From a virus (lineage: Duplodnaviria; Caudoviricetes), in IMG/VR virus record IMGVR_UViG_3300014204_000009, positions 27,966-91,965 of that record: a stretch of 64,000 bases of DNA; one strand, written 5' to 3'. How positions within the stretch are numbered: the stretch's first letter is position 1; every line of letters begins with the position of its first letter. The position numbers and the translations under genes are program-made. The notes beneath the pieces were generated by a model. It was not told where the DNA came from and did not search any database. It saw only the letters and a program-made list of their open reading frames with translations. Positions 1-64,000 of the stretch are shown here, piece by piece.

Positions 1-1
1 G

Positions 2-3000
2 AATTATGGAATTGAATATTGGACAAAGAAAGTAATTAATGATAGGCTTGTTGAAGTTCCTGGAGAAATTAGATTTAAAGATGATAATGATAAACCAATA
101 ATATTAACTAGATTTAGTGGTAATGGAGTATCATCTTTTAATGGACAAACTAGAACTAAACAACAGAATATTAATACTCAATTAGGAGCAGCATTAGATA
201 ATAAAGGTTTAGGTAATGTTGGTATTAATAGTATTACAATTCCTGCTTCAATTGCTATTACTCAACTTGAAACTAATGAAGCAATAGGATTAGATTTAAG
301 GTATAATACTAGATTTTTAAGTCAAGAAGCTGTTAAATTAATTGTAAATGATATTGAAACTAACTTACGTAGTACATCTACTAAGTATTTTAAGAATATG
401 TATACAATTAAATCATCAGCATTAAATAAAGTTGATAATTACTTTGCTAGTAAAATTACTAATCCTATTAAAAAGAGTGATGATTATATTAAATCTTTAG
501 CTTTTAGTCCTAAAGACTTAATGGATATGTTTAATATTAATTCTCAAGATAAAACTAAAAATGATGATTATTATGCTTCGCAATTAGCTGTTGTTCGTCA
601 ATATGCAGAACTTACTAAAATAGGTGATGATATTATTAAATCTAGACGAGCAATACTTTCACCTATTACTAATGGAGCTGGAACTAATTTTGCAAAAGCT
701 ATTAGTTTACAGAAAGATATTGAATCATTAAAGAGTAATACTACATTACATAATATTGGTAAGATATTAGGACATTCTATTGAAGGTCAAGAATATAATC
801 TTAGAAGTTTAATTCCTGATACTGAATATGGATTAGCTGCAAAGAATGTAGTTCAACTTGCTACTGAATTAGGTAAACAACTTCTTCCTATTGAAGCTGG
901 AGTATTTGATCATGTTGAAACTCTATATCTTTCTCTTACTGGATTAGAGGATGTTTCTACTAATATGAGAAATACTCTAATTAAAGATTTCAAGAAGTTT
1001 ATATATGCTGGTAATCCTGCACTATATAAAATTAAAGATGTTAGTATTGAAAGAGAAAGATTATTATTTGATTCTAAAACTAGTAGATCACTTGTTAATA
1101 GATTAAGAATATATAAAGATGGTAAAGGATCTAAGAATCCATATACTAGTAAATTAGCTACTGATAAAGGTGTAACTAAAGGATCACCAGATGTTATTAG
1201 ATATAAAGGTATTCGTGGAACTGGTATATTTGAAGAAGAGAATATAGTATATCTAGTTGATATGTTATTAAGTTCTGATAAAGAAATTAGAGATTTAGCT
1301 CAAGATTTAATTACTTATAGTTATATAATTGGAAATGTTAATGGATCAATGAGCTTTAATAGATTTGCTCCTATTGAATATTTAGAGCAGATTGGATTTA
1401 ATAAAGTTTTTAGGTCTATTAATCAAATTATGAAAGATAGTGATTCTTTTGATCCTTTCTCTTCTGTATTTATATTTGATTTCTTTAGGCATCATCCTAA
1501 TTATGCAAATAGTATAGAAGCTAAAAATATATCTAAAATATTAAAAACTGATTCAGATAAAATTCCTACATTATTTACAGTACCTAGAATGGATGCTGAT
1601 AATAATGTAGCATATGATGTTATTATATGGGATAAGTTTGGTACTAATCCTAGGTACCCTTTGTTAGTATCTAGATATAATGAAAAAGCTAATCATTGGT
1701 ATATATACGAAAAGATAGGAACTGATCCTAATGGAGAAACTGTATATCAAGCAATCTCTACTTTAGGTGAAGCTAATGTTAGACGTAGTAATGTATCTGA
1801 ATATAACTTTAAAGGTGCAATTAAAAGTATATTATCTGCAAATAATGTTCCTGATACAACTACAGTAATTAATCTAGAAGTTCCTAATAGAAGAAAGGAA
1901 TTAAATATATTTAATGAAACTCCTAATGGAATTGACTATTCTAGTACTACTGATTACTTTAAAGAAAATATGTCAGAATTAGTTGATGACAGATTAGCTA
2001 ATTTAACTAATGATTATAAAACTTCATTTGAAAACACTATTGGTCAAATTGGAGGATCACCTTTCTACTCTACTTTATCTAAGATTATAGAGAAGAAGTT
2101 AAAAGAACAACATTTACATTTTAAAGTAGAAAGAGATTTTAATATTACAGCTGCTGCTGAAACTGACTTTAATGTAAAAACTGTAACTATTAATCCTCTT
2201 AATGTACTTAATACTTTCAATAGATTAGATTTTGCTACCAATGAGGAGTTCGCCGCTAAGTCATTAGATGCTAATTTACTTCACGAAGGAATGCATACTA
2301 TTACTAGATTTGCTACTAGAAATAGGAATAATAATTCAATGCAAGTTAATGCTATTTTATTTTCGTTAGATAAAACAATGGCTAAAGCTATTGAAGAATT
2401 ATCTAAAACTAATCCTAATTTAAAAGATGAGATAAAGACTTTCCAAGAAGTTATTGAAAAGAATAAAAACAATACTTTAACTGCTCAAGATTTAGAAGGT
2501 CTTAAAAGTAATATAGCATATGCACTCTCTAATACTGATGAATTTATTAGTGGTTTATTCACTAATAAAGAATTGCAGAAAGCTTTAAATGATATTAAAT
2601 ATGATAAAGATCAAACTCTATTAGAAAGAATTATTGATTTACTTTCTACATTTATTAAATACTTAGGAGAAGAATTAGGAATACAAGTTAATGAAGACTC
2701 TCTTTTATATGCTGGAATTCATGATATTATAAATCTTATTAATCTTCCTGAAGTTAATAATAATGCAATTGAATTTGATACTGCTAAATTAGCTAATTAT
2801 ACTGTATATAATCCTTTAGAGCCTGAAGTTAAAATATTAATTAATGAATTGGCTCAATTACGAAATACCTATACTGGAAGATATACAGAAGGAACAGTTA
2901 GTCAAGTAGATTCAGATAAAGTTACTAGTACTTCAATTGAAGATAGAAATTTATGGCAAAATAGAATTGCAGATATCAATTCAAGTATTGAAATGATTAA

Positions 3001-6000
3001 TATTAATCAAAGCCCTACTTCTATTGAAGATGCTATTAAACTTCAATTTGAATTTGTAGAACATATACTAAATAAGAATACCACTAATCCTAAAGAGTTA
3101 TTACAAGCTAGTAATATTGTAAATGCTTTTAATTCAAATACTACTGAACTTTATATGAGTGAGGCTCAATTATATCAGCCTACTAATCCATATAATGAAA
3201 TGTGGTCTAGAATTAATCGTATTGCAAAAGATTTAGATTTAAGGCTTATGGATAGATGGAGAAATTTAATATCTGATAAGAATAATGAATCTCAGACTAT
3301 AAATTATACTCCTGAAGAAATAGAAACTATTAAAGATTATGATCCTGAATTAATAACTAGATTAAAAACCAAGGGTACTAATTTAAGATATGTAAGACAA
3401 CATAGTAGAATGTTGTCAATGAATACTGATCCTAGTTTATTAAATGAACCTATTGCAGATGTTATATCTCTTATTACCGAATCAGCTAACTCTAATCTTA
3501 CTGCTAAATTAGTCAAGTTTTTAGATAAGATTAATGAAGAATTTAATATTTTATATAAGAATCCAGAAGCTAAAAGATTATGGAATACTGGTATAATTGA
3601 TCAAAAAGATGATAAAGGGAATTCAACTGGACGATTTACTTATATTTATTCAGATAAATGGAATAAAGATGCAAATGCTATTTATGATGAATATAATGCA
3701 ATTGTAGCAAGAAATCCTAAGAATAGAGAATTATCTGAAGCTAAGAAAAATAGAAATATTAAATTAAGACAACTTTCTATTAATATAGATATTCGATTTA
3801 AGTTCAGACCTAATTTTTCTACTACTGAAAAAGGGTATGAATTCAAAAATGATATTGAATATTATAATTACTTAAAGAAAGAGTTTGGAGAAGAGATATT
3901 CAAGGAACATATGGCTGATGCTGAACTTAAATATGAACAATATTTAAAAGAACTTGAATACACTACTAAAAGTATAGAAGAGGATGTAAGTATTAAAGAT
4001 AAAATTGGAGAAATTGCAAAATGGAAGATGAGAAATGATCCTCTAATTGGACTTGATATTAGATATGGAGCTAAGATTGAAAATCCTATTACTATTATTG
4101 AAAATCATACTGGAAATAGAATAACAACTGTTCCTAGAAAAACTATTGCAGGTAATGATTCAGGTTATTATGATAAAGCCTATGAAACTATATTAAAGAA
4201 TGAAACTTTACATAATTTCTATAAGTTTTATGTAAATCATTTAAGTGATATGTTAAGTCTATTACCTAATGATGTTAGAACTTATCTTCCTAAGAACTTC
4301 TTACCTTATATGTTAGCTGAATTAACTCAGATTTATGCTAAAGAAGGATATGAAGGAGTTATTAAGTTTATGGGAGAGAAGTTCTATAATGGAATTACTT
4401 CTCCTGAAGTATCATTATTAAATTATTCTCATTCTACTGCTAATGTAGATATTCATGGTAATCTTATTAAAAAGGTTCCTGTTAGATATTTAAAGACTAT
4501 GCCTACTGATAATACAGAAGAAGGTAAATTAGCTAGAGAAGAATATATTAAAAATAGATCTACTGATTATAAGAGAATACTTGAATTATTCACTGAAATG
4601 GCAATGAATTTCAACTATAAAAATAGTGTGGTTGATTTAGTTGAAGGTGCTTATTTAGTGATGCAAGAAGCTACTGAAATTAGTGAAGATAAACAAGGTA
4701 GACCTATGCTTAATAAATTAAGAGATATTGCTGGAGTTAAAGATAAAAATACTACAATGCTTCAAGCGGTTAGATATAACATAGATGCTTTATTATATGA
4801 TGAAAGACGAGAAGCAGATAAAGTTAGTAAGATTAAAATTGCAAATACTCTTAATATTAGAGAATATAAAAAGAATAAAAAAAGAGAGTTAATATTAGAA
4901 GGAGAAAGAGATAAACTAGAGAAAAGATTAGCTGATAGAGAAATTACATTACCTGAATTTGAACATTTAATTAAACCTTTTGAAGATGAATATAAGTTAA
5001 TTGCTAGACATAATTTAGTTTGGGGTAAACTTGGAGATAGATTAATTGGGTTAACTCAACTTAAAGGTTTAGGACTTAATTTAAATGCTGGTATTGCTAA
5101 TATTGGGTTTGGATTAATGAGTAATCTAACTTACGCTAATGGTCGAGTTGATTTTGATCGTACATCAATGGGAAAAGCATTTACTATGATGTTTCATGTG
5201 TTGAATGGTAAATCTGTAACTGGTAAAAAGATTACTAAACTTATTCATCTTTATAATATATTATTTGAAGTTGCTGAAAGTAGATATGGAGAAGATACAG
5301 ATAAACTATTGATTAAACTATGGGGTAAGAAGCTCGATCCTTATGTATTTCAGACTAAAGGTGAATTTTATGTACAAGGTATGTCATTTCTTGCTCATAT
5401 GTTATTTACTAAAATTCAATCTAAGAATGGAGAGATTAGTTTATTTAATGCTTATGATAATAATGGAGAATGGAATAAAAGTTTATTTACAGATGAAGTA
5501 AATGCTGAGTGGAGTCATATGATTGGTCCACTTGAGTTTAATAACTTTACTAAAACTAGAGAAAGAGTTATTCAATTTAATAAAGCTATTCATGGTAACT
5601 ATAATCCTAATATGCCTATATGGGCTAAGAAATACTTACTTGGTAGAATGTTATTTCAATTTAGAACTTGGGTTCCTGAAGGAGTTGAATCTAGATTTGG
5701 AAATATAAGATGGGATAAAAGACTTGGTAGATATAGAATGGGTAGATATAGAACATATGGAGATTTAGGAGTTATGGGATCTATTAATCATTTGTTTAAA
5801 CAACTTATTGGTAGTCAACAAGCATTTATTCATTCTAATGGTAAATCATTTACTCCTTGGCAAATTGAAAATATGAGAAGAAACCTAGCTGAAATAGGAG
5901 TGTTTATTACTATGGCTGGAGCAGCACTTATATTAAAAGCTGCACTAAATCATATGGATGATGATGATGATCCTGAAGAAAAGGCTTTGATTTATAGCAT

Positions 6001-6256
6001 TAATATACTTCAACGTGTTCAAGCTGATATAACTTTCTATCTTAGTCCTAGTACATTTCTTAATATTATTCAAAACCCAGTAGCAGTATTAAAACTTTAT
6101 ACAGATACACAAAATGCTATTACAGGAACATACAAACATTGGACTGATGAAGATTATAGAGGAGATCCTTCTTGGATTAAGTGGAGTAAAGCATTTCCAT
6201 ATACTAATCAAATTCCTAAATTTATGTATTTAACAGATAGACAATTACAATATTAA
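2..6256 (+). CDS. Giant virion-packaged RNA polymerase/ejection protein, C-terminal part, with zincin-like HExxH domain (5'-truncated by window edge)
   Basis: Frame 2 is open from base 2, so the track start at 398 is internal. QLGAALDNKGLGNVGIN resembles the region C-terminal to the catalytic motif in crAss-like vRNAPs; LLHEGMH zincin motif; >2000 codons. No DFDxD motif is visible in the window (presumably upstream). Confidence 0.7.
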   Translation, partial: NYGIEYWTKKVINDRLVEVPGEIRFKDDNDKPIILTRFSGNGVSSFNGQTRTKQQNINTQLGAALDNKGLGNVGINSITIPASIAITQLETNEAIGLDLRYNTRFLSQEAVKLIVNDIETNLRSTSTKYFKNMYTIKSSALNKVDNYFASKITNPIKKSDDYIKSLAFSPKDLMDMFNINSQDKTKNDDYYASQLAVVRQYAELTKIGDDIIKSRRAILSPITNGAGTNFAKAISLQKDIESLKSNTTLHNIGKILGHSIEGQEYNLRSLIPDTEYGLAAKNVVQLATELGKQLLPIEAGVFDHVETLYLSLTGLEDVSTNMRNTLIKDFKKFIYAGNPALYKIKDVSIERERLLFDSKTSRSLVNRLRIYKDGKGSKNPYTSKLATDKGVTKGSPDVIRYKGIRGTGIFEEENIVYLVDMLLSSDKEIRDLAQDLITYSYIIGNVNGSMSFNRFAPIEYLEQIGFNKVFRSINQIMKDSDSFDPFSSVFIFDFFRHHPNYANSIEAKNISKILKTDSDKIPTLFTVPRMDADNNVAYDVIIWDKFGTNPRYPLLVSRYNEKANHWYIYEKIGTDPNGETVYQAISTLGEANVRRSNVSEYNFKGAIKSILSANNVPDTTTVINLEVPNRRKELNIFNETPNGIDYSSTTDYFKENMSELVDDRLANLTNDYKTSFENTIGQIGGSPFYSTLSKIIEKKLKEQHLHFKVERDFNITAAAETDFNVKTVTINPLNVLNTFNRLDFATNEEFAAKSLDANLLHEGMHTITRFATRNRNNNSMQVNAILFSLDKTMAKAIEELSKTNPNLKDEIKTFQEVIEKNKNNTLTAQDLEGLKSNIAYALSNTDEFISGLFTNKELQKALNDIKYDKDQTLLERIIDLLSTFIKYLGEELGIQVNEDSLLYAGIHDIINLINLPEVNNNAIEFDTAKLANYTVYNPLEPEVKILINELAQLRNTYTGRYTEGTVSQVDSDKVTSTSIEDRNLWQNRIADINSSIEMININQSPTSIEDAIKLQFEFVEHILNKNTTNPKELLQASNIVNAFNSNTTELYMSEAQLYQPTNPYNEMWSRINRIAKDLDLRLMDRWRNLISDKNNESQTINYTPEEIETIKDYDPELITRLKTKGTNLRYVRQHSRMLSMNTDPSLLNEPIADVISLITESANSNLTAKLVKFLDKINEEFNILYKNPEAKRLWNTGIIDQKDDKGNSTGRFTYIYSDKWNKDANAIYDEYNAIVARNPKNRELSEAKKNRNIKLRQLSINIDIRFKFRPNFSTTEKGYEFKNDIEYYNYLKKEFGEEIFKEHMADAELKYEQYLKELEYTTKSIEEDVSIKDKIGEIAKWKMRNDPLIGLDIRYGAKIENPITIIENHTGNRITTVPRKTIAGNDSGYYDKAYETILKNETLHNFYKFYVNHLSDMLSLLPNDVRTYLPKNFLPYMLAELTQIYAKEGYEGVIKFMGEKFYNGITSPEVSLLNYSHSTANVDIHGNLIKKVPVRYLKTMPTDNTEEGKLAREEYIKNRSTDYKRILELFTEMAMNFNYKNSVVDLVEGAYLVMQEATEISEDKQGRPMLNKLRDIAGVKDKNTTMLQAVRYNIDALLYDERREADKVSKIKIANTLNIREYKKNKKRELILEGERDKLEKRLADREITLPEFEHLIKPFEDEYKLIARHNLVWGKLGDRLIGLTQLKGLGLNLNAGIANIGFGLMSNLTYANGRVDFDRTSMGKAFTMMFHVLNGKSVTGKKITKLIHLYNILFEVAESRYGEDTDKLLIKLWGKKLDPYVFQTKGEFYVQGMSFLAHMLFTKIQSKNGEISLFNAYDNNGEWNKSLFTDEVNAEWSHMIGPLEFNNFTKTRERVIQFNKAIHGNYNPNMPIWAKKYLLGRMLFQFRTWVPEGVESRFGNIRWDKRLGRYRMGRYRTYGDLGVMGSINHLFKQLIGSQQAFIHSNGKSFTPWQIENMRRNLAEIGVFITMAGAALILKAALNHMDDDDDPEEKALIYSINILQRVQADITFYLSPSTFLNIIQNPVAVLKLYTDTQNAITGTYKHWTDEDYRGDPSWIKWSKAFPYTNQIPKFMYLTDRQLQY

Positions 6257-6272
6257 ATGGTATAGTGCCATT

Positions 6273-6756
6273 AAGAAAATGAAATAGCATAGCAATGGAG
6301 AGAATTACTAATAGGATTGCTACGCTTATGCTACTGGGCAGATCGAAACTTCTGCTACAAATTATACTACAAATTATAAAGGTAATAAATCAAATCTAAA
6401 TTAAAAAAGTATGAAATTAAAAGAAGGTGTAATAATAGTTGGTGAAAGACCAGAAATAGTATCTGCATTAGCTATTGCGGATCAAGTTTATAAAGAAGTT
6501 GCTAAGAAAGAATTAGTAGTTACTAGTATAATGGATGGAAAACATGGTACACACTCATTACATTATAAAGGTTACGCAGCAGACTTACGCATAAGAGATT
6601 TAACTCCTAAGGAGCAAGCGGGGATATTAGTTGAACTTAAAACTAAATTAGGTAAAGATTATGATGTAGTATTAGAAATAGATCATTTTCATATAGAATA
6701 TGATCCTAAATAATTTGTAGCAATTCTTCTCTATTGCTTCACTCTTTCATTTTCTT
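6273..6756. repeat. Imperfect inverted repeats flanking the endolysin gene
   Basis: 6273-6310 aagaaaatgaaa-tagcat-agcaatggagagaattacta vs reverse complement of 6718-6756 aagaaaatgaaa-gagtga-agcaatagagaagaattgcta; 6353-6364 tgctacaaatta is the exact reverse complement of 6711-6722. Confidence 0.8.
6411..6713 (+). CDS. Peptidase M15-family (Hedgehog/DD-peptidase fold) endolysin
   Basis: SLHYKGYAADLR (SxHxxGxAxD) and HFHIE (HxH) zinc ligands. Confidence 0.85.
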   Translation: MKLKEGVIIVGERPEIVSALAIADQVYKEVAKKELVVTSIMDGKHGTHSLHYKGYAADLRIRDLTPKEQAGILVELKTKLGKDYDVVLEIDHFHIEYDPK

Positions 6757-6781
6757 TGGGCGTTGCCCTAGTAGTAAAAAA

Positions 6782-6808
6782 AATAGCAGGGCAATTAGCT
6801 CTGCTATT
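6782..6808. terminator. Bidirectional intrinsic terminator at the convergence point
   Basis: aatagcagggc-aatta-gctctgctatt hairpin with A-run before and T-rich run after; + and - blocks converge here. Confidence 0.8.
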
Positions 6809-7250
6809 CTTGTTTTAAAGGATTCTGTTTAATAAACCAATTAGGTTTAAATATAGATAAAAACTCCTCAGTTGTATTAATAATCATATTACCTTTTAAG
6901 TTATTACATTTAATATGAGCTGGAAAAAGATTATTAAATTTATTACTTCCTCCTTTACTCAATGGAATTTTATGATCTCTACTAAATTGACTTTTATAAA
7001 GTATATCTTCTCCACATAACCAACATTTTCCATTAGTTTTTGCTAGTATTCTATCATTATATTTAATATTTTCTCTACTATCTTTAGATTTATTTAATCT
7101 AATTGTTTTATTAACTTTATTAGTTATGGGAGTTATACCCATTAATTTCATTCTTTCTTTTCTAGGTAAAGATTGATATTCTAGTAAACAGATATTATAT
7201 GTTCTACAGAACCAATACTGGCAAGAACTCATATTTACACAATTACTCAT
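6804..7250 (-). CDS. HNH endonuclease
   Basis: CWLCG...DHKIPLSKGGSN...NL...HIKCNNLKG. Confidence 0.9.
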   Translation of the reverse strand: MSNCVNMSSCQYWFCRTYNICLLEYQSLPRKERMKLMGITPITNKVNKTIRLNKSKDSRENIKYNDRILAKTNGKCWLCGEDILYKSQFSRDHKIPLSKGGSNKFNNLFPAHIKCNNLKGNMIINTTEEFLSIFKPNWFIKQNPLKQE

Positions 7251-7513
7251 ACTCCTTTACTATATTTATTAGTAATAGATAAAATATTATCTAACATTAA
7301 ATTACCACTACGTGTACAAATATCATTTCCATCTACCCTTAGTCTTTTTATTGTATCAATAATAATATTAACTTCATTTTTTGAAGTATAATGATTTTCT
7401 AAATAACTAATATACCAATCTTTTTGATTATTAATAGATTCTTCATTATAATCTTTTTTTTGTTGATCTGTTAAACTTTCTATAAACCATTTAAATTGAA
7501 TAGTATTTTTCAT
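7247..7513 (-). CDS. Hypothetical protein
   Basis: ORF in operon, overlaps HNH start by 4 nt. Confidence 0.6.
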   Translation of the reverse strand: MKNTIQFKWFIESLTDQQKKDYNEESINNQKDWYISYLENHYTSKNEVNIIIDTIKRLRVDGNDICTRSGNLMLDNILSITNKYSKGV

Positions 7514-7555
7514 AGTTTTATAATTTATAATATTAATATTATTAGAAATATAAAA

Positions 7556-7582
7556 AATAGCAGGGCATATAACCCTGCTATT
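7556..7582 (-). terminator. Intrinsic terminator, near-copy of 6782-6808
   Basis: aatagcaggg-catataa-ccctgctatt, A-run on + (U-run on -). Confidence 0.8.
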
Positions 7583-7603
7583 AACATTTAGATTAGTTTT
7601 AGT

Positions 7604-7882
7604 TTAAAGTAGACTACTTAAAGCACTATAAGATTTATCAAGTTCATTTGCTAAAGCTATATTAAGATCTACTTCTTTACTAAATGCTTCAACAAATGAA
7701 GTTCCTTCTTCATGTTTAAATTCTACCTTCTTCATAGGTCTTCCAAGACTACTTATTTTCTCATTAACTGCATTAATTCCGATTATTAATTCATCATTAT
7801 TTGTTAATAATCTACTCAATACTTCTGTTAAATTAGATTGTTTAACATCTGTTACTTTTTGTTGTAGTGCATCTCCTGCCAT
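7604..7882 (-). CDS. Hypothetical coiled-coil protein
   Basis: Heptad-like helical sequence, followed by terminator. Confidence 0.6.
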   Translation of the reverse strand: MAGDALQQKVTDVKQSNLTEVLSRLLTNNDELIIGINAVNEKISSLGRPMKKVEFKHEEGTSFVEAFSKEVDLNIALANELDKSYSALSSLL

Positions 7883-8072
7883 AACTTTAATTTTTAAATT
7901 GTTAATTGTCTAATTGGTTAGTTAGTTTATTACTTAAAGTTATAATCTTATTTGTAATAATTTTAATAGAATCAAAATCCCCAATTCTTTTTAATGTGTC
8001 GAGTGTGCAACTTAGTGCATTAATTGCATTAATAATTGTTTGTGTTTCCATTGTTTTAATTTTAAGTGTTAG

Positions 8073-8285
8073 TTAATTAATTATTTCATACATAATGTTA
8101 AATTCTTCATCTGTATATACAATAGGATATTCTTCTCCTTCTTCTTTTACTAACCATTCTCCAATTTCTATTGTATCAAGATCTGCATCATCAGGAAACA
8201 TTCCTTTTATTTCCTTAACACTTTCTTCACTATTATTAAATTGTACTGCTTCGCCAAACACAACTTTACTTTTACATTTTACCAT
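8073..8285 (-). CDS. Small phage protein, A[IV]Q[FW]...F...YE paralog family member 1
   Basis: Likely start MVKCKSK; EAVQFNNS..SVKEIK..IGEWLVKE..YTDEEFNIMYE. Confidence 0.7.
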   Translation of the reverse strand: MVKCKSKVVFGEAVQFNNSEESVKEIKGMFPDDADLDTIEIGEWLVKEEGEEYPIVYTDEEFNIMYEIIN

Positions 8286-8308
8286 AATTTTAAAATTTAA
8301 ATTGTTAG

Positions 8309-8524
8309 TTAATAATAAGGTTGATACCAAGGATATCTATAAGGATAAGAAGGTTGAATAACAATAGGAATGCTATTCCATTGAACAGTTACATTTGTAA
8401 GTAGTTCAAATTCTCTCCATCCATTATTAGGAAACATCTCATTTAATGTATTAAATAGAGTGTCTAATTTAATAGACTCTTCTAATTTAATTGTTTTATT
8501 TGTTGTATCAATTTGTAGTTTCAT
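8309..8524 (-). CDS. Hypothetical protein
   Basis: ORF in operon, Pro/Tyr-rich C-terminus. Confidence 0.6.
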   Translation of the reverse strand: MKLQIDTTNKTIKLEESIKLDTLFNTLNEMFPNNGWREFELLTNVTVQWNSIPIVIQPSYPYRYPWYQPYY

Positions 8525-8774
8525 CTTTTATAAGTTCAAAATGATCATTGAAATATTCATCTGAATAAACTATGTAAATATCTTCATCTTCTGATGTTAT
8601 CCATTCATTTAAACTTGCTTCTGTATAATCATCAATTACTAATTTTGGGTAATCAACATCATCATCATCTACATAAGCAAGTTCTCCAATCCATTCTTTA
8701 ATTTCAGCTATATTCTCAGGACTATTTGTAAACTGTATAGCTTTAACTTCTAATTTACTTTTATATTTCTGCAT
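8508..8774 (-). CDS. Paralog family member 2
   Basis: KYKSKLEVKAIQFTNSPENIAEIKEW..NEWI..YSDEYFNDHFE. Confidence 0.7.
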   Translation of the reverse strand: MQKYKSKLEVKAIQFTNSPENIAEIKEWIGELAYVDDDDVDYPKLVIDDYTEASLNEWITSEDEDIYIVYSDEYFNDHFELIKDETTN

Positions 8775-8786
8775 AGTTTTAAATAT

Positions 8787-9143
8787 TTAATCAGTATTTT
8801 CAATTCCATTATCTTCATCTTCTGTATTTTCAAATTCTACATCACCTACATCATCTATATTATCATATATAGAATTATTAAATGGCATATCAGCTAATTT
8901 ACATTTATTATTAACTCTTTGATATTCTTCCATTGCATCAGCATGTTCTGAAACAGCAATTACAACAGATCGATTATCATTGTTTTCTAATTCAAGAGCT
9001 TCTCTCAATCTATTAGCATATTCTCTTAGTATACCAGGTGCTAAAGCATCTTGTCCTCTAAGTAAGAAGACTGGTTCATCTTTAGGAATAAGATTAGCAT
9101 TATCCTGAATTCTTTCATTATAATCTTTTCTTGGGTGTAACAT
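8787..9143 (-). CDS. Conserved small phage protein (DEPVFLLRGQD motif)
   Basis: DEPVFLLRGQDALAP..A..MEEY..K.AD pattern; acidic tail. Confidence 0.6.
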   Translation of the reverse strand: MLHPRKDYNERIQDNANLIPKDEPVFLLRGQDALAPGILREYANRLREALELENNDNRSVVIAVSEHADAMEEYQRVNNKCKLADMPFNNSIYDNIDDVGDVEFENTEDEDNGIENTD

Positions 9144-9155
9144 AAGTTTAATTAT

Positions 9156-9437
9156 TTAATTAGTAACTAATTCATAAGTCTTTTCAAATATATCAGGTTT
9201 ACAAGGATAAAATTCTCCTGCTACTCCTTTGATTATCCAATCATTGGTATTAGCTGTATGCATACCTTCTAAGGTTTGAATAAAAAGAGTTCCCTCTTTT
9301 ATTGCTCGTTCTTCTTCATTTTCATAGTTAAATTTATTTCCATGAAAATCTTCTATAAAATTCATTATTTCATCAAAATTAGTACCATTCCATTGAATAG
9401 CATCTATAATTACTGGTTTCTTTTTATACTTAGCCAT
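9156..9437 (-). CDS. Paralog family member 3 (canonical [35 protein letters not shown] protein)
   Basis: Full motif of a widespread phage protein family. Confidence 0.8.
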
Positions 9438-9543
9438 TGTTTTAATTGTTTAAGTTTGATTGTTAGTAGGTTTATTATTAAATATATTAAAAAGTATTAT
9501 AACTAATATAAATACTATTATAAAAAGTAATATAGGATTCATA

Positions 9544-9651
9544 TTAGTCAGATTTGGGTTCTTCAATAAAAGTCATATCACAAACAATTGTAATAATTCA
9601 TATGATTAGAGCACTAAGTACAATTCCACAAAGTAGTCCTATCCAAAACAT
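9544..9651 (-). pseudogene. Small membrane peptide interrupted by an in-frame TGA
   Basis: MFWIGLLCGIVLSALII*IITIVCDMTFIEEPKSD*. Confidence 0.45.
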
Positions 9652-9675
9652 ATTATTAGTTTTTAAATTAGTAAT

Positions 9676-9704
9676 AGAAGGGAAGTTTACAGGACTCCCC
9701 TTCT
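9676..9704 (-). terminator. Hairpin terminator downstream of dUTPase
   Basis: agaagggaagt-ttacagg-actccccttct. Confidence 0.65.
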
Positions 9705-9771
9705 CATTTACTCTATTAGTTATTCATTTTACAAATACCTCTATTCTGAATGAACAACATTTAGAGTGCCT

Positions 9772-10215
9772 TTATTTGCCATCTGTATGCCCAAATCCTC
9801 CCTCACCTCGATCTGTTTTTTCAAGGTCAGTAAGTTGTTCAACTCTAATGAAGTCAGCTTGTAGGGCTTCTTTTAGCACTAATTGGGCAATTTTCATGCC
9901 TTTTTCTATTCTAATAACTTCACTTCCAGTATTAAGTAGAATAACCTTTACTTCTCCTCTATAATCACTATCTATACTTCCAGGGCTGTTGACGATAGCA
10001 AGTCCTAGTTTAATTGCATTACCACTTCTAGGTCGTATTTGCATTTCATAACCATCTGGAATTTCAAGATATATTCCTGTACTGAATAGATGTCTTCGTG
10101 TAGGATGTAAACCAAATTCTTCATTAGATTTAATATCACATCCAACACTACCTTCTGTAGCATAAATTGGAATATCTCCTGTTTCGCTATAAATCTTCAC
10201 TTGTATCTTTTCCAT
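9772..10215 (-). CDS. dut: Trimeric dUTPase
   Basis: GSVGCDI, QIRPRSG, NSPGSIDSDYRGE, IAQLV, RGEGGFGHT motifs. Confidence 0.97.
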   Translation of the reverse strand: MEKIQVKIYSETGDIPIYATEGSVGCDIKSNEEFGLHPTRRHLFSTGIYLEIPDGYEMQIRPRSGNAIKLGLAIVNSPGSIDSDYRGEVKVILLNTGSEVIRIEKGMKIAQLVLKEALQADFIRVEQLTDLEKTDRGEGGFGHTDGK

Positions 10216-10669
10216 AATCTATTCTATTATTAAGTTTAGCCGTTATTCTTTTAATAGCATCTTCATCTGATTCTGTAATTTTAACATAAACTATACATTT
10301 ATGTTTAGGAATATAAACTCTTTTATATCCTTCTGGTAAAACATCTCCTGTATTAACTAGTTTAACAGAGTTTCTAAAAAGAGATGCTTTATCTTTTTTA
10401 CTTTCTATATAAATTCCCATATTATTTAAATTAGATTTATAAAATAAATCTTTAAAATTACATACATCCATATTACCAGATGTTCCATACATAGTAACTG
10501 TTCCTCTAAGAATAGAATCTTTTGGTCTAACTTCTTCAAGTATTCTTAAAAAAGCTTTCTTTTCTTCAGGATCATTAGTAAATGGACCACATTCATCATA
10601 AACATTTCCATCAGGAGGCCAAGCAGCTTTTCTTATAGCATCTGCAGAACCATCTAGTATATCATCCAT
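10187..10669 (-). CDS. Hypothetical protein with a TerL-ATPase-like fragment
   Basis: YDECGPF...GTVTMYGTSGNMD..FKDLFY resembles the TerL segment FEESGKL...GTIRVYGTAGVED..FAHCFY. Confidence 0.5.
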   Translation of the reverse strand: MDDILDGSADAIRKAAWPPDGNVYDECGPFTNDPEEKKAFLRILEEVRPKDSILRGTVTMYGTSGNMDVCNFKDLFYKSNLNNMGIYIESKKDKASLFRNSVKLVNTGDVLPEGYKRVYIPKHKCIVYVKITESDEDAIKRITAKLNNRIDYGKDTSEDL

Positions 10670-10670
10670 A

Positions 10671-11744
10671 TTAATTCTTTATAGCAGTTTGTAATTCAGG
10701 ACTTCCAAACATATTAACTGCAAGTCTTAAAGCTTCTGTATTAAAGTTATATTCATTTCCAAATAAAACATTATTCATTTTAACTTCTTCATTTTTATAA
10801 TCTTTTACATTTTGAATATAACCAGCAATAGCATTATAAGCACCAAATACAGTCCCTTTAGTAGTAATCATATCTTGTCCAACTCCAGCAATATTATACT
10901 CTTTAATTGAATTTATAATATTCTTTGTTTTAGTAGATATAATTTCAGTGTCAACATAATCTAATTTCCAATCTTGTGTAGCAAGTTGTTCTAGCTGTCC
11001 ATCATTTAACATCATAGCATAAAAGTACTGATGAGCATACTTTTCCTCAATCTTAAGATTAACTAAAGCATTGAATAGTTCTTCATTTTTATTAATTAAA
11101 CTAGAAGTAATTCCCATTAATTCTTGAGCTTTCTTAAGACTTTCATGAGCAGATGCTGTATGTTTAATTTTAATCTTGTGTTTACCAGACATCATGGCAG
11201 CGGCAAGGGTGTTTGCACAAACAACTCTAACATGAGTTACCATAGCTTCTATAGCAGCAGTACCATCATGAGACATTGTAAGTAGTATATAATTATCAAT
11301 TAAATCATCTTTACCAATTCTCATATGATAGGGAAGTTTAGCTGTAATAAATATAGTTTCTCCATTACCAAGAGCTCCTGCGGTTTCATATATAGCAGCT
11401 CCCTCATGTACAATAGAATCAAAGAATTCAAATGCTTCTGTATTTTGTACAACTTCATATCTTCCCTTAACTATTCCAAATGGAAGACCAGTATCTTGTC
11501 TATAAGTTGCAAAATAATTAGGAATTTCAACTCCTTTCTTTTGTAATTTAATAGTAATATCATTAGGGTATTTACCCCATATTGGAAGTTTACCTACTTG
11601 AAAGTCTAAATTAGCTAATTCAATAGCTTCTTTACTTGTCATAGCAGACTCTACAATTTGACCTAATCCATGCCAAGGTACTTCCTTAGCACTAGCAAAA
11701 CTATAAGTGTTTTTAATAGAATTAAAATTAATGTTTGCTGGCAT
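10671..11744 (-). CDS. DUF932 (TIGR03299-like) phage/plasmid protein
   Basis: PWHGLG, YEVVQNTEAF, ETAGAL.NG, SHDGT, RVVCANT. Confidence 0.9.
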   Translation of the reverse strand: MPANINFNSIKNTYSFASAKEVPWHGLGQIVESAMTSKEAIELANLDFQVGKLPIWGKYPNDITIKLQKKGVEIPNYFATYRQDTGLPFGIVKGRYEVVQNTEAFEFFDSIVHEGAAIYETAGALGNGETIFITAKLPYHMRIGKDDLIDNYILLTMSHDGTAAIEAMVTHVRVVCANTLAAAMMSGKHKIKIKHTASAHESLKKAQELMGITSSLINKNEELFNALVNLKIEEKYAHQYFYAMMLNDGQLEQLATQDWKLDYVDTEIISTKTKNIINSIKEYNIAGVGQDMITTKGTVFGAYNAIAGYIQNVKDYKNEEVKMNNVLFGNEYNFNTEALRLAVNMFGSPELQTAIKN

Positions 11745-11747
11745 AGT

Positions 11748-12041
11748 TTAAGATTTTATAAATAGTTCATTAAATAATATACTTTTGATAGGAATAAAAT
11801 AAGTATTACTTGCTTGTAATATATAATCTCCTGATTCTATTGAAGTATCATACCCCATTTCTTTATCTTGAGGAGTCATAAAAAAATATAACTCGGCAGG
11901 ATCGTTAGAATTATTATAATTAGGTGGAAAATCATCAGCATATTGATCTTTTAATATAGATTTAATTTCTTCTATATTACTAATTGATCCTGTAAATTGA
12001 ATAGCATTTATACTATTAGTTCGTAATTGAAAGATTTCCAT
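11748..12041 (-). CDS. Paralog family member 4
   Basis: INAIQFTGSISNIEEIK..GDYILQ..FNELF. Confidence 0.65.
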   Translation of the reverse strand: MEIFQLRTNSINAIQFTGSISNIEEIKSILKDQYADDFPPNYNNSNDPAELYFFMTPQDKEMGYDTSIESGDYILQASNTYFIPIKSILFNELFIKS

Positions 12042-12047
12042 AGTTAT

Positions 12048-12350
12048 TTAATTTATAGTTTCCCAAGGTTCTAAATCATCTAATTTAACACTAAATACTT
12101 GATTAGTATCTAATTGCCCTAATCCCATTTCATCCATTACTCCACCTTTACCTGTCTTTTGAACAACTACTGTTACTTCATCAATGGTATAATTATCTTT
12201 AATTGGTTCTTCAAAAGATATTATATAACATTGTTTTTCAGTATCTTTAAATTTATAAAGACAAATAGGTGGAAGTTTAAGAATTGCTTCTTGAATAATA
12301 GGTGGTCTTGTTTTAAACCACGTATTTTGTTTAAGTTCTTCTAGTGTCAT
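12048..12350 (-). CDS. Hypothetical protein
   Basis: WFKTRPPIIQ..LPP..VFSVKLDDL; in operon. Confidence 0.6.
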   Translation of the reverse strand: MTLEELKQNTWFKTRPPIIQEAILKLPPICLYKFKDTEKQCYIISFEEPIKDNYTIDEVTVVVQKTGKGGVMDEMGLGQLDTNQVFSVKLDDLEPWETIN

Positions 12351-12353
12351 AGT

Positions 12354-12641
12354 TTAATTTTCTCTAAATATGTTAATAATATGTTTTATATTAATATCTA
12401 AAACTTGTTTAGTTTCATATATATCATCTTTAAGTAATGTATGAGTTTTCAATATAAGAGGAATATTAGGAATAGTCTTATATATAAACTCATACATACA
12501 CTCAATTGGCATATATTCATTAGTAGTCTTATAATAAAATAATGTTCTATCTCCTTCTTTTATAATTCTAAAAGCAAGAAACTCATCATATAGAATATCA
12601 TAAGTTAAAGGATCTTTACAAGTATATATAATACTATACAT
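12354..12641 (-). CDS. Hypothetical protein
   Basis: ORF in operon. Confidence 0.55.
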   Translation of the reverse strand: MYSIIYTCKDPLTYDILYDEFLAFRIIKEGDRTLFYYKTTNEYMPIECMYEFIYKTIPNIPLILKTHTLLKDDIYETKQVLDINIKHIINIFREN

Positions 12642-13244
12642 TTATTTAATTGTTAAAGAAGCTTTAGTAATTAAACTTGCTCCATTTACTTCTATTTCTT
12701 TTTCTATATCTTCTTTAATTAATGTTTTAGAAATGTTTATATTACCAATATCAATATTTATACCATATTGCGATGCTAAAGTTTGAACTTGTCTAGCTTC
12801 TTCATAAGGTAAAGTTTTAATAGAAGCAGTACAATATTTAATATTATTAGTATTTGCAATAAACTTCTCTTCATCTGCAATTTCGACACTTTGTCTATTA
12901 GTAGTCCAGAGTTTAGCAATTAATAAATCAACTTTCTTATTACCAGATTTACCATCTTCTCCAAAGAGAATAACAGCATTCTTAAGTGTATTTTTAAGTC
13001 TTTCAATTTTATTTAATCTACCTGCTTTAAGATCATTTAATCTTTCAATTTCAGTATCAATAAAACTAGTTTCTGATTCTGTCATTCTAATGATATGAAC
13101 ATAAGCAGTAGCTTTAGCAATAAAGTCTTCTTTATTTATAGCAAGTCTTTCTTCTAATTCAGGGGTTAATTCACCTTCTGATTCTTCTAGTTCAGCAACT
13201 ATATTTAGATATTCTTCTGAAATATCATATATACTTTTATTCAT
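12642..13244 (-). CDS. Siphovirus Gp157-family protein
   Basis: SIYDIS..GELTPELEERL..EIERL..K..KTLIKEDI..EVNGASL. Confidence 0.85.
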   Translation of the reverse strand: MNKSIYDISEEYLNIVAELEESEGELTPELEERLAINKEDFIAKATAYVHIIRMTESETSFIDTEIERLNDLKAGRLNKIERLKNTLKNAVILFGEDGKSGNKKVDLLIAKLWTTNRQSVEIADEEKFIANTNNIKYCTASIKTLPYEEARQVQTLASQYGINIDIGNINISKTLIKEDIEKEIEVNGASLITKASLTIK

Positions 13245-13770
13245 GTTCTTCTGTATTTATATTAAAACTAGGTTTATCATAAAACAATTTACTAGGAACT
13301 TTTTGATTAATAAATATATTAACATTAGTTTTAAATTCATCTAATGTTCCTGTATTATTAACTTTATAATTGTATTTAAAGTCTTGTGGAAGATAATTAA
13401 CATAATCCCATTTTAATCCACGATCAATGTATACAACTTTAACCTTTTTAGGATATGTTCTTCTAATGATAGCAATATCAGTAGGATTATTTACTTTTAA
13501 AAAGAATATAGTCTTATCAGTATCAAGTCGTTTAATCTTCTTAATCATATGATAAGTTACAAGATTAGAATATACCAATAACTCTTTAATTTTATTAATA
13601 TATCCAATCTGTCTTTTAGTAGGTTCTAAAGGAAACATATCCTTTATTAAACTATTTAGTTCTGTCATATATGAAATAGTAACAGATCGTCTAACTTTAC
13701 TATGAATAAATTTAGCAAATGTATCTCTACCTGAATTAGGAAGTCCTGTTAGAATAAATATAGCTTTCAT
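13237..13770 (-). CDS. Deoxynucleoside monophosphate kinase-like P-loop protein (atypical Walker A)
   Basis: LTGLPNSGRDT; C-terminal VNNTGTLDEF. Confidence 0.65.
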   Translation of the reverse strand: MKAIFILTGLPNSGRDTFAKFIHSKVRRSVTISYMTELNSLIKDMFPLEPTKRQIGYINKIKELLVYSNLVTYHMIKKIKRLDTDKTIFFLKVNNPTDIAIIRRTYPKKVKVVYIDRGLKWDYVNYLPQDFKYNYKVNNTGTLDEFKTNVNIFINQKVPSKLFYDKPSFNINTEEHE

Positions 13771-14063
13771 TATTTAGGTTTTATATATTCAATTGTATTA
13801 TCTTTTATTTTCCATATATAAGTTTCATTATCTAATTTTGAAGTATCTATTCCAGCCACTAAAGTTTCAATAGGAAAGGAATCAAGATTACTATATAATT
13901 TAATAGCACCTTCAAAGAATAAGTGTACTAATTCCCCTCTTAATCTGGCTATCTTTCTTTCTCTTTTCCATTTCTTCTTTTGTTGAATTTGTATTAGTTT
14001 ATATAGATATAGTTGTTTTCTTCGTAGTCGTCTTATCTTCTTATTTAGTTTATTTTGTTTCAT
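13770..14063 (-). CDS. Hypothetical basic protein
   Basis: Lys/Arg-rich N-terminus; VAGID segment. Confidence 0.55.
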   Translation of the reverse strand: MKQNKLNKKIRRLRRKQLYLYKLIQIQQKKKWKRERKIARLRGELVHLFFEGAIKLYSNLDSFPIETLVAGIDTSKLDNETYIWKIKDNTIEYIKPK

Positions 14064-14064
14064 A

Positions 14065-14236
14065 TTAATAATTTATATCATCAAATAAAATAGGTATTTT
14101 AGATTTAAATTCATCTAATAGAGGACACATAACTTCACGCATAGAAGGATGTGCTGTTTTAGCTGTTCTAAGTTTAAATATATGTCTCCACATTAATAGG
14201 AGTAAGTATTTTGTAATAAGGTTTAATTAGTTTCAT
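14065..14236 (-). pseudogene. thyX: thyX remnant with large internal deletion
   Basis: ThyX-like N-terminus MKLIKPYYKILTPIN joined out of frame to ThyX-like C-terminus WRHIFKLRTAKTAHPSMREVMCPLLDEFKSKIPILFDDI; no RHR motif. Confidence 0.8.
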
Positions 14237-14237
14237 A

Positions 14238-14477
14238 TTATTTATTTATTGTATCTCCAATATTATATAATTTACCTTTAAAGAAAGCATCTTTAGATAT
14301 TTCTAAAGTAGTATGATTTCCATTAGCATCTTTACATGTATAAATAGTATTACCCCATCCATCCATATTTATTCTTACTATAACTAATGGAAATTTAGGC
14401 ATACTCCATAAAGATAGTAATACACAAAATGTAATCATTCCTATAAATATTAATATTACTTGATATTTAAATTTCAT
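14238..14477 (-). CDS. Small membrane-anchored protein
   Basis: N-terminal hydrophobic helix; C-terminal YNIGDTI. Confidence 0.6.
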   Translation of the reverse strand: MKFKYQVILIFIGMITFCVLLSLWSMPKFPLVIVRINMDGWGNTIYTCKDANGNHTTLEISKDAFFKGKLYNIGDTINK

Positions 14478-14739
14478 CAGTTATTCTTTTATAATTTTTA
14501 CCATCATATACAATTCTCATAGGCATTCCAAAATCAAGATTAGTTATTTCATCTCTATCTTTAGCTTCTATTAATTCTTTCTTTATTCTAACTAATCTAT
14601 TAGGGGAGTTAATCTCTGATTTATTCTTATTAATAGTTGTTACTATTCCTTCATTTTCAAGAGTACAAGTAACCATGTATTCTTTATTTGTACCTTTGTG
14701 CATAAAAGAATAATATGAATGTACTATAAATTCTTCCAT
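14467..14739 (-). CDS. Hypothetical protein
   Basis: ORF in operon. Confidence 0.55.
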   Translation of the reverse strand: MEEFIVHSYYSFMHKGTNKEYMVTCTLENEGIVTTINKNKSEINSPNRLVRIKKELIEAKDRDEITNLDFGMPMRIVYDGKNYKRITDEI

Positions 14740-14742
14740 ATA

Positions 14743-14946
14743 TTAATCTTTTATTTTATTAATAACTAATATTCTCTCACTAGTAGGAATATGATTATCT
14801 AATGAACTATTTTGTACAAGTGCATCATTAATCCTAAGTTTTACATTTAATCTCCCAATTTGATCTTCAGCATCTATTTCATCTATAGCTTCTATATCAA
14901 TAGTACCTGTAAATATATATGATATTTTAGTTCTAAATATAGACAT
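14743..14946 (-). CDS. Hypothetical protein
   Basis: ORF in operon. Confidence 0.5.
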   Translation of the reverse strand: MSIFRTKISYIFTGTIDIEAIDEIDAEDQIGRLNVKLRINDALVQNSSLDNHIPTSERILVINKIKD

Positions 14947-14947
14947 A

Positions 14948-15370
14948 CTAAGATATATTATTTATAATACCTTTATGATTTTCTATATCTAGTGCTAAAG
15001 GAATTAACCAACTAAGATTAGGATATATATAAGAATGGTTTATATTAATATTACTTGTTGGAACAATTACTATCATTTCATCTGTGGTAGTTGTTACAAA
15101 TTCTATAGTATTAATACTATAAAAGAAATATACAATACCTCTATCAAACTCAATCCTAGCAAATTGTTTCCAATCATTTATATCTAATCCTGCTTCTTCT
15201 TTGAATTCTCTTTTCATAGCTTCTTTAGGAGTTTCATTTTCTTCAATATGTCCTCCTATACCATTAAGTTTTCCTATTTGCCATTCGGGTCTATTTTTCT
15301 CTATTAGTACAACTTGTTTCTTATCATTAGAAAATAGAAATCCTACTACATATTCAGTTTTCTTATTCAT
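14948..15370 (-). CDS. NUDIX hydrolase (MutT-like)
   Basis: GGHIEENETPKEAMKREFKEEAGL Nudix box. Confidence 0.93.
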   Translation of the reverse strand: MNKKTEYVVGFLFSNDKKQVVLIEKNRPEWQIGKLNGIGGHIEENETPKEAMKREFKEEAGLDINDWKQFARIEFDRGIVYFFYSINTIEFVTTTTDEMIVIVPTSNININHSYIYPNLSWLIPLALDIENHKGIINNIS

Positions 15371-15371
15371 A

Positions 15372-16625
15372 TTATTCAGGTATTAAATCATTTTTATCAA
15401 AATCAGCTTTATCACGTATTGTAACTACATTAGAATGAAATGGAACTTCTTTAACTCCACTTCTTTCATAGAATTCTACAGTAGCATATTGTCCAATATA
15501 CTTACTCTTATTAAGTAAATACTCTTGTCGTTGAGTTTCATCACCATAAGGAACACTTTCAAATGTAGAATCATTAATATCATTATGAAGAACAAAACAA
15601 ATATAACTTCTATTACCAGTATCTTCTTTAAGAATGATATCATTAATTATACATTCTGTATTCTTTTTATGTTTAAGTTTAAGCATAGTAGAAGGTCTTC
15701 CACCAAAGTTATACATTGCTTCCATATTTCTAAATATAGAACCTTCATACCCAATCTTAAGATATTTTTCATTCCATATTATAGCATCTTCATATGACAT
15801 ACATACATTATGATCTAAATATATAATATTACCAGATTGATGATATGTATAATCCATTACATTATTAAATAATAGGATATCTCTATCTTTCTGAATAATA
15901 TTAGGAACACTTAAATCAAAAGTATAAAATTTAACTTTAGTAGGATTTAATGAACATTTATTTATCTTTCCATCTATTTTAAAAGGACAACTGGCTTTAA
16001 TCTGATTTAATTTAAGTTCATGAGAATATAATTCACCATCATAAGCTATTCTATCTCCTGTATTACGATTTATAAAATAATCTTCTCTTAAAGATTCAGT
16101 AATATGTGGCATAAAATATTCTATTCCCTCTTTGCTTCTAAGAATAGCAGAAGGACAAGTTTGTTTAAACATATCTTCTCCAATAGTATAATCATCTTCC
16201 CATCTAAGTACTGCTCTTAATCCATTAAGTTTAGGTTGTTGAATACAAGGAAACCCAATCTTTTTAGTAAGCTTTTCTTTACTAAAATCCTTTTGAGCCT
16301 TCATAGGTTTTAAAATCTCATTAATATCAGTAATCAAAGGAGAAATATCTTCCAATCTCTCCTTATAACCTTGTTTAAGTTTAAGTAACCATTCAGCTTC
16401 AGCTTCTTTTTTAGCTTGTTCTAATGGACTAGTTTCATTTGCTCTACCTATGTTAACTCCATATACTTCCTTTTGAATATTAGTTTGTTTACCATTCAAT
16501 TGACCATATGAAGTATTGATAATACCACATACTCCATTATAAAGATAACTAATAGTCCAAGTTAAAGGATTGTATAATCCATATTTATAAAGAATTGGAA
16601 GTTTAGTTACATTACCTGTTTCCAT
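15372..16625 (-). CDS. lig: ATP-dependent DNA ligase
   Basis: QPKLNGLR (KxxGxR), YDGELY, GYEGSIFR, LKLK, OB-fold TVEFYE. Confidence 0.92.
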   Translation of the reverse strand: METGNVTKLPILYKYGLYNPLTWTISYLYNGVCGIINTSYGQLNGKQTNIQKEVYGVNIGRANETSPLEQAKKEAEAEWLLKLKQGYKERLEDISPLITDINEILKPMKAQKDFSKEKLTKKIGFPCIQQPKLNGLRAVLRWEDDYTIGEDMFKQTCPSAILRSKEGIEYFMPHITESLREDYFINRNTGDRIAYDGELYSHELKLNQIKASCPFKIDGKINKCSLNPTKVKFYTFDLSVPNIIQKDRDILLFNNVMDYTYHQSGNIIYLDHNVCMSYEDAIIWNEKYLKIGYEGSIFRNMEAMYNFGGRPSTMLKLKHKKNTECIINDIILKEDTGNRSYICFVLHNDINDSTFESVPYGDETQRQEYLLNKSKYIGQYATVEFYERSGVKEVPFHSNVVTIRDKADFDKNDLIPE

Positions 16626-16815
16626 AATCTTTATCTTTAAGTAAAATTTCAGCTATTATCCAGCTTGTATATCCAATTCCAATTCCAGTAAGAAGATTAA
16701 GTATAAGATTAAAAGTGGAAATATTATTACTTATAGTATTTATATCATCTGATATATTAGCTATAGGTAAACCTATACAAAATGTTAGTATAATTTTATT
16801 TATAAGTCTTTTCAT
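16612..16815 (-). CDS. Small membrane protein
   Basis: Two hydrophobic segments. Confidence 0.5.
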   Translation of the reverse strand: MKRLINKIILTFCIGLPIANISDDINTISNNISTFNLILNLLTGIGIGYTSWIIAEILLKDKDYGNR

Positions 16816-16816
16816 G

Positions 16817-17098
16817 TCATAATTCTTTAAACTGTTTATCTAGTTTATCAACTTTATCTTGTTGTTCTTTTAAGATAACTTCCATTAAATGTTTAAATCT
16901 CTTAATTTGTTCTTTATTCTTAAGGTCTAATTTAATATCAACTAATGTATGTTGATTAAAATCATCATATGTGTATTTAATATAAATAGATATAGGAGCT
17001 GTTACATGAGCTGCTATATTTAATTCCATCAACCACCTAATTGCATTGGTTAGTTCAGGATATATTCTATTTGCTTCTTCTAATTTTGTAGTATCCAT
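16817..17098 (-). CDS. Hypothetical protein
   Basis: ORF in operon. Confidence 0.55.
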   Translation of the reverse strand: MDTTKLEEANRIYPELTNAIRWLMELNIAAHVTAPISIYIKYTYDDFNQHTLVDIKLDLKNKEQIKRFKHLMEVILKEQQDKVDKLDKQFKEL

Positions 17099-17101
17099 AT
17101 A

Positions 17102-17551
17102 TTAAATATTAAAATATAATTTAAGTATTTCAGGAGTAATATGAGTCATAGATTTAATCTGCTCTAAAGCTTTTAAATCTTCATCAGTAAGAATAAGTTG
17201 TATATTTCGATCTTCTGTATTATATATATTTAGACTACCTATACTAATTTTATCATTATCTTTAATTAATAAATGAAGTAAACAAGTATAGTTAATCATA
17301 TCAATAATTCTACCTTCTATAGGTTCACTTTCTACTTTACCATCTTTAGCAAAATTAGTAAGTGCATTCCAATGTTTAGATGCAAATACTGCCCATACTT
17401 GAAAAGGAGATATACCTAAATCTTTAGCAATCTTCTTAAATCCTGCAAGTGGATCACCATCAGTAGCATAATCTTTATTTTTAACTTTTAGAAGATCAAC
17501 TGATTTAGCAATTAAATCTTCATGTTCTTTAAGAAATGTATCTAAATTCAT
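17102..17551 (-). CDS. Nucleotide-modification-associated domain protein (DUF1599/Nmad1-like)
   Basis: KNKDYA..DPLAGF..KH..E.IEGRIIDMINY. Confidence 0.7.
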   Translation of the reverse strand: MNLDTFLKEHEDLIAKSVDLLKVKNKDYATDGDPLAGFKKIAKDLGISPFQVWAVFASKHWNALTNFAKDGKVESEPIEGRIIDMINYTCLLHLLIKDNDKISIGSLNIYNTEDRNIQLILTDEDLKALEQIKSMTHITPEILKLYFNI

Positions 17552-17778
17552 AATTCAGGATTTAAGTTTTCTTCAATAAATCTTATAAATAATTCATTTG
17601 TAGTAAGTGGATAAGTCATTGTTTTATAATTAGTAGTATTGTACCACTTATCTGTTTCAGCAAATTCATTCTTTCTAGTTTCATATTTAGCCCACATACC
17701 TTTACTTATCCATTCAGCAAATTTTAATGCTACATGAATTGGTATTCTAGTATATTCAAGATGTACTCTAGGTATCAT
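17548..17778 (-). CDS. Hypothetical protein
   Basis: KFAEW..TTNELF.RF. Confidence 0.55.
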   Translation of the reverse strand: MIPRVHLEYTRIPIHVALKFAEWISKGMWAKYETRKNEFAETDKWYNTTNYKTMTYPLTTNELFIRFIEENLNPEL

Positions 17779-18014
17779 AATCTATCTATATATAAGTATT
17801 TAACTAATTTTCTAAGTAATGAGTATTCTCCAGTAGTGAAACCAATAGTACGATATCCAGATACATCATGTATAGCAATATCAAAACCTTCACCATTAGA
17901 CCATTCAGTAACTTCTATAAAATCTCCTTTTCCTTCTTTAGCAAAAGGACAATATCCAGATAATTCAGAAAATACTGTTTTTCTTTCATTAGTTTTAAAG
18001 TTTATAGTATTCAT
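17775..18014 (-). CDS. Conserved small phage protein
   Basis: DFIEVTEWSNGEGFDI motif. Confidence 0.6.
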   Translation of the reverse strand: MNTINFKTNERKTVFSELSGYCPFAKEGKGDFIEVTEWSNGEGFDIAIHDVSGYRTIGFTTGEYSLLRKLVKYLYIDRL

Positions 18015-18018
18015 AACA

Positions 18019-18933
18019 TTAGTTTATATAAATTAAGTATAATCTTAATACAATAAAATTTATAATTCTTCTAATTATAGAAGATTTATATGGTTGTCTA
18101 AACTGTTTCATAATATAAGGAATAGATTTTGTACCAGGATAAAACATAGTATCATCTATATTATCTACAATCTTACTATCTAATCTCTTTGAATTTTTAC
18201 TATTAGTTCCTGAATTATCATTTCCAATATGACGTACTAAAGATTCTCTTGGATAAATAGTTACATTATGTAGAACATATTCTTCAAAAGTTGCTCTAAT
18301 AGCCCAAGAATCAAGCTTTCTAATTATACTTTGAAATAGCATTGGAGTTAAATCAATTCCTCCAATGTTAAAAGCTTTTCGTGAGCTAGAAGATTTAATA
18401 AATGTATTAAACATACTAATATTCCAATCTATAGTATTCCATTTATATTTCCATGTTGCCCATCCAATAGAACAAAATCTAGGACTAGCATATGTAGAAA
18501 ATCTATAGTTTTTATAGAATTTTATATTAGGTGAATAAGCTGAAATTGAGAATACATGTGTATAATAATAAAATACAAGAGCACTATTCATATAATCTAT
18601 AAAACCTGTAGATACTACTATATCATCCTCTAATACAATAATAACATCTCTAATAGATAATTCAGTAGTAACCGCATTTATTATATTATTAGATAATCCT
18701 CTATTATGTGATCTTTCAACTATTCTTATAGATTTAAATCCTGTAATAGAATAACAATATTCTTTAACTTTATTAACATTTATACGATCATTATCATTAT
18801 CTTTTGCTCCATCAATATAAATGATAACATTTGTATTTTCAGCATTATTACATCTTAATAAAGATTCTACAGTTTGTCTTATATGATAAGGTCTATTATA
18901 AGCAATAATTAAAATATCAGCAAATTCATTCAT
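18019..18933 (-). CDS. GT-A fold (family 2-like) glycosyltransferase
   Basis: IIAYNRP, YIDG, NRGLSNNII, IVLEDD (DxD-like), GWATWK, HIG.D.SG. Confidence 0.88.
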   Translation of the reverse strand: MNEFADILIIAYNRPYHIRQTVESLLRCNNAENTNVIIYIDGAKDNDNDRINVNKVKEYCYSITGFKSIRIVERSHNRGLSNNIINAVTTELSIRDVIIVLEDDIVVSTGFIDYMNSALVFYYYTHVFSISAYSPNIKFYKNYRFSTYASPRFCSIGWATWKYKWNTIDWNISMFNTFIKSSSSRKAFNIGGIDLTPMLFQSIIRKLDSWAIRATFEEYVLHNVTIYPRESLVRHIGNDNSGTNSKNSKRLDSKIVDNIDDTMFYPGTKSIPYIMKQFRQPYKSSIIRRIINFIVLRLYLIYIN

Positions 18934-18937
18934 ATCT

Positions 18938-19396
18938 TTATTTATTAATTATTCTATAATCCCATATAACTAAATCTGTAATTCTTTTTTTATTATCATC
19001 CAAATACCATACAGGATATTGTAGATATTCATCCCATATAATATAGCCATATATATAATAACAAGAATAATCATAATCCTCTCTAATATATATGTTAGTA
19101 TCTATGAATATATTAGACCTTATATATTTAATTTTAGTAGTATCACTTACTAACAATAAGGAAGAAGAAGTATCATAATGAATATAATCTTCTATAGGCA
19201 ATAATGTATCATAATGAATATAATCTTCTATAAGCCATAATGTATCATGGATAGTAATTAATTTATTAGTATCAAATTGCATATAGTAATTTGGTACTAT
19301 TAATATAGTATCACATTTTATATAATATAAACTATCTATATATTGTGATTTACAATTAAATCCTATAATAAGTAGTAGTATTAATATCTTTTTCAT
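18938..19396 (-). CDS. Secreted protein rich in D-[ST]-x sequons
   Basis: Likely start MKKILILLLIIGFNCKS|Q (Sec signal, Gln +1); DSL, DTI, DTL, DTL, DTT. Confidence 0.7.
   Translation of the reverse strand: MKKILILLLIIGFNCKSQYIDSLYYIKCDTILIVPNYYMQFDTNKLITIHDTLWLIEDYIHYDTLLPIEDYIHYDTSSSLLLVSDTTKIKYIRSNIFIDTNIYIREDYDYSCYYIYGYIIWDEYLQYPVWYLDDNKKRITDLVIWDYRIINK
19170..19248. repeat. 36-bp in-frame tandem duplication
   Basis: gtatcataatgaatataatcttctata(g/a)gc(a/c)ataat x2 plus partial; encodes DTL(W/L)(L/P)IEDYIHY. Confidence 0.9.
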
Positions 19397-19406
19397 CTTA
19401 TTGTTA

Positions 19407-19718
19407 TTATACATCAGAAGATTTATCTATATTTTCACTATTATGACCATGATATTCGTTTGCCCCACAAATATCACATCCCATACTACTTTTTTTAGGT
19501 TGTTGGTACTTGCGGAGGATGGTGAGTACTGTTTGAATGGCTTGATTCCATTCTTCCAATACAGTAGTATCTATTAGCCCCTCGATCTCCTTAATTATGG
19601 CGGGGAGGTTGGATTCCTGAGAACATTCATTCCATACTTGTAATAGTGCTTGCTTGACACTTACACTATCTGGGTAGGCTGTGCTTTCTTGTATCTCTTT
19701 AATTCTATCTGAATTCAT
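19407..19718 (-). CDS. Hypothetical protein with C-terminal CxxC/His motif
   Basis: CDICGANEYHGH; locally higher GC. Confidence 0.55.
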   Translation of the reverse strand: MNSDRIKEIQESTAYPDSVSVKQALLQVWNECSQESNLPAIIKEIEGLIDTTVLEEWNQAIQTVLTILRKYQQPKKSSMGCDICGANEYHGHNSENIDKSSDV

Positions 19719-19951
19719 TTCTCTATAATTAAATTGAGTATACTTAAATTATCTTTACATTCTTGATCTCCAATCTGATATGTAGAATCAGTTAGATAAG
19801 TAGTAGAATCACAATCTGTAGTTAATACTACATAAGATTCATTATCTTGATTTATACCTTTATTTGTAATAGTTCCACAATCACAATCTTCATTATCATT
19901 CCAACAGCTATTTATAAATAGTGGAATAAGTAATATTAATATATATTTCAT
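19715..19951 (-). CDS. Small Cys-rich lipoprotein
   Basis: Likely start MKYILILLIPLFINS|C (lipobox), acidic residues after Cys, two DST sequons. Confidence 0.7.
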   Translation of the reverse strand: MKYILILLIPLFINSCWNDNEDCDCGTITNKGINQDNESYVVLTTDCDSTTYLTDSTYQIGDQECKDNLSILNLIIEK

Positions 19952-19952
19952 A

Positions 19953-21449
19953 TCATTTATGTTTATAATACCAATCAATAAGTAAATTAATAGCTTGTTT
20001 ATCTTGTGAATTAAAGAATGATTTACGAATATTAAAATATTCTACTACTGTATCTATTGAAACGTTATTTAAATTTATATATGGTTCTTTAGTAGTATTA
20101 TTTATTAGAATAGGTTTTGTTATATTTATTCCAAAATCTTTTATGAGTTTATAATATAAATTATTTGTAATAGCTCGTAATCCACTATATTTATAGAATG
20201 CATATTGTGTTCCACTTTTAATATCTATCCATAAACTTTCAATATCATGTTTAGAATCTTCTCTAAGATAACATTCAAATTTAATATTATCCATAAATTT
20301 ACTAAATGGATCTCTATAATTCATACTTTCATAAATTGATCTAATTTATATCTTCTTCCATAATAAGTAACATACATAATACCATTATTAGTACATTTTA
20401 TAAATTGCCAATGACTAACTTTACCATAATATCTAAGTCTAGCTTGTAACATTTCATTATATAACTCAATCTCTAATCCTCCATGATTAGAAAGAGTAAG
20501 ACTACCATGTGGTATAAAAGTACTCATATAAATTTACCTTTATTTTCATTAATAACTTCTTTTTTAATTCTCTTTTTAGGTATAAGATTATCTTTATTAA
20601 TATAACCTTTTGCATGAAGTCTATCAATAAAATCATTTATTGTATTAGCAGTTATACCTCTATACATAAAAGTATATTCAAATTTACTTCCCTGTGTTTT
20701 AGATATATGTATAGTAATAAGAGCATATTTACTTAGAGGTTCTGTTTGTAATTCAGTTAGAATCTTCTGTAACAACTTTTCCATTTTTAGTAACTTTTAA
20801 AATTAATGCATAATCAGGAAAATGTAAACTTTCTCTAGCACAATTGAAAGATGATTCACTATCATGATGTAGTATAGGACTCATTCTTTCTTTCTCTCTA
20901 ATATGAGGATCAGTTTCTTGATTACAAAAACAAGGATAATAACTTTGACTTGTTTTAGTATCTTTATTCCAATATAAACCCTTAGTAACTATAATTCTAG
21001 ATATAACACTATTTGAAGGATTACCTTTACCAAATGCAATTATATCTTTAGGATTAATACCAAATTCATTATTAAATATAGAAGTAACTTCAGCTAGAGT
21101 TTTACTATATAGTTCATGAATTCTATCATTAATAGATTTATCAATACTAATTAATATAATATCTCTTTCTTCACTTGAATAGAGATTTACTGATTTACCT
21201 TTAAATTTATGAGTCATAATATTATATTTTTATTTCTTCTATAAGTGAAGTGATAGCAGCACAATGATACTTAATTTCTTCTTTAATTTTATCTATATTT
21301 ATATATATATTTTTATGTGTATCATTTAAATCAGGTAAACTCCAATCAGGATCAAAATACATACATCTAATACAATATCTTTTACCATGCATAATTTGCA
21401 TATTACAATCATGGCACCCACCATGAAATATAATCATATTTGTATTCAT
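19953..21449 (-). CDS. Five small hypothetical proteins (19953-20324, 20321-20527, 20524-20784, 20753-21217, 21222-21449)
   Basis: Tightly packed, overlapping ORFs; the last has CHDC..CIRC. Confidence 0.55.
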
Positions 21450-22576
21450 AATACTTTAAATTTATAATTTATATAATCTTTTAATACATTAGGAGAAACA
21501 ATAACTGCAAGTTCATAAAAATCTTTATATTCATATTCACCTTTAAATTCATCTTTAAATTTAGATAGTTTTTGATATAAAACTTCAAGAGATTGAATAG
21601 AGGGTAAATCATGATATAAACCTTTTATAGTATTTTCAGGAATACCTCCTACTTTATTACCAATAAATATAGGAATTAACTTATATTTATAATAATGGTA
21701 AAAAGCAGTAACTATTCCAGAAGGATCATAATCTGTATTAAGATAAATAGTTTTATATACTGTTCTTAATGCAGTAATTTCTTCAACACTTAATCTAATA
21801 CTTTCAGAAGATAAGTTAGTAACACAATATCTTTCTGGTAAATAAGATCGTAATATAATTCGATCTTTATAGCTTTTAGTTATTACTAAATTATCAGCTT
21901 TATATAATCTATTAATACCTTCAAAATTATATTTATTATTAGTAATAAATCTAACTTTAGTCTTGTCCCGCAGAGGGAAGTAAAGTTTAATTAAACTTTT
22001 CTTTTCAATAAGATCAAAAAAATAAGCATAACAAGGATCAGTTTTAACATAATTATAATAAGATATAGAATGAGATATTACATTAGCTGTATCAACAGGA
22101 TATACACCTTCTTCTTTTAGTAGTTCTAATTTAGTATGTATTCCTACTAACCAAAATCTAATACCAAAACTATCCCAATGTCTTTGCTCAAATTTAATTA
22201 TAGTATCTGATTTTCTTCTATCAGTATTAGTTTGTGCAGGTATATTACCAATAGCTGAATTATCAATAATATGTTTACATATCTTAACAAATCCATCTTT
22301 AGTTAAAGTATTATTATTAGTAATTAATCCTACTAAATCAAATATATCTCCTCTAAATGTAGTATTACCATAATCATACATTCTTACTTTATTGTTAGAT
22401 ATAGAGAATGTTAATGAACCTGTTTCTTCCATTCTCATAGGATTGATAATCTTCTTATTATTATGAATACAATTAAGAATATCAGCTTCACTAACACCTA
22501 AGTATTTACTAAATAATTCAACCTGATTATAGTTTGTTAGAATAAAATCTTTAATAGATGTTAAACTTAGTTTCAT
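21446..22576 (-). CDS. DNA primase (crAss-type TOPRIM)
   Basis: NPMR, YDYG..GDIFD, ITKSYKD, SES, DYDPSG, KDFYE. Confidence 0.85.
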   Translation of the reverse strand: MKLSLTSIKDFILTNYNQVELFSKYLGVSEADILNCIHNNKKIINPMRMEETGSLTFSISNNKVRMYDYGNTTFRGDIFDLVGLITNNNTLTKDGFVKICKHIIDNSAIGNIPAQTNTDRRKSDTIIKFEQRHWDSFGIRFWLVGIHTKLELLKEEGVYPVDTANVISHSISYYNYVKTDPCYAYFFDLIEKKSLIKLYFPLRDKTKVRFITNNKYNFEGINRLYKADNLVITKSYKDRIILRSYLPERYCVTNLSSESIRLSVEEITALRTVYKTIYLNTDYDPSGIVTAFYHYYKYKLIPIFIGNKVGGIPENTIKGLYHDLPSIQSLEVLYQKLSKFKDEFKGEYEYKDFYELAVIVSPNVLKDYINYKFKVL

Positions 22577-22604
22577 AATAATATATTTAATATTAATAAA
22601 AATA

Positions 22605-22636
22605 GGAGAATTAGATGTTATAATATCTAACTCTCC
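22605..22636 (-). terminator. Hairpin terminator after SSB
   Basis: ggagaattagat...atctaactctcc with A-run on +. Confidence 0.6.
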
Positions 22637-22645
22637 AATTTTGGA

Positions 22646-23452
22646 CTATTCTGACTTTTTACCTTTTAACAAAGCTTGACGTACAGGATCATCAACTTCA
22701 TCTTCAACGTTATCTCTTCCAGCTACTTGAGCAGCAGGCATAGTTGCAGCTTTAAGTTCTGTACTTTCTGATGGTCTGAAACGTAATGTAGTATCAATCT
22801 TTCCATCTTTTGTTGCATAAGGTTCAATAAACCCTTCAGTAACATAATGTGGAAATGCAAGATACATACTTCTACCATCACGAGTAGGAGTAGCAATCAG
22901 TTTCATCGTAGTTACAATACTCTTTCCATTAACATCCAACCAAATTGGTTTTTCTTCTCCAATACCTTTAAATGAATTAAAGATAATATTAAAGAATTCT
23001 TTAAATTCAGCAAGACGAGTTTCAGGAGTAGAAGTAGTATCAGTAGTAAAATCAGGAATAACAGTGATAGGACGATAATTAGGAGATTTAGCTTTCTTAT
23101 AAGCATCATGAATATGCTTAATTCTCTTCCATAATTCAGTAATCATATTTACATAATCACTATCCTTAATAGGTTCACCGTTCTTCTTAATCCTGGCAAT
23201 AGGTAATTCACTATGTGTAAAGAACCTATCAGGATCTTCTACTGAAAGTTTATAATTAGTGAAATGAAAAGCAATTCTAGGAACTGTTAATCCTTTATAT
23301 TCCCATTCACTATCAGCATCAATAGTTGATTCAGTAAGTTCAATACTTTCTAATTGTCCAATACAAAGATTTTTATTAATTGGACTTGGTTCAAATTTCA
23401 ATCTAGATGTTACTTCTGCATTGACATCTAACTTAATCTTATTTTCACTCAT
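22646..23452 (-). CDS. Putative single-stranded DNA-binding protein
   Basis: Position next to primase; acidic flexible C-terminal region; aromatic FP.Y..GFIE. Confidence 0.6.
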   Translation of the reverse strand: MSENKIKLDVNAEVTSRLKFEPSPINKNLCIGQLESIELTESTIDADSEWEYKGLTVPRIAFHFTNYKLSVEDPDRFFTHSELPIARIKKNGEPIKDSDYVNMITELWKRIKHIHDAYKKAKSPNYRPITVIPDFTTDTTSTPETRLAEFKEFFNIIFNSFKGIGEEKPIWLDVNGKSIVTTMKLIATPTRDGRSMYLAFPHYVTEGFIEPYATKDGKIDTTLRFRPSESTELKAATMPAAQVAGRDNVEDEVDDPVRQALLKGKKSE

Positions 23453-23500
23453 AATTGTAATTTTATTAGATTGTTTGTTAAATAAATTATAAAAAAAATT

Positions 23501-23529
23501 AAAGGGAAGGAGATTTAATCCTCCCCTTT
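23501..23529 (-). terminator. Hairpin terminator
   Basis: aaagggaagga-gatttaa-tcctccccttt. Confidence 0.75.
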
Positions 23530-23549
23530 AAAGTAAAATTTAAATTATA

Positions 23550-24158
23550 TTATGCTTTAGGAGTAGCACCTTCTTCTTCAATCTGCGGTTTATGTTCCAC
23601 AAACTTCAAATCAGTAACAGAGAAAAGTAATACTTCAACTCCATCTACTACCTCAACTGGTTCATGTTTACTATCAACTACATTATAAGGAACAAGAGTA
23701 GCTGTACCTTTCTTAAGAGCAATATATCCTTTCTGAATCTTATTATCTTTAAGTTTAATTTCACGAGAAATAGCCATATTCCTAGCAACCAACTGATCTC
23801 CAGTAATTTCAGTAATTTCCATATCTTCAGTTACCATAGCACCCCATGCGATATTGAAACTAAAATTACCTCCATCACCTAATCTAGCTCCCTGCTGAAC
23901 TTTATTCCAAAGGAATCCAGCACTAATATAAAAACGATCATTAGCATGGTCAGTAACACCTTCTTGTCCTGCCATATCATACAGTACAACATGATCACCT
24001 TTACCTACTCCTAACAACTTAAGAGCTTTTTCACTCAATGAGAATGTATTATAGGTGGAATTTACACTAAGAATAGGATCAGCTCCACCAGAAACTTTAC
24101 TACCACTTTTAAGCATACCTTGACGGAATGCTAAACCACTAAAACGATTTTCTTCCAT
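23550..24158 (-). CDS. Conserved crAss-like replication-region protein
   Basis: FSLSEKALKLLGV.KGD.V; position in core module. Confidence 0.55.
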   Translation of the reverse strand: MEENRFSGLAFRQGMLKSGSKVSGGADPILSVNSTYNTFSLSEKALKLLGVGKGDHVVLYDMAGQEGVTDHANDRFYISAGFLWNKVQQGARLGDGGNFSFNIAWGAMVTEDMEITEITGDQLVARNMAISREIKLKDNKIQKGYIALKKGTATLVPYNVVDSKHEPVEVVDGVEVLLFSVTDLKFVEHKPQIEEEGATPKA

Positions 24159-24341
24159 TGTTTGTTAATTTTACTTGTTAGTACTAAATTTAGTATTTCA
24201 ATTATAATTGATATAATCCTTTCTAATATTATTATTCTTTACAGCTATCATAACTTACAGATTACGTATTGGATATCTTCCATGAGTTTAGTAAGTAGAA
24301 GGATAAAGTAAAATAATTATAGTTAGAATCAATAAGTCAAT

Positions 24342-25295
24342 TCATTCTTTAACTTCTTCAGCTTCTTGAATAGGAGTATTAATATATTCTACATTCTCAC
24401 CCATATCCATAACTTCTTCATCAGTATATATACCTTGAAGTTTATCAGCAACAAAAATCCTGCCAGAAATACTTATATTTCTATTTCTAAGCATTTGAGC
24501 AGGATTATCATTCCAATTACTTTTACCAGTAATTACTTGAGATACTAGTTTACCTTTATCTTCAACTACCATATAAGAATGATAACCTCTAAGTAAACCA
24601 GCATCTATCATTTCTTGAGTAGAAAGATGAAATATCTCATCTATATTCTTATCAGGTCTAATATATCTAATACTAGTTACAAATGTAGTATCAGTACCTC
24701 TTACTATTACTAATTTACCTTCATCTTCTGCATTAGTAACATCTTCTAATGTAGTAGTACCTTTAATATATATAAAGAAATCAGGTTTTAAAACACCTTC
24801 TTTATCATATACTTTATACTTATGTCCTACATAAGCATTAGTTCTAAAATCATAATATTTAGGAGTAGCTGCATAATCTCTAATAATATCTAATTTAGTT
24901 CCAGTATCTAAAAACATCTTAGAAATTATATCAACAGCTGTATACATAACATTACCATTCTTGGTTTCAATGTTATATATTTTAGATATAGAAGTAATAG
25001 GATCAATACCCATACTTCTACCTTTAAGAACACTTAGATAAGACTTAGCATTTAAAGTTTTACCTAAAGCAACAGCAGACATAGGAGGAATACCAATTTC
25101 TAAACCTATTGAAATTGCACCTACTACATCTGCTGGATTAACCTTTCCATCAGCACCTTTCTTGAACTCTTTAGTAAGGTCTGAATCAACTATTTCTAAT
25201 ACAAACTTCTTAATTTTATCTATATCTCTAAAAGGATCAAGCTTTTCAATCCTTCTAATAGATTTATCATTATATTTACTGATAGTTTCATTCAT
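24342..25295 (-). CDS. RecT/Red-beta-like single-strand annealing protein
   Basis: GLEIGIPPM, WNDNPAQMLRNR..R...D.LQGIYTDEE. Confidence 0.7.
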   Translation of the reverse strand: MNETISKYNDKSIRRIEKLDPFRDIDKIKKFVLEIVDSDLTKEFKKGADGKVNPADVVGAISIGLEIGIPPMSAVALGKTLNAKSYLSVLKGRSMGIDPITSISKIYNIETKNGNVMYTAVDIISKMFLDTGTKLDIIRDYAATPKYYDFRTNAYVGHKYKVYDKEGVLKPDFFIYIKGTTTLEDVTNAEDEGKLVIVRGTDTTFVTSIRYIRPDKNIDEIFHLSTQEMIDAGLLRGYHSYMVVEDKGKLVSQVITGKSNWNDNPAQMLRNRNISISGRIFVADKLQGIYTDEEVMDMGENVEYINTPIQEAEEVKE

Positions 25296-25338
25296 AAGTG
25301 GTTACAATTTATGGTTAAAATATGGTCGAAAAAGACCG

Positions 25339-25370
25339 CTAAAATACTACTTTTTATTGATTAAGTCAAG
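25339..25370 (-). promoter_or_regulatory. Bacteroidota sigma-A-like promoter (-33 TTG / -7 TATTTTAG)
   Basis: Minus strand cttgacttaatcaataaaaagtagtattttag; one mismatch to TAnnTTTG. Confidence 0.55.
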
Positions 25371-25397
25371 CTATTTTTTAGAAAGATACTAACAATG

Positions 25398-26894
25398 CTA
25401 CTCAATCAAATCTATTAAATTTAAGGTTACAATGTCATTTCTATTATTAGACTGTCTAAGATAAAGTTTAGTTTTATCTCTACTCTTTACAAATTCAACT
25501 TCTCCTTCTTCATTAATAATCTTGAAATCATCAAAGTATAAATTATAGATTTTAGTAACTTTATTAAGATTATAAATATCTACAGTCTTTCCTCTTGCAC
25601 TTCTTTGTGAATATTGCATAGGATTAGCTGTACCAGCAGTAGTTATAACTTGTTCAAGTGAAGCAATAGTTAATCCTTCATCTAAAGCTCTTGCAGTAGA
25701 TAAGAATGTATATGTTCCATCTCTCATTCCTTCGATAGCTAATTTCTTAACACTATCTTTACCAAACTTCTTAATTTCTCCAGCACGAACTGATCTTTCA
25801 CCATATAAAATCCAAGTACCAGTTATAGGATCAATCATAGGAGCAGTAGCAATATTAGAATGATAACATATTGCACATCTTTTAATATTATTATTTATAG
25901 CATCACATATTACATCTGCAAAAGAAGTAGATTCATTAAAGCAAATAGTTGAAACAGGATTATTCTTAAATATAGTTAATACAGCATTTAATTTAACTAT
26001 ACTATTTACTAGTAAATCATTACGTTTAGCAATAGATTTATTAAATTTATAAGCCATATCTTTAATATATTCATCAGTCCATTCATTAGCAAGATCAGTA
26101 TTCCAGCTTAATTGTGCTCTAATACCTTCTCTTACTTCTTCAGCTTTCATATATCTATATACAGTAGATTTACCACTATAACAAGCTATAATTAAATCAA
26201 AATCATTATTGAATACATAACTTCCATCTTTCCATCTAAATTTCTTATATAAATCTTTAAACTTCTTTAGTACATCTTTAATAATATTAGAATAATGTCT
26301 ATATTCAAGTTTATCATTTTCTGGAAACTCAAGTGGAACATTAAATTCAATAAAACTAGATATCCAACCATTCTTAAGTGCTTCTTCTTCAGTTATAATA
26401 TCAACTATTGGAGCATAAGAAACAATCTTACTTCTCATATCTCCTCCTGGCATTGAACCAGTAAGACACATAAGATATTTATTATTAATTATTTCTTTTC
26501 TAAGTAATCTTATTCTTTTATCACTAGTAAATCTATGAACTTCATCAATAATTAATAGATCACAAGTAATTTTTAGTTCTTCATCAATTACTTGATTTGC
26601 AGTATATACTCTAATATAATCTACAATAGATTGATTTAAAGTATATGGTTCAGGAAGTTTCTCAATTATTGAATATTTAGTAATTTGATCTTCCCATTCT
26701 TGTTTAACTGCAACACTAGGTGTAACAATTACAATATCTACTTTATCATTCTTTACTAACATTTTATTGATAGCTAATAAAGCAACTAGAGTTTTACCAA
26801 ATCTCATTACTAAATTAAGTGTTCCTATACCACCTGCATTTCTCCATTTAATACTTGATAAATCTTGTCTAGCAAGTTTTGTTGAATCAATCAT
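25398..26894 (-). CDS. Superfamily 2 helicase
   Basis: RFGKT, IIDEVH, LTGS, LDEGL, QRSARG. Confidence 0.9.
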   Translation of the reverse strand: MIDSTKLARQDLSSIKWRNAGGIGTLNLVMRFGKTLVALLAINKMLVKNDKVDIVIVTPSVAVKQEWEDQITKYSIIEKLPEPYTLNQSIVDYIRVYTANQVIDEELKITCDLLIIDEVHRFTSDKRIRLLRKEIINNKYLMCLTGSMPGGDMRSKIVSYAPIVDIITEEEALKNGWISSFIEFNVPLEFPENDKLEYRHYSNIIKDVLKKFKDLYKKFRWKDGSYVFNNDFDLIIACYSGKSTVYRYMKAEEVREGIRAQLSWNTDLANEWTDEYIKDMAYKFNKSIAKRNDLLVNSIVKLNAVLTIFKNNPVSTICFNESTSFADVICDAINNNIKRCAICYHSNIATAPMIDPITGTWILYGERSVRAGEIKKFGKDSVKKLAIEGMRDGTYTFLSTARALDEGLTIASLEQVITTAGTANPMQYSQRSARGKTVDIYNLNKVTKIYNLYFDDFKIINEEGEVEFVKSRDKTKLYLRQSNNRNDIVTLNLIDLIE

Positions 26895-28211
26895 ATAGCA
26901 TTTTCTATTGGTATAATTGTTATATAATATATCATTTTAGGATAATTTGTAATATCATATTCAATTCTATCTACTTTTCCTGTTAAACTATAACTAGTAG
27001 TATCTCGAACAGTATCCCCTTGTTGTGGAATAGGATCTTTCCAACTATCAAATCTATTTCTAATTGTAATATTTGCATTATCCTTACTAAACCCTCTAAA
27101 TACAAATTCTACTATCATATTGATTTATCTTTTAAGAAGTTTTTAATTATAGTTATTCTTTTACTTTCTACTTTTGGTTTAAGATTAGTTTTACCTTTTG
27201 ATCTACCTTTTGTAAAAGTAAACTTATCCATAATCTCATAGTATTTAACTTTCTCTTCTTCATCTACAGGTTCAAAGTTAAATGCTAATTCAAATGATTT
27301 AGGATTAGAAGTAAAATAAAGAACCTGACAAAATCTACCTGTAGAATACTCTATAGTTTCAGTTCTAACTATTTCTTGTTCTACAGGTATCTTACCATTT
27401 AAATCAGGTTCTTTATTTCTAGCTATTACTTTATCCCCAATAGAATAAGTAATAGGATCGAAGTTATTTTCCATATAATTGCGTATTCTTACTATGTTCT
27501 ATTACAACCTCATCTAATGCCCATATTACTGCAGAATTAGTTATTATAGTAAATACATCATCAACAATCTTTTTAACTTTATTATCATTAATTGGAGAAT
27601 TATTAATTATTCCACTTAATATCATTTGTCTAATTGTAGCTTCTGCATCACTCATTTCTTTTTATTTTTAGGATTTAATACTCTAACTTTTTTAACTTTA
27701 ATAGCATAGAAATAACAATATAGACCATCAATTTGCATATTAGGACCTATATAATTAGGTATATATTCTCTATTTAACTCTGCAGTAGTTTCTACTATTC
27801 CACGTTTATTAATAAATTTCTCTTTTATATTATATCTACTATCTTTAGGATGAATATCAATAATTTCAACAATATCTCCAGGTTTTAAATTAATCTTTTT
27901 CATAATTATAAGTTTTAATATTTTACACTAAGTAATATAGTATATAATAGATTCTCTACATCTTCATCATTAGTATCATCTCTATATGCTCTATTCATAA
28001 TAGTCCATTCATAATCATAATACTTATATTTAAATTCCATTCCCTCAGAATTATATATAATAGGAAATTCTGGTGTACTAATTTCTTCTACTAAATATTT
28101 CATAAATGTAGAAGATATTTGTATTGTAAATATAGTTGCATTTGGTAAAGGATTATTTAATTTCATAATTCTATCCAAAGCTATTCTTTCTATAATTTTA
28201 ATTAGTTTCAT
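26891..28211 (-). CDS. Five small hypothetical proteins (26891-27118, 27115-27474, 27464-27655, 27652-27903, 27915-28211)
   Basis: Tightly packed ORFs; several with GDxV SH3/KOW-like starts. Confidence 0.55.
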
Positions 28212-28214
28212 ATT

Positions 28215-28526
28215 CTATAATTTGGTAGATGTACATACATATTTATTTACTATACCTTTATCTATACTATATAATATATCTCTGATCATATCTATTTTTT
28301 CAGTATAATTCACATCAATGTCTAAATTCATGCTTTTAAATAATAGATATGCAGGAGAAATAGATAATTCTATAGAAATTCTTTGAATAACTTTTATAGT
28401 AGGATTACCATGACCATTTTCAATTTGACTCATATAAGTTTGAGAAATATTAACTTCTTTAGCAATAAATCCTTGACTTAATTTAAGTTCTTTTCTTCTA
28501 TCTTTAATAGCTTTACCTATATTCAT
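28215..28526 (-). CDS. XRE-family HTH transcriptional regulator
   Basis: IGKAIKDRRKELKLSQ..IA..V.ISQTYMSQIENG..NPT. Confidence 0.92.
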   Translation of the reverse strand: MNIGKAIKDRRKELKLSQGFIAKEVNISQTYMSQIENGHGNPTIKVIQRISIELSISPAYLLFKSMNLDIDVNYTEKIDMIRDILYSIDKGIVNKYVCTSTKL

Positions 28527-28537
28527 AATTTTAAATA

Positions 28538-30703
28538 TTAATCAAATAAACTACCACCACCTTTTTTCAAATCTACTGTTATATTACCTAATATAGTATC
28601 TATAATATCCATACATTTCATCTTGTAATAATTATAGTTAATTTCATATTCACTAATGTTATCAACAGGATAGAAATCATTGAATATCTTAACAGTATAT
28701 CCTTTAACCATTTGATGAAGTGAATTATCATTCTTATCTCTTTTAATAAGAGTACCTCCTCTTTTAGATACATAATATCTAATAGTTTTTTGAAGTTTAG
28801 TAACTTGTAATTCACTTCCAACTATCTTATGAAATTCATTTATATAGTTTTTACCTGTCTTAATACTCATACAGAAATCATAAATATCATATTTAGGATC
28901 ATGTAAAGTAACTTCAATAGGTATCTTTTCAATAAAGAACTTCTTTATAGCAATAGGTACAATAGGATGCATATAAGCTTTTGATATATCTAATTTATCA
29001 GATAAATCACCTTTTGTTTTAAGCTTACCTTTATCAGATATAGAATAATAATCATTAACAGTAGTTCTACAATAATCAAGATATGTTACAAATTCTAATG
29101 ATATATTAGTATCAATTTCCCAACTTCTGCATATATCATAATACTCTTGTAACCTTACCTTTTCAATTCTAGTAGTAATACCATCAGTATTAGCTGAAAT
29201 AACATGAAAGTTACTCTCTTCAAGTCTTTCAATTAACATAAGTAGATTAAGTTCACCATTAAATGTTACACTAACTAATGCTTTAATATCTCTAAGCCAA
29301 CTGTATTCACTACCAAATTTACCAAAGAAACCAGCATTAGCTACAATCTTCAAAGCTTCAGCACTAATCTTATCTTGTTTAGTTGCAGTTCCAGCTTGTA
29401 CTCTTGATTTAATATCAAGTCGTCTAGTAACAACCATATCAGCAACTCTAATAAAAGCATTAGTTAGATGTCTAGGTTTAATTCCATATTGAACAACCAT
29501 TCTAGGATAAAATGAATTACCATCAGCATCAATATAAGTATAAGTTTCATCTTCTAGAAATCTTCTAGGATCATCTAAACTATGTAAACCTCCACTCATT
29601 AGCTTATATCCAGTTCCATTTATAATTACTTTATAAGCAATTTCATTTGTATAATTGATTACTCTTGCTCCTAAAATATTCATAAATTCACTAAGATATA
29701 TTCCAGATTTATAAGATCTAAACTTATAGTCTTTCTGTTCTCCAACTTTATATCCAATTAATACATCACATTTAACTGTATCTCTAAACTTCAATCTAGA
29801 GTTAAATGTAGTAGATACTTGAATTGGTTCATCAGGAGTATAACTTCTACTAAAAGTATAATAATCAATTCCACTATATTCTTCATAGAATTTAGCTAAT
29901 AAAATATCAGCAACTTTACTTCTACTAGCGTTTAGTAAATTAACTTTATATAATGCTCCAGTATCAAGTCGCTGTTCAAGTTCATCAAGTTTAGCAAAAT
30001 ATAATCTATGTGTAATAAGATCATCATTAATATTATAGTCAATAATGTCTGGTATATGGTTTCCCATTACATAACGCTCAAAAGAATTTAATTTATTGAT
30101 CTGTTCAGCGGGTAAATCTAAATAGTTAAGTTCTTCTTCAATACCTGGAAAAGGCATAGTATAATTCTCAATTCTATGCCACTTAAGTGATATTCCAACT
30201 TGTTTTAAAGATATAAATAACTTATCTAGATAATGAAGTTTCATTAAGTCAATAGATCTATATCTATTAGTATTTCTAATACTTTTATTCTTTCTATATT
30301 GCCACTTAGGTAAAGTCCAAGTAACAATATCTACTGAAAGATTATATAATTCAGTATTTATTTCAAGAACAGATTTATCATTAAACTTATTTCTATTAAT
30401 AAATATAAAATCTAATATGATATCATCATATTCAGAGTTATTATATCCTATTAAAGTTAAACTTCTACTATTTTCAATCCAAGTTCCTAACCTTTGGAAG
30501 TCATTAACTTTAGGATAACCTTCAATATCAGATATAATAAACATTTCATAATCAAACTGTTTAAGTAACTGTTGTTTGAGTATCTTTTGTTTATTAATAT
30601 CTGCTTGAATATATTGATCTATAATCTTTTGATCAGTATCAATAGATATAAAAGTAGCACAAAAGAAGTTCTTGAATATTTCAATATCATATATATATGG
30701 CAT
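28538..30703 (-). CDS. polB: Family B DNA polymerase with 3'-5' exonuclease
   Basis: YDIE (Exo I), GYNNSEYD, DYNIND; DGNSFYP, KIVANAGFFGK, SANTDG. Confidence 0.93.
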   Translation of the reverse strand: MPYIYDIEIFKNFFCATFISIDTDQKIIDQYIQADINKQKILKQQLLKQFDYEMFIISDIEGYPKVNDFQRLGTWIENSRSLTLIGYNNSEYDDIILDFIFINRNKFNDKSVLEINTELYNLSVDIVTWTLPKWQYRKNKSIRNTNRYRSIDLMKLHYLDKLFISLKQVGISLKWHRIENYTMPFPGIEEELNYLDLPAEQINKLNSFERYVMGNHIPDIIDYNINDDLITHRLYFAKLDELEQRLDTGALYKVNLLNASRSKVADILLAKFYEEYSGIDYYTFSRSYTPDEPIQVSTTFNSRLKFRDTVKCDVLIGYKVGEQKDYKFRSYKSGIYLSEFMNILGARVINYTNEIAYKVIINGTGYKLMSGGLHSLDDPRRFLEDETYTYIDADGNSFYPRMVVQYGIKPRHLTNAFIRVADMVVTRRLDIKSRVQAGTATKQDKISAEALKIVANAGFFGKFGSEYSWLRDIKALVSVTFNGELNLLMLIERLEESNFHVISANTDGITTRIEKVRLQEYYDICRSWEIDTNISLEFVTYLDYCRTTVNDYYSISDKGKLKTKGDLSDKLDISKAYMHPIVPIAIKKFFIEKIPIEVTLHDPKYDIYDFCMSIKTGKNYINEFHKIVGSELQVTKLQKTIRYYVSKRGGTLIKRDKNDNSLHQMVKGYTVKIFNDFYPVDNISEYEINYNYYKMKCMDIIDTILGNITVDLKKGGGSLFD

Positions 30704-30706
30704 AAC

Positions 30707-31135
30707 CTAAATTTTAATTTCTTCAATAGATTTTATATTATTACCACAAATTATATCATCTCCTTGATAATATCCATCATAAACAGTATCATTAAATTGT
30801 ATTTTAATAATACATTTATTTGTAGAATGAAAATTAGAATTATCCCAGTCTATTGCACTATTAAGACGATTTTTACAATCTATAATATTAATATAACATC
30901 CAGTATAACCATAAAAGTCTTTTTTAAAGTTAGGATTACCAGGTAGTAATAAATCCTTTTTAAAATAATCTGAAAATCGTGTAGCAATACTTTTTCTATA
31001 TTTAGGTTTAGGTACTAGTCCTGGTTTATATTCAATATTAGTTGCAATACTATAGTATTTACCATCTCTAGATTTATATGCAACTTTATATCCAGTTTTA
31101 ATTTTACTAGGACTATCTAATTTTATTTCACACAT
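30707..31135 (-). CDS. Hypothetical protein, paralog of 32675-33091
   Basis: YKVA.K.DGKYYS.AT.IEYK.G.V..P. Confidence 0.65.
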   Translation of the reverse strand: MCEIKLDSPSKIKTGYKVAYKSRDGKYYSIATNIEYKPGLVPKPKYRKSIATRFSDYFKKDLLLPGNPNFKKDFYGYTGCYINIIDCKNRLNSAIDWDNSNFHSTNKCIIKIQFNDTVYDGYYQGDDIICGNNIKSIEEIKI

Positions 31136-31139
31136 AGTT

Positions 31140-31907
31140 TTAATAATTAATTGAATTTAAATAAGCTTCCATACCTAATTGTTCATACCATTCATAATCA
31201 TATTTAGGAATATCAATATTATAGAAAGCAGGAACTCTTATAATATTGACTTCATGATTAGTAAAGAATTTAGTAATATGATACAATTCATTACTCTCAT
31301 TTACCATAGAGGCGAGCAGTCTATTAGTAGTAGTATAACTATTAACTTCTTCACTAATAAATCCATTTTTATTACTATTATAAATAACAGTAACTTTTAA
31401 TTTATCCATTACAGGATCAATCTGTTCTCTAGTTAACATAGGAGATACAACCTTAGTTAAATTAGATACTTCATAACTAGTAGGATGTACATTACTTCTA
31501 CCAAATTTAACTATACCAGGTATATTTATACTTGCTCTAATTAAATCTTCTATATTATTATAATTAAATATGAGAGGTTTAAATATCATCAAAGTATCAA
31601 TAGTTTTATTAATAAAAGGTTTATTTAAACTATCAAATATAGCTTTCAACATTAGTTTATTATCTTCAACCTTATAATATTCAGTTCCTTCTTTCTTCCA
31701 AAAGTCTTTAATCATTTCACCTAGTTGAATAGGTTGCATTAGAGTAATAGAACTATAAAGTTGATTAAATAATATACTATTTATATTTCCAATATTAGCA
31801 CTTATGATAACATGAGGAATACCTTCAAAAGATAAGTATTCAGCCATAGCACTAGCTTGAGCACCTCCAAAGAAGGATTTACCAGATAAAATTAATATTT
31901 TATACAT
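31140..31907 (-). CDS. Degenerate patatin-like protein lacking catalytic Ser/Asp motifs
   Basis: ILILSGKSFFGGAQA (cf. LSGGGxRG), VIISANIGNINSIL (cf. GTSIGAINAAL), LIRASINIPG (cf. RASxAIPG); no DGG. Confidence 0.65.
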   Translation of the reverse strand: MYKILILSGKSFFGGAQASAMAEYLSFEGIPHVIISANIGNINSILFNQLYSSITLMQPIQLGEMIKDFWKKEGTEYYKVEDNKLMLKAIFDSLNKPFINKTIDTLMIFKPLIFNYNNIEDLIRASINIPGIVKFGRSNVHPTSYEVSNLTKVVSPMLTREQIDPVMDKLKVTVIYNSNKNGFISEEVNSYTTTNRLLASMVNESNELYHITKFFTNHEVNIIRVPAFYNIDIPKYDYEWYEQLGMEAYLNSINY

Positions 31908-32455
31908 TACATTAGTAATTTATATAGTTTGCTAATGAATTTAAAATCATTATAAAATTCATTAAATATCTTATGATTATCTTCATTTTTTAATATATAT
32001 GCAGGATGATAAGTAAAAAAGTAAACTATATCATTATTAATAATATATTTACCTCTATATTTACTTATCATTGCATTTTCTTCACCAGTAATTGTTTTTA
32101 AAGCAGTATTACCTAATCCAACAATAACTTTAGGATTATATAATTTAACTTCAGTCATTAAATATGGAAAACAATTATTTATCTCATGAATATAAGGAGT
32201 TCTATTACCAGGTGGTTGACATTTTATAACATTATTAATAATAATACCTTTTGATCTATTAATATTAAAATGTTTAAACATTCGATCTAGTAATTTACCA
32301 GCTTTACCTACAAAAGGTAATCCTAATCTATCTTCTGTAGAACCAGGAGCTTCACCAATCATCATTATTTGACAATTAGTGAAATCTCCTGATGGATTAA
32401 CAATGTTTCTTCGATTAACACAAAGAGAATCACACTTAAAACAATTAGTTATCAT
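31907..32455 (-). CDS. udg: Family 4 uracil-DNA glycosylase (Fe-S)
   Basis: CFKCDSLC, GEAPG, PFVGKAG, KCQPP.NRTP, YHPAY. Confidence 0.93.
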   Translation of the reverse strand: MITNCFKCDSLCVNRRNIVNPSGDFTNCQIMMIGEAPGSTEDRLGLPFVGKAGKLLDRMFKHFNINRSKGIIINNVIKCQPPGNRTPYIHEINNCFPYLMTEVKLYNPKVIVGLGNTALKTITGEENAMISKYRGKYIINNDIVYFFTYHPAYILKNEDNHKIFNEFYNDFKFISKLYKLLM

Positions 32456-32670
32456 TTTATAGTTTTTATTTTAGCCCTGTATATTGCAATATAACTACTA
32501 TCATCAACAAAATGACCACTTATATAATATGATTTATTATCAGGATAATAATTAACCTCATGTAGTTTAATAGATCTTCCTATATAAGCGTTCCTATTAT
32601 CAAAATGAGCACTATTATTAGTAATATTTACTAATTTAACTATATCTCCAGGTTTAAATTTAGTTATCAT
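32452..32670 (-). CDS. Small protein, paralog of 27652-27903
   Basis: Likely start MITKFKPGDIV; cf. LKPGDIVEII..YAIKVKK. Confidence 0.55.
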   Translation of the reverse strand: MITKFKPGDIVKLVNITNNSAHFDNRNAYIGRSIKLHEVNYYPDNKSYYISGHFVDDSSYIAIYRAKIKTIK

Positions 32671-32674
32671 AACT

Positions 32675-33091
32675 TTAATTATTAATTTCTTTAATATATT
32701 GTATTTTCTTACCAAGAATAACAGGGCTTAATGTTTTATCTACCATATACTCTCCTGCGTATAATCCAGTAGATAAAACAAGTTTTATAACAACTATATC
32801 AAAAGTAGTATCTCTATACCATCCTAATAATTCATTCTTATGTATAAAAGCATCATTTTTATCTATATATCCTGCTGTTCTACCTACCATTACAGGTTCA
32901 AATGCCCAACCTTTAAGTATATTATCTATAAAATTATAAGTCAATCTGATTTGTGATTCAGGAATTGTTACGTTTCCTAATTTATATTCTATTCCAGTAG
33001 CAGGACTATAATATTTACCATCCTTTTTACAGGCAACTTTATAAACTGTTGCTCTACTTCTTTTATTTATTTTACCAACTATATTGCACAT
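32675..33091 (-). CDS. Hypothetical protein, paralog of 30707-31135
   Basis: VYKVACKKDGKYYSPATGIEYK.G.V. Confidence 0.65.
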   Translation of the reverse strand: MCNIVGKINKRSRATVYKVACKKDGKYYSPATGIEYKLGNVTIPESQIRLTYNFIDNILKGWAFEPVMVGRTAGYIDKNDAFIHKNELLGWYRDTTFDIVVIKLVLSTGLYAGEYMVDKTLSPVILGKKIQYIKEINN

Positions 33092-33099
33092 AGTTTTAA

Positions 33100-33766
33100 T
33101 TATTTATTCCAATTATCAAATATAATAACATATTTATCCTTTTTAATAGAATCATCCTTTTCTATAACAAAATGAAATATAAAAGGAGCTTTAGAAGTCT
33201 CGCCACAATAAGCAATTTTACCTATTTTACTATAAGTTTCAATAGTCTGTTCACCTATATACATAAAATACATAGTCCAATATCTTTCTCCAATAGGTTT
33301 ATCATCTGCCCATATTTTAATTGATTTAAACCAATTAATCATAGTACCTACATAATATTTAATTTTTAATTTCATATTATTTAATATTAAATAGTTTATG
33401 TAATTTAGCTTTAGTATCAGCATCAACTAATAAACCTTTAACAACTTCATTAAATATTAAACCTTGATAAGTTTCAGCATTAGTAAGTATATATTTAGCA
33501 AAAGGTTTATATAATGAACAATTATACCATATAATATCTAAAGTAATAGGAATAATAAGATTAGGATTTTTATCAGAATTTGCCTCTAATCTAAGTTCAG
33601 TAAGTGTTCTTCCAATTCTCTTATTAAATTGATCTTTAATACTACATATTGCTATATTTAATTCTAATTCAGTATAATTTTCATTATATCTACCAGCAAT
33701 AGTAAATCTAAGTTGTTTGTAATCTTTTAAACAAACATATCTATGATAATAATATACTTTTTCCAT
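33100..33766 (-). CDS. Two hypothetical proteins (33100-33375 approx., 33377-33766)
   Basis: The second has AICS.KDQFNKRIGR, a common phage motif. Confidence 0.55.
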
Positions 33767-33767
33767 T

Positions 33768-34040
33768 TTATTTAATCATTAAACTATCAATTAAATTAGC
33801 ATTTATTGTAAACTTACCATTTATAGTATAAGTATTATCATACATATTAAAATCTGTAATAAGTAAAGTATCTTTATGCATTACTATTTTCTTACCTAAA
33901 TAAGATTTCATATGAGTAGTTTTAATCCCTTTTTCTTCAGCATCTTTATCACAATTTCTCAAACATAGAATAATAATTGCAATAACACATAAAATAAATA
34001 CAACACTTGAAATAAATTCTTTAGTTTCTATATCTTTCAT
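33768..34040 (-). CDS. Membrane-anchored protein
   Basis: N-terminal TM helix; DTL and DSL sequons in the C-terminal domain. Confidence 0.6.
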   Translation of the reverse strand: MKDIETKEFISSVVFILCVIAIIILCLRNCDKDAEEKGIKTTHMKSYLGKKIVMHKDTLLITDFNMYDNTYTINGKFTINANLIDSLMIK

Positions 34041-34052
34041 AGTTCTAATTAT

Positions 34053-34310
34053 TTAATATAAATCTTCACTATATAATTCATAACTATCAAGTTTTTTAAC
34101 TTGTTTAGATTTAATAGCTATTACAGCAGCTTCTTTTCTACTAACAAATCTACCCTTATTAGTAAGAAAACCTTGATGAAAAGGATTTCTAGAAACATTA
34201 ACAGATTGCCATAGTATATTAGCATGTCGAAACCCACAATAAATAAGTGGTTTTCCAGCCATATCCTTTTCTTCAGGATTATGTATAGCAGCACATAGTA
34301 TCTTTTCCAT
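34053..34310 (-). CDS. Conserved small phage protein
   Basis: CAAI..GFRH..QGFLTNKGRFVSRKEA..IA..Q..LYSEDLY. Confidence 0.7.
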   Translation of the reverse strand: MEKILCAAIHNPEEKDMAGKPLIYCGFRHANILWQSVNVSRNPFHQGFLTNKGRFVSRKEAAVIAIKSKQVKKLDSYELYSEDLY

Positions 34311-35749
34311 TATAATAATATTATTACTTTATTGCTAGCACGACTTAATGAGGTATAAATCAGTTTTAGCATCATATCTTTATAATCTTTATTGACATCA
34401 GTCCTTTTAAAGTATCTTCCATACTTTTTATAATAAATGATATCTCTAATATTTATAAACATATTCTCAATAGTTGATCCTTGTAATTTATGAACAGTTA
34501 CACCATAACCATAATCAATATCCTTTTTAACCCAACCTCTTGAATTACCATCAGGTTTAAGTAAAGCAAAATCAACCATAACTAAGTGCATATTCTTAAA
34601 GTTATAATATTCCTTCCATCGTTGAGTTCTTAAGCTAGCATGACTATACATAGCTATTTCATGATAATGATTAAGAATATTATAAAACGTACCAAATGTA
34701 GAATGAGTATGATCTACAATCATAATAGTTGTAGGTTTACCATCAGTAACTGAAATAAGATTTACTATAAATTCTTTAAATCCTAATTCAGAGTATCTTT
34801 CATATACATCATCAATAATATAATCTTCACTATTAATTAAAATAGGATTCATATTATTATCAACAATATTTTGATATGCCATTAATACATCATTCTTATT
34901 AAGTATTGTATGACAATTTGGAATAATTTGATTTCTAACATATTTATTCCAATTTAGTATGGTCTCGTTAGTATATGCAGCATATTTACAAAAGTCAATA
35001 TTCTTAGAGAATTGATCACTTTGAAAATAAGCTACACAATTAGATGCAAATTGAGCATCAGGCATAACCATATATCCTACATCTTCTTCTACTATAATAT
35101 TAGTAGGATTAGATTTAAGAAAATCAATTGAAGTTAAAGTTCCATTAATAACATCATTTCTAGCTATTGCTAACAATTCTAATAATGGATTACCTTCTTC
35201 TTGTCTAACAATATCAGTAAGTTCAAATACATGAGTCTGATTAAATGTCAGACTCTCTTTCTCACCAACAGGGGGTAATTGATACTTATCTCCAACATAT
35301 ACAATCCTTACATTATACTGTCTAGCTCTGAGTTCATTAAGTTTAAATATTCCAGCATTTACTTGAGAACATTCATCTATAATAATAACATCATAATTCT
35401 TAATATGAATAGTACCTAAACTATCATACTTAACATTATCAATATTAAATGTTTCAAGACTTGTATTAGGTCTTAGTCCATGTAATGCATGAATAGTTCT
35501 ACCTTTCTGTCCAGTCATAATCTCTATGACACGTACAGCTTTATGGGTAGGTGCTGTAACAGCAATTCTCTTACCCCGCATGATGTTCTTGATAAGATAA
35601 TTTAATATATATGTTTTACCAGTACCAGCAGCACCAGTAATAGTATATATTAAATCATCTGTATCCCACCATTCAGTAAAATCTCTTATTAGAGCTTCTT
35701 GAGAGTTGCTAAAACTATTAGATTGAATAATAGCATTTTTAAAGTCCAT
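34310..35749 (-). CDS. Dda/RecD-like superfamily 1B helicase
   Basis: GAAGTGKT, APTHKA, DECSQ, GDKYQLPPV, VRQ, TVHKLQGST, YTSLSRA. Confidence 0.93.
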   Translation of the reverse strand: MDFKNAIIQSNSFSNSQEALIRDFTEWWDTDDLIYTITGAAGTGKTYILNYLIKNIMRGKRIAVTAPTHKAVRVIEIMTGQKGRTIHALHGLRPNTSLETFNIDNVKYDSLGTIHIKNYDVIIIDECSQVNAGIFKLNELRARQYNVRIVYVGDKYQLPPVGEKESLTFNQTHVFELTDIVRQEEGNPLLELLAIARNDVINGTLTSIDFLKSNPTNIIVEEDVGYMVMPDAQFASNCVAYFQSDQFSKNIDFCKYAAYTNETILNWNKYVRNQIIPNCHTILNKNDVLMAYQNIVDNNMNPILINSEDYIIDDVYERYSELGFKEFIVNLISVTDGKPTTIMIVDHTHSTFGTFYNILNHYHEIAMYSHASLRTQRWKEYYNFKNMHLVMVDFALLKPDGNSRGWVKKDIDYGYGVTVHKLQGSTIENMFINIRDIIYYKKYGRYFKRTDVNKDYKDMMLKLIYTSLSRASNKVIILL

Positions 35750-35755
35750 TATAGA

Positions 35756-38700
35756 TTATTTAGGAAGAGGTTTCATTTCATGTATATTATTATCTAAAGT
35801 ATCTCTAACTTTATATAATAGACTTCTATAATATATATAAGCATGTCTACATTGTTGCATACCTTTAACTTCATGAAGTTTAGATATTCTTTCTGTTAAA
35901 AGTGTATCTAATGATTTAATATCTTCATTAACTTCATTTAATGTATCTTCTGTAATTTTATAATTTCTCATATTAATCAATACTTATAGTGTTTACATTA
36001 ATAGGTTGAATTGTAATATCAGGAATAGTACTATCTTTATCAACTTCTTTTCTTATTTCAAAACAAGCATTCATTTCAGATATATTATAATATTGTCCTG
36101 ATATATCAATAATAAATTCAGTACAAGTAATACTAATTTCAGAATTAAATATAATTTTCATATTAGAAAGGATTAACAATTAAATCAATTACTTTAAGTA
36201 TAGCTATCTCATAATTATAGATAATTTTATTCATAATAGAATTAGAATATATCTCAATATTATCTTTATCTAATAGAACACCAGTTTTTCTTTCAATACG
36301 ATCTTTAGCTTGTTCTATATTAGGATAAAATATAACATATGATTCTTGATCAGCATGGATTCCATAATTATACTCATCTTCAATGAACATAATAATAATA
36401 CCTAATTGATATTCAAAAGGTAGAGTATAAAATATATTAGATGACAATTTAGATTCATAATTAGCCTTATACCAAGCTACAAAATTAGTCTTTAATGTAG
36501 TGGTAGTTGCTAAAATCTCTACAAATTTACTAGCCATTACTTATATATTATAAATAATGATAAAATAAATAATATATTCAAATTAGTAGGTTGTTGGTTA
36601 GTAAATACAAAATATAATACATATAGTATTAGAATCATATTTACTATAGGTTTTATAAATTTATAGAATATATTATATGGTTTAATCCATCTCATAAGTT
36701 TAATCTTTAATTTTAGTAATTATAAATTCATTATTTTTAATATATCCTTGTACTCTCATACCATGATATAATGTACTCCATGATTTATAAGCAATATCAT
36801 TAGCTGCCCCTTTAGCAATCTTAGTTTTAGTCCAAGCTTCATGCTTATCATTAGATGGTAAAGAATAAAGAACAGTGGCTGTTCTTATATTAGGTACTAG
36901 AACGTGAATAAGATTACCCAATATTCTCACAAACCACTGCTCACCTTTATATATAATTATATGATAGATAGGAGCTGATTTAACCTTGGGTTTGATAGCT
37001 CCTTTGAAATTAAGTATAGCCATAATAAAAATTATTTACTTTCTAAGATTACCTACAATAATAGCATGTTTTATAACATTAACTATTCTAGTACATGTTA
37101 TACTCACTGTCGTTTCAATTTGACTTAATGGATGTTTCTTAAATGTTTTAGTTTCAGTAAAAGTTTTGTAAATATACTGAAATACAGTCTTATATTTACC
37201 TGCTGGAAATATATAAAGTTTAGATTTACTTCCTCCAGGTGTATGAAGATGTGATCTGCGTTCTCTACGATTAGAGCCTTCATTATAGTAATTCTCTCTT
37301 AATGAATTACCATGTGAATCTACCATTTTACCTTTAAAAGGTACATTAGTTGCTTGTTCCATAATTGTTTTTATAAATAGTTTAAAACTTGTCTTAAAAT
37401 ATCAAATCTTTTTATTTTACCTTCTTCTTCATCTTTCATTTTAGAAAACCAAAATTCCTTATCAGGAATAGTTATATTAGAAGGTACAAATTTCATAATT
37501 TCAGGATAATTATAAATATTATAATATATATTAAACCATATAGGCTCAGTTGTTAGTTTTAATTCTTTAGCACACATATAAAACATATTACAAAATCCAA
37601 ATTTCCCTTCATCATATATAAATTCATTAGTTCTGAGTTTCTCATAAGCTAATCTATATATTCTATATCTAGTTTTTTTATTAATTAGTAACTTTGTCAT
37701 AATATTGTTTTTAATAAATTTCAATTCTTCTAATATTATCATTATTATTATCATTATTATTATCATTATTATTATCATTATTATTATCATTTTTAGCATG
37801 AATAATAATATTAATTTCAAAATAATTTCTAATATTAGATTTAATTTTTAATATAGTTTTTCTAAGTCTTTCCATATTATTAGTAGGAAATAACATACTT
37901 TTATCATATTGAAAATAAGCATTATTACTCATTTTATTAGATACTCTCGTAGGTATTATAATTAAATACCTTTTATCTTGATAAACTATCCTATTTTCAT
38001 AAGACTTACCAAGTATCTTAACAATTTCTTCTTTTGTTATATAATCTTTTGGTTTCATAGTTTTAATTATTTAAATATGTTTAATATACTTTATAATATT
38101 TCTAAAATTAGGTTTAGATATAGTTTTGAATTGATTTCTAGCTATATCTTTAATAATACAATTAGCAAGTGCTATATCAAATATACGACTAGTACATTTA
38201 ATTATTGAGCCTTCAAAACCATCTTTTTCACACTTATCATAATCATGTAATGTAGGTTTATCAATACGAACTTTATCTCCAATTTCTACTGGAGATAACT
38301 TTTGAAAAAGCTCTCCAATAATAATATCATTATCTGATACTTTATTATAATCACGATAAGCTATTTCACCTATCATATTCTTACCTGTTTTAGCAAAGCC
38401 AAAATACTTTGCTAATTTACAAGCAACCTTAGGATATTCAATGTATTCATTTCCATGGATAATAGTTACTGAATTATTAGTAACTTCTTCAGCTACAACC
38501 ATCCATTCATTAACAAATACAAAACAACCTGGTACTATACGACCAGGATCAGGAAAGAGTCTAACAATACATTTTCTTGTTTTCATAAGATAATTAATTT
38601 ATTTAGTTTTATTATTAGCAACTATTTCTTTAAGTATATTAAGACGTTTTGTTATTCCTGATGTAACTCTCATTCCATCATCACAATCTATATAAGTATG

Positions 38701-39661
38701 ACCATTACTAATTCTATCTAAAATACAATGTAATTCAGGATAGTGTCTAATATAATAATAATTATGAACATCTTTATATTTAAAATCTATAGCTATTAAT
38801 AGAAATAGATTACAAAGTCCAGATAAACCATGATTACCATTCTCCATTCTTCTAATAGCTTCATTATAAATTCTAAATCTCTTTGCTTTAGGTATTGTTG
38901 TCATAGGTTTAATTATTAGTAAGTAATAAATAATAAAATAATCCCCATATAATAGGTGTTATAATCCTATATATAATAAATAATAGAACATTATTTCTAT
39001 ATGTAGGATTACTAAGAAAAGCAATAACATTACTTATAAACATTAATGTAATAAGTAAACTTATTGTAAATACAATAGCTAATATAATATCATTCATAGT
39101 TTTAATTATTTAATCTTCATAATATTGTTTAATAAAAGGAGTTTCTCTAATATCACACATAAATTGATATTGATAAGGTCTAGCAATTTGTAATAGGTGT
39201 AATATGTAATACTTTAATTGTTTTCATAAAAAAGTATATTAAATTTAACATTATTTAATTCAACAATAAACTTTTTAGGATTATCAATTCCATAATCTAT
39301 TAATATATCATTATATTTATTAATTATAGAATCTAAATCTATATCATTACACTCTTTAATTATATTATGTAATAATTTCTCAAATGTTTTAATTGTTTTC
39401 ATAATATTATTGATAAAGATTTATATTATTAAGTTTAGCAAATTCTAAATCAATTCTTCTAAAATGAACCTCACATATAATATCAGATTCAGTATATTTT
39501 ACATCAAATACTTGAAGAATAGTAGGAAGTTTCATATCTTTAAAATAAGATACAAATATATCTTTAACTTGAATATGTTCTCCTATTCTAGGAACAATAG
39601 ATAAATCAGGAAACTTACCCCCTTTATATTTATCTATATTAGTTGCTATAATAATTTTCAT
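35756..39661 (-). CDS. Cluster of small early-type hypothetical proteins (35756-35980, 35973-36179, 36163-36537, 36700-37023, 37036-37362, 37371-37700, 37711-38058, 38071-38586, 38599-38904, 38909-39097, 39214-39402, 39407-39661)
   Basis: Co-oriented ORFs; 37371-37700 and 38599-38904 are paralogs; 38909-39097 has two TM helices. Confidence 0.55.
37735..37791. repeat. 12-bp tandem repeat (attatcattatt) x4.75
   Basis: Encodes NDNN repeats at the C-terminus of 37711-38058. Confidence 0.9.
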
Positions 39662-39676
39662 AGTTTTAGTTATTAT

Positions 39677-40039
39677 TTATCCCCAAAGTCGTGATTCAAT
39701 TATTTTAATAGTAACTGGTTTATTCATCCATTCAGTAAGCTTTTTAGTAAGATTATCAATCTCACAACCAGCTTTACCAATAAGTAGTCCAGGTCTTAGT
39801 AAAGTAATAGTAATAATAATATTAGATTTATTGTCTTTTACTTTAATATCTGTAATACCTAATTGATGTGTATATACTTTTTGAAGAGTCCATTTCTCAT
39901 CATAGTGTTCATATCCATCAAAATAACCCTTAATATGATGTCTGATTTTCCAATCAATAGTATCATATTTATTAAGATCATATTTAGGTTTAATATGTAA
40001 CCAAATCATAAACTGTTTTAATAGTCTTTTTACTTTCAT
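39677..40039 (-). CDS. Type II KH-domain protein resembling ribosomal protein S3 N-terminal domain
   Basis: ITITLLRPGLLIGKAGCEIDNLTKKL..V.IKIIE (GxxG loop). Confidence 0.75.
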   Translation of the reverse strand: MKVKRLLKQFMIWLHIKPKYDLNKYDTIDWKIRHHIKGYFDGYEHYDEKWTLQKVYTHQLGITDIKVKDNKSNIIITITLLRPGLLIGKAGCEIDNLTKKLTEWMNKPVTIKIIESRLWG

Positions 40040-40931
40040 AATATTACCCGTTAAGTCGATAGTACATCTATTAAGTTGTTATTTAAATATTTCAAAACTA
40101 CTATCATGTATATTAATCTTGTATACTCCTAATCTATCTTTAGGATTTATAGATTGATCTTTATAATTTTTATCATAACAATCAAAAGAGTATTCATTAT
40201 TAATAAATAGAAAATCAGTACTCTTCATAGAATTTGTATTTATAAATTAAAAATAAATTGAGTTTTATTCTATATGAGTATCATATATAATAATATCTAA
40301 ATCTATATCTTCATGATTTGAATCAGATATTATAATACTATTATTTTCTTTTATTATTAGATTTAGTAGATCATCTAATGTAAGTAATTCTTCAATTCTT
40401 TTATTAGAATAGTTAGAAGCATAAGTTATTTCAGCTTTCATATTAAATAAAATTAAGATTAAAAATTAATTTATTACATTATATTATGTAATAATATACT
40501 CTTTGTTTTGAATTATATTACTTGTAATATAATTTGTTATATTATACCAAATTAATGGTTAAGAATTGTATATAAAATCAAATATAATAGTAATACAATT
40601 CAGATAAGTAATAGAAAATTACATTATATTATTAAAGAAAGGAAAGAAGCAAGATAAACACTTTTGGTGTAACTAGATCCTGCTTCCCAGACAACCTTAC
40701 ATATTATAGTATCAGCTAGTTTTCTGGCATAATAGCTGGTATTAATGGTCTTTCTCCATAGTACACTACTACAACACTATCTTATTCACTTATTCTATTT
40801 AGATATATCCTTACAATAAGTCAGGATAGTAAAGTTATCTCTATCATTATATAACTGATTTTACAGTATTTATATCATAGTAAGACTTATTGTTATGCTT
40901 CTACTAATATAATGATAGTCCATTCTTAATA

Positions 40932-41129
40932 CTAATCATTCAATGATTCAATTCTTGTAACTGGTACAAAATAAGCTGAACTTCCAACTTCAACATGACC
41001 TTCTATATCTTGTGCCAATATACATTCATTAAACCATTCTTTATCCATAAGTTCCTGACTTTCAGGCCATGTAACAAGTATATAAAAATCTAATCCTTCC
41101 ATAATAGTTATTATTAAAATGTTCAACAA
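40932..41129 (-). CDS. Small conserved phage protein
   Basis: YILVTWPESQELM..WF.ECIL..GSSAYFVP. Confidence 0.6.
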   Translation of the reverse strand: MLNILIITIMEGLDFYILVTWPESQELMDKEWFNECILAQDIEGHVEVGSSAYFVPVTRIESLND

Positions 41130-41143
41130 TTCAGATTATTAAA

Positions 41144-41174
41144 GGAAGAAGCACTTGTATTAAGTGCTCCCTCT
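41144..41174 (-). terminator. Hairpin terminator
   Basis: gcactt-gtatt-aagtgc core with extended stem, downstream of 41190-41600. Confidence 0.6.
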
Positions 41175-41189
41175 ACTGGATTAACCAGC

Positions 41190-41600
41190 CTAATTCTTGC
41201 TGGAATATAACCGTGGCTCAACAAAGCTGATCCTTGCACAATTAACAAAGCATTCACCTTTCTTAATACCTAAGTTTTCGTGATCTTCGGTAGCTTCATC
41301 ACCCTGAATTAACAGGATATTAAGCTTCTTACCTAATACTGCTTCACCCTGATCATTCTCAATCATATCCGATCTAACAAGGACTGAAGTAATACTACCG
41401 TCTTCAAGCTGAATGCGATAGTTGTAATGTGTAAAGGTAACGCTACCTTCAGTATCTTTACGATACCTGTTAGTAGTAGGATCAATAGAATATTTGAACT
41501 CAAATGCTTTGCGTCTTGTAAGACACGTAGCTGTTGTAAGTTCCATTGGTCGGCTATTGTATTTAGCCTGACGATCGGTAATAGCACTTAATAAATTCAT
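41190..41600 (-). CDS. First gene of leftward block, hypothetical protein (higher GC)
   Basis: Likely start MNLLSA; distinct codon usage. Confidence 0.6.
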   Translation of the reverse strand: MNLLSAITDRQAKYNSRPMELTTATCLTRRKAFEFKYSIDPTTNRYRKDTEGSVTFTHYNYRIQLEDGSITSVLVRSDMIENDQGEAVLGKKLNILLIQGDEATEDHENLGIKKGECFVNCARISFVEPRLYSSKN

Positions 41601-42298
41601 AATATATAGATTAGAAGATAGCAACTATCCCTGTAAAATAGTTGCAAAAATGTTAGTTATAGTCGATGACAGGGGACAACGACCTCCATGCACTTTCAGG
41701 GCAATTGAAGTAAGGGGGTTATTGAGAGCACCCATACGCACTACTCTAGAACTTATACTTCCCTTATTAAATAATGTTAAATCTATTATATTTATCATCT
41801 CTATTTTCCTTATCAAATTCATTACTATATTTAGCTACTAGGGTTATTATAATATTATATACTCTTGTATTATATTTAAGTACCTTTAAATTAATTATAA
41901 TGACATTTACATTATTTTTCTCAAAATTAACCTTAATTTTACTAAATTTATTATATCTTTCTATAATTTCCTTAATATTTTGTATAATACTGGTAAAATT
42001 TATTCTAAATTTTATAAAATTAGTAATTTCTTTATAATAATTAGGTGGCGGGGATCTTATATGAATAGTAGACCTATAATTTGTATATTAAGTACCTAAT
42101 ATAGTAAGAGAAGTCACATTTACTATAGTATATACACCATTATCTTATGCTATTTCATTTTCTTCTGGCACGTGACAGATTAATCTCTAGTATAATTAGT
42201 AATTATATTACAATAATTTATCATTTTTTGATTAGTATTTCCAAAATTATACATTGTAATATTTGTAAAATTATTCTATTTTGTAATTTAGTTTTGAT

Positions 42299-42318
42299 TG
42301 TTAATAACCTGTTGATAA
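42299..42318. promoter_or_regulatory. Two tandem DnaA-box-like 9-mers
   Basis: Reverse complements TTATTAACA and TTATCAACA, 11-bp spacing, next to a very AT-rich tract. Confidence 0.4.
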
Positions 42319-42330
42319 CTTTTAAAACTT

Positions 42331-42364
42331 TTTGTCAAAAGTATGTATTTTTTCGTTATCTTTA
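42331..42364 (+). promoter_or_regulatory. Bacteroidota-like promoter for the rightward block
   Basis: TTTG-N22-TATCTTTA (one mismatch to TAnnTTTG). Confidence 0.45.
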
Positions 42365-42547
42365 CATATCCCAACGGGGGAAAGGTAAACCAAATAATTG
42401 GGGGAAAAATGTATCCTTTTAATTATACTAATATAGTTACTAATGATGCAAATAATAAAACTAATGATATTATTACTTTTATAATGGTTAATAAAAGTAA
42501 TGTTTTTTTTTCATAGTTGTAATGGTTAAATAATGGTTATTACTAAT

Positions 42548-42672
42548 AATATAGGAGTTAATATATTAGATCATATTAATACTCCTATATTCTTTTAAAA
42601 TTGTGTTCATTCTACCATTGGAGAAAGGAAATTGAAGATCGCTATATCTAGAAATATAGCGTTCTTTGTTTT
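42548..42672 (+). terminator. Two hairpins (42548-42591, 42640-42661), each followed by T-rich runs
   Basis: aatataggagt...actcctatatt; cgctatat-ctagaa-atatagcg. Confidence 0.6.
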
Positions 42673-42730
42673 AAACAAGAATATAAACTTTCATAAATAA
42701 ATAAATTATAAACAATAAAATAGAATTATT

Positions 42731-43309
42731 ATGAATGAAATTAATGAAGTATGTTTAACTAATACTAATGTTAAACCAAAACATGGTAGAAGTATTGTTA
42801 GAGGAGTATTACAATTAAAAGTTAATCAGATTAAAAGTGAGAATATAGGTGAGGGTACTTTCTTTACTGGATTTTTTCTTGAAGGAACAACTGATCCAAA
42901 TCTAACTTTAGGTTGTGAAGTATTAATTGATAAGTCTATTGCTAAAACTTTAGGAGAATTTAAATATGATAAAATAGATAATCCTAGAGATTTGCATATT
43001 ATTAAAGAACTTATTGATTCTCTTCCTGGAAGACAAAGTAATGATATGATTGTTTCGGGAATTAAAGTTGAAGTTTGGGTATATTTTATGATGTGGAATA
43101 ATGATATTATTGGTGAAATTAATCCAGATTATATTAAACCTAAACCTACATTTAAACTTATTCCTGAATTAGAGGGTGTATTAACTGAAGGAGAAGAAGA
43201 AGAAAGCATGCTTAAACTTGAGAAAAGTTTAACTAATACTAAACTTTCAGGAAATGATGTTAAAAGAATCATTACTGTAGATAAACCTAAAATAGTTTTA
43301 CCTAACTAA
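42731..43309 (+). CDS. Conserved crAss-like protein (possibly GroES-like)
   Basis: First gene of rightward block; VKPKHGRSIVR..GCEVLI..DIIG. Confidence 0.45.
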   Translation: MNEINEVCLTNTNVKPKHGRSIVRGVLQLKVNQIKSENIGEGTFFTGFFLEGTTDPNLTLGCEVLIDKSIAKTLGEFKYDKIDNPRDLHIIKELIDSLPGRQSNDMIVSGIKVEVWVYFMMWNNDIIGEINPDYIKPKPTFKLIPELEGVLTEGEEEESMLKLEKSLTNTKLSGNDVKRIITVDKPKIVLPN

Positions 43310-43731
43310 TGAATCATAAAGCTAGAAATAAAGATCTTATTGATCAAACTATACTTAGAATAAAAGAGAAGTATCCTGATATGGATACTTTTCTTATTTA
43401 TGATTATAATACTAGATGTGATATTATTAGTAACATTATTAGTATTCATGAAGAGTCTATGATTGAATCTTCTAAAGAAAGTATAGATTTAGGTTTACCT
43501 TTTATTGGAAGATTAACTATTAAACAAGGTAGACTAATATATGATGAAGTAGTTAAAGATTATTTAAAAGATAATAATTTACAATCTAAAAAAGAACTTA
43601 CCTCTGAAGATAGAGATAATCTTGCTAGTACAATGAAAGTCAAAATGTTTGCTAAACAACAGAAGACTGCTCAAATCCCTACTGAAACAAGGGTTTTACA
43701 GTTTAACATAAAAGTTATTAACAATAGGTAA
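43309..43731 (+). CDS. IHF/HU-like DNA-binding protein
   Basis: LGLPFIGRLTIK. Confidence 0.55.
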   Translation: MNHKARNKDLIDQTILRIKEKYPDMDTFLIYDYNTRCDIISNIISIHEESMIESSKESIDLGLPFIGRLTIKQGRLIYDEVVKDYLKDNNLQSKKELTSEDRDNLASTMKVKMFAKQQKTAQIPTETRVLQFNIKVINNR

Positions 43732-43734
43732 ATC

Positions 43735-43767
43735 TTGTAATTTATACCTTATTATATAGTATATTTG
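43735..43767 (+). promoter_or_regulatory. Bacteroidota sigma-A promoter
   Basis: TTG-N22-TATATTTG, exact TAnnTTTG match. Confidence 0.6.
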
Positions 43768-43970
43768 TATTGGATTTTAAAATATACTACAATGAAAATA
43801 AACAAGTGTGCAATTACAAGAGGTGAAATTACAGTTAAAGATGTAACTAGAGAAAAGATGAATTGGGTAGATACTAATATGGATACTATTCTAACTGTTC
43901 CTGAAGGTACTACCAAAGTAGAAGGATTGACTATTAAACGATTACTAAATACATTTATAATCTTTTAATT

Positions 43971-44990
43971 ATGGACAGAAGTAATATAACTATTTTCTTT
44001 GATGAACCTTCTCATAAGTATACAGATTCTAATAATAGAATTTATACGAGTACTACTACTCTTATAGGTTATTATGAGAATAAGTTTGATAGTAAGAAAA
44101 TGGATATTGCTAGAGCTTGTGAAAAGATTGGAATGAATCCTGCACATCCTAAATATCAAAAGTATAAAGGTAAATCTGTATTTGAAATTCTATTAGAATG
44201 GGAACAAGCTAAAGACGAAGGTTGTAGAATAGGTAATGAAAAACATAATCATATTGATAATACAATTAAACTTTCAAATGGTTATAGATCATTAACTCAT
44301 ACTAATTTTACTAATACTAGATTATATACTATAAACGATATTTTAGTTAACCATAGTTTTGGTTTAGTAGATTTAGATTATTTTAAGGAACTTGGTATTA
44401 AAGATCTTTATCCTAAGATTTATAATACCATTTCTTATTTTGTTAAAGAAGGTTATAAAATATATAGTGAGATTGGTACTTTTGATCCTATTAATTTAGT
44501 ATCTGGTTTAATAGATGTTTTAGCGATTAAAGGTAATAAGTTTATACTTATTGATTGGAAGACTAACAAGGCTAGATTAATGTTTAAATCAGGATACTTT
44601 GAAAAAGATATAGAAGGTAATCTTACTGATAATTTTATTGAGAATGATGATAGATTTATATTTCCACTTCATAAATATCCTCAAAGTGTAGGTCATAAAT
44701 ATACTTTTCAATTAAGTATGTATGATTATCTTACAGAAGGTTTTGGATTAGAATGTATTGGAAATATATTATTTCATATAAGACATAATAATTATTTAGC
44801 AAATCATGAGGATGTTATAGAGAATCCTAGTTGGATTGAAAAACAGCAAGTAGATTCTTATCCTATTCAATATCTTAAAAATGATATGGCAATGCTTATA
44901 TCTAATTTTAATAAACGTAAAGCTTCTGGTGAAATAGATGCTCTTACTATTAAAGATAAATTTAAAAATAAAATGGTAGTTAATTATTAA
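43971..44990 (+). CDS. PD-(D/E)XK nuclease
   Basis: FDEPSHKY, GNEKH, SEIG..SGLID..IDWKTN, QLSMY. Confidence 0.88.
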   Translation: MDRSNITIFFDEPSHKYTDSNNRIYTSTTTLIGYYENKFDSKKMDIARACEKIGMNPAHPKYQKYKGKSVFEILLEWEQAKDEGCRIGNEKHNHIDNTIKLSNGYRSLTHTNFTNTRLYTINDILVNHSFGLVDLDYFKELGIKDLYPKIYNTISYFVKEGYKIYSEIGTFDPINLVSGLIDVLAIKGNKFILIDWKTNKARLMFKSGYFEKDIEGNLTDNFIENDDRFIFPLHKYPQSVGHKYTFQLSMYDYLTEGFGLECIGNILFHIRHNNYLANHEDVIENPSWIEKQQVDSYPIQYLKNDMAMLISNFNKRKASGEIDALTIKDKFKNKMVVNY

Positions 44991-45002
44991 ATAACTAATA
45001 TT

Positions 45003-45341
45003 ATGAAAAATCCAAAAATTATTGAAACTATTCACAAAGGAACTACATATAAAGTTCCTACTTATAAAGTTACTAATGAAGGACTTGATGATGGAGATGA
45101 AATTATAATTCAATTTTGTAAAGGTAATAAAGATGATGAAACTACTTTTAGACAAATTGGATTATTTACTGAAACTATAATTCAAGTTGCTAAACAATAT
45201 CTAGAGGATGTTAATATTGGAGAACTAGCAAATAGAGAAGCTTCAATGGCTATTACTAAACTTGATGAAGCATTAATGTGGATTAATAAAAGATCAGAAG
45301 ATAGAAAACTTAGAGGGGTACAAGGAACTTATAATAAGTAA
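45003..45341 (+). CDS. tad1: Tad1-family immune-signal sponge (anti-Thoeris)
   Basis: IQFCKG...NREASMAITKLDEALMWINKRSEDRKLRGVQGT matches the Tad1 pattern I.FQKG...RENA.A.T..EEALMW.N.R.EDR..R.V.GT. Confidence 0.8.
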   Translation: MKNPKIIETIHKGTTYKVPTYKVTNEGLDDGDEIIIQFCKGNKDDETTFRQIGLFTETIIQVAKQYLEDVNIGELANREASMAITKLDEALMWINKRSEDRKLRGVQGTYNK

Positions 45342-45342
45342 A

Positions 45343-46446
45343 GTGATGAAAAAGTTATTATTATTTATTGTATTATTCTTATCTATAAATGTACTATCTG
45401 CACAAGTTGTAGATTCTCTTCGTATTCATGTTCCTATAATGGATTATGCTTTTATTGATACAATTACTGATACAATTACAGGAGAAATGATATTCTGTAC
45501 TGATTGTTCCAGTACTGCTAGTGGAACACTAGTTATATTTAATAGAGGTAATTGGGAAACATTAGAAGGCACTTCTTTGAATATTCCATCTACTCCTACA
45601 CTAGATACTATTATTACTAGTTTAACTTCTATTGTTTGGGATTGGAATTTAGATACTACAGTAACTGGATATAAATGGAATATTACAAATACTTATTCTA
45701 CTGCTACAGATATGGATACAGTTCATACTAGAACAGAAACTAGTTTAACTTGTAATACAGTATATACTAGATATGTGTGGGCATATAATACATATGGTCA
45801 TTCATCTGTATTAACTATGAGTGATACTACTACTGATTGTTGGACTTGTGATTCAGTTACTGTTATTCATCTTGCTGATCTTATTGCTCCAGTTGCTGAT
45901 ACTATTACTTATTATGGAGTTACTGGAATTCTTGGAGAAACTACTAAATGTTGGACTACTCAAAACTTAGGTGCAACTACTCAACCAAGTGCTTATAATG
46001 ATACTGCTGTTGCTTCTCTAGGTTGGTATTTTCAATTTAATAGTAAACGTGGTTATCAATGGGAAGATAGTGTTAGAACTCCATCTAGTACATGGACTAG
46101 TTCTATTACTAGTAATTCAAGTTGGCTAACGGCTAATGATCCATGTGCTATTGAACTTGGAACTGGTTGGAGAATACCTACTAGTACTGAATGGTATAAT
46201 ATAGATAAAGAGAATGAATGGGTTAATAATGATAGTGTATATAATGATACTCTTTATTTACATGCTGCTGGTAGATTAACTAATACTACAGGAGCAATGA
46301 ATTATAGAGGTAGTAATGGTTATTATTGGAGTAGTACACAAGCAAGTTCTACACAAGGTAAGATATTTTATTTTACTTCAAGTGCTGCTAACATTACTAG
46401 TTATTATAAGACTGCTGCTTGTTCTATTAGATGTATTCATAATTAA
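45343..46446 (+). CDS. Secreted FN3 + Fib_succ_major (FISUMP/CLec-like) domain protein
   Basis: Signal MKKLLLFIVLFLSINVLSA|Q; YTRYVWAYN..G.S (FN3); WTTQNLGA, GWRIPT..EW, LHAAG, YYWSST, SIRCI; 13 D-[ST]-[AILVMT] sequons by hand count. Confidence 0.8.
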   Translation: MMKKLLLFIVLFLSINVLSAQVVDSLRIHVPIMDYAFIDTITDTITGEMIFCTDCSSTASGTLVIFNRGNWETLEGTSLNIPSTPTLDTIITSLTSIVWDWNLDTTVTGYKWNITNTYSTATDMDTVHTRTETSLTCNTVYTRYVWAYNTYGHSSVLTMSDTTTDCWTCDSVTVIHLADLIAPVADTITYYGVTGILGETTKCWTTQNLGATTQPSAYNDTAVASLGWYFQFNSKRGYQWEDSVRTPSSTWTSSITSNSSWLTANDPCAIELGTGWRIPTSTEWYNIDKENEWVNNDSVYNDTLYLHAAGRLTNTTGAMNYRGSNGYYWSSTQASSTQGKIFYFTSSAANITSYYKTAACSIRCIHN

Positions 46447-46452
46447 TATTAT

Positions 46453-46827
46453 ATGAGTATTTGGAATTTTTCTTTTGGTAAATATCAAACTAAAGAGTTT
46501 TATAAGAATAAAGAGCAATTTATTAATGATTTAGCAAGTAAAATTAATAGGAAGAAATCAAAAGAGATTGCTATATTAAAAGAAATTAAGAAAAAAGAGA
46601 TAAATAATAATATTTTTGTATTAGATATTAATTCTTTAACTCTCATTTTTAATTCTCTTTGTAAACATAAACCTACTTATAATAAAGGAAAAGATTTTAA
46701 TAGTAATTTTAAATGGAAAGATTGTAATGATTGTATATTAAGAAATATACCCGATAGAGATAAAGATTTATGTTTTTCTATTTGGCATAATGGTATTTTA
46801 AATAATAATAAAAATGCAAATATTTAA
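46453..46827 (+). CDS. Hypothetical Cys-containing protein
   Basis: LCKH..CNDC..LC. Confidence 0.5.
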   Translation: MSIWNFSFGKYQTKEFYKNKEQFINDLASKINRKKSKEIAILKEIKKKEINNNIFVLDINSLTLIFNSLCKHKPTYNKGKDFNSNFKWKDCNDCILRNIPDRDKDLCFSIWHNGILNNNKNANI

Positions 46828-47434
46828 AGTAGTAGATGGTGAACTTATAATTAATAGACCAGAGATTTTATTATATAAGAATCTAGGTACTATTCTACAT
46901 AGAGATAAAGATAGATTTAAAAAGCAAGCTTTTAAAGAGCTTGCTTATATTTATTTTACTAGAGACCCAGAATCTGTTGTATTTAAACATGGATATAATG
47001 AACAAGAAACTCATCAATATGCTGTTGATAATGCTAAATTAGATGATAGTTGGGAAGTCGATTCTATTATTAAAGGAGCACAAAAAGAATATGATATTGC
47101 TAATAGTTCAGTAATTAAAGATGTTATTAGAGAAGCACTTATTGCTTTTGCTAATTATACAAAAATCATTAAACTAGTTAGAAAACATATTGATAAAATA
47201 CTTAAAACTGCTGAAGAAATTGAAGGTGATTTAACTGTTGAAGAAATTAATAAATTAATTAGTTATAGTAATCAACTTATTGAAATAGGTAATGCTATTC
47301 CTGCAGTTAAAGATAAACTTTATAATAGTCTTAGAATTGTAGAAAAAAGTATGGATATTGATGATAATACTGATTTTGTTAGAGGAAGTGAAGAAGTAGT
47401 ACCTGAATCTTTTATGCCTGAAAATGATAAATAA
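46814..47434 (+). CDS. Conserved crAss-like protein upstream of TerL (candidate small terminase)
   Basis: RDKDR.K..AFKELAYIYF; synteny. Confidence 0.5.
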   Translation: MQIFKVVDGELIINRPEILLYKNLGTILHRDKDRFKKQAFKELAYIYFTRDPESVVFKHGYNEQETHQYAVDNAKLDDSWEVDSIIKGAQKEYDIANSSVIKDVIREALIAFANYTKIIKLVRKHIDKILKTAEEIEGDLTVEEINKLISYSNQLIEIGNAIPAVKDKLYNSLRIVEKSMDIDDNTDFVRGSEEVVPESFMPENDK

Positions 47435-47442
47435 AATAGAAT

Positions 47443-47878
47443 ATGAAATATAAAGAATTTAAAAAAGTACTTAGAAGTATATGTATAGATAATAATAGTA
47501 GTTTTAATGATAATTTACAATCATTTCTTACTAATAATCCTAACATAAAAATTCTTAATATTATAACTCATAAACCTTATCATATTACTATTATATATGA
47601 AGTTTTAGTTTTAGTAACTTTAGATAATAAAATATAATATGGATGAGGAACAAATTGAAATTCTAATTAATACTGCAAATTGTATTGATAATGTTTTATT
47701 ATTTAATAATAGTTCTAGATTTTGTACTAGTACTAGTTTTGAATTTATAGATTTTAGCAAAGTAAATGTTAATTGGATGAAAAATAATCAAGAGGATTTT
47801 ATTTGTAATACTAGAGAAAGATTAAGAGAAGGAATTATATATCCTAGCAATCCTAATTATTATTTATTTAACATATAA
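47443..47878 (+). CDS. Two small hypothetical proteins (47443-47637, 47639-47878)
   Basis: ORFs in operon. Confidence 0.5.
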
Positions 47879-50175
47879 TGGATAATATTTTATCTATACC
47901 TTCTCTTCCATTTATTGATTATGTCAATAGTGATAAATCTATTTATCCTCTTGCTAATACTATATTTAATGAGAATATACATAAGAATTATATTGATCCT
48001 GATAATGACTTTCTGATTGGACAATCAGGAGGTTTTTTAATGAATATTAATTTTAAGTTTACAGATACTCATTTATTTAATGAAGTAGCTAGAGAACATG
48101 AAAAGAATCTAAAAGATCCTGATATAGTTAAATGGGTTGATTCATTAAATGTTAGTCCAGTTACTTCTAATAAAGGTCAGTTTTATTATTGTCCCTATCT
48201 TCCTGGAACTCCTAATTATATTAAGTTTTGGGATAGAGAAAAGTATAGAAGAAGAGCTGGAATGACAGCTAAATGTAAGAAGTTAGATACTGGAGAAATT
48301 GTAAATTTAAGAATAACTGGAGATTTATATAACTACCTAAATTATGGTAGAATTATGAGAACTCCTACAGAAGAAGAATTTGAAGAATTACATTTAAAGG
48401 GAGATTATAAGACTGAATTAGTTGAAGGATTTCCTAGATTTTGGGATGGAGATTATTGGAATTTTAAGATTGACGAATTTATTGCTAGAAATAAGTTTCA
48501 TGAAGCTAAAGGAAAAGCTAGAGGTAAAGGATTCAGTTTTAAAAGAGGTAGTCAAGCTGCAAATACTATTAATTTAATTCCTAAAGTTACTGTTGTTTTA
48601 GCTGCTTATTTACTTGATTATTTAACTGATCCAGGAGCTACTACAAGTATGGCTAAAACTTGTTTAGACTGGTATGAGAATCATACTGCATGGAAAAGAG
48701 GTTATGTAACTGAATCAGTAGATGCTATACAAGTTGGTTTTAAAACTAAACGTGGTGGTAATAAACCTCAAGGTTATTTAGGTAGATTAATTAGTGTATC
48801 TACAAGAGGTAATTCTAGTGCTGCTATTGGTAAACGTGCATTAGAGATTGACTTTGAAGAGTCTGGTAAATTACCAAATCTATTAGAAGCATTAGATGTA
48901 ACATTAAGTTCAACTGAAGTAGGTTCTGGTAATGTAGGTACTATTAGAGTATATGGAACTGCTGGAGTTGAAGATGCTGACTGGGAACCATTTGCTCATT
49001 GTTTTTATGTTCCTGCTGCATATGATATGTTTCCTATGGAGAATGTCTGGGATGATAATGCTAGACATAATGTATGTGGTTTCTTCTTTCCTCAAGTATG
49101 GGATTATGAACCATATATAGATAAAGATGGAAATAGTTTACTTTGGGAAGGATATGTTGCAGATTATAAAGATAAACTTAGAAAGAAAAGTGAAGTATCT
49201 GCTAGTAAATATGAAATATATGTAGGACAAAGAGCTAATAAACCTGAAGAAGCTTTTAGAAGAGGTAGAGAGAATATCTTTAGTAGTCCTGAACTTACTC
49301 TTCACATTCAAGATATAAAGTATAATAAAGAACATAGATATTATAGAGATGGACAATTAGTTGAAACTAAAGATGGATTAGATTTTAAATCTAATATTGA
49401 ACTTTCTGATGGAGGTGCTACTATTCATCCTTATGTATCTGATTATCCGTTTAAACAAGGTAGTGATGTATATGGATGTATTAGAGAATATCACCCTCCT
49501 TTTAAAGTTAATGGTAATGTTCCTGACAATCTTTATGTAGTTATATATGATACTGTTGCTAAAGATAAGAAGTCTGACTTAATTATAAATAAGAATTCAC
49601 TTAATTGTATACAAGTTTGGATGTTACCTAATAGTATTGCTAATGCAAGAGGTGATATATTAGTTGCATCTTATGTTGGTAGACCTGAATTAATGAAGAC
49701 TGCTGATAGAATAGCTTATAATCTATGTAGAAGATACAATGCTAAGTTACTACCTGAAGTTAACGTTGGTAATACTATAAATAATTTTAAAGAATGGAAA
49801 GCTTTAAATATGATTTTAAAAGATCCTTCTTATATACTTTCTGGTAAACCTGAAACAGTTAATACTCCATATGGAACTATCATTGGAGATGATACTAAAG
49901 CTGATAATTATTTAAGTGATGCTAAAGAACTACTTTATAGTGAAGTTTCAGCAAATGAAGATGGAAAAAAACTCTTATTTTTACATTATATAAAGGACAT
50001 TGGATTACTTACTGAATTTGATAAGTTTAATAGAATAGGTAATTTCGATAGAATAAGTACATTCAGACTATATCCTAGTGTACGAAGTTATTATTCTCTT
50101 AAACGAACTAAAGCTAGTGAAACTACTACAAAAAGTGTTTTGCAAGCTATTAATTTATATGGTTATAATAATTAA
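47878..50175 (+). CDS. terL: Terminase large subunit
   Basis: KARGKGFS (Walker A), FEESG (Walker B), YGTAG, nuclease D..E..GNFDRIS. Confidence 0.93.
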   Translation: MDNILSIPSLPFIDYVNSDKSIYPLANTIFNENIHKNYIDPDNDFLIGQSGGFLMNINFKFTDTHLFNEVAREHEKNLKDPDIVKWVDSLNVSPVTSNKGQFYYCPYLPGTPNYIKFWDREKYRRRAGMTAKCKKLDTGEIVNLRITGDLYNYLNYGRIMRTPTEEEFEELHLKGDYKTELVEGFPRFWDGDYWNFKIDEFIARNKFHEAKGKARGKGFSFKRGSQAANTINLIPKVTVVLAAYLLDYLTDPGATTSMAKTCLDWYENHTAWKRGYVTESVDAIQVGFKTKRGGNKPQGYLGRLISVSTRGNSSAAIGKRALEIDFEESGKLPNLLEALDVTLSSTEVGSGNVGTIRVYGTAGVEDADWEPFAHCFYVPAAYDMFPMENVWDDNARHNVCGFFFPQVWDYEPYIDKDGNSLLWEGYVADYKDKLRKKSEVSASKYEIYVGQRANKPEEAFRRGRENIFSSPELTLHIQDIKYNKEHRYYRDGQLVETKDGLDFKSNIELSDGGATIHPYVSDYPFKQGSDVYGCIREYHPPFKVNGNVPDNLYVVIYDTVAKDKKSDLIINKNSLNCIQVWMLPNSIANARGDILVASYVGRPELMKTADRIAYNLCRRYNAKLLPEVNVGNTINNFKEWKALNMILKDPSYILSGKPETVNTPYGTIIGDDTKADNYLSDAKELLYSEVSANEDGKKLLFLHYIKDIGLLTEFDKFNRIGNFDRISTFRLYPSVRSYYSLKRTKASETTTKSVLQAINLYGYNN

Positions 50176-50193
50176 TATATTAATGTTTATTTA

Positions 50194-52464
50194 ATGAGTA
50201 ATACAACTAGTAAACCTAATCAAAAAACATCTATTTCTGAGAAACAAGAAAGAGATTGGTTTATCCAAAATGCAAATTATTGGATAAGTAAAGCTATATC
50301 TCTTAATGATAAACAATTTACTAGAGATTGTATAGATGCTGCTAATGGTATTATTAGTGATAATGTATTTGATTATGTTCTTAAGCCTCTTCAAATGGAT
50401 GAAGATAAACTTAAGAAATTGCCTGGAAAAATTAGAAATATAGATTTTCTTACTCCTATTAAAGAAAAGAATTTAGGAGAATATATACAACTTCCTTATA
50501 AGTTTCATGTTATAACCAATAGTCCTGATATAGTTGCCAAAAGAAATCAAGAAGTTCAAATGCTTAGATTTACTAAGTTACAAACTTTAATGGCAGAAGC
50601 TATACAAACTCAACAACCTATTGATGAAAAAGCACTTGCTGGAATTGAAAAGGAGGTTGATGATTATATTACTAATTGGACTGATGAGAAAGCTGCTAAA
50701 GGAAAAAGAACTATAAATTATATTAATGGTATTAATAACTTTGAAACTGAAAGAATACAAAGATTCTTTTATTGGTGGGCTACAGAAGAGTTTTATACAT
50801 ATAGAAGATTAGTTAATAAACATGTTATTGAAGAAACTATTAGTCCACTTGAAGCTTATCCTATTACTACTGGTACTCAATTTATAGAAGACTGTCCTGG
50901 TTTTGTAGTAATTAGAAGAATTAATATTCATGATATTAAAGTTAAGTATGAACAATATCTTTCTGAAAAGGATATGTTATATTTAACTGAACTTGAGACA
51001 AGTTATAAATCTTCTGAACCTTTACATTATTATAATTATGAGCAGATTTATAGTAGAACTGACTTTCCTGAATCAAATAGAAGTAGTTCTAGAAATAGAG
51101 ATGATATTATAAAAGTTGCAGAAGATGGTTTTGTTAAAGAATATTTAATTTGTTTTATCACTGATGTTAAACATACTATAAGATATTATATAAATCAAAT
51201 AGGAGTAGAAACTTCAGAAGTTGTAGATACAGATTATGTTTTAAATCCTGAATTAGGTGATATTAGACTTGAAGATAAATGGATTCAGGAAGCGTGGTGG
51301 CAGATTAGGATAGGTGAAGAAAGTGATGGTATTTATACAAAACCTATTCCATATGAAGTTCAAAGATATTCTACTGATGGAGCAGTAAAAATTCCATTTG
51401 GTGGTAAAAAAGGTTTACTTAGAGATAATTTTCTATATCCTATTCCTAAAAGGATAATTGGTTCTCTTGCTTTATATCAAATTATTAATCTTCAATTAGA
51501 GAGAACTATTGCTAAATATAAAGGCACTATTGAAGTTATTCCTCAATCGTTACTTAATGGTACAGATATAACTGATCCTCAAGCTACATATTTTTATATG
51601 TTAGCTGATAATAGACTTATTTATGATGATACTAAAGTTGGATTAGATGTTATAAATGGATATGTACTTAGAGGTAATGATGCAATTAGTACTTTCTTAA
51701 AAACTTTAATTGATTTAAGAGAAGGTATTAGAGCAGAAGCATGGGATATGTCTAATATGAATTCTAATAGATATGGTAGTGCTGCTCCTTCTGAAACTGT
51801 AAGAAACAATGTTAGCAATATTCAATTGGCTAGATTAGGTAGTGTATTAATGATTCAAATGTTTCATAAAGCATTAGAAAGAGATCATGCTGCTAATTTA
51901 GAATATGGTAAGATTGCTTATGTTGAAGGTTTATCTGGTTCTTATACAGATGCTTCTGGTAAAATAGAAGTAGTCCATTTAGGAGCTGGAGATTTATTAG
52001 AAGAAGACTTTGGAATATTTGTTATAGATAGTGTTATTGAAGATCAGAAACTAGAACAATATAAAAGTTTAGCATTTAATATGGGTCAAAATGGAGATCC
52101 TAATATTGCTTCAGCTAGTATTAATTCTGATAATTCTGCTGAATTACAAGTTCAAATTCGTAAGTTTGCAGAAGCTAAAAAAGAATTTGATATTGCTATG
52201 AAACAAATGGAACAAGATTCTGTTAAAATGCAAATTGAAGGAGCAGCTAAAGCAGTTGAAACTGCACATGCTAATACTATGAAAGAAATTCAACTTAAAG
52301 AAACTTTACAAACTGAAAGAGAAGTTGCTCTTAAAGAAATGGATAGTGAAACTAAATTAAAACTAGGTACGGAAAAGAATGTAACTACTACAAATAAAGC
52401 ATTAGTAGATAATGCTACTAAAATTGAAACAACTAAAATGAAGCCTAAAGCTTCTAGTAATTAA
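50194..52464 (+). CDS. Portal protein
   Basis: 756 aa directly after TerL; crAss synteny; coiled-coil C-terminus. Confidence 0.85.
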   Translation: MSNTTSKPNQKTSISEKQERDWFIQNANYWISKAISLNDKQFTRDCIDAANGIISDNVFDYVLKPLQMDEDKLKKLPGKIRNIDFLTPIKEKNLGEYIQLPYKFHVITNSPDIVAKRNQEVQMLRFTKLQTLMAEAIQTQQPIDEKALAGIEKEVDDYITNWTDEKAAKGKRTINYINGINNFETERIQRFFYWWATEEFYTYRRLVNKHVIEETISPLEAYPITTGTQFIEDCPGFVVIRRINIHDIKVKYEQYLSEKDMLYLTELETSYKSSEPLHYYNYEQIYSRTDFPESNRSSSRNRDDIIKVAEDGFVKEYLICFITDVKHTIRYYINQIGVETSEVVDTDYVLNPELGDIRLEDKWIQEAWWQIRIGEESDGIYTKPIPYEVQRYSTDGAVKIPFGGKKGLLRDNFLYPIPKRIIGSLALYQIINLQLERTIAKYKGTIEVIPQSLLNGTDITDPQATYFYMLADNRLIYDDTKVGLDVINGYVLRGNDAISTFLKTLIDLREGIRAEAWDMSNMNSNRYGSAAPSETVRNNVSNIQLARLGSVLMIQMFHKALERDHAANLEYGKIAYVEGLSGSYTDASGKIEVVHLGAGDLLEEDFGIFVIDSVIEDQKLEQYKSLAFNMGQNGDPNIASASINSDNSAELQVQIRKFAEAKKEFDIAMKQMEQDSVKMQIEGAAKAVETAHANTMKEIQLKETLQTEREVALKEMDSETKLKLGTEKNVTTTNKALVDNATKIETTKMKPKASSN

Positions 52465-52498
52465 CTTATAAAGAATAATAATCTAAAAAAGAATTACG

Positions 52499-53869
52499 AT
52501 GCCTGAAGATCAAATTAAAATTACGCTTGGAGATCCTGCTGTACGTACAAATCAAGTAGTAGATGAAACTAATCTTGATGATCATTCTAATGATAATGTA
52601 GATACAAGTAAGGATCAGAATCTAAATACACCTACAATTACAGATGAAACTGTGGATTTTGATGGTGTAGTTTACAAACTAAATACTAATGGTGAAGCAG
52701 TAGATGATGCTGGTAAAGTTGTAAAAACTAAAGATGAAGTTCTTGCAATTAAACCTGTTGAAAAGGTTATTCCTCCTGCAACTAAAGTTAGTATTGATGA
52801 TAAGGATTATACTATTGATGAAAATGGTAATGCTATTAATGAGAACAATGAAATAGTATATACTAAAGACCAGATTGATAAAATGTCTGATGAAACTCCT
52901 GCTGGAGAATTAGATGTTCCTACTTTAATAAAAGAAGTTGGTATACCTATTTATGATTCAGAGGGAAATGAAGTTGTATATGAAAATACTACAAAAGGAT
53001 TAAGTAATTATATTGTAGATCTTAGAGATACTTCTCGTGAAGAAGGTATAATTGATTTTCAGAATCAATTAGTCAACAAATTTCCTGTTATCAATGATGT
53101 TATAACTCATTTAGAGTTATATGGTAATATGAAAGATTTTAGTGAAACTCCTGATTATAGTAAAGTTACTCTTGATAAAGATAATACTAATCAGTTAGAA
53201 AGTATAATTATTCAAGGAAGAACTTTACGAGGTGAAACACCTGAACAAGCTAGAGAGTTTGTAGAATTTAAAAAAGCTGGTAAAGCTTTGTATGAAGCTG
53301 CAAGTAGTGAGTTAGAGTCTATCACTAAATATTATGATCAGGTTAAGCAAACTAAAGAACAGCAATTAACTGAAAAGAGAAATGCTGAAGCTAAACAGGT
53401 TGAGGATTACTGGGGTGTAAAAGTCACTAAAGAAGGTAAACTTCAACCTGTTAATAAAGTAGGAAGTGTATATGATACATTAGCAAAGGGAACAGTTAAA
53501 ATAGGTGATGATACCTATACTATTCCTGATAAGATTAGATATGAGCGTGGAGGTAAAGTTGAATTTGCTACACGTCAAGACTTCTTTAATTATTTATATA
53601 TTCCTAGAGAGATTAATACTCCTGAAGGTAAAGTAACTATGACTGCATATGATTATGATCTTGCTGTACAAAATCAAAGTCGTACTATAGGAAATGATAT
53701 CATAGATGCTCTTAAAGTATTTACTGGTGGAGATTTAAGTCAAATTATTAAACAAGCTATTAAAGAAAATAAAGTGGCTGAAATAAGGAAGTTAAGAACA
53801 GTTAATAGTGATGCCAGTAAAACTGGTGATCATTCTGCTGAGAAAAAGATTATTCTTAAACGTACTTAA
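52499..53869 (+). CDS. Acidic scaffold-like head protein
   Basis: Acidic N-terminus; between portal and MCP. Confidence 0.65.
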   Translation: MPEDQIKITLGDPAVRTNQVVDETNLDDHSNDNVDTSKDQNLNTPTITDETVDFDGVVYKLNTNGEAVDDAGKVVKTKDEVLAIKPVEKVIPPATKVSIDDKDYTIDENGNAINENNEIVYTKDQIDKMSDETPAGELDVPTLIKEVGIPIYDSEGNEVVYENTTKGLSNYIVDLRDTSREEGIIDFQNQLVNKFPVINDVITHLELYGNMKDFSETPDYSKVTLDKDNTNQLESIIIQGRTLRGETPEQAREFVEFKKAGKALYEAASSELESITKYYDQVKQTKEQQLTEKRNAEAKQVEDYWGVKVTKEGKLQPVNKVGSVYDTLAKGTVKIGDDTYTIPDKIRYERGGKVEFATRQDFFNYLYIPREINTPEGKVTMTAYDYDLAVQNQSRTIGNDIIDALKVFTGGDLSQIIKQAIKENKVAEIRKLRTVNSDASKTGDHSAEKKIILKRT

Positions 53870-53914
53870 TTCAGTATTTATATTGGTAATTAATTTTATA
53901 ACATTAATTTAAAA

Positions 53915-55393
53915 ATGAAAGAACTGTATAGTGATACCTATAATAATGAAAGGTATACTGATGTAAATGTGTTGTATAAAAACAAACTTATTGATCCTGT
54001 GCAGCTTAGTTCTGCACTTACATATCTTTGGGGAAAAGATAGTGAAATGTTTCCTTTGTTAAGTCTTACTGAAGGTCAAAATGGACTTGTTTCATTATCT
54101 CCTAAGTTGCTTAATGATACTCAATATGTATGGAATGTTATGGGTCGTATGTCCCATGTTTCTAAAGTTGTATCTCTTGTTACTGCTACAACTTATCCTG
54201 GTCAGGATTATCAGCCTTTCGAAGTTATTATGGAAGGTGATGAATTTCTTAGATTTTATGGTGCTACTACAGCAGATAAATTAAATAATCTTCGTATACA
54301 AGCTGATCCTATTAGACTTGGTGCGAATAGATACAAATATACATTTAGGATTAATACAGCTAATAAAGCTGAATATGTAGTTGCTTCTAACTTTACTCCT
54401 GGTACTTACTGGGTTATGGCTCCTCCTTCTGTTGCAGGTCAGTATTCTGATGGAACATCAAGTAGAAGTCAATCTCCAGGAAAGTGGACTAATCAGTTTG
54501 GTTTCTTACGTTTCTCTAAGAATATTAGTGGGAATGTAGCTAATAAAGTTACCAACATTGAATTTGATCTTGAAGGTGGTGGTACTACTAATTTATGGAT
54601 GCCACACGAAATGCGGCAATTTGAAATTGACCGAAGGCTTATGCTAGAGGAAGATTTGTGGGAATCTGTATATAATAGGGATGAATATGGAGTTATACAT
54701 CTTATTGATGAACAGACTAATCAACCTATTCCTAAAGGTGCTGGTGTAAAAGAAATTCTTAAAACTACTGATCAATATGAAACTTTCTCTACTCTTACAG
54801 TAGATAAACTTGATAGTGTAGTTAATCGTTTGTTTAGTAATAGGATTGACAAAACTCCTATGGAACTTGTAATGTATACTGGTTCTGGTGGGTTAAGTAT
54901 GTTTAATAAAGCTATTAAAATAGATGCTGCTGGAAATTCTTATTATACTCCTCTTGGTGCTCAAGAAATAATGAGTGGTAAAGATGGATATTTATCATAT
55001 GGTAAGTACTTTAATCAGTATAAAACTGTAGATGGACATATTCTTACTATGAAGCGTGCTTCTATTTTTGATAATGGATTACAGGCTGAATTAGATAAGG
55101 CTAATGGTAAGATGTATTTGGGATATCCTGAATCTTCATATGATATTATAATTCTTGACCAGTCTATGACAGATGGTGGAGAACGCAATATTCAACTTGT
55201 TGCTGAAAAAGGACGTGAAATTCTTACTGGTGTATATAAAGGACTTACTCCTCTTCCTGGTTCATGGGGTGCTATTGGTGATGGTAAACTCTTAAGTTCT
55301 AAGAAAGATGAAGCTTCTTATGAAGTGTTTGTTTCTCAGGGATTAACTATGAGGAATTATACCACATCTTACTATATGAAATTCTCTCGCTAA
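53915..55393 (+). CDS. Major capsid protein
   Basis: FPLLSLTEG, TNLWM, PIPKGAGV, MYTGSGG, FNQYKTVDGH; crAss MCP size and position. Confidence 0.9.
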   Translation: MKELYSDTYNNERYTDVNVLYKNKLIDPVQLSSALTYLWGKDSEMFPLLSLTEGQNGLVSLSPKLLNDTQYVWNVMGRMSHVSKVVSLVTATTYPGQDYQPFEVIMEGDEFLRFYGATTADKLNNLRIQADPIRLGANRYKYTFRINTANKAEYVVASNFTPGTYWVMAPPSVAGQYSDGTSSRSQSPGKWTNQFGFLRFSKNISGNVANKVTNIEFDLEGGGTTNLWMPHEMRQFEIDRRLMLEEDLWESVYNRDEYGVIHLIDEQTNQPIPKGAGVKEILKTTDQYETFSTLTVDKLDSVVNRLFSNRIDKTPMELVMYTGSGGLSMFNKAIKIDAAGNSYYTPLGAQEIMSGKDGYLSYGKYFNQYKTVDGHILTMKRASIFDNGLQAELDKANGKMYLGYPESSYDIIILDQSMTDGGERNIQLVAEKGREILTGVYKGLTPLPGSWGAIGDGKLLSSKKDEASYEVFVSQGLTMRNYTTSYYMKFSR

Positions 55394-55445
55394 TAAATAT
55401 CTTATATTATAATATATAAAAGATTTAACTTATAAATATATAAAT

Positions 55446-56642
55446 ATGATTACTCTATCTAGAAAATATGAATTGATTGTAAAAGCTAATACAAGTGCAT
55501 ATTTGTTAGCTAATATAAAGGTTATTGTACCTGGACCTAAGATTATTGGTTCTTCTATTACTGGTGTTAATAAAATGATTAGTTTATCTAATGAACTTAA
55601 AGTACTCATGCCATCTATCATTGGTTTATCTAGTACATCTAGTGATTGGGATAAAATGGTTAAGAGATATTGGGATAGTTTATCAGAGCAAATTAATCCT
55701 ATTGGTAAGACTTTAGAAACAGGTTTTACATATGATATGACAGATACTTCAAAAACTGAATATATTATTGAGATTAATAAACAAATTGAAAATAATAAAG
55801 GTACTAAAATAACTACTGATGAAGGTTTGAAAAATTATATATATGAAAGATTAACTAAAGTTGAAGAAACGTATAATATTACTGTTATAAATGCTAATAA
55901 ACTCCAAGAAAGAGAAAAGGAAGAAGCACTCAAAGATGCTTATGATACTAAATATAATGCTATTTGGAATATTGAAGCTGATCATTATAAGGTAGGAACT
56001 CCTATCAATCCTTTTGAATATCTACTTTGGAAATATTGTCTTGTATATGGTGATGTTGCTAATGAGTTTTCTTTTGCTAATAAAAGTACTAAGATTAGAT
56101 TCTATCTTAGTAGTGAAGATGCTAAAAGGGAACTTGAAAGAATTAAGATTAAAACTACTAACCAAGCTATGGCAGCTTATCTTAAAATAATTGCCTCTCG
56201 TAATGAAGTAATTAATATTTTATTTGCTATGGGCTTAGGTGATATTATATTTAATATAGCTAAAACTGCTAGTGGAGAAGATCTTGATTTGCAACTTCAT
56301 GTACTTTTAAAGAATGAAATGGATAAAGACCCTGCTAAATTTATAGCCTCTGCATCTGATAAGAATGTTGCATATAAAGGATTAGTTGAAAAGTATATTG
56401 CATACAATGTTCTTAGAAGGTTGCAAGGAACTAATATTATAGTAGATTACTCTGATAGTGCAAAAGTTATTGGAAGTAGTCTTGAAGATGCAGTAAGTTA
56501 CTTTAATAACAAAGAAAATGCTGCATATATAAGTGAACTTGAAACTAAATTTAAAGATTTAAATTCTAAACTTGAAACTCCTATTAAAAAGGTTGAAGAT
56601 AATAAACCTAACATAGGTAAAGATGGTGAATCTAAATCTTAG
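55446..56642 (+). CDS. Conserved crAss-like post-capsid protein
   Basis: PINPFEYLLWKYCL..VA, IRFYL, IGSSLEDAV.YF. Confidence 0.7.
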   Translation: MITLSRKYELIVKANTSAYLLANIKVIVPGPKIIGSSITGVNKMISLSNELKVLMPSIIGLSSTSSDWDKMVKRYWDSLSEQINPIGKTLETGFTYDMTDTSKTEYIIEINKQIENNKGTKITTDEGLKNYIYERLTKVEETYNITVINANKLQEREKEEALKDAYDTKYNAIWNIEADHYKVGTPINPFEYLLWKYCLVYGDVANEFSFANKSTKIRFYLSSEDAKRELERIKIKTTNQAMAAYLKIIASRNEVINILFAMGLGDIIFNIAKTASGEDLDLQLHVLLKNEMDKDPAKFIASASDKNVAYKGLVEKYIAYNVLRRLQGTNIIVDYSDSAKVIGSSLEDAVSYFNNKENAAYISELETKFKDLNSKLETPIKKVEDNKPNIGKDGESKS

Positions 56643-56672
56643 GTAAAAAACTTTAATTGATAAACTAATAAA

Positions 56673-57602
56673 ATGAAACAAATATTAATTGGTCGAAGTA
56701 CTGTTATATATGGATATAATTCTTGCGATGATGTTGATGAAGTATACTCGGCTTTAGCAACTGGTGCTCTTGTAGCATTTGCATCTGATGGAACATATCT
56801 TGATGGCTCTACTACTGAATTATTTAAAGACTTCTATTTTTGCTTAGGTACACCTGAAGGTGCAATTACTACACCTTTGATTAATTATAAAACCTTTGCT
56901 TACAAAAAAACAGTGTATGTTGCTCCTGTACTTCCTATTATTATAGTAGGTGCTGAAACAGGTGGTAATGGTGTTCTTAATTTTCCTGCTTCTTTAACTT
57001 CTTATATTGGTAAGTCAGCAAGTATGTTGATTATTGATAAAAGAAAACAACCTAATGATAAATCTCGTGAACATTGGTATACTGTTCCTATTACTTCAGT
57101 ATCTACTAATCTTACTATTTTAACAGCATTAGTTGCTGCTATTAATGCTGATACTAACCATATTTGTACTGCTGCTGTAGCTGCAGGAAATGCTGGTATA
57201 GTACTAACTGCTCTTTATGGAGATATGGCTTATGCTAACATGGGAGGTGTATTTGAATCTACCACATTAGCTACTAGTGGTGGATCATTCCAAGCTTATG
57301 TAGAAGGTACTGGAACTTATGCTGAAATTTCTCAGTTAGAACAGGATTATAGTCCTCTTCGTGGGAATATTAATTCTAATGTGCTTACTACTGTATTATG
57401 GAGTCCTACTAAAATGGCTGTTAGTGGTATAACATATACTGTTTATTCTATTACTTGGACTTCTGCTCAAACTCAATTGGATAGAAATGCTAATTTTGAG
57501 AATAATTTACTTATTGCTGTAGCTTCTGGTGATAGTGCATTAATTGCTATATTAGATGCCCTTTTTGCAGTAGTAAATGTTGCTGCTGATGCAATTGAAT
57601 AG
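56673..57602 (+). CDS. Putative auxiliary capsid protein
   Basis: Ala/Thr/Gly-rich beta protein, synteny, followed by terminator. Confidence 0.6.
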   Translation: MKQILIGRSTVIYGYNSCDDVDEVYSALATGALVAFASDGTYLDGSTTELFKDFYFCLGTPEGAITTPLINYKTFAYKKTVYVAPVLPIIIVGAETGGNGVLNFPASLTSYIGKSASMLIIDKRKQPNDKSREHWYTVPITSVSTNLTILTALVAAINADTNHICTAAVAAGNAGIVLTALYGDMAYANMGGVFESTTLATSGGSFQAYVEGTGTYAEISQLEQDYSPLRGNINSNVLTTVLWSPTKMAVSGITYTVYSITWTSAQTQLDRNANFENNLLIAVASGDSALIAILDALFAVVNVAADAIE

Positions 57603-57620
57603 TTTAATCTATTAACTATT

Positions 57621-57645
57621 GAGGGAGAGTTTATTACTCTCCCTC
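57621..57645 (+). terminator. Hairpin terminator
   Basis: gagggagagt-ttatt-actctccctc. Confidence 0.8.
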
Positions 57646-57660
57646 TTAATATAACTAGAA

Positions 57661-58929
57661 ATGAATGTAAGTACAATGCATATTGGTATAGAATTAGGTC
57701 TACAAGAACTTAATTCTAATTTATGGAATACTCTTCAACATGAAGAAAAAGATTATTATATAAATAGGATTATAGAAAACTTTGTTAGAGCTGTTGCCCT
57801 TAAAGAAGATAATGATATTAAGAGTATTATATCTTATGCAGATATTCAAAAATATTATGAAACTATAAATCCATTTATTAGAGATATTATAACCAGTTTT
57901 ATTAACTATGAATCTGAAGGATATATAGAATGTATTATTCCTAGAGATAATACAATTGGTGAAGTGGATACTACTAATGGAATGCTATATGATGGAGTAA
58001 CATATAGAGTTCAAACTCCTGGATATACTGATTTATCTGGGTTTGGATATTTTAATATTGGTAGTCAAGTTGTAAATGATGAATTTATATGTGATATAGT
58101 TGAAGTAACTTCTCTTGCTAGTTATAATGTATGGAAAGGTGAGATTTATAGAATTATAAATAATCCTGAAAATATAGACTTTACATCTTATGGAGCTACT
58201 TCTAATGAACCTGGTTCTCAATTTACAGTTAATGCTGATAATCTTATTGAAGATGATCATGTTATTACTTTAAAACCATTACTTGCTAAACCTAATTGGG
58301 CTGGACCAGTTATACTTAATCCTGGTGATCCTACTGGGCCTACTGAACTTGTTGCAGTAGATAATTTAGGAAAGTTTGAATTTATATCTAGTGAATCTTT
58401 TACAGCTTGTGGTTTATTTCTTAATTCAGGAGTACTTGAAAAAGATCAATATTATGGAGTTTTAGTAACTGGTACTACTGATCTTAGAACTTATGGTGCA
58501 TATACTAGTTCAATGAATGATGTGAATTTAGTATTTAAATGTATACTAGATGGAACTCCTACTTGGAGTGGAGGTACTAGACTAATAAAACTTAATAAAG
58601 TTCCTAATAGATTAGTTAAGTATCAAGATAAAGGTACTTTTCTTAATCATGCATATGGTACTTTACAAACAAGTCCTGTTTCTACTATGATAGATAATAA
58701 ACTTAGAGTTTATCATGATAGAAAATTTACTATTTTTGGAGTATATATTCAATATGTTAAAACTCCTAATGTTGTAGATTATAATTCTAATGTAGATTGT
58801 AATTTGCCTAATTCTATTCATGGTAAAATAGTAGATTGGACAGTAATGAAGATTGCAGGAGTTACTAATAATCCTGCCTATAATACTCAAAAAGACTTTG
58901 AAGTAACTGAAAAATCAATACCTAAATAA
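57661..58929 (+). CDS. Neck/ring (head-tail adaptor) protein with inserted repeat modules
   Basis: Ring-protein-like N-terminus (EEKDYYIN) and C-terminus (YVKTP..CNLP..IH..IVD). Confidence 0.7.
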   Translation: MNVSTMHIGIELGLQELNSNLWNTLQHEEKDYYINRIIENFVRAVALKEDNDIKSIISYADIQKYYETINPFIRDIITSFINYESEGYIECIIPRDNTIGEVDTTNGMLYDGVTYRVQTPGYTDLSGFGYFNIGSQVVNDEFICDIVEVTSLASYNVWKGEIYRIINNPENIDFTSYGATSNEPGSQFTVNADNLIEDDHVITLKPLLAKPNWAGPVILNPGDPTGPTELVAVDNLGKFEFISSESFTACGLFLNSGVLEKDQYYGVLVTGTTDLRTYGAYTSSMNDVNLVFKCILDGTPTWSGGTRLIKLNKVPNRLVKYQDKGTFLNHAYGTLQTSPVSTMIDNKLRVYHDRKFTIFGVYIQYVKTPNVVDYNSNVDCNLPNSIHGKIVDWTVMKIAGVTNNPAYNTQKDFEVTEKSIPK

Positions 58930-59690
58930 TGGACTACACTATAGAAATGATTGCTAGAGATATAGCAAAGATTACTATTGGAGTTAACAATTATGATGTT
59001 GCTCTTACTCCAGTTATAATAGATCATGATTCATATGCTGAAAGTGATGCTGATATAGCTATTTCTCCATCTGTTACTGCTGTTGATAATGTATATACTT
59101 TAGATGAAGTTGCTGATACTGAATATGAAATTACATTTAATGCTGATGGAGTATATAAATTATATATAACTGAAAATGATATTGATTATCTTCATATTAT
59201 TATAATTGCTAATACAGTTGATGATTATTTTGAAGATAAAATTCCTGATTTCTTATCAACTACTCCATTAAGTGAAGATGATAGTAATAGAGAGTATTAT
59301 GATTTCAATGTTATTACTGTTCTCACTATAAACTTCTTTGGAGAAACTAATCAGAATATATATTTAAATTATGAGGATATTACTAGTGGTATATTATATG
59401 AAGGTAATATTTATCAATGTAATAGTAGTGGAGCTGGAACATTTGATTGGCAAGATTCTAGTAATGAAGACTTATTAATGAATATGAATGGAAGTGCAGT
59501 TACTTCAAATAATCCATTGGTAGTTGATACATATTATAAATGTATTAAAACTGGAACTCCTACTAATTGGGGATCAGAAACTCCTACTGAAATTACTTTA
59601 TATTCTGATTATTTTGATACTTGGATTAAAAGAGTAGTTGATTCATTATATAAATTTAGTATATATAATCAAACTAATATAGATAATTAA
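58929..59690 (+). CDS. Acidic virion structural protein
   Basis: ADGVYKL; carries a related repeat module. Confidence 0.55.
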   Translation: MDYTIEMIARDIAKITIGVNNYDVALTPVIIDHDSYAESDADIAISPSVTAVDNVYTLDEVADTEYEITFNADGVYKLYITENDIDYLHIIIIANTVDDYFEDKIPDFLSTTPLSEDDSNREYYDFNVITVLTINFFGETNQNIYLNYEDITSGILYEGNIYQCNSSGAGTFDWQDSSNEDLLMNMNGSAVTSNNPLVVDTYYKCIKTGTPTNWGSETPTEITLYSDYFDTWIKRVVDSLYKFSIYNQTNIDN

Positions 59691-59694
59691 TATC

Positions 59695-60015
59695 ATGATT
59701 AATTCTAATATACCTTCTTTATTTGAACCTGTTTATTTTAAAGCTTTCCTAGTTAATTATATGGAAAGAGTTTCATTTTCTATGGTAAATGCTTTTACTG
59801 AAGAAGAACATCAAGGAAGTTCTAATTATTGGAAATTAAATCAACAGTTTATATTTGCTTATCTTTTTGGAAGATTAGTAAAAAAGAGATTATATTATGG
59901 AGAAACTCTTGAAGAAATAGAAGCTACATTTAGTATTGATGATATTAGAAGTAAACTAACTATTAATCATATTGATTTAGATAAAGTATATGAATCATTC
60001 AATATTACATATTAA
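59695..60015 (+). CDS. Hypothetical structural-module protein
   Basis: ORF in operon. Confidence 0.55.
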   Translation: MINSNIPSLFEPVYFKAFLVNYMERVSFSMVNAFTEEEHQGSSNYWKLNQQFIFAYLFGRLVKKRLYYGETLEEIEATFSIDDIRSKLTINHIDLDKVYESFNITY

Positions 60016-63000
60016 TAAAGTACGATTTACTCTATACCTTATATTTATATATAGTATATTGTTTTCATTTTCATCCTTTGCTCAAAACATTGAGGGTAAT
60101 AATGTTATACTACCTTTAACTACTGGTAGTGTAGGTAATATTAAAATGGGACAATGGTCAGCTATTAATATGTATGGTATTAAGAATATATATGTAGGTA
60201 ATGCTGCTAATTTAACTAGTCCTTATGCTGATAGTAATGTATCAGTTGGATTTGGTTCTTTACGATTACTAACTACTGGTTCTAGAAATACTATTATTGG
60301 TTCTCATGCAGGTGGTAAAATAACTACAGCTGATGGTAATATATGGATTGGTAATGAAGCTGGAGATGATACTACATTTAGATCATTAAATGATATTGGA
60401 GGAATTGATAATACTGATACTATTTGTCCTCTTATATCATTTGATTTTGCTAATAATGAAGTTAGAATTTGTGGTACATTAGATGTAAACAATGGTATAA
60501 CAGGACTTGATTCGGTATTATGGTATCTTGATGGGGATACTATTATAAATAAATCTAATCATCTAGTTAAAATAGATAATGATTTATATTTAACTGGACT
60601 TAGAAGTGAACCTAGAATTAATTATGTACTTACTTGGGAATACACTACTGGAAATGTACATTCTACTACTATTCAATCTTTAGCAGATACTCTTACAATA
60701 TATAATACAGGATATTGGGAATTAGTTAATGGTCATTTAGAAACTAAAGATATTGATTCTGTTTGGGCAGATATTATTAATACAGATACTATTACGAATT
60801 TATCAAAAGTGATTGGGGATAGTTGTTATTCTGAATTATGGTACTCTTTTGTATTGGGGGATGGGAATTATATTTATGGTCAGGATACAGGGGTTTCAAT
60901 TACGTTTACGATTGAAGGTGGGGATTGGGATATTAATGTTGGAGATAGTGCTATTGTGTATAAGACCTGTTCAGATATAGTTGGTTGTGAGGGGTGTATG
61001 GGGGAACCTATTGGTGATCCACCAGTTTACAGTCCAGATAGTTGTAATTTGGTTGATACACTTGATTATGTAAAATCTGCAATAACCGATATTGATTTTG
61101 TTAGTGGGGATTATGTTTATACAATAAGTATTGGAGCAACCCTGTGTGAAGATTTAACTTGTCCACATTTACCTACTGGGTTTTACCAGGCAGATGTTTA
61201 CCGATGGATTTGTGTAGATGTTTATGGGGACGATCCTGTTGTTATTGATGATTCTTTAGTTATTACAGAAGGAACTTATTTTGAAAGTGGTATCTATGTG
61301 GAACGAGATGAAATGCCATATCTTGAACCTTCTGATCCTAAATATGGTTTGGCTACCCTGAGAAAATTAGATGCTTCCACAAAACGACAATTGGCTATGA
61401 CTACCTATGAAGATGCCGCAGATAGTCTTACTCAGTACATTGATACTTATTGGAATTATGTAGATGCTACCCCTGACACAACCTCAAATAAATATCCCGG
61501 AATCGTTGACATCAAGGGAAATATAAATTTACAAACAACAACGAGTTCTTTTGGACAGATAACGCAAAATGGATATCGGCTTTTCAGTACCTATGGAACT
61601 GATGTGACACCTCCATACACCTTTAATACAATTTTTGGATTGAATAGTGGTAACTTTAGTTTCACCGGAGGGGACAATACGGCTTTTGGAACAAACATTT
61701 TCCTTGCTCTTTCAACAGGACATCACAATTCAGCCTTTGGTGTAACTGCATTGAGTTTGGTAACGACAGGGGATAATAATACGGCCATTGGAGCATTAGC
61801 ATTGCAGAACAACACAACGGGCGATGAGAATACAGCAGTTGGATTTTATTCATTATTGAATAATGTGGCTGGTCTTGGAAGCACCGCCATTGGATATAGG
61901 GCAATGATGTATGCTAATTCTACCGCAACACCAACCACTACTTACAATACAGCGGTTGGTTACGAGGCTATGAGGGGGAGTACGATTTCTGTTAACAATA
62001 CTGGTAAATATAATACAGCAGTTGGTTATCAGTCTTTAGATGCTATGACAAGTGGAGGTTACAACACTGTGGTGGGGGTGAGTGCTGGTGGAAAAATAAC
62101 AACTGGAAGCAACAATACACTTATTGGATATAATGCCGGGATTGATGTTACCACACAAGAAAGTATTACCGGTGTTGGGTTTTCTGCATTAGAAAGTAAT
62201 AGCGGGAATTGGTCAACCGGCATTGGGTATGATGTGATGCACTGGAATACTGGTAATTATTCTAATGGTGTCGGACATCAGGCATTATGGGGTAATATCG
62301 GGGACTATTCTAATGGATTTGGCAATAATGCGTTACTTAAAAATGAAGCTGATTTCTCAAATGGTTTCGGGGATGGGGCATTATATAATAATATGGGTAT
62401 TGGCTCGAATGGTTTTGGACATAATGTCCTCTATTATAATGAGGGCGACTCTAATATTGCTTTTGGACATCTGGCTTTTAATGATTTCAACCTAAGCACT
62501 TCGGCAGAAAAAACATTTGCCTATACGGATATTGATGTTAATGATTATATAAACATTGCAGGGCATGGCTTTGGTTCAGCAGGAAGTTATGTGTTATTGA
62601 AATATTCAGAAGGAACATCCCCTATTGGTGGAATGACTAATGGAACGGTTTATGAGTTTTATATCGAAGATGCCACAAAGTTATATGTAATGACTACCGT
62701 GATAACCTCACATGGCACAGGTACAGGACATAAACTCACTCCTCAACATGTTTATTCTAATTCTATTGCCATTGGGTATAATGCCGAGCCTACAGGTAGT
62801 AATCAGATAAGGCTTGGAAATTCTGCTATTGAACACACCTATATTCCGCTTGATTCGGCCTCTGCTACTTATGGGGTTTATTACGATGCTGTTGCTAATG
62901 AATTGGTTTATAATATTACTGGAATTGGCGGTATTACCTCACATTCCGGTTTAGATAATCTTGATAATGATGATCATCTACAATATGCTCTTTTAAATGG

Positions 63001-64000
63001 TAGAGTTGGCGATACTCTTTTAATAGATAGTATAGGTTCAAAGCGTGTATCTGGTAATTATGCTGTAAATTTTATACATCCAATAACTGTTAAAACTACA
63101 AATGCTGTTGGTGGTGGAGATGTTGTTTTTTATAATGATACTATTGGACAGAATGACCCAGGACTAATGTTTAAAAATATAATTACAGGAGAAGAATATG
63201 GAATAATGAGGCATAGTGGAGATCATAGACTTCAACTATTTGGGAGTAAAGGAATTTGGTGGCAAGATAATAATGCCAATCAAATGAATTTTGATAGTCT
63301 TGGATTATATCCTATTTATTCACCTGGATTGGCTTTAGGGCAACTTAGTTATCCTTGGGCAAAGTTGTATACTACTAATATTACTGATGATTCGACTAAT
63401 ATCAAATTTAATGTTCCCGTAACTACTGATGATTCTGTACTTACTATTAATGGAAGGATTATAGGAAAGAAAAAACTTGTTATTCCGGACGTAAGCGGAT
63501 ATCAATTAAACGCTGATACCTCTACTACTGATGCTACAAGAAAATGGGTAACTGATCAGGGATACCTTGTGGCAGAGGTTGATGGTTCGGTTTCTAATGA
63601 ACTCCAATCCTTAACTTATAATAGGGATACGAGAATTCTGGAAATTTCAGGGGGAACAGAGGATACATTAAATACGGTTGCAGTGACTAATGGGGCAACA
63701 GGATTATCTAATGCTGATCAGATATATGATTTTACAATAGGACTTGGCTATGTTCCAACAAATTCAACTACTACTCAATTAAATTATTTAAGTTCAGCCA
63801 CAGGAACCACAGGAACAAATACGACCAATATAGTATATTCAACTTCTCCAACATTAACAACCCCCAATATTGGAGTAGCAACGGCAACGAGTATTACTTA
63901 TACCGATCCAACCCCATACATGAACAGTTTTAGAACTGCACCTTTTTGGGTGAATGATTTTATGACATCTTCTACACAAACTTATCCTTGGGCAAGTACA
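59990..64000 (+). CDS. Large tail-fibre/adhesin-like protein with N-terminal Sec signal peptide (3'-truncated; absent from ORF track)
   Basis: Frame 2 read by hand, open from ATG 59990 to the window end (1337 codons): MNHSILHINKVRFTLYLIFIYSILFSFSSFA|QNIEG..., many NT(A/V)(I/V)G..AL..(N/T)TG beta-roll repeats, HSGLDNLDNDDHLQY, SPTLTTPNIGVATATS. Confidence 0.85.
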   Translation, partial: MNHSILHINKVRFTLYLIFIYSILFSFSSFAQNIEGNNVILPLTTGSVGNIKMGQWSAINMYGIKNIYVGNAANLTSPYADSNVSVGFGSLRLLTTGSRNTIIGSHAGGKITTADGNIWIGNEAGDDTTFRSLNDIGGIDNTDTICPLISFDFANNEVRICGTLDVNNGITGLDSVLWYLDGDTIINKSNHLVKIDNDLYLTGLRSEPRINYVLTWEYTTGNVHSTTIQSLADTLTIYNTGYWELVNGHLETKDIDSVWADIINTDTITNLSKVIGDSCYSELWYSFVLGDGNYIYGQDTGVSITFTIEGGDWDINVGDSAIVYKTCSDIVGCEGCMGEPIGDPPVYSPDSCNLVDTLDYVKSAITDIDFVSGDYVYTISIGATLCEDLTCPHLPTGFYQADVYRWICVDVYGDDPVVIDDSLVITEGTYFESGIYVERDEMPYLEPSDPKYGLATLRKLDASTKRQLAMTTYEDAADSLTQYIDTYWNYVDATPDTTSNKYPGIVDIKGNINLQTTTSSFGQITQNGYRLFSTYGTDVTPPYTFNTIFGLNSGNFSFTGGDNTAFGTNIFLALSTGHHNSAFGVTALSLVTTGDNNTAIGALALQNNTTGDENTAVGFYSLLNNVAGLGSTAIGYRAMMYANSTATPTTTYNTAVGYEAMRGSTISVNNTGKYNTAVGYQSLDAMTSGGYNTVVGVSAGGKITTGSNNTLIGYNAGIDVTTQESITGVGFSALESNSGNWSTGIGYDVMHWNTGNYSNGVGHQALWGNIGDYSNGFGNNALLKNEADFSNGFGDGALYNNMGIGSNGFGHNVLYYNEGDSNIAFGHLAFNDFNLSTSAEKTFAYTDIDVNDYINIAGHGFGSAGSYVLLKYSEGTSPIGGMTNGTVYEFYIEDATKLYVMTTVITSHGTGTGHKLTPQHVYSNSIAIGYNAEPTGSNQIRLGNSAIEHTYIPLDSASATYGVYYDAVANELVYNITGIGGITSHSGLDNLDNDDHLQYALLNGRVGDTLLIDSIGSKRVSGNYAVNFIHPITVKTTNAVGGGDVVFYNDTIGQNDPGLMFKNIITGEEYGIMRHSGDHRLQLFGSKGIWWQDNNANQMNFDSLGLYPIYSPGLALGQLSYPWAKLYTTNITDDSTNIKFNVPVTTDDSVLTINGRIIGKKKLVIPDVSGYQLNADTSTTDATRKWVTDQGYLVAEVDGSVSNELQSLTYNRDTRILEISGGTEDTLNTVAVTNGATGLSNADQIYDFTIGLGYVPTNSTTTQLNYLSSATGTTGTNTTNIVYSTSPTLTTPNIGVATATSITYTDPTPYMNSFRTAPFWVNDFMTSSTQTYPWAST

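What the first reader, a model, noticed from the sequence alone, without database searches (positions are those of the whole stretch)
59990..64000. Fibre-like protein in the virion operon carries a Sec signal peptide, paired Cys and ~20 Bacteroidota O-glycosylation sequons
Seen: a 1337+ codon ORF directly after the neck genes starts with a basic-hydrophobic-SFA|Q signal peptide. By hand count it has ~20 D-[ST]-[AILVMT] motifs (e.g. DTT, DTI, DSV, DTL, DSA, DSL), none inside the beta-roll repeat block (~61.6-62.5 kb), and 10 Cys in the N-terminal third, 8 of them in ~60830-61215. The cytoplasmically assembled MCP has 1 such motif in 492 aa and the portal 2 in 756 aa. Known: Bacteroidota O-glycosylate exported proteins at this sequon in the periplasm, where disulfides also form; tailed-phage fibres normally assemble in the cytoplasm. 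Inference: the phage exports a receptor-binding/fibre protein for host glycosylation and disulfide formation, then either adds it to virions at lysis (host-glycan-coated virion) or displays it on infected cells.
Basis: partly seen in the sequence, partly recalled or inferred. Interest (0 to 1): 0.88.

Follow-up and report, generated by a model that had tools for sequence, protein, structure and literature searches.

The report
Exported, sequon-rich crassvirus tail fibre
A crAss-like phage of Bacteroidota makes its tail-fibre-like host-recognition protein with a bacterial secretion signal and about 2.5 times the chance number of its host's sugar-attachment motif, so this virion part very probably matures in the periplasm, which is not how tailed-phage fibres are known to be made.

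Summary
The gene wraps the end of a circular 91.8-kb crassvirus genome and encodes 1525 aa. It starts with a 31-aa Sec/SPI signal peptide ending SFA|Q. All seven family members found keep a leader and an invariant Gln at +1, which is the Bacteroidota Q-rule.

The protein has 21 D-[ST]-[AILVMT] sequons against 8.5±2.7 in shuffles. Across the genome, only the five signal-peptide proteins are enriched (52 observed, 15.7 expected); the other proteins have 67 against 74. Pooled over 11 exported phage proteins the excess is 3.2-fold (z 14.6). Eight control motifs stay within 0.7-1.4.

In related crassviruses the same position holds leader-bearing fibres, and in one of them every fibre-module protein has a leader. 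Fibres of cultured crassviruses (ΦcrAss001, phi14:2) have no leader and no excess.

Export and host O-glycosylation are well supported in silico. Joining the virion is inferred from synteny, a conserved mature N-terminus, a swapped C-terminal module, and MS-verified leader-bearing tail proteins in Cellulophaga phage phi18:3.

This scan has already noted the same phenomenon in at least 23 other genomes. No paper describing it was found.

The parts
59990..60082 (+). Sec/SPI signal peptide (aa 1-31), predicted cleavage SFA|Q32
   Evidence: It has n-, h- and c-regions and Gln at +1. The leader and invariant Q are kept in 7 of 7 family members despite divergent leader sequences. The first 26 nt overlap the upstream 106-aa gene.
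60083..60799 (+). Conserved mature N-terminal domain (aa 32-270): Q-x-[VIL]xLPxT peptide, short beta-roll repeats, and an IGGIDN-DTICPL...ICG motif with a conserved Cys146/Cys161 pair. Candidate virion-attachment end.
   Evidence: It is 59-61% identical to P0003 and P0002 and recognisable in P0033, P0041, P0043 and P0059 directly after their leaders. It has 7 sequons against 1.5 expected.
60800..61549 (+). Variable Cys-rich region (aa 271-520) with 8 Cys
   Evidence: Cys lie at 279, 327, 333, 336, 352, 386, 391 and 408. Cys327/333 and Cys386/391 are conserved in the homologues. It has 5 sequons against 1.9 expected.
61550..62839 (+). Beta-roll repeat block (aa 521-950) of phage tail-fibre/tailspike type
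   Evidence: It matches PHROG tail spike phrog_4636 (1.3e-24) and virion structural phrog_6002 and phrog_23837. tblastn matches tail fibres of many phages. It has 0 sequons against 1.27 expected, which is not significant.
62840..64000 (+). Distal shaft (aa 951-1337). The gene continues past the window to genome coordinate 690, ending in a PF22237 SO2946-like_C domain (aa ~1350-1515).
   Evidence: The wrap is shown. Pfam PF22237 scores 3.1e-27, and there is a weak match to PDB 2a5z. Residues 951-1300 have 8 sequons against 2.4 expected. P0004, from an unrelated phage, is 68% identical by BLASTP over 78% of residues 880-1337.
58929..59690 (+). 253-aa protein, candidate tail-hub subunit (by position only)
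   Evidence: It is conserved (55% identity) and syntenic in L004 and L012. No Pfam or PHROG family was found. No detectable similarity to ΦcrAss001 gp38. The model was unusable, pLDDT 36.
59695..60015 (+). 106-aa protein, candidate small hub subunit (by position only), overlapping the fibre start
   Evidence: A 103-106-aa gene always precedes the leader-bearing fibre in L004, L012 and the P0041 contig. No similarity to ΦcrAss001 gp39.
45346..46446 (+). Second exported sequon-rich protein (366 aa, leader ...NVLSA|QV)
   Evidence: It has 13 sequons against 2.45 expected, z 7.3. There are weak FISUMP and Lcl_C matches below cut-off.
18938..19414 (-). Exported (lipoprotein-like) 158-aa protein, next to a GT2 glycosyltransferase at 18019-18933
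   Evidence: Its leader is ...IIGFN|C, with 5 sequons against 0.79 expected, z 5.0. GT2 matches PF00535 at 7e-9.

Best explanation
The 1525-aa protein is the tail fibre, or receptor-binding protein, of a crassvirus lineage, and it is made as a secretory pre-protein.

Shown by sequence: it has a 31-aa Sec/SPI leader with Gln at +1. It has a conserved mature N-terminal domain, a phage-type beta-roll shaft and an exchangeable C-terminal SO2946-like tip. It has about 20 Bacteroidota O-glycosylation sequons outside the beta-roll.

Inferred steps:
1. Host Sec exports it, and signal peptidase I cleaves before Q32, which is probably cyclised to pyroglutamate.
2. The host's general periplasmic O-glycosylation system decorates the D-[ST]-[AILVMT] sites. 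Local Cys pairs may oxidise there.
3. The glycosylated trimer accumulates in the periplasm, because it has no lipobox and no T9SS C-terminal domain.
4. When the adjacent lysis genes breach the inner membrane, its conserved mature N-terminus docks onto the hub of fibre-less particles. This is analogous to ΦcrAss001 gp22 residues 1-26.

The result would be virions whose fibres carry host-type O-glycans.
For: Leader: it is present and conserved with an invariant Q+1 in 7 of 7 family members, while the leader sequences themselves diverge. The Q-rule is specific to Bacteroidetes (PMC5837995).

Sequons:
- The fibre has 21 against 8.5 expected.
- Within the genome, all 5 leader proteins have z>=3, against 1 of 87 other proteins (Fisher 1e-7).
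- Pooled over 11 exported proteins, D[ST]h is 123 observed against 38.7 expected. The controls E/N/G/K[ST]h, the reversed motif, D[ST]non-h and D[NQ]h give ratios of 0.7-1.4.
- 16 leaderless homologous fibres give a ratio of 0.8.
- Sequons turn over between homologues but their density is kept: 6 shared columns, 5 private to this protein and 14 private to the homologues.
- Engineered sequons on exported proteins are glycosylated in Bacteroidota (review PMC12871550).

Virion role:
- The gene sits in the structural operon between candidate hub genes and CrAss_Ring_2/Ring_1.
- The same position holds leader-bearing fibres in L004, L012 and the P0041 contig. In the P0041 contig it is the only large gene of the module.
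- In L004 all five module proteins (896, 281, 881, 303 and 138 aa) carry Q-rule leaders.
- This genome has no fibre-like protein without a leader.
- The N-terminus is conserved within the lineage. P0004, from an unrelated phage with its own leader and a different N-terminus, shares the distal region, 68% identical over 78% of residues 880-1337. This is the classic fibre pattern.
- In cultured Cellulophaga phage phi18:3, gp085-087 are annotated as virion or tail proteins from MS/MS, and all three carry Q-rule leaders.
- No T9SS C-terminal domain was found.
Against: - There are no experimental data for this phage.
- The upstream 253- and 106-aa proteins could not be shown to be hub proteins.
- Cultured crassviruses ΦcrAss001 and phi14:2, and the crAss-like Flavobacterium phage FpV4, have no leader on their structural proteins.
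- The 157-aa gene that travels with the fibre tip has no leader, so it would be in a different compartment.
- The phi18:3 exported virion proteins are depleted in sequons (3 observed, 9.7 expected), so export does not always come with glycosylation.
- Many Bacteroidota proteins with the same repeats also carry Q-rule leaders (57 of the 148 top hits not seen in earlier searches). The one whose context was checked (P0014) lies in a bacterial chromosome, so such fibres can work on cells.
Confidence: 0.55

Rival explanations
1. The protein is exported and glycosylated but is not a virion part. It stays in the envelope or on the surface of the infected cell, or is released as a free protein. There it could act as an adhesin, a receptor-masking or superinfection-exclusion factor, or a decoy, in the way Bdellovibrio MAT fibres sit on the cell surface.
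For: The evidence for the leader and sequons is the same as above. Bdellovibrio MAT proteins have a signal peptide, a conserved N-terminal domain, a trimeric phage-like shaft and swapped tips, and they are surface-displayed (PMC10769870). P0014, a Bacteroidota chromosomal protein with a Q-rule leader and tail-fibre domains, is also sequon-enriched. P. gingivalis phages encode Q-rule proteins proposed to modify the host envelope (PMC10367356).
Against: The genome would then have no tail-fibre candidate at all. The gene occupies the fibre position of the structural operon and overlaps the upstream structural gene in several related phages. It has no lipobox and no T9SS C-terminal domain to take it to the surface. 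An unrelated phage has a different N-terminus on the same tip, which fits virion-specific anchoring. Leader-bearing tail proteins are found in phi18:3 virions.
Confidence: 0.27
2. The gene is a bacterial secreted fibre/adhesin cassette recently captured by the phage (a moron). Its leader and sequons are inherited baggage and not a phage adaptation.
For: 77 of the 148 top profile hits not seen in earlier searches have leaders, 57 of them with Q+1, and the one whose context was checked (P0014) is chromosomal.
Against: The specific N-terminal domain was found only behind leaders. Of the six relatives' contigs examined, four (P0002, P0003, P0041, P0043) looked like phage contigs, three of them with crAss markers or crass synteny. 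P0033's contig was too short to judge and P0059's was not looked up. Bacterial relatives with the shared repeats are not sequon-enriched as a group (0.95x), whereas this family has z 5-8. Other unrelated proteins of the same phage module also have leaders and sequon excess.
Confidence: 0.1
3. The hydrophobic N-terminus is not used for export. It would be a docking or assembly peptide, or an annotation artefact, the fibre would fold in the cytoplasm, and the sequon excess would have a structural cause.
For: AT-rich genomes yield many hydrophobic codons. ΦcrAss001 gp22 uses its first 26 residues for docking (PMC10172136).
Against: The gp22 N-terminus is not hydrophobic, and gp22-26 have no sequon excess. 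The Q+1 residue and small -3/-1 residues are conserved over divergent leaders. The excess is specific to Asp, to the forward orientation and to a hydrophobic +1 residue, and it tracks leaders across unrelated proteins. Leaderless homologues give 0.8x.
Confidence: 0.06

Closest known systems
Tail fibres of cultured crassviruses (ΦcrAss001 gp22-gp26; PMC10172136)
   Same: Both are large fibre or tailspike proteins in a crassvirus structural block, next to a lysis cassette and the ring and hub genes. Both have an N-terminus expected to dock on a hub.
   Different: gp22-26 have no signal peptide and sequon counts near expectation. BLASTP found no similarity between P0001 and gp22; gp23-26 were not compared. 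In ΦcrAss001 the fibre module follows the portal gene, whereas here it sits between the hub-like genes and Ring_2.
Leader-bearing virion proteins gp085-gp087 of Cellulophaga podovirus phi18:3 (NC_021794; annotated from MS/MS)
   Same: These are tail or structural proteins of a tailed phage of Bacteroidota with SPI-type leaders and Gln at +1. They are recorded as virion components from proteomics.
   Different: The phage family is different (Pachyviridae). BLASTP found no similarity between P0001 and gp086; gp085 and gp087 were not compared. Their sequons are depleted, not enriched (3 observed, 9.7 expected). No paper found in the library discusses their leaders.
Substrates of the Bacteroidota general O-glycosylation system and the Q-rule (PMC12871550; PMC5837995; PMC10653852)
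   Same: A Sec leader, Gln at +1 and D-[ST]-[AILVMT] sequons in soluble non-cytoplasmic regions.
   Different: The known substrates are host proteins. Here the candidate substrate is a phage structural protein, and its sequon density is about 2.5-fold above chance, or 3.2-fold for the pooled phage set.
Bdellovibrio MAT (mosaic adhesive trimer) fibres (PMC10769870)
   Same: A signal peptide, then a conserved N-terminal domain, then a phage-like trimeric shaft, then an exchangeable binding tip.
   Different: MAT proteins are cellular, surface-displayed, and often end in an S74 chaperone. This protein is encoded in a phage virion operon, has no S74 domain, and has a different N-terminal domain.
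Q-rule signal-peptide proteins of Porphyromonas gingivalis phages (PMC10367356)
   Same: Phage-encoded proteins that follow the Bacteroidetes Q-rule.
   Different: Those are five genes of unknown function. They are not described as fibre-like or structural in that paper, and the paper does not mention glycosylation.

Membership tests
Bacteroidota Sec/SPI substrates obeying the Q-rule | N-terminal signal peptide with a basic n-region, a hydrophobic h-region, and small residues at -3 and -1 | tested here: met
   It has K10 and R12, an 18-residue uncharged h-region, and S-F-A before the site. SignalP was not available, so a simple heuristic was used. That heuristic flagged only 6 of 92 ORFs in this genome.
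Bacteroidota Sec/SPI substrates obeying the Q-rule | Gln at +1 of the cleavage site | tested here: met
   Q32 is invariant in 7 of 7 family members. The other three SPI-type leaders of the phage also have Q+1.
Bacteroidota Sec/SPI substrates obeying the Q-rule | Actual cleavage and a pyroglutamate N-terminus | not testable with these tools
   This needs N-terminal proteomics.
Substrates of the Bacteroidota general O-glycosylation system | Non-cytoplasmic location plus the D-[ST]-[AILVMT] motif | tested here: met
   It has a leader and 21 sequons against 8.5 expected. The motif-specific excess is limited to leader proteins.
Substrates of the Bacteroidota general O-glycosylation system | Glycan attached at the motif | not testable with these tools
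   This needs glycoproteomics.
Substrates of the Bacteroidota general O-glycosylation system | Host belongs to Bacteroidota | tested here: inconclusive
   The phage is a crassvirus by MCP, portal and Ring_1/2, and the Q-rule leaders point to Bacteroidota. No host genome match was found and there are no tRNAs.
Crassvirus hub-docked tail fibre (ΦcrAss001 gp22-like) | Sequence similarity to gp22 | tested here: not met
   BLASTP found nothing significant.
Crassvirus hub-docked tail fibre (ΦcrAss001 gp22-like) | N-terminus bound in a THA2-THB hub | not testable with these tools
Hub homology was undetectable.
Crassvirus hub-docked tail fibre (ΦcrAss001 gp22-like) | Encoded in the virion module next to the ring and hub genes | tested here: met
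Phage tail-fibre/tailspike beta-roll repeat proteins (phrog_4636, phrog_6002) | Profile match to the repeat region | tested here: met
   E-values were 1.3e-24 and 7.7e-24, and tblastn matched annotated tail fibres.
PF22237 SO2946-like_C | Pfam match above the gathering score | tested here: met
   It scored 96 bits against a cut-off of 27, covering model positions 1-163 of 163.
T9SS cargo | C-terminal sorting domain (Por_Secre_tail / TIGR04183 / TIGR04131) | tested here: not met
   No hit in Pfam or NCBIfam for the fibre or the other exported proteins.
MAT-type or S74 fibres | C-terminal Peptidase_S74 intramolecular chaperone | tested here: not met
   The Pfam scans of the whole protein found no PF13884.

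The most novel reading that the evidence does not exclude
A lineage of crassviruses, and independently other Bacteroidota phages, splits virion assembly between two compartments. Heads and tails are built in the cytoplasm. All fibres are exported by Sec, coated with the host's own O-glycan in the periplasm, and attached only when the inner membrane is breached. Released virions would therefore carry host-type glycans on their receptor-binding appendages.
Probability: 0.45. Interest if true: 0.9.

Novelty: new variant of a known kind. Interest (0 to 1): 0.78.

Why it matters
Tailed-phage particles are taken to be assembled entirely in the cytoplasm. A fibre that must pass through Sec, signal peptidase and the host's periplasmic glycosylation machinery would add a compartment, and several host factors, to virion assembly.

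It would also put host-type glycans on the parts of the phage that touch the host and, for gut or animal-associated phages, mucus and immune cells. This could affect protease resistance, host range, adsorption to debris, and phage engineering in Bacteroidota.

It matters for annotation as well. Leader-bearing fibre genes are easily misread as bacterial genes or morons.

The phenomenon is testable in a cultured system, Cellulophaga phage phi18:3.

Tried and rejected
Structure and binding:
- AlphaFold2 of the 253-aa hub-like protein gave pLDDT 36. AlphaFold2 of fibre residues 32-520 gave pLDDT 28. Both models were unusable, so no fold search was done.
- BLASTP and hhalign of the 253- and 106-aa proteins against ΦcrAss001 gp38 and gp39 gave no signal.
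- The ESM Atlas gave nothing meaningful for the 253-aa protein.

Searches that found nothing:
- IMG/VR scan for the N-terminal domain: no relatives.
- Genome-contig scan with P0004, to find a prophage and so a host: nothing.
- No tRNAs in the window.
- PDB sequence search with the fibre: nothing except a weak hit to 2a5z for the tip.
- Literature searches for exported or glycosylated fibres of Bacteroidota phages: no paper found.

Ideas considered and rejected:
- The hydrophobic N-terminus as a gp22-like docking peptide. The gp22 N-terminus is polar.
- T9SS export. No C-terminal sorting domain was found.
- The internal start at Met53. It is not conserved.
- 'No sequons in the beta-roll' as evidence. 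The result is not significant.
- Cys pairs as proof of periplasmic folding. Cytoplasmic crassvirus virion proteins also form disulfides.

Full report
**What is there.** The window is the last 64 kb of a 91,965-bp IMG/VR virus record with a 123-bp terminal repeat, which means a circular 91,842-bp assembly. The ORF starting at 59990 runs off the window (1337 codons). It continues across the record junction to genome coordinate 690, giving a 1525-aa protein. An independent contig protein (P0004) reads through the same junction sequence, so the join is real.

The phage is a crassvirus:
- PHROG portal and major head hits.
- MCP 44% identical to uncultured phage cr127_1 (Crevaviridae), with matches to many crAssphages.
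- Pfam CrAss_Ring_2 and CrAss_Ring_1 just downstream.
- A 3861-aa giant protein.

G+C is 27.6%.

**The signal peptide.** The N-terminus is MNHSILHINKVR-FTLYLIFIYSILFSFSSFA|QNIEG. It has a basic n-region, an 18-residue uncharged core, small residues at -3 and -1, and Gln at +1. A simple Sec heuristic flags 6 of 92 ORFs in this genome. Four are SPI-type with Q at +1 (the fibre and the 472-, 138- and 366-aa proteins), one is lipoprotein-like, and one is a 102-aa membrane protein.

Homologues P0002 and P0003 share about 60% identity over mature residues 32-270. Their leaders differ in sequence and length but keep the hydrophobic core, and Q32 is invariant. A profile search of 1.84 billion representatives found four more proteins with this N-terminal domain directly behind a leader: P0032, P0033, P0041 and P0043, plus the short P0059. 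So 7 of 7 members have a leader with Q at +1, followed by a conserved [VIL]xLPxT peptide.

Gln at +1 is the Bacteroidetes 'Q-rule' of signal peptidase I substrates (PMC5837995, PMC10653852).

**The sequons.** The protein has 21 D-[ST]-[AILVMT] motifs against 8.5±2.7 in 5000 composition-preserving shuffles. No shuffle reached 21. By region the counts are:

| Residues | Observed | Expected |
|---|---|---|
| 32-270 | 7 | 1.5 |
| 271-520 | 5 | 1.9 |
| 521-950 (beta-roll) | 0 | 1.27 |
| 951-1300 | 8 | 2.4 |
| C-terminal tip | 1 | 1.2 |

The zero in the beta-roll has P=0.26, so its emptiness carries no weight.

The decisive control is the rest of the genome. All five leader-bearing proteins have z>=3 (52 observed, 15.7 expected). 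Only 1 of 87 other ORFs does, and those ORFs total 67 observed against 74 expected (Fisher 1e-7).

I pooled 11 leader proteins from this phage and from loci L004 and L006. D[ST]h is 123 observed against 38.7 expected (3.2-fold, z 14.6). The control motifs E[ST]h, N[ST]h, G[ST]h, [KR][ST]h, the reversed motif, D[ST]-non-hydrophobic, D[NQ]h and D[AG]h lie between 0.68 and 1.39.

Sixteen leaderless homologues of the fibre from other phages give 0.8. The seven family members have z 5-8, except the short P0059.

Sequon positions turn over between homologues while density is kept. There are 6 shared columns, 5 private to this protein and 14 private to P0002/P0003. This indicates continuing selection, not inheritance.

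The review PMC12871550 states three things. The motif is glycosylated only on non-cytoplasmic proteins. Motifs are usually nearly fully occupied. Engineered motifs become glycosylated.

**Context and relatives.** L004, L012 and the P0041 contig are related crassviruses with the same gene order: MCP, four or five unannotated structural genes, a 103-106-aa gene, the leader-bearing fibre, small genes, Ring_2, one unannotated gene, then Ring_1.
- In L004 all five proteins of the fibre module (896, 281, 881, 303 and 138 aa) have SPI leaders with Q+1. Four of them are sequon-enriched.
- In the P0041 contig the leader-bearing 1549-aa protein is the only large gene of the module.
- In this genome the module holds the fibre, two small leaderless proteins (157 and 172 aa), two leader proteins (472 and 138 aa), and then a putative lysis cassette that starts with a membrane protein.
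- No other fibre-like protein exists in the genome.

P0004 comes from an unrelated 74-kb phage contig with an integrase and G+C 40%. It has its own leader (..TVA|QW) and a different N-terminal region. It is 68% identical by BLASTP over 78% of residues 880-1337 of this fibre, and it carries the same C-terminal PF22237 domain. The next gene in that contig (157 aa) is 87% identical to the one here. A lineage-specific N-terminus joined to a horizontally exchanged tip is the standard signature of a virion fibre.

**Comparison with cultured phages.**
- ΦcrAss001 fibres gp22-26 have polar N-termini and sequon counts near expectation (1/3.5, 5/3.3, 0/1.1, 5/2.4, 5/2.7).
- The fibre module of Cellulophaga crassvirus phi14:2, and the crAss-like Flavobacterium phage FpV4, have no leaders.
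- The membrane-anchored lysis proteins ΦcrAss001 gp27 and a 192-aa phi14:2 protein are sequon-enriched (4/0.33 and 4/0.66). So the rule 'periplasm-exposed phage protein, therefore sequons' holds there too.
- Following a lead from earlier notes of this scan, I checked Cellulophaga podovirus phi18:3. Its gp085, gp086 and gp087 are annotated as virion or tail proteins 'based on experimental MS/MS proteomics analysis'. All three begin with canonical leaders cleaved before Gln (..FGYS|QV..GVSA|QT..GLNA|QT). Their sequons are depleted, at 3 observed against 9.7 expected.

The phi18:3 result is the only experimental hint that leader-bearing tail proteins of a Bacteroidota phage end up in particles. 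I found no paper that discusses it.

**Mechanism.** I consider export and cleavage (Q-rule) and selection for host O-glycosylation to be well supported, at about 0.8. The protein has no lipobox and no T9SS sorting domain, so it should be a soluble periplasmic protein until lysis.

That it then docks on the particle through its conserved mature N-terminus is an inference. It rests on synteny, on the absence of any other fibre, on the modular exchange pattern and on phi18:3. ΦcrAss001 gp22 docks through residues 1-26 (PMC10172136), which offers an analogy, but gp22 is not a detectable homologue.

The three conserved local Cys pairs (146/161, 327/333, 386/391) fit oxidative folding but do not prove it. 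ΦcrAss001 virions also contain disulfides.

Three observations count against the virion reading:
- The tip-linked 157-aa protein has no leader.
- Many Bacteroidota proteins with the same repeats also carry Q-rule leaders, and the one whose context was checked is chromosomal.
- Bdellovibrio MAT fibres show that such architectures can serve on cell surfaces (PMC10769870).

**What could not be done.** The complex predictor was closed. Both structure predictions failed. Hub homology was undetectable. No host genome match was found.

**Novelty.** Q-rule leader proteins have been noted in P. gingivalis phages without any link to fibres or glycosylation (PMC10367356). Literature searches found no description of Sec-exported, sequon-rich tail fibres. 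Notes from this scan report the same pattern in at least 23 other genomes, so it appears to be a widespread, undescribed trait of Bacteroidota phages and not an oddity of this record. I class it as a new variant of a known kind: a tail fibre with an unprecedented route of biogenesis.

Noticed in passing
genome coordinates 690-1163 (outside the window; L009:690-1163): A 157-aa leaderless protein lies directly after the fibre, with its start overlapping the fibre stop. It is 87% identical to the gene after P0004 in an unrelated phage (L006:13720-14193), so it travels with the fibre tip. It belongs to a viral family of unknown function, and the Atlas model is confident (pTM 0.88). It could be a tip accessory or chaperone, but it would be in a different compartment from an exported fibre.
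   Followed up: partly
genome coordinates 1723-3554 (outside the window; L009): Two more Q-rule leader proteins lie in the fibre module: 472 aa with 8 sequons against 3.2 expected, and 138 aa with 5 against 0.9. Both have homologues in L004 (303 and 138 aa).
   Followed up: partly
window 45346-46446 (+): A 366-aa Q-rule leader protein has 13 sequons against 2.45 expected (z 7.3), the densest in the genome. It has weak FISUMP and Lcl_C-like C-terminal matches below cut-off.
   Followed up: partly
window 18019-19978 (-): This cassette holds a small lipoprotein (MKYILILLIPLFINS|C...), a 103-aa protein, a 158-aa leader protein with 5 sequons, and a GT2 glycosyltransferase (PF00535, 7e-9). A phage glycosyltransferase next to exported sequon-rich proteins could alter the host O-glycan or a surface glycan.
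   Followed up: partly
L008:14094-14696 (ΦcrAss001 gp27) and L015:19230-19808 (phi14:2): The membrane-anchored lysis-module proteins of two cultured crassviruses are sequon-enriched (4 against 0.33, and 4 against 0.66). This suggests they are O-glycosylated in the periplasm.
   Followed up: no
L014:32891-38583 (Cellulophaga phage phi18:3 gp085-087): These MS/MS-verified virion or tail proteins carry Q-rule leaders but are depleted in sequons (3 against 9.7 expected). This is the opposite of the crassvirus family, so some exported phage proteins may avoid glycosylation.
   Followed up: partly
proteins P0034-P0173: A large family of 700-2600-aa proteins with Q-rule leaders has mature N-termini like QNVGIN-DGS-P--SAMLDV and carries the same beta-roll repeats. 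Their pooled sequon ratio is 0.95. Their genomic context was not examined. P0014, a related SP+Q fibre-like protein, lies in a bacterial chromosome beside T9SS cargo genes.
   Followed up: no
L003:3992-4402 (uncultured phage cr127_1): A 136-aa protein annotated 'EIAV coat protein-like' has a Q-rule leader and 3 sequons against 0.25 expected. The fibre-position protein of this phage (789 aa) has no leader.
   Followed up: no
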